Shown here: positions 1 to 5,781 of the stretch, in pieces
Position numbering within the stretch: position 1 is the first letter of the stretch
Layout: every line of letters begins with the position of its first letter
IMG/VR virus record: IMGVR_UViG_3300045988_010059
Coordinates: 1 to 5,781 of that record
Length of the DNA: 5,781 nt
Origin: a virus
Reading direction: 5' to 3' (one strand)
Position numbers and translations under genes: made by a program
Notes under the pieces: model-generated
Databases searched by the model: none
What the model was told of the DNA's origin: nothing
The model's input: the letters and a program-made list of their open reading frames with translations, nothing else

Positions 1-55
1 CGGATGAAGAAACATTTGGCTATCAGGAAGCCTGGGCAGACTACCGGATGAAACC
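1..55. repeat. Terminal direct repeat, copy 1 (identical to 5727..5781); circular-genome assembly overlap
   Basis: cggatgaagaaacatttggctatcaggaagcctgggcagactaccggatgaaacc occurs at 1..55 and again, base for base, at 5727..5781. It lies inside one continuous reading frame. Confidence 0.9.
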
Positions 56-296
56 AAACCGTGTTTCCGGCCTTATGAGAAGCAACGCGACCGGTACGTT
101 GGACTTCTGGCATTACGCAGACGTCTACAGTACCGTGCCGACGCTCAGCCAGGAATGGATGGCGGAGGGCAAAGCAGAAATTGCACGAACGCTAATTGTG
201 CAGGATGAGCCGCAATTCTTCGGGGCCGTGCGTATCGCAAATAAGACCACAAGACGGATGCCGCTATACAGCGTGCCCGGCCTGTACAAACTGTAA
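1..296 (+). CDS. VP1: Major capsid protein VP1 (phiX174 F homologue), C-terminal end of the ORF that begins at 4343 and wraps around the circle
   Basis: Position 1 equals 5727, so the frame is continuous with 4343..5781; codon phase starts at position 3. Translation reads ...DEETFGYQEAWADYRMKPNRVSGLMRSN...PQFFGAVRIANKTTRRMPLYSVPGLYKL, with stop TAA at 294..296. The GYQEAWADYRxKPNRVSG block is a conserved C-terminal microvirus capsid motif. The 48..296 ORF in the track is only the part after an internal Met. Confidence 0.93.
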   Translation, partial: DEETFGYQEAWADYRMKPNRVSGLMRSNATGTLDFWHYADVYSTVPTLSQEWMAEGKAEIARTLIVQDEPQFFGAVRIANKTTRRMPLYSVPGLYKL

Positions 297-306
297 GAAA
301 GGAGGA

Positions 307-331
307 AGTCCGGAGAAATCCGGGCTATTTT
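307..331 (+). promoter_or_regulatory. RNA hairpin with GAAA tetraloop plus short T-run between VP1 stop and VP2 start (leaky terminator and/or SD-bridging structure)
   Basis: Pairs are 307:326, 308:325, 309:324 (G-U), 310:323, 311:322, 312:321, 313:320 and 314:319. The loop is GAAA (315..318), followed by TATTTT (326..331). GGAGG at 301..305 lies immediately 5' of the stem and the VP2 ATG is at 334. Confidence 0.45.
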
Positions 332-333
332 AA

Positions 334-1188
334 ATGGATCCATTAACAATCATGTCAATGGTTGGCGCAGGAGCTAATGCGATAGGAAGCATTGCGGGAG
401 CGGCCAAAAACCTTGGAAGCATGTTTGGCGGTTGGGGTCAGACAGGAAACAGCCAGAGCCAAGGCGGCAGTGTAAGCCAAGGCGGCGGCCATTCCGAAAG
501 CGGAAGCCAATCAGGAACGAACATTGAACAGGTGCAAAAGTGGCTGGAAGGTGCATACCAATACCAAGCAGGAGAAGCACAAAGACAAAGCCAATTTAAC
601 ACCGGCTCCATGCTTAAGCAAATGGGCTACAATACCTTGAGCGCAATCGCACAGGGCATCTATAACCACATCGAAAACACAGCGGCAATGAATTTTAACA
701 GCACCGAAGCCATGAAAAACAGAGAATGGCAGGAAAGAATGAGCTCCACAGCCTATCAGAGAGCCGTAGAGGATATGAAAAAAGCAGGGCTTAATCCAAT
801 ACTGGCATTCGCAAACGGCGGCGCAAGCACACCGGGAGGAAGTGCGGCAACGATAAGCGGCGCAAGTATGGGACTTGCAAGCAGTAGTGCACTAGGCGTA
901 AGCAGAAGTGGAGGATTTGTGCCAAACGCATACAGCAGCAGCAGTTGGAGCAAATCAGACTGGTACAACGCTGCACAAAGCTGGCAGCAAATGCTAAGTC
1001 AAACGCACCTGACACCCTATGGAATGACAAAAGCGCTAACAGAAATTGGAAAAGGCACCGACAAGGTAACCGAAGAAGCAATTGAAAAAGCAGCGCCAAA
1101 GCAGGGAAGAAAGCAAGAATTCACAAAGCCGCAAAACAAAACGGGAGATTATGGAGAAAAAAGAGAGCCAGGTGATTATTTAAAGTGA
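334..1188 (+). CDS. VP2: Minor capsid / DNA pilot protein VP2 (284 aa)
   Basis: Has a Gly/Ala-rich hydrophobic N-terminus (MDPLTIMSMVGAGANAIGSIAGAAKNLGS). Contains the block STAYQRAVEDMKKAGLNPILAF, which matches the conserved core of gokushovirus VP2 proteins. Lies directly 3' of VP1, as in gokushoviruses. Stop TGA at 1186..1188. Confidence 0.85.
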   Translation: MDPLTIMSMVGAGANAIGSIAGAAKNLGSMFGGWGQTGNSQSQGGSVSQGGGHSESGSQSGTNIEQVQKWLEGAYQYQAGEAQRQSQFNTGSMLKQMGYNTLSAIAQGIYNHIENTAAMNFNSTEAMKNREWQERMSSTAYQRAVEDMKKAGLNPILAFANGGASTPGGSAATISGASMGLASSSALGVSRSGGFVPNAYSSSSWSKSDWYNAAQSWQQMLSQTHLTPYGMTKALTEIGKGTDKVTEEAIEKAAPKQGRKQEFTKPQNKTGDYGEKREPGDYLK

Positions 1189-2207
1189 GCTGTTACAAGC
1201 CGTTAATACGGATATACAGCCCGGAAGATAGAGAAATAAGCGGGCGGGTGATGTCACTTGCCCGCTTTTCTGAGTTAGCCGGGAAAAAAATGAAATATGA
1301 AGATCTGATGTATAATCCAAAAGTAATGTTGATACCATGCGGAAAGTGCATAGGATGCAGAATCAGACAACGAGAGGACTGGACAACGCGTATAGAGCTA
1401 GAAGCGAGAACGTGGCCAAAAGAGCAAGTGTGGTTCATCACACTGACTTATGATGATGATCACGTACCGGGCATGATAGTAAAAACCGGTGAAATTATGC
1501 GTAAAGTGCAGTACGTCTGGAAGCCGGGAGAGAAAGCGCCTGAAAGCGTACAAACATTACTATATCCGGATATGCAAAAATTCTTAAAACGTCTCAGAAA
1601 GGCTTATAGGGACCAATTACGCTATTTCTGTGCGGGAGAATACGGAGAACAAACGGCAAGGCCGCACTATCACATGATTTTGTATGGATGGCAACCAACA
1701 GACCTAAAGCAAATCTATAAAATAAGACACAACGGATATTACACCAGCGAATGGATGTGCAATCTATGGGGCATGGGTCAAATACAGATAGCACAGGCAA
1801 CACCCGAAACCTATAGATATGTTGCAGGCTATGTCACAAAAAAGATGTACGAAATTGACGGCCAGAAAGCAAATATATATTATGAACTAGGCCAGCAAAA
1901 GCCATTTGCATGTATGAGCCTGAAACCGGGCCTTGGAGACGCCTATTATCAAGATCACAAGGAAGAGATATGGCAAAAAGGCTACATCCAATGTACCAAC
2001 GGGAAGCAGGCACAAATTCCGCGATACTACGAAAAAATGATGGAAGCAGAAAACCCGGAACGACTGTGGAGAATCAAAAGAAACCGACAGAAAGCAGTTA
2101 TTGAGCAAAACAGGCTCAAATACGAAAATGCAGACTATGAGAAGGACTTAAAGACGAAGGAACGAGTTATCAAAAAGTCTGTAAAGATCCAAAAGGGCGG
2201 CTTATAA
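1185..2207 (+). CDS. VP4: Replication initiation protein VP4 (HUH rolling-circle endonuclease, phiX174 A-like), 340 aa, GTG start
   Basis: RCR motifs are FITLTY (motif 1), RPHYHMILYG (HUH, motif 2) and YVAGYVTKK (two-tyrosine motif 3, compare phiX174 A YVAKYVNK). There is also a Cys cluster, CGKCIGC. GTG at 1185 overlaps the VP2 stop (GTGA) and is preceded by AGGTGA at 1170..1175. Stop TAA at 2205..2207. Confidence 0.93.
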   Translation: MSCYKPLIRIYSPEDREISGRVMSLARFSELAGKKMKYEDLMYNPKVMLIPCGKCIGCRIRQREDWTTRIELEARTWPKEQVWFITLTYDDDHVPGMIVKTGEIMRKVQYVWKPGEKAPESVQTLLYPDMQKFLKRLRKAYRDQLRYFCAGEYGEQTARPHYHMILYGWQPTDLKQIYKIRHNGYYTSEWMCNLWGMGQIQIAQATPETYRYVAGYVTKKMYEIDGQKANIYYELGQQKPFACMSLKPGLGDAYYQDHKEEIWQKGYIQCTNGKQAQIPRYYEKMMEAENPERLWRIKRNRQKAVIEQNRLKYENADYEKDLKTKERVIKKSVKIQKGGL

Positions 2208-2215
2208 GATTTTTG

Positions 2216-2263
2216 GTGTCACCTAGCCCAGTACCTATCAAGTAAGGTACTGGGCTATTGGTG
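2216..2263 (+). terminator. Long perfect stem-loop after VP4: candidate intrinsic terminator and/or ssDNA origin structure
   Basis: tagcccagtacc (2224..2235) is the exact reverse complement of ggtactgggcta (2246..2257). T2236:A2245 adds a 13th pair. After a 2-nt bulge, cacc (2220..2223) can pair with ggtg (2260..2263). The stem is followed by the interrupted T-rich stretch ttggtgtttattc. Confidence 0.5.
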
Positions 2264-2270
2264 TTTATTC

Positions 2271-2314
2271 GCACGCGCACGCGCACGCGTAGACGCGCGC
2301 ACATGCGCACGCGT
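2271..2314. repeat. GC-rich alternating purine-pyrimidine tract containing (GCACGC)x3 and two ACGCGT palindromes
   Basis: Sequence is gcacgc gcacgc gcacgc gtagac gcgcgc acatgc gcacgc gt. Strict R/Y alternation holds over 2271..2291 and 2293..2315, broken only at G2292. The tract is embedded in an otherwise AT-rich non-coding region. Confidence 0.85.
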
Positions 2315-2354
2315 AATATTATTATATAACTTGTTGTAGACGTAGTAGTAGGGC

Positions 2355-2520
2355 ATGTGGAAAAGTTGAAAAGCTACTTTTTTTAACGTAGCATCGGAAA
2401 AAAGTAATAAAAAAACAGTGTTGAAAGAATTGTGAATAAATTGTTGAATTGTTGAAACACTCTGTTGTGATAAAGTTTAACAATGTGGAAATGTTGAAAA
2501 CTATGTGGAAAGTGTTGAAA
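2355..2520 (+). repeat. Iteron array: 3 copies of ATGTGGAAA-N(1-3)-GTTGAAA plus extra GTTGAA(A)/TTGTTGAA units; protein-binding sites of unknown specificity
   Basis: Composite units are at 2355..2372 (atgtggaaaagttgaaaa), 2483..2500 (atgtggaaatgttgaaaa) and 2503..2520 (atgtggaaagtgttgaaa). GTTGAA starts at 2365, 2420, 2443, 2451, 2493 and 2514. TTGTTGAA is tandemly repeated at 2441..2456. All copies share one orientation. Confidence 0.8.
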
Positions 2521-2543
2521 GCGCCTAACGGCGAAAGTTCCAA

Positions 2544-2575
2544 TTTGTACAAAATTGCTACGCAACCTTGTACAA
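2544..2575. promoter_or_regulatory. Pair of TTGTACAA palindromes (candidate operator sites) just upstream of the -35 box
   Basis: TTTGTACAAA at 2544..2553 is a perfect 10-bp palindrome and TTGTACAA at 2568..2575 a perfect 8-bp one. Their centres are 23 bp apart. Both are followed by AA(A)TTG. Confidence 0.5.
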
Positions 2576-2583
2576 ATTGAAAC

Positions 2584-2612
2584 TTGACAATTGTAAAGAG
2601 AAATGCTATAAT
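2584..2612 (+). promoter_or_regulatory. Consensus sigma70/sigmaA-type promoter with extended -10
   Basis: TTGACA (2584..2589), a 17-nt spacer, TATAAT (2607..2612), and TG at 2604..2605 giving TGnTATAAT. Lies 25 nt upstream of the ATG at 2638, at the end of the only long non-coding region. Confidence 0.7.
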
Positions 2613-2637
2613 ATAACCAGAAAGAGAGGTAAAAACA

Positions 2638-2829
2638 ATGAAAAGCCACTACGAATACACCGAAAACAAAAAAGTAAAATGTTATCATTCAGATATTGAC
2701 GGGTCTATCTATTATCCTTATACCTACGACAAAAAATTGGGGTGCTGGACGAACCGAAGCGGCGAGCTATCCAGACAGAGAATCAACCAGCTAGAAAACG
2801 AAGATGAAAACAAAATAATGTGGATGTAA
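2638..2829 (+). CDS. Hypothetical protein, 63 aa (no recognisable family)
   Basis: First ORF after the consensus promoter. GAGAGG at 2624..2629 lies 8 nt before the ATG. Sequence is MKSHYEYTENKKVKCYHSDIDGSIYYPYTYDKKLGCWTNRSGELSRQRINQLENEDENKIMWM. No hydrophobic segment. Confidence 0.5.
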   Translation: MKSHYEYTENKKVKCYHSDIDGSIYYPYTYDKKLGCWTNRSGELSRQRINQLENEDENKIMWM

Positions 2830-2849
2830 AACAAAGGAGAATTTGCAGA

Positions 2850-3242
2850 ATGCTTAGAGTATACACAAGCGAGCAGAACAACGAGCAGGTCGGGCCACAC
2901 TTTAAAGTGAAAGAATTCGCCTGCAAAGACGGAAGCGCAATCACATTCATTGACGACTACATGGTGACAATTCTGGAACTGCTCAGAAAAGAACTGGGCA
3001 ATAAACCAATCATCATCACAAGCGGCTACAGAACACCAGCACACAACGCCAAAGTAGGAGGGGCAAAGTATAGCTATCACATGCGTGGCATGGCCGTAGA
3101 TATCCGCGTAAACGGAATATCTGCAAAAGAAGTGGCAAAAGCCCTTGACAAGATAGTAGGAAGCTGTGGTATAATCGTATACGAAAGTTGGGTACATTTC
3201 GATGTGCGCGACGGCAAAAAGTACAGAAAGGGGATGACATAA
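2850..3242 (+). CDS. Zinc peptidase, M15 family (Peptidase_M15_3 / YcbK-like cell-wall D,D- or L,D-peptidase), 130 aa; probable lysis enzyme
   Basis: Translation contains FKVKEFACKDG...PIIITSGYRTPAHNAKVGGAKYSYHMRGMAVDI...WVHFDVRDG. This is the SGYR-x4-N-x3-GG-x3-S-x-H-x2-G-x-A-x-D and W-x-H-x-D signature with H/D/H zinc ligands. ATG 2850 is preferred over the track's GTG 2820 because AAGGAG (2834..2839) lies 10 nt upstream. Stop TAA at 3240..3242. Confidence 0.85.
   Translation: MLRVYTSEQNNEQVGPHFKVKEFACKDGSAITFIDDYMVTILELLRKELGNKPIIITSGYRTPAHNAKVGGAKYSYHMRGMAVDIRVNGISAKEVAKALDKIVGSCGIIVYESWVHFDVRDGKKYRKGMT
3145..3175 (+). promoter_or_regulatory. Candidate internal promoter inside the 3' end of the peptidase gene
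   Basis: TTGACA (3145..3150), a 19-nt spacer, TATAAT (3170..3175), with TG at 3167..3168 (TGgTATAAT). Both hexamers are perfect, but the spacer is longer than the optimal 17. Confidence 0.4.
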
Positions 3243-3358
3243 TGGCATTGATTTCCATCAAGGACGTAAAGCAGGCAATCCACATCATGATGCAGATTTT
3301 GGAAAAGCTCGATGAGATTTACCATGCACTGCATGACGAAATCAAGAAGGAGGACTAA
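3242..3358 (+). CDS. Hypothetical small protein, 38 aa (below the ORF-track cutoff)
   Basis: ATG 3242 overlaps the peptidase stop (TAATG). AGGGG at 3229..3233 lies 8 nt upstream. Sequence is MALISIKDVKQAIHIMMQILEKLDEIYHALHDEIKKED, with stop TAA at 3356..3358. Predicted amphipathic helix, no transmembrane segment. Confidence 0.35.
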   Translation: MALISIKDVKQAIHIMMQILEKLDEIYHALHDEIKKED

Positions 3359-3363
3359 CCAAC

Positions 3364-3591
3364 ATGGGCCTACACAAGTCATGGAACGTAAGGGACCAGA
3401 CCAAAGAAGAGTTGCAAAACATTCTTGAAAAGAAATACAAGGAGATTGACGCAAACTTTAAACTGCTACGTAAAGTGAGCGATATTGAAACGGCAAAAAA
3501 GCTGGTAGATGAAATATGGCAGATGAAGGGCTTTGCGAACGCAATCGAACTTGAACTTATCAGAAGGGGGATTTACAATGGCACATCGTAA
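3364..3591 (+). CDS. Hypothetical protein, 75 aa (helical, charged; no recognisable family)
   Basis: GGAGG at 3349..3353 lies 10 nt before ATG 3364. Sequence is MGLHKSWNVRDQTKEELQNILEKKYKEIDANFKLLRKVSDIETAKKLVDEIWQMKGFANAIELELIRRGIYNGTS. The 3' end overlaps the next gene by 14 nt. Confidence 0.55.
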   Translation: MGLHKSWNVRDQTKEELQNILEKKYKEIDANFKLLRKVSDIETAKKLVDEIWQMKGFANAIELELIRRGIYNGTS

Positions 3592-3697
3592 GAAGATGAA
3601 CATGCGAAAGGACAAGCGCATGTTCAACGCGACCGCACGAAAAACCAAAAGTATCAACCTGAGCCAGAAGCCCCTGCGCGGTGGCATCCGGCTGTAA
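3578..3697 (+). CDS. Small basic DNA-binding/packaging protein (gokushovirus ORF8/VP8-like, functional analogue of phiX174 J), 39 aa
   Basis: Sequence is MAHRKKMNMRKDKRMFNATARKTKSINLSQKPLRGGIRL. It has an Arg/Lys-rich N-terminus, the KRxF-x-xTA block and the C-terminal RGGIRL, as in Chlamydia-phage ORF8 proteins that end in MRGGIRF. AGAAGGGGG at 3562..3570 precedes ATG 3578. Not in the ORF track because it is under 60 aa. Confidence 0.8.
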   Translation: MAHRKKMNMRKDKRMFNATARKTKSINLSQKPLRGGIRL

Positions 3698-3713
3698 AAA
3701 AAGGAGAAAAACA

Positions 3714-3953
3714 ATGGAACATCTGTACTATGGTATCTGGGACAACGTGGCAAAGTGCTATGCATGGGTCGGCGAAAGCAAAAACAACGCAACCTTTGCG
3801 CGCATGTGCAACGTGATGGCAAAGGATGAAAAAACCTTCCTGGGCCAGTCACCGGGTGACTACATCGGCTACAGGCTGGCCGCATTCAACGATGAAAGCG
3901 GCGAGTTCCACAACGACAAAGAAAAGGTGTGGGAGGGCAAGCCGCATGAATAA
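3714..3953 (+). CDS. Conserved gokushovirus small non-structural protein (VP5-like), 79 aa
   Basis: AAGGAG at 3701..3706 precedes ATG 3714; the track's GTG 3681 start lies inside the previous gene. Sequence is MEHLYYGIWDNVAKCYAWVGESKNNATFARMCNV...SPGDYIGYRLAAFNDESGEF. This fits my recollection of the Y-x-D-x2-A...A-x-R-x-F...P-x-DY-x-L...FD-x2-(S/T)G pattern of small proteins encoded between VP4 and VP3 in gokushoviruses. Confidence 0.6.
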   Translation: MEHLYYGIWDNVAKCYAWVGESKNNATFARMCNVMAKDEKTFLGQSPGDYIGYRLAAFNDESGEFHNDKEKVWEGKPHE

Positions 3954-4356
3954 ACGATATGAGGAGGGGCGCAAGCCCCTCTTTTCTGAACCGGGAAAAA
4001 ACGAAAGAAAACAGTACGTCTGGGCAAAGGATAAAGACGGCAAGGAATACTTGCAGGAAACCGAAAGCATCGATGTACAGGCAGAAATTGAAAGCTATGC
4101 AGACGAATGTGACATAAAAAACATTGTCAGGAAAGCAAGTTTCGACCCGGAATTCCTGAAAAGCCTGTCACAGGGTGCACTGTCCGAGGAAGAAACGCCT
4201 ATCATGGATATCACCGGATGGCCACAGAACGTACACGAATATCACCAGATGATGGCAACGGCACAGGTAAACGCCATGAAACTAGAAGAGCTGAAGAAAG
4301 CTCAGGAAAACGCACCGGAAAAGGTGCAGAAGGAGGAAGCAAATGAACAGAAATAA
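3946..4356 (+). CDS. VP3: Internal scaffolding protein VP3, 136 aa
   Basis: GGGAGGG at 3931..3937 lies 8 nt before ATG 3946. The acidic protein contains QAEIESYADECDIKNIVRKA, compare the conserved ..ECDIN.I... block of gokushovirus VP3. It lies immediately upstream of VP1 and overlaps it by 14 nt. The track's 3826 start would add 40 codons fully overlapping the previous gene with no SD. Confidence 0.75.
   Translation: MNKRYEEGRKPLFSEPGKNERKQYVWAKDKDGKEYLQETESIDVQAEIESYADECDIKNIVRKASFDPEFLKSLSQGALSEEETPIMDITGWPQNVHEYHQMMATAQVNAMKLEELKKAQENAPEKVQKEEANEQK
3961..3985 (+). terminator. GC-rich hairpin with GCAA tetraloop followed by TTTT, located inside the first 14 codons of VP3
   Basis: gaggggc (3964..3970) pairs perfectly with gcccctc (3975..3981). 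The loop is GCAA (3971..3974), followed by TTTT (3982..3985). It starts 8 nt after the stop of the VP5-like gene. Confidence 0.45.
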
Positions 4357-5781
4357 CGAACGGCATTTCCTTCAGATTCCGGAAATGCACGCAAGCCGAA
4401 CGCGATTCAATCGAGACCAGACGATTTTAACAACGTTTGATTCTGGAAAGCTCATCCCATTCTTTGTGGACGAAGTATTACCGGGCGATACCTTCCAGGT
4501 GGACACAACGGCAATTATCCGAATGAGCACACCGAAATATCCGGTAATGGACGATGCATTCATTGACTTTTACTATTTCTACACACCGAACCGAATTCTT
4601 TGGGACAGCTTCAAACACTTCATGGGTGAGGTGGAAGAAACGCCATGGATGCCTACAAAGACATACGCTGTGCCGCAAATCAAAATCAACGGCACGGACG
4701 CAAAGCCTGCACCGGACGAAAGGTCCATTCTGGATTATATGGGTGTACCGACGAAAATCAAAAAGCCTTTTACCATCAACGCATTGCCCATCCGGGCATA
4801 CGTCAAAATCTGGAATGAATTTTTTAGGGACGAAAACGTGGACAACGCGGCAGTTCTGAAAAGCGATGACGCAGACGTGACGTACAACTTCACGGAAGAA
4901 AAATCCGAAACACTGGAAAAAGACCTGCAAAACGCAGTCCTTGGCGGCAACCTGTTGCCGGTAAACAAGTACCATGACTACTTTACCAGCTGTTTACCTT
5001 ATCCACAGCGTGGGCCAGAAGTTGCGCTGCCGATGCAAGGTAATGCACCACTGGAAGCATACACGACAGACAAACTTACAGAAAAAGTCAAGTTGGAAGG
5101 TCAAAAAACACTTCTATGGCAAACAAACAGTGACAATGAAGGAAGCCTTCCAGAAACATTTGCAGGAGGATACAACAAAATTGGAACATCGTTTGGGGCA
5201 AAAATAAGCGGCGAAACCATCACAAAAAGATACTATCTGGGAACAGATCTGAGCGCCGTAACAGCCACAACTATCAACGACTTACGACAGGCCGTAGCAG
5301 TACAGCAGTATTACGAAGCACTATCAAGAGGTGGCAGCCGGTACCGCGAGCAGGTACAAGCACTGTGGGATGTGACCATCAGTGACAAAACCGTACAGAT
5401 TCCGGAATATCTGGGCGGTGGCAGATACCAAGTCAACGTCAATCAAATTATTCAGACCAGCGGCCAACAGAACGAAAACGACACACCCCTAGGCGAAACC
5501 GGTGCAGTATCCGTAACACCTATCAGAGAAAGCTCGTTCACCAAGAGCTTTGAAGAGCACGGCTTTGTCATCGGCGTTGCGTGCGTGCGACACAATCGGA
5601 GCTATCAGCAGGGCCTTGAACGCTTCTGGAGCAGAAAAGACCGTTTGGACTACTATGTACCACAGTTTGCCAACCTTGGCGAACAGCCGGTAAAAAAGAA
5701 AGAAATCATGCTCACCGGAAACGCAACGGATGAAGAAACATTTGGCTATCAGGAAGCCTGGGCAGACTACCGGATGAAACC
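4343..5781 (+). CDS. VP1: Major capsid protein VP1 (phiX174 F homologue), first ~479 codons; the ORF is open to the window end and continues at position 56 (full ORF 1,680 nt, 559 aa)
   Basis: GGAGG at 4332..4336 lies 6 nt before ATG 4343. Hand translation shows no stop through 5781. Recognisable blocks are MNRNNERHFLQIPEMHASRTRFNRDQTILTTFDSGKLIPFFVDEVLPGDTFQVDT..., ...KYHDYFTSCLPYPQRG..., ...TINDLRQAVAVQQYYEALSRGGSRYREQVQALWDV... and ...FGYQEAWADYRMKP. These are hallmark microvirus capsid blocks. Confidence 0.95.
   Translation, partial: MNRNNERHFLQIPEMHASRTRFNRDQTILTTFDSGKLIPFFVDEVLPGDTFQVDTTAIIRMSTPKYPVMDDAFIDFYYFYTPNRILWDSFKHFMGEVEETPWMPTKTYAVPQIKINGTDAKPAPDERSILDYMGVPTKIKKPFTINALPIRAYVKIWNEFFRDENVDNAAVLKSDDADVTYNFTEEKSETLEKDLQNAVLGGNLLPVNKYHDYFTSCLPYPQRGPEVALPMQGNAPLEAYTTDKLTEKVKLEGQKTLLWQTNSDNEGSLPETFAGGYNKIGTSFGAKISGETITKRYYLGTDLSAVTATTINDLRQAVAVQQYYEALSRGGSRYREQVQALWDVTISDKTVQIPEYLGGGRYQVNVNQIIQTSGQQNENDTPLGETGAVSVTPIRESSFTKSFEEHGFVIGVACVRHNRSYQQGLERFWSRKDRLDYYVPQFANLGEQPVKKKEIMLTGNATDEETFGYQEAWADYRMK
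5727..5781. repeat. Terminal direct repeat, copy 2 (identical to 1..55)
   Basis: Exact 55-nt identity with the window start. Confidence 0.9.

Follow-up and report, generated by a model that had tools for sequence, protein, structure and literature searches.

A putative oriC-like DnaA-box module beside the replication gene of a gokushovirus and its likeness to Ruminococcus chromosomal origins

Introduction

Microviruses are the standard example of rolling-circle replication that does without the host initiator: phiX174 relies on a nuclease of its own together with the PriA primosome, and those studied to date (phiX174) require neither DnaA nor an unwinding element. The phiX174 origin lies inside gene A, has no repeats and is cleaved at the motif CAACTTG^A. 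For gokushoviruses we know of no genome with a mapped replication origin. The theta replicons pSC101, RK2 oriV, F and P1 oriR carry host DnaA sites together with an AT-rich and a GC-rich region and an initiator of their own, and to our knowledge no DnaA-trio element has been described in any of them. The ABC-primosome A site of R6K and pBR322 is a hairpin that holds a DnaA box in its stem and acts on single-stranded DNA, and in rolling-circle plasmids such as pMV158 the double-strand origin pairs a nick locus with a bind locus made up of direct repeats. On the bacterial chromosome, the unwinding element called the basal unwinding system (BUS) was reportedly described in Bacillus subtilis incC by Richardson (2016, 2019).

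In B. subtilis incC, BUS is made up of a box pair, a GC-rich spacer, DnaA-trios and an AT-rich DUE (Pelliciari 2021, PMC8287927), and a further example comes from C. difficile (PMC7561715). The origin is opened when DnaA bound at the box pair extends onto the single-strand DnaA-trios (3'-GAT-5'); the layout is a run of 5'-TAG-3', 4-5 GC-rich bp and a DnaA box, with AT-rich DNA beyond the trios, and the three trios adjacent to the box are necessary and sufficient for unwinding (PMC8287927; bioRxiv 2022.03.18.484894; PMC8235120). The box-to-trio spacer measures 4-5 bp (PMC8235120), and loading of DnaA onto the trios requires duplex boxes in cis (PMC8287927; bioRxiv 2022.03.18.484894).

Here we describe an array of repeats in a window of 5,781 nt (the whole stretch of DNA analysed, IMG/VR record IMGVR_UViG_3300045988_010059) that we think likely to be a compact oriC-like module binding host DnaA, at 2315-2521. 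A copy of a host-type origin is unexpected for a single-stranded DNA phage. The type of element is known, and what appears to be new is that a rolling-circle ssDNA phage carries it, in a host-specific sequence variant; a search of the literature within reach for Microviridae or gokushoviruses with DnaA boxes, DnaA-trios, iterons or an origin found nothing relevant.

Results

Genome and non-coding region

The window is a circular gokushovirus genome; its first and last 55 nt are identical, so that the circle measures 5726 nt. Identity is 93% with Human gut gokushovirus KX513877 and 91% with Gokushovirus WZ-2015a KT264792. All genes run on the + strand, and the array was confirmed to lie in the only long non-coding DNA of the window, 2208-2637. 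The genes and the landmarks to either side of the array are as follows.

4343 to the end, joined to 1-296, + strand: VP1
334-1188, + strand: VP2
1185-2207, + strand: VP4 (Rep)
2850-3242, + strand: peptidase M15
3714-3953, + strand: VP5
3946-4356, + strand: VP3
2224-2257: hairpin with a 13-bp stem, at the left end of the non-coding region
2535-2585: inverted repeat with 24-nt arms, to the right of the repeat array
2584-2612: perfect sigma-70-type promoter (TTGACA-17-TGcTATAAT), the sole strong promoter, with the array 60-230 nt upstream

An Rfam scan of the window returned nothing in the array, only sub-threshold microRNA-family matches on the flanking palindromes.

Repeat units of the array

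The preliminary description of this DNA had reported a composite iteron, ATGTGGAAA followed by GTTGAAA, together with a repeated GTTGAA core, and its counts and coordinates were all correct and far above chance. ATGTGGAAA occurs at 2355, 2483 and 2503, with GTTGAAA following after 1, 1 and 2 nt, and TGTGGAAA is present in three copies, all on the + strand and all intergenic (0.36 expected). Six + strand copies of GTTGAA (2365, 2420, 2443, 2451, 2493 and 2514; spacings 55, 23, 8, 42 and 21) fall inside 155 nt, and elsewhere there are only two more copies, both on the - strand. The agreement of TTTTCCACA, the reverse complement of 2356-2364, with the relaxed DnaA-box consensus TTWTNCACA also held, and a second fit that had been missed, TTATTCACA, lies at 2431-2439.

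The repeats are thus real, but their unit had been misdescribed, as each composite consists of two adjacent boxes, and its GTTGAAA half is itself one variant of the box. At given slots TGTGGAAA, TGTTGAAA and TGTTAAAA interchange among related phages, and because TGTGGAAA and TGTTGAAA swap at shared slots we take the true unit to be a 9-mer, NGT[T/G][G/A]A[A/T]AN, with ten co-oriented + strand copies in 2356-2521 (starting at 2356, 2364, 2419, 2431, 2442, 2450, 2484, 2492, 2504 and 2513). Eight of the ten deviate from TTWTNCACA; in six of these the change is C to A at position 6, on which DnaA binding in E. coli critically depends. The span first given for the array, 2355-2520, cuts off an upstream part; since the element extends to ~2315, those coordinates omit its most diagnostic portion. 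The features of the complete module are listed below in order.

2268-2314, no strand: GC-rich (72%) tract of alternating purines and pyrimidines, (CGCA/CGCG)n, bordering the AT-rich stretch
2315-2330, no strand: AT-rich stretch AATATTATTATATAAC, 6% GC and ~16 nt, where a DNA unwinding element would lie
2331-2351, + strand: seven in-register triplets, TTG TTG TAG ACG TAG TAG TAG, resembling DnaA-trios (5'-TAG-3' = 3'-GAT-5')
2352-2355, no strand: spacer GGCA, 4 nt and 75% GC, from the triplets to the first box
2356-2364, - strand: candidate DnaA box 1, TTTTCCACA (TGTGGAAAA on the + strand), proximal to the triplets
2364-2372, - strand: candidate DnaA box 2, reading AGTTGAAAA on the + strand, placed in tandem 8 nt from box 1
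2375-2406, no strand: inverted repeat TACTTTTTT/AAAAAAGTA between boxes
2419-2458, - strand: candidate boxes 3-6, TGTTGAAAG at 2419, TGTGAATAA at 2431, TGTTGAATT at 2442 and TGTTGAAAC at 2450 (spacings of 12, 11 and 8 nt)
2476-2483, + strand: weak inverted unit TTTAACAA (reverse complement TTGTTAAA)
2484-2521, - strand: candidate boxes 7-10, TGTGGAAAT at 2484, TGTTGAAAA at 2492, TGTGGAAAG at 2504 and TGTTGAAAG at 2513, which end the module

Three other kinds of site were tried as descriptions of parts of this region and rejected. Read as an array of sigma-70 promoters with TTGAAA as the -35 element, the region yields one weak site (2366-2394, 9/12) whose -10 is not kept in relatives. Spo0A 0A boxes (TGNCGAA) do not fit units that have T or G at position 4, TGTCGAA being found once among all slots of 64 relatives, and a dif/XerCD-like site in the AT-rich stretch showed poor resemblance, judged by eye only.

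An unwinding-type element upstream of the boxes

Read on the - strand, the module has about ten co-oriented boxes, the last two a tandem pair, then a 4-nt spacer, seven trio-type triplets, an AT-rich stretch and a GC-rich border; the last of these, at 2268-2314, may bound or focus melting. The motif TTGTTGTAGACGTAGTAGTAG stands between the stretch of 6% GC and the repeat array, and the pattern TAGTAGTAG-N4-TGTGGAWAA-GTKGAWAA occurs once in the window (2343-2372, exact) and in 0 of 200 shuffles.

We compared the locus with BUS part by part, taking the orientation of the trios from the open-access BUS papers (PMC8287927; PMC8235120) and from bacterial loci themselves, and the limit for the box beside the trios (at most 2 mismatches to TTATCCACA) after PMC8287927. 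TTTTCCACA has 1 mismatch to TTATCCACA and 0 to TTWTNCACA, and the second tandem box, for which up to 4 mismatches are allowed, is AGTTGAAAA, with 3 in its reverse complement TTTTCAACT. Where at least three trios are expected 5' of the box on the TGTGGATAA-reading strand, TAG TAG TAG (2343-2351) precedes TGTGGAAAA on the + strand. GGCA provides the short GC-rich spacer, usually 4-5 bp, and past the trios lies the AT-rich region at 2315-2330, which is only ~16 nt long and has the 72% GC tract as its border. The location departs from that of a chromosomal BUS, beside dnaA/dnaN, in that the phage element sits between VP4 and the promoter of a 5726-nt circle. In layout, then, the element seems to resemble or mimic BUS and is not itself a chromosomal origin. 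Its weak points are the short AT-rich stretch of ~16 nt and a phage spacer that is less GC-rich than the bacterial one.

A cluster of DnaA boxes might also act on the incoming ssDNA genome, and the preliminary description had proposed such a role, a host-DnaA-dependent complementary-strand origin served by an ABC-type primosome. The boxes are probably DnaA boxes, and the triplets read 5'-TAG-3' on the + strand, so that the ssDNA motif of DnaA would be exposed on entry if this strand is packaged. However, both the box pair and the triplets are unpaired in the minimum-energy fold of the single strand, the array as a whole folds no better than shuffles (z = -0.02), and the + strand contains no complementary copy of the box pair. 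Strong ssDNA hairpins (2220-2263 and 2535-2585) flank the array and would suit a single-strand origin better. Because no hairpin here has a DnaA box in its duplex stem, an ABC hairpin primosome is unsupported, and the need of trio loading for duplex boxes in cis (PMC8287927; bioRxiv 2022.03.18.484894) also speaks against this role, which we judge very improbable.

The same composite in bacterial origins

We searched one genome per bacterial species for the composite TAGTAGTAG-[TGTGGAWAA-GTKGAWAA] with an N3-5 spacer. The TAGTAGTAG-N4-TGTGGAAAA-GTTGAAAA type matches at least 120 bacterial loci from many phyla, where base-composition arithmetic gives a chance expectation well below one match for the scan. 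DnaA and/or DnaN is encoded within 8 kb at 82 of the 120 listed loci, and both at 57. In the 40 of 120 rows that were inspected, dnaA and dnaN, where both were found, flank the match, with the boxes facing dnaA (exception: L228) and the triplets and AT-rich DNA facing dnaN. Of 80 tabulated bacterial matches, 79 have a 4-nt spacer, and all have AT-rich DNA on the TAG side. Tandem GTKGAWAA is present in every bacterial match by design of the search, and the GTTGAWAA form in 5 of 80. Since the matches sit with dnaA/dnaN and have a fixed spacer and an AT-rich TAG side, the composite is the chromosomal unwinding element, and the window carries this composite in the right orientation and spacing.

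A scan of viral contigs with a looser pattern recovered the gokushovirus clade and two IMG/VR contigs of 9.7 and 28 kb (L171 and L138, respectively). These two have the same layout with canonical boxes, and in their obvious DnaA-box arrays TGTTGATAA stands beside TGTGGATAA, an adjacency which indicates that the G-to-T variant is used within true box clusters.

Match to the Ruminococcus origin variant

One of the bacterial matches is from R. flavefaciens (L290), where (TAG)4-GGGC-TGTGGAAAA-GTTGAAAA lies between Pfam-confirmed dnaA and dnaN and has a box pair identical to that of the window. Of the 44 units in its intergenic region, 39 share one orientation; most are TGTTGAAA[A/G], with TGTGGAAAA among the rest, and neighbours generally lie 9-11 nt apart; the boxes of TGTTGAAA/TGTGGAAA type have the same composition as in the phage and similarly short spacings. 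With 17 copies of GTTGAAA in 700 nt (next best, 2), this is the sole rich locus among the 120 listed. Other Ruminococcus origins, reached via DnaA homologues, read (TTG)4-GGGG-TGTTGAAAC-TGTGGAAAAG in one case and TTG TTG TAG TAG TTG-GAGC-GGTTGAAAT in another, and the use of TTG/TAG trios in these origins explains the TTG TTG triplets of the phage.

We then compared a profile of 601 units from the phage clade with one of 77 Ruminococcus units, and found that they correlate with r = 0.87 at unconstrained positions and that their flanks agree too. The ratio of T to G at position 4 is 0.82:0.18 in phage clade units versus 0.77:0.23 in Ruminococcus units, and, as a point against the likeness, the two sets differ in 8-nt offsets, which make up 0.20 of neighbour spacings in the phage clade versus 0.02 in the Ruminococcus origins. 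All ten phage units match the Ruminococcus chromosomal-origin box variant in sequence. The position and density of TGTTGAAA in these origins suggest that it serves as the Ruminococcus DnaA box. DnaA of this lineage has the motif GGRDHSTIVYS in 120 of 120 homologues, with Tyr replacing a His that is conserved in other DnaA and that probably corresponds to E. coli His439, and it reads ARK where others have PRQ. Such changes in DNA-contact residues would fit an altered box preference.

The array is thus very probably a cluster of host DnaA boxes. Because the phage shares the TGTTGAAAA/TGTGGAAAA boxes and T[A/T]G triplets of the R. flavefaciens group, this group is the likely host lineage. A search of VP4 against one genome per GTDB species, covering prophage or host links, found no relatives and hence no independent link to Ruminococcus. 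By blastn, the similarity between the intergenic region and the bacterial origin loci is confined to the ~32-nt composite, and since only motif-level likeness exists beyond these first ~32 nt, capture and convergence look alike here.

Conservation among related phages

Alignment of the region in related microviruses, which had been put forward as a check on the repeats, covered 64 distinct genomes with VP4 81-98% identical. The repeats are conserved: 57 of the 64 relatives keep the whole composite, that is, at least three TAG, the 4-nt spacer and two boxes, and the median relative has 9 co-oriented units, with none on the opposite strand. Conservation peaks in the units and the upstream motif, is low between units, where the DNA varies freely, and collapses after ~2525. 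The upstream motif TAACTTG TTG TAG NNG TAG TAG TAG is almost invariant, with only NN in the fourth triplet varying; its TAAC adjoining the triplets is invariant, and so, almost, are the three triplets nearest the boxes, although TAG runs of 5-6 occur in some relatives. In the 57 of 64 relatives that could be parsed the spacer is 4 nt long, with variable sequence and a mean GC of 44%.

Individual slots differ in how they are kept. In 44 of 64 relatives slot 1 reads NGTGGAAAA, and 57 retain the proximal box, whereas slot 2, the distal box of the pair, holds a box of this variant in all 64. The distal box is likewise the essential one of the pair in B. subtilis (PMC8287927). Slot 4 is TGTTGAAAA in most relatives, and the weak inverted unit at 2476-2483 is kept in only 25 of 64. 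The GC-rich tract is present throughout, some relatives having insertions between it and the AT-rich stretch, and at 2375-2406 some relatives have a different sequence that is still an inverted repeat. This pattern points to purifying selection on precisely the parts that unwinding requires: the trios nearest the boxes, the length of the spacer and the distal box of the pair. Distal trios in bacteria are less strictly invariant than TAACTTGTTGTAG is here, so that another factor, for example VP4, probably also reads this DNA.

Because selection appears to target the unwinding parts, we favour a role in unwinding over titration or a dead remnant. An array without an origin role could serve as a DnaA sink or sensor like datA, titrating host DnaA or regulating the phage promoter, since a replicative form present in many copies, each with ten boxes, could tie up a large amount of DnaA, and the only strong promoter lies 60-230 nt downstream. 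Titration alone, however, would not keep the triplets, the exact 4-nt spacer and the AT flank, and yet these are the best-conserved parts; moreover, the array segregates with VP4 rather than with the promoter module, for which relatives have a substitute. We therefore consider a pure sink or sensor quite unlikely.

The linkage to VP4 is seen at the edges of similarity. Conservation and megablast similarity end at ~2520-2525, and two pig-gut relatives, MG945383 and MG945430, are similar over 1186-2520 only and have a different downstream promoter module. As these pig-gut relatives match only from the start of VP4 to ~2520, the array belongs to the VP4 module. Five genomes with VP4 no more than 36% identical have neither an array nor a TAG run nor any common core, and where they match AACTTG the match belongs to a TTGACA promoter; with arrays lacking in these distant-VP4 genomes, there is no series in which Rep and iterons could be followed as they covary.

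This inheritance in one block with the VP4 gene would also be expected if the units were iterons for the Rep VP4, forming a bind locus beside its nick site, and if their likeness to DnaA boxes were a coincidence. The absence of the array from VP4 lineages of 36% identity or less is what Rep-specific iterons would show, the array adjoins an invariant motif with ACTTG, as in the phiX174 cleavage site, and the units are often preceded by ACTTG or ATTG, so that the left half of the core (AACTTGTTG-TAG) resembles another unit. Iterons of this kind leave unexplained why boxes, pair, spacer, triplets, orientation and AT flank all copy the origin element of at least 120 bacteria, and why the units match Ruminococcus origins position by position, a match that means the repeats are not private to the phage; linkage to VP4 is equally expected if VP4 nicks inside a DnaA-melted region. 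Sites for VP4 or a phage regulator, an alternative already raised in the preliminary description, are less parsimonious because they leave the match to the host origin unaccounted for, and we regard VP4 iterons as unlikely.

Discussion

The above analyses support and extend the reading of these repeats as DnaA boxes, from one to three box-like sites to ten units and a trio element in the correct orientation with a canonical 4-nt spacer. Since the element needs duplex boxes, we infer that it would act on the double-stranded replicative form. There, ATP-DnaA would occupy the boxes and oligomerise from the proximal box pair onto the triplets of the + strand, and the adjacent AT-rich stretch would melt. 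The opening could expose single-stranded DNA for the HUH nuclease VP4, which would nick it and start rolling-circle replication; alternatively, it could let the host helicase load. Linkage to VP4 and the invariant TAACTTG suggest a VP4 nick within or beside the melted DNA, and TAACTTG, which adjoins the triplets and resembles the phiX174 cleavage motif CAACTTG, is itself a possible, if speculative, nick site. A stronger proposal is that initiation on the replicative form depends on host DnaA in this clade through a miniature oriC, whose melting would license the VP4 nick or whose activity would let the replicative form persist as a DnaA-dependent minichromosome; this we put forward tentatively, as a possibility somewhat short of an even chance.

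Should the module be functional, some ssDNA phages would tie their replication to the host master initiator DnaA, with consequences for replication timing, episomal persistence and interference with host replication. The module also offers a testable route to a gokushovirus replication origin. If initiation does depend on DnaA, the host (the R. flavefaciens group) could be identified from the origin variant alone, and the phage would provide a natural substrate of ~200 bp for a DnaA whose box (TTTTCAACA) and trio (TTG) are both deviant. More generally, we suggest that phage hosts may be predicted from the host origin variant that a phage carries, which here points to Ruminococcus for abundant viruses of the human and pig gut that have no cultured host. 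A by-product of the comparison is a bacterial lineage whose DnaA box and trio are off consensus and whose DnaA has changed DNA-contact residues.

Among known systems, BUS shares with the phage element the order, orientation and spacing of all parts, including the tandem pair, the 4-nt spacer, at least three TAG trios and AT-rich DNA beyond them. Unlike BUS, the phage element lies on a 5.7-kb ssDNA phage beside a rolling-circle Rep gene and not on a chromosome beside dnaA, its AT stretch is very short, the spacer in its clade is less GC-rich, and most of its putative boxes are of the TGTTGAAA variant. The parallel extends to the individual boxes, the essential distal box of B. subtilis corresponding to the phage distal box that is kept in 64 of 64 relatives, against 57 of 64 for the proximal one. 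The likeness to oriC of the R. flavefaciens group (L290, L337 and L339) is more specific, comprising an identical box pair TGTGGAAAA-GTTGAAAA, the same box variant, 9- and 11-nt spacings, T[A/T]G triplets and a 4-nt spacer; these bacterial origins, however, measure 0.5-1.5 kb and have up to 44 boxes and long poly(A)/AT tracts, whereas the phage module has 10 boxes in ~200 bp.

As in the origins of pSC101, RK2, F and P1, a mobile replicon here joins DnaA-type sites with AT-rich and GC-rich DNA and a nearby initiator gene of its own, but those plasmids have iterons for a different kind of Rep, while the phage has an HUH rolling-circle nuclease as its initiator and, for repeats, only the boxes themselves. 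With the A site of R6K and pBR322 the phage would have in common that a non-chromosomal replicon uses DnaA, and it differs in having no such hairpin in its array. The direct repeats downstream of a candidate nick motif recall double-strand origins of the pMV158 type, although the phage repeats match the host-origin variant and no nick-site hairpin is present at the core. Comparison with the 30-nt origin of phiX174 (CAACTTGATATTAATAACACTATAGACCAC) gave no alignable 30-mer, and at 2315-2333 the phage has only ACTTG, also part of CAACTTG^A, and an AT-rich neighbourhood in common with it.

Repeat copy number and the sequences flanking the array

The last 55 nt of the window (5727-5781) repeat positions 1-55, and the genome is therefore a circle of 5726 nt in which the VP1 gene spans the junction. 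Within this circle, the array of DnaA-box-like units and the TAG triplets upstream of it are accompanied by the following elements:

Window 2215-2263: hairpin immediately 3' of the VP4 (Rep) stop codon
Window 2268-2314: alternating purine-pyrimidine GC-rich tract of 47 nt, (CGCA/CGCG)n
Window 2535-2612: inverted repeat, 24 nt per arm, that includes two TTGTACAA palindromes and adjoins the promoter -35
Window 2535-2612: promoter that matches the consensus perfectly and has an extended -10, TTGACA-17-TGcTATAAT

Repeat copy number differs among the relatives within the array module, with three tandem CGTGGAAAA units following the triplets in one relative (L009, about 3480-3520) and TAG runs of 5-6 in three others (L032, L036, L082), a pattern suggesting that both classes of repeat turn over by a slippage-type process. 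Upstream, the type of the GC-rich tract is kept in all relatives although the sequence itself is not; the tract could adopt a Z-DNA conformation or limit melting. In some relatives it is separated from the AT-rich stretch by 50-70 nt of inserted sequence, in many cases a small hairpin. Downstream, the inverted repeat beside the -35 is probably an operator, and relatives that have VP4 and the array in common carry unrelated promoter regions in place of this module.

Similar elements on other viral contigs and in Ruminococcus origins

Complete (TA)n-(TAG)3-5-4nt-box-box elements were found on viral contigs from IMG/VR that range in length from 9.7 to 158 kb (L171, L138, L099 and L143), so phages or phage-plasmids may carry oriC-like unwinding modules more widely. 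On two of these contigs the element is followed by co-oriented DnaA-box arrays with a spacing of ~11 nt:

L138 1100-1290, - strand: (TA)n-(TAG)3-5-4nt-box-box element
L171 340-545: (TA)n-(TAG)3-5-4nt-box-box element

A further group of viral contigs (L103, L108, L109, L121, L125, L134, L135, L142, L151, L157, L159, L161, L169 and L173; several of 94-97 kb, the rest from 18 to 122 kb) has TAGTAGTAG-N5-TGTGGAAAA in common. Here the DNA around the pattern is also conserved but is not rich in AT, and it is probably coding sequence that matches the pattern by chance.

Chromosomal origins of the Ruminococcus flavefaciens group (L290 5367-6850; L337 4329-5398; L339 4372-4989) combine TGTTGAAAA-type boxes with T[T/A]G trios, and one genome of the group has a pure (TTG)4 run, without the central adenine that is regarded as critical. 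The DnaA of these bacteria carries GGRDHSTIVYS in 120 of 120 homologues, in which Tyr replaces the His conserved in other DnaA proteins. Judging from these sequences, the group may have a naturally deviant specificity for both DnaA box and trio.

The hairpin downstream of VP4

The hairpin at window 2215-2263 looks like a terminator. Its stem shows compensatory substitutions across relatives (TAGCCCAG/CTGGGCTA, TAGGCCAG/CTGGCC and AAGCCAAG/CTTGGC). In contrast, the sequence of the loop region, GTACCTATCAAGTA, does not vary among them. Such a conserved loop nevertheless suggests that the hairpin is read by a protein, and it may for this reason be a single-strand origin or a Rep site. Its reverse complement (…TAGCCC…TACTTGATA…GGGCTAGGTGACACCAAA) is similar to hairpins of two distant microviruses (L091 2955-3005 and L092 2720-2765), both of which present the loop CTTGATG on the gene strand, whereas the clade of the window has the element in the opposite orientation with respect to the genes. 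This CTTGATG loop resembles the phiX174/pC194 nick motif CTTG^AT.

What the first reader, a model, noticed from the sequence alone, without database searches (positions are those of the whole stretch)
2850..3242. M15-family cell-wall peptidase in a microvirus, with no signal peptide and no visible holin
The ORF carries the complete M15_3-type signature: SGYRTPAHNAKVGG, SYHMRGMAVD and WVHFD, giving H/D/H zinc ligands. phiX174-like microviruses lyse through protein E, an MraY inhibitor. No lysis mechanism is established for gokushoviruses. A true muralytic enzyme implies a different, endolysin-type strategy. The protein starts MLRVYTSEQNNEQ with no hydrophobic leader. None of the ORFs I translated in the genome has a transmembrane-length hydrophobic stretch, apart from the Gly/Ala-rich N-terminus of VP2. 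How the enzyme reaches the peptidoglycan is therefore unexplained. I recall M15-like ORFs being noted sporadically in metagenomic microviruses, so presence alone may not be novel. The export and activation route is the open question.
Basis: partly seen in the sequence, partly recalled or inferred. Interest (0 to 1): 0.75.

Follow-up and report, generated by a model that had tools for sequence, protein, structure and literature searches.

The report
Known leaderless endolysin gene in gokushovirus
This small gut phage carries a borrowed cell-wall-cutting enzyme gene that was first reported in such phages in 2012; it is real and well conserved, and the only open puzzle is how the enzyme crosses the cell membrane without any visible helper protein.

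Summary
ORF 2850-3242 (+) encodes a 130-aa Peptidase_M15_3 protein (Pfam E=2.3e-22; PHROG 'endolysin' 3.8e-44). It has invariant R61/H77/D84/H116/D118, an AlphaFold model with the Hedgehog/DD-peptidase fold, and dN/dS of 0.05-0.15.

It is not new. The window is a 5,726-nt circular gokushovirus, 93% identical to GenBank KX513877, whose homologous CDS is already annotated 'peptidase M15'. Roux et al. 2012 reported M15_3 peptidases in human-gut gokushoviruses and proposed an endolysin role.

The 'no leader, no holin' part also holds and generalises. There is no signal, SAR, Tat or lipobox motif. No + strand ORF has a TM-grade segment, in the window or conserved across 82 relatives. The same scan finds TM proteins beside the homologous enzyme in three tailed phages.

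New context from this work:
- The gene sits first or second behind the phage's one consensus sigma-70 promoter, in a hypervariable accessory-gene hotspot.
- It has moved between gokushovirus backbones that differ strongly (VP1 about 41% identical, M15 63-70%).
- More distant relatives share the small-gene block but lack M15.

Best reading: an acquired cytoplasmic endolysin that augments an unknown, non-holin lysis trigger. Ordinary and already known; the export route remains open.

The parts
2850..3242 (+). M15 (Peptidase_M15_3 / M15A-like) zinc peptidoglycan peptidase CDS, 130 aa plus stop. Key codons: R61 at 3030-3032, H77 at 3078-3080, D84 at 3099-3101, H116 at 3195-3197, D118 at 3201-3203.
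   Evidence: Pfam and PHROG hits. Invariant residues. AlphaFold pLDDT 85.5. Foldseek hits to 1lbu, VanY and ShhN, and to viral M15 models at TM 0.83-0.86. dN/dS 0.05-0.15.
2834..2839 (+). Shine-Dalgarno AAGGAG, 10 nt before the M15 ATG.
2584..2612 (+). Perfect sigma-70-type promoter TTGACA-17-TATAAT with a TG extension. It is the only 12/12 match in the genome and is the presumed start of the unit orf63-M15-orf38-orf75-ORF8-VP5-VP3-VP1.
   Evidence: An equivalent promoter matching at least 11 of 12 positions lies in the VP4-to-M15 gap in 47 of 79 relatives, against 1 of 79 anywhere else on the + strand.
2535..2585 (.). 24-nt inverted repeat with two TTGTACAAA palindromes, abutting the -35 hexamer. 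It looks like an operator or an ssDNA hairpin.
   Evidence: DNA fold -15.2 kcal/mol, z = -5.3.
2638..2829 (+). orf63, a hydrophilic 63-aa ORF between the promoter and M15. It is a variable hotspot cargo gene, not a conserved partner of M15.
   Evidence: SD GAGGT. No Pfam, PHROG or NCBIfam hit. Found in only 3 of 82 genomes (window, L007, L028); at least 14 unrelated ORF families occupy this position. dN/dS 0.12-0.26.
3242..3358 (+). orf38, a conserved 38-aa acidic helical protein whose start overlaps the M15 stop (TAATG). It is a backbone gene, not specific to the M15 cassette.
   Evidence: Present in 83 of 84 loci, with dN/dS 0.02-0.07. It is also present in M15-less genomes L085-L088. No TM segment (19-aa mean 1.02).
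3364..3591 (+). orf75, a conserved 75-aa hydrophilic small protein downstream of M15.
2224..2257 (+). 13-bp perfect hairpin with a T-rich tail after VP4. It resembles a terminator and would close the preceding transcription unit.
   Evidence: Fold z = -7.4.
349..405 (+). VP2 (pilot protein) residues 6-24, IMSMVGAGANAIGSIAGAA. This is the most hydrophobic segment of any annotated protein and the only speculative in-genome candidate for a membrane lesion.
   Evidence: 19-aa mean 1.35. Gly/Ala-rich hydrophobic N-termini are general in 75 related VP2s, median 1.19. PHROG 'pilot protein for DNA ejection'.

Best explanation
The ORF is a functional, horizontally acquired zinc peptidoglycan peptidase of the M15A / Peptidase_M15_3 type. 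It is the same kind of small, leaderless, single-domain enzyme that tailed phages use as their endolysin.

Proposed mechanism:
1. The gene lies in an accessory-gene hotspot immediately behind the phage's one consensus sigma-70 promoter. It is therefore made together with the structural proteins and accumulates in the cytoplasm (inferred).
2. It has no signal or SAR sequence, and the genome encodes no holin or spanin. It can therefore reach the murein only after the cytoplasmic membrane is compromised by something else.
3. The most likely 'something else' is a still-unidentified lysis trigger encoded by the backbone, or a host-dependent one, that more distant M15-less relatives also rely on (inferred).
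4. M15 then cuts the peptide stems or cross-links and completes or accelerates wall breakdown (inferred).

What is shown: family, fold class, catalytic residues, purifying selection, absence of export signals and of TM partners, promoter position, and gene mobility. What is inferred: enzymatic activity, the role in lysis, and the release route.
For: Identity:
- Pfam 2.3e-22 and PHROG endolysin 3.8e-44.
- PDB 1lbu_A at 4.5e-6, or 1.6e-8 with a profile. The alignment places H77 and D84 on the chain's H and D in 'SRHMYGHAAD'.
- AlphaFold pLDDT 85.5.
- Foldseek PDB top families are the Zn DD-peptidase 1lbu, VanY and Sonic hedgehog N-domain. BFVD viral M15 peptidases match at TM 0.83-0.86.

Functional constraint:
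- dN/dS 0.05-0.15, like the core genes.
- R61, H77, D84, H116 and D118 are invariant.

Endolysin analogy:
- Homologues at 40-50% identity in Vibrio phage K373, Faecalibacterium phage Lelie and Vectrevirus AAPEc6 are also leaderless. Each has a TM protein (19-aa mean 2.5-2.8) one or two genes downstream, including an annotated holin and spanin.

No export device here:
-.

Co-expression with structural genes:
-.

Acquired and mobile:
- M15 is 63-70% identical between backbones whose VP1, VP4 and VP2 are about 41%, 35% and 28% identical.
- Against L003, M15 is 88% identical while VP1 is 57%.

Accessory status:
- The 5.2-5.3 kb genomes L085-L088 have orf38, ORF8, VP5 and VP3 but no M15 and no TM ORF.

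Precedent:
- A microvirus peptidoglycan hydrolase (Ebor Gp7) degrades peptidoglycan in vitro (PMC11980548).
- Roux 2012 made the endolysin proposal.
Against: - No activity data exist for this protein or its clade, and the host is unknown.
- Nothing in the sequence identifies the postulated membrane trigger, so the central step is an argument from absence.
- The M15-less genomes are only distant relatives (VP1 45-51% identical). Every genome I examined from the two backbones that carry M15 has the gene, so within those lineages it may be essential rather than accessory.
- The hydrophobicity scan would miss very short ORFs (under 25 aa), weakly hydrophobic membrane-active peptides and amphipathic ones.
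Confidence: 0.6

Rival explanations
1. The pilot protein VP2 moonlights as the membrane-lesion factor. Surplus VP2 would insert its Gly/Ala-rich N-terminal helix into the cytoplasmic membrane late in infection and let the cytoplasmic M15 enzyme through, so VP2 plus M15 would act as a two-part lysis system.
For: - VP2 residues 6-24 form the most hydrophobic segment of any protein in the genome (19-aa mean 1.35).
- Such N-termini, with small-xxx-small spacing, are general in 75 related VP2s.
- Pilot proteins of microviruses are membrane-inserting DNA conduits (general knowledge of phiX174 protein H; PHROG annotation).
Against: - The segment is below the usual TM threshold.
- It is equally present in M15-less genomes, so it shows no co-adaptation with M15.
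- There is no evidence that any pilot protein causes lysis.
Confidence: 0.12
2. A dedicated holin or amurin exists but was missed. It could be a very short or weakly hydrophobic ORF, an overprinted gene with a non-canonical start, or a minus-strand gene.
For: - Other M15-bearing microviruses do have small TM ORFs: Ebor Gp1 (45 aa), OR148996 5744-5878 directly after M15, PP511348 2607-2783, and MZ089789 5092-5199.
- Fourteen of 26 group-B relatives carry a hydrophobic-then-basic alternative-frame segment inside VP1.
Against: - In the window's own backbone the matching alternative frame is only about 28 codons from stop to stop (median). The window's 101-codon version is an outlier.
- Sixty of 82 genomes have no + strand segment with a 19-aa mean of 1.5 or more.
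- Minus-strand hydrophobic ORFs are everywhere, because the minus strand is T-rich (A 35.7% and T 18.4% on the + strand). They are therefore uninformative.
Confidence: 0.12
3. The enzyme serves entry rather than exit. It would be a virion-associated lysin that opens the wall for DNA delivery.
For: - M15A domains occur inside large tail or virion proteins of tailed phages: BFVD hits of 1020 and 1191 aa, and Gp5-OB-fold fusions.
- Ebor Gp7 was detected in virions, though only in trace amount.
Against: - It is a free 130-aa protein with no capsid-binding extension.
- Its closest non-microvirus relatives are stand-alone endolysins inside lysis cassettes.
- The T=1 capsid has little spare room, and related genomes infect without it.
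Confidence: 0.08
4. The enzyme never leaves the cytoplasm. It would hydrolyse peptidoglycan precursors there (UDP-MurNAc-pentapeptide, lipid II or D-Ala-D-Ala), starving wall synthesis so that growing cells lyse. This would be an enzymatic counterpart of the phiX174 E, Qbeta A2 and LysM strategy.
For: - It is leaderless with no holin.
- Clan relatives VanX and VanY act on precursors (general knowledge). VanY is among the fold hits.
- It would fit the small-phage habit of attacking wall synthesis.
Against: - All active-site and substrate-binding positions are shared with tailed-phage endolysins that do work with holins.
- Sequence affinity is to the M15A and MepK-like wall enzymes, not to VanX.
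- There is no sign of neofunctionalisation.
Confidence: 0.06

Closest known systems
M15_3 peptidase genes of human-gut Gokushovirinae and Alpavirinae (Roux et al. 2012, PLoS One, PMC3394797); GenBank KX513877.1 CDS ARQ16046.1 'peptidase M15'
   Same: - Same gene in the same kind of virus. The genome is 93% identical over 95% of its length and the protein 93.8% identical.
- Same Pfam family, the same horizontal-transfer argument and the same proposed endolysin role.
   Different: Nothing material. This work adds the promoter and hotspot context, the transfer between backbones, and a systematic negative search for a holin.
Stand-alone M15/M15A endolysins of tailed phages (e.g. Vectrevirus AAPEc6 gp46, Vibrio phage K373 VPHK373_0026, Faecalibacterium phage Lelie orf35)
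   Same: - 40-50% identity, the same ~115-137 aa single domain, also leaderless, and identical catalytic residues.
   Different: Those genes sit in lysis cassettes with TM holins and spanins one or two genes away. The microvirus copy has none.
Ebor (Tainavirinae microvirus) Gp7 peptidoglycan hydrolase with Gp1 membrane protein (mBio 2025, PMC11980548)
   Same: A microvirus with an acquired muralytic enzyme. Activity on peptidoglycan has been shown experimentally.
   Different: - A different microvirus subfamily and host (Rhodobacter).
- Gp7 was matched to a different template (6SSC) and is called a lysozyme in that paper's methods.
- Ebor also encodes a predicted 45-aa membrane protein, which this genome lacks.
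phiX174 protein E and other single-gene lysis proteins (amurins)
   Same: They also belong to small phages with no holin-endolysin cassette.
   Different: E, L and LysM are small membrane proteins with no enzymatic activity that block or disturb wall synthesis. This protein is a soluble enzyme domain, and no E-like TM ORF exists here.
E. coli MepK (YcbK) L,D-endopeptidase and Streptomyces albus G Zn D-Ala-D-Ala carboxypeptidase (PDB 1LBU)
   Same: Same clan and fold, and the same H...D...H zinc site.
   Different: - Those are cellular, exported enzymes.
- The NCBIfam MepK score is 52.7 bits against a cut-off of 185, so this is not an equivalog.
- 1LBU has an extra N-terminal domain.

Membership tests
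Peptidase M15 (Pfam PF08291 Peptidase_M15_3; MEROPS M15A-like; clan MD) | Sequence matches the family model above the curated threshold. | tested here: met
   79.6 bits against a cut-off of 23.2, E=2.3e-22, model 1-108/108.
Peptidase M15 (Pfam PF08291 Peptidase_M15_3; MEROPS M15A-like; clan MD) | Zinc triad H-x6-D ... H, plus a conserved substrate-binding Arg. | tested here: met
   H77, D84, H116 and R61 are invariant in 43 + 6 sequences. H77 and D84 align to the H and D of the 1lbu chain. The H116 equivalence is inferred from the motif and the fold alignment.
Peptidase M15 (Pfam PF08291 Peptidase_M15_3; MEROPS M15A-like; clan MD) | Hedgehog/DD-peptidase (LAS) fold. | tested here: met
   AlphaFold pLDDT 85.5, pTM 0.81. 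Foldseek PDB top hits are 1lbu (probability 1.0, TM 0.54), VanY and ShhN, with modest E-values. BFVD M15 models match at TM 0.83-0.86, E about 1e-13.
Peptidase M15 (Pfam PF08291 Peptidase_M15_3; MEROPS M15A-like; clan MD) | Zn-dependent hydrolysis of a peptidoglycan peptide bond. | not testable with these tools
   Needs purified protein, a zymogram and muropeptide analysis.
Canonical holin-endolysin(-spanin) lysis cassette | A muralytic enzyme gene. | tested here: met
Canonical holin-endolysin(-spanin) lysis cassette | A small protein with at least one TM helix (the holin) encoded in the phage. | tested here: not met
   No + strand segment with a 19-aa mean of 1.4 or more and a usable start. 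None is conserved in 82 relatives. The same scan finds holins next to the tailed-phage homologues.
Canonical holin-endolysin(-spanin) lysis cassette | A spanin: a lipoprotein with a lipobox and/or a type-II membrane protein. | tested here: not met
   No lipobox preceded by a signal sequence in any + strand ORF.
Secreted or SAR endolysins | An N-terminal signal peptide, signal-anchor-release domain or Tat motif. | tested here: not met
   The N-terminus MLRVYTSEQNNEQVGPHF is hydrophilic. The protein's maximum 19-aa mean is 0.93, and that is internal. No RR motif. The N-termini of 43 homologues are equally hydrophilic.
MepK (NCBIfam NF053624 equivalog) | Score above the equivalog cut-off. | tested here: not met
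   52.7 bits against 185. It is a homologue, not an equivalog.
Single-gene lysis proteins / amurins (phiX174 E type) | A small non-enzymatic membrane protein, often overprinted on another gene. | tested here: not met
   No TM ORF in any + frame. The alternative-frame ORF inside VP1 is not conserved in this backbone.
Gokushovirinae genome | VP1, VP2, VP3 (Chlamy_scaf), VP4 (Rep), VP5 (Phage_ORF5) and a small basic ORF8-like protein on a circle of about 4.5-6 kb. | tested here: met

The most novel reading that the evidence does not exclude
A soluble, leaderless endolysin works in a phage that encodes no membrane protein at all. This would mean one of two things:
- A structural protein, the pilot VP2 N-terminal Gly/Ala helix, doubles as the membrane-permeabilising partner.
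- The enzyme kills from inside by destroying cytoplasmic peptidoglycan precursors.

Either would be a lysis strategy not described for any phage, and would give gokushoviruses their first defined lysis mechanism.
Probability: 0.15. Interest if true: 0.75.

Novelty: already known. Interest (0 to 1): 0.28.

Why it matters
How gokushoviruses, among the commonest phages of the human gut, lyse their hosts is still unknown. [quoted passage not shown] General reviews still state that ssDNA phages use non-enzymatic single-gene lysis.

This clade has more than 1,000 homologous proteins, most on 5.5-6 kb contigs. It offers a clean test case: a conserved endolysin with no holin, and more distant relatives that lack it. 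The existence of the gene is not news. The value lies only in using it as a handle on the export and trigger question, and possibly as a small leaderless lysin for enzybiotic work.

Tried and rejected
1. Minus-strand hydrophobic ORFs, for example 2383-2688 (101 aa). Rejected: every minus frame looks hydrophobic because the minus strand is T-rich.
2. orf38, translationally coupled to M15, as a cassette partner. Rejected: it is also present in M15-less genomes and has no TM segment.
3. orf63 as a chaperone-like partner, by analogy with Ms6 Gp1-LysA (recalled from memory). Rejected as a general partner: it occurs in only 3 of 82 genomes, at least 14 unrelated ORF families occupy that slot, and many genomes have the promoter 40-100 nt from M15 with no intervening ORF.
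4. The invariant basic C-terminal tail KKYRKG as a membrane-active extension. Rejected: tailed-phage homologues end at the same position with a similar short basic tail.
5. An overprinted E-like ORF in VP1 (window 4554-4859, 101 aa). Rejected: the median stop-to-stop length in this backbone is 28 codons. The group-B hydrophobic alternative-frame segment has no conserved start or length.
6. Host identification through prophages. Only one weak hit turned up in 185,579 species genomes: a 6-kb contig in an Eggerthellaceae metagenome-assembled genome. The longer contigs are concatemers.
7. L082, which joins the phage inside VP4 to AT-rich DNA. That DNA encodes a DUF11 and thioester-domain surface protein and a truncated putative response regulator (the latter judged by eye from its N-terminus; no Pfam hit). 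This is probably an assembly chimera and at best a faint Firmicutes hint.
8. Rfam and tRNA scans of the window. Nothing above threshold; hairpins hit miRNA models only.
9. Placing the enzyme by N-terminal architecture with the Faecalibacterium phage type. Suggestive, but Proteus, Achromobacter and Aeromonas phage homologues also cover the N-terminus, so it does not decide the host.

Full report
**Observation.** The ORF is exactly as described. ATG is at 2850, TAA at 3240-3242, and the product is 130 aa starting MLRVYTSEQNNEQ. AAGGAG lies 10 nt upstream. The three quoted motifs are present.
- Pfam gives Peptidase_M15_3 (PF08291) at E=2.3e-22, 79.6 bits against a cut-off of 23.2, over the whole model. 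Peptidase_M15_2/DUF882 is a second hit.
- PHROGs gives family 894 'endolysin' at 3.8e-44.
- This is far beyond chance.

**Genome.** The window is a complete circular gokushovirus.
- Its first and last 55 nt are identical. This is an assembly overlap, so the genome is 5,726 nt.
- Gene order on the + strand:
  - VP2, 334-1188
  - VP4/Rep, 1185-2207
  - a 430-nt non-coding stretch
  - orf63, 2638-2829
  - M15, 2850-3242
  - orf38, 3242-3358
  - orf75, 3364-3591
  - an ORF8-like basic protein, 3578-3697
  - VP5, 3681-3953
  - VP3 scaffold, ending at 4356
  - VP1, from 4343 across the junction to 296

- It is 93% identical over 95% of its length to GenBank KX513877.1 (Human gut gokushovirus SH-CHD14, also 5,726 nt). 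The homologous CDS there is already annotated 'peptidase M15', and the protein is 93.8% identical.

**What the protein is.**
- An alignment of 43 microvirus homologues shows 40 invariant columns, among them SGYRTP (58-63), H77, D84, H116, D118 and R120. The same catalytic positions are invariant when three tailed-phage homologues are added.
- The only solved structure found by sequence is the Streptomyces albus G zinc D-Ala-D-Ala carboxypeptidase 1LBU (E=4.5e-6, or 1.6e-8 with a profile). H77 and D84 fall on the H and D of its 'SRHMYGHAAD' segment.
- AlphaFold2 gives pLDDT 85.5 and pTM 0.81.
- Foldseek against the PDB ranks 1LBU first (probability 1.0), then VanY and the Sonic hedgehog N-domain. 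Together these define the Hedgehog/DD-peptidase fold, although the E-values are modest.
- Against predicted viral structures it matches M15/M15A peptidases at TM 0.83-0.86, including several from microviruses.
- NCBIfam's MepK equivalog model scores 52.7 bits against a cut-off of 185, so it is a relative of MepK, not MepK.
- dN/dS against ten relatives is 0.05-0.15, the same range as VP1, VP2 and VP4.
- The gene is therefore a constrained, presumably active zinc peptidoglycan peptidase. The bond it cleaves cannot be told from sequence.

**Distribution and evolution.**
- The protein has 1,192 homologues at E≤1e-5. The best 120 are 67-97% identical, and most sit on 5.5-6 kb contigs. IMG/VR holds 134 loci.
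- Mapping all window proteins onto 82 genomes shows two backbones that carry the gene:
  - Group A, which includes the window: VP1 about 75% and VP4 about 82% identical; order M15-orf38-orf75-ORF8-VP5.
  - Group B: VP1 about 41%, VP4 about 35%, VP2 about 28% identical; order M15-(orf75)-ORF8-orf38-VP5'.
- M15 is still 63-70% identical between the two groups. Against L003, M15 is 88% identical while VP1 is 57% and VP2 36%.
- The gene has therefore moved between gokushovirus lineages. Kirchberger et al. 2022 showed the same for another pair of microviruses.
- A third set of genomes (MG945157, KT264799, MG945199, MG945423) is 5.2-5.3 kb, with VP1 45-51% identical. These share orf38 (66-71%), ORF8, VP5 and VP3 but have no M15.

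**Export.** I checked each known route.
- **Signal, SAR or Tat.** None. The N-terminus is hydrophilic in all 43 homologues. The protein's maximum 19-residue Kyte-Doolittle mean is 0.93, and that is internal. There is no RR motif.
- **Holin.**
  - The + strand is A-rich and T-poor (35.7% and 18.4%).
  - Only one stop-to-stop segment in any + frame reaches a mean of 1.4, at 2678-2734, and it has no adequate start.
  - Across 82 relatives, 60 have no segment of 1.5 or more. The remainder are VP2 N-termini or alternative frames of conserved genes.
- **Spanin.** No lipobox behind a signal sequence.
- **Positive control.** The same scan finds TM proteins with means of 2.5-2.8 one or two genes downstream of the homologous enzyme in Vibrio phage K373, Faecalibacterium phage Lelie and Vectrevirus AAPEc6. 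In AAPEc6 a holin and a spanin are annotated.
- **Other M15-bearing microvirus lineages do have small TM ORFs:**
  - Ebor Gp1.
  - A 44-aa CDS directly after M15 in OR148996.
  - A 58-aa CDS in PP511348.
  - An unannotated 35-aa ORF between Rep and the peptidase in MZ089789.
  - Those genomes are T-rich, so the background of such ORFs is high.
- The holin-less state is therefore real and specific to this clade. It is not an artefact of the method.
- The M15-less relatives also have no TM ORF.

**Expression context.**
- The only 12/12 sigma-70 match in the genome, TTGACA-17-TATAAT with a TG extension, lies at 2584-2612, 26 nt before orf63.
- Terminator-like hairpins on the + strand follow VP4 (2224-2257) and VP1 (307-326).
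- In 47 of 79 relatives a promoter matching at least 11 of 12 positions lies in the gap between VP4 and M15. Only 1 of 79 has one anywhere else on the + strand.
- That promoter sits either 40-100 nt upstream of M15 or about 225-290 nt upstream with one small ORF in between.
- The small ORF is hypervariable, with at least 14 unrelated families in 82 genomes. Even KX513877 has a different one from the window.
- M15-less genomes have promoter-like sites and unrelated small ORFs at the same place.
- M15 is thus one cargo of an accessory-gene hotspot directly behind the main promoter, and is probably co-transcribed with the structural genes.

**Host.**
- No prophage copy was found. There is one weak hit in 185,579 species genomes, and the longer contigs are concatemers.
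- Consensus sigma-70 promoters, plus Shine-Dalgarno motifs before 9 of 10 genes, argue against a Bacteroidota-type host. They fit Firmicutes or Proteobacteria.
- Roux et al. 2012 linked four of five gokushovirus peptidases to Faecalibacterium homologues. The N-terminal extension is shared with the Faecalibacterium phage Lelie enzyme, but also with Proteobacteria phage enzymes.
- One contig (L082) joins the phage, inside VP4, to AT-rich DNA encoding a DUF11 and thioester-domain surface protein. It is probably a chimera.
- The host remains unknown.

**Mechanism.**
- The best-supported account is an acquired, cytoplasmic endolysin that depends on a non-holin membrane lesion.
- Relatives with the same small-gene block lack both M15 and any TM protein. 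The simplest reading is that the backbone has its own, still-unknown lysis trigger and that M15 augments it.
- The rivals, each rated low, are:
  - VP2's N-terminal Gly/Ala helix as the lesion.
  - A missed small or overprinted membrane protein.
  - A virion-associated entry role.
  - Cytoplasmic hydrolysis of peptidoglycan precursors.
- None can be excluded by computation.

**Novelty.**
- The gene, its family, its horizontal origin and its proposed role were published in 2012 for human-gut gokushoviruses. They are repeated in later surveys.
- A microvirus peptidoglycan hydrolase has been verified biochemically.
- A near-identical genome carries the annotation.
- In the papers I read, the missing holin is not discussed for this clade. 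That question remains open and is now better bounded.

**Verdict.** Interest is low to moderate and rests only on the unresolved export and trigger question.

Noticed in passing
window 1-55 and 5727-5781: An exact 55-nt terminal direct repeat, the assembly overlap of a circular genome. The true length is 5,726 nt, and VP1 reads 4343-5781 then 56-296.
   Followed up: yes
window 2584-2612, and the VP4-to-M15 gap of 79 related loci: A perfect TTGACA-17-TATAAT promoter with a TG extension. Promoters matching at least 11 of 12 positions occur in this gap in 47 of 79 relatives, against 1 of 79 elsewhere on the + strand. This suggests one dominant promoter per genome and a host with a canonical sigma-70/sigma-A.
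   Followed up: yes
window 2535-2585: A 24-nt inverted repeat carrying two TTGTACAAA palindromes and abutting the -35 hexamer. The DNA hairpin folds at -15.2 kcal/mol, z = -5.3. It could be an operator or an ssDNA structural element.
   Followed up: partly
window 2270-2315: An alternating purine/pyrimidine (CGCACG)n tract of about 7 units just after the VP4 terminator hairpin. It is partly palindromic, and its fold is no better than shuffled sequence. Function unknown.
   Followed up: partly
window 2355-2522; also L017, L026, L082, L085 and L088 upstream regions: Three to five copies of ATGTGGAAA(N)GTTGAAA. The same words recur in relatives, where they are read in different frames (…VENVETVEN…, …VENLLKLLK…). 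A neighbouring conserved stretch (GGCGCAAAAGCGCC, read as 'GAKAPF' or 'SAKALS') is likewise read in two frames. This looks like a conserved DNA-level element, perhaps an origin or a binding site, rather than a protein.
   Followed up: partly
window 2638-2829, and the equivalent slot in 82 loci: The position between the promoter and M15 is a hotspot holding at least 14 unrelated families of small hydrophilic ORFs. The 93%-identical KX513877 has a different one from the window.
   Followed up: yes
window 3242-3358: orf38 (MALISIKDVKQAIHIMMQILEKLDEIYHALHDEIKKED) is unannotated in GenBank relatives. It is nevertheless among the most conserved genes of the lineage: dN/dS 0.02-0.07, and 66-71% identical even in genomes whose VP1 is 45% identical. 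Function unknown.
   Followed up: partly
L008, L010, L016, L017 and others (group B), about 209 nt into VP1: Fourteen of 26 group-B genomes have an alternative-frame segment LLHG[HY]LFLLCSVPSAVGTLGEH followed by a very basic stretch (RRKRYKLLGRKNR…). This hydrophobic-then-basic layout recalls phiX174 E. There is no conserved start, the length varies from 26 to 92 codons, and the segment is absent from the window's backbone.
   Followed up: partly
L082 1-6220: A 15.9-kb ENA contig joins 1.6 copies of a related microvirus, inside VP4, to AT-rich DNA. That DNA encodes a 1,569-aa DUF11 and thioester-domain surface protein and a truncated putative response regulator (identified by eye from its N-terminus; no Pfam hit). 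It is probably an assembly chimera, and possibly a faint Firmicutes host hint.
   Followed up: partly
OR148996.1 5744-5878; PP511348.1 2607-2783; MZ089789.1 5092-5199: Other M15-bearing microvirus lineages carry small ORFs with a strong TM segment (19-aa means 2.3-2.8). In OR148996 and MZ089789 these lie next to the peptidase; in PP511348 the ORF lies about 1.4 kb upstream. They are candidate holins that appear not to have been discussed.
   Followed up: partly
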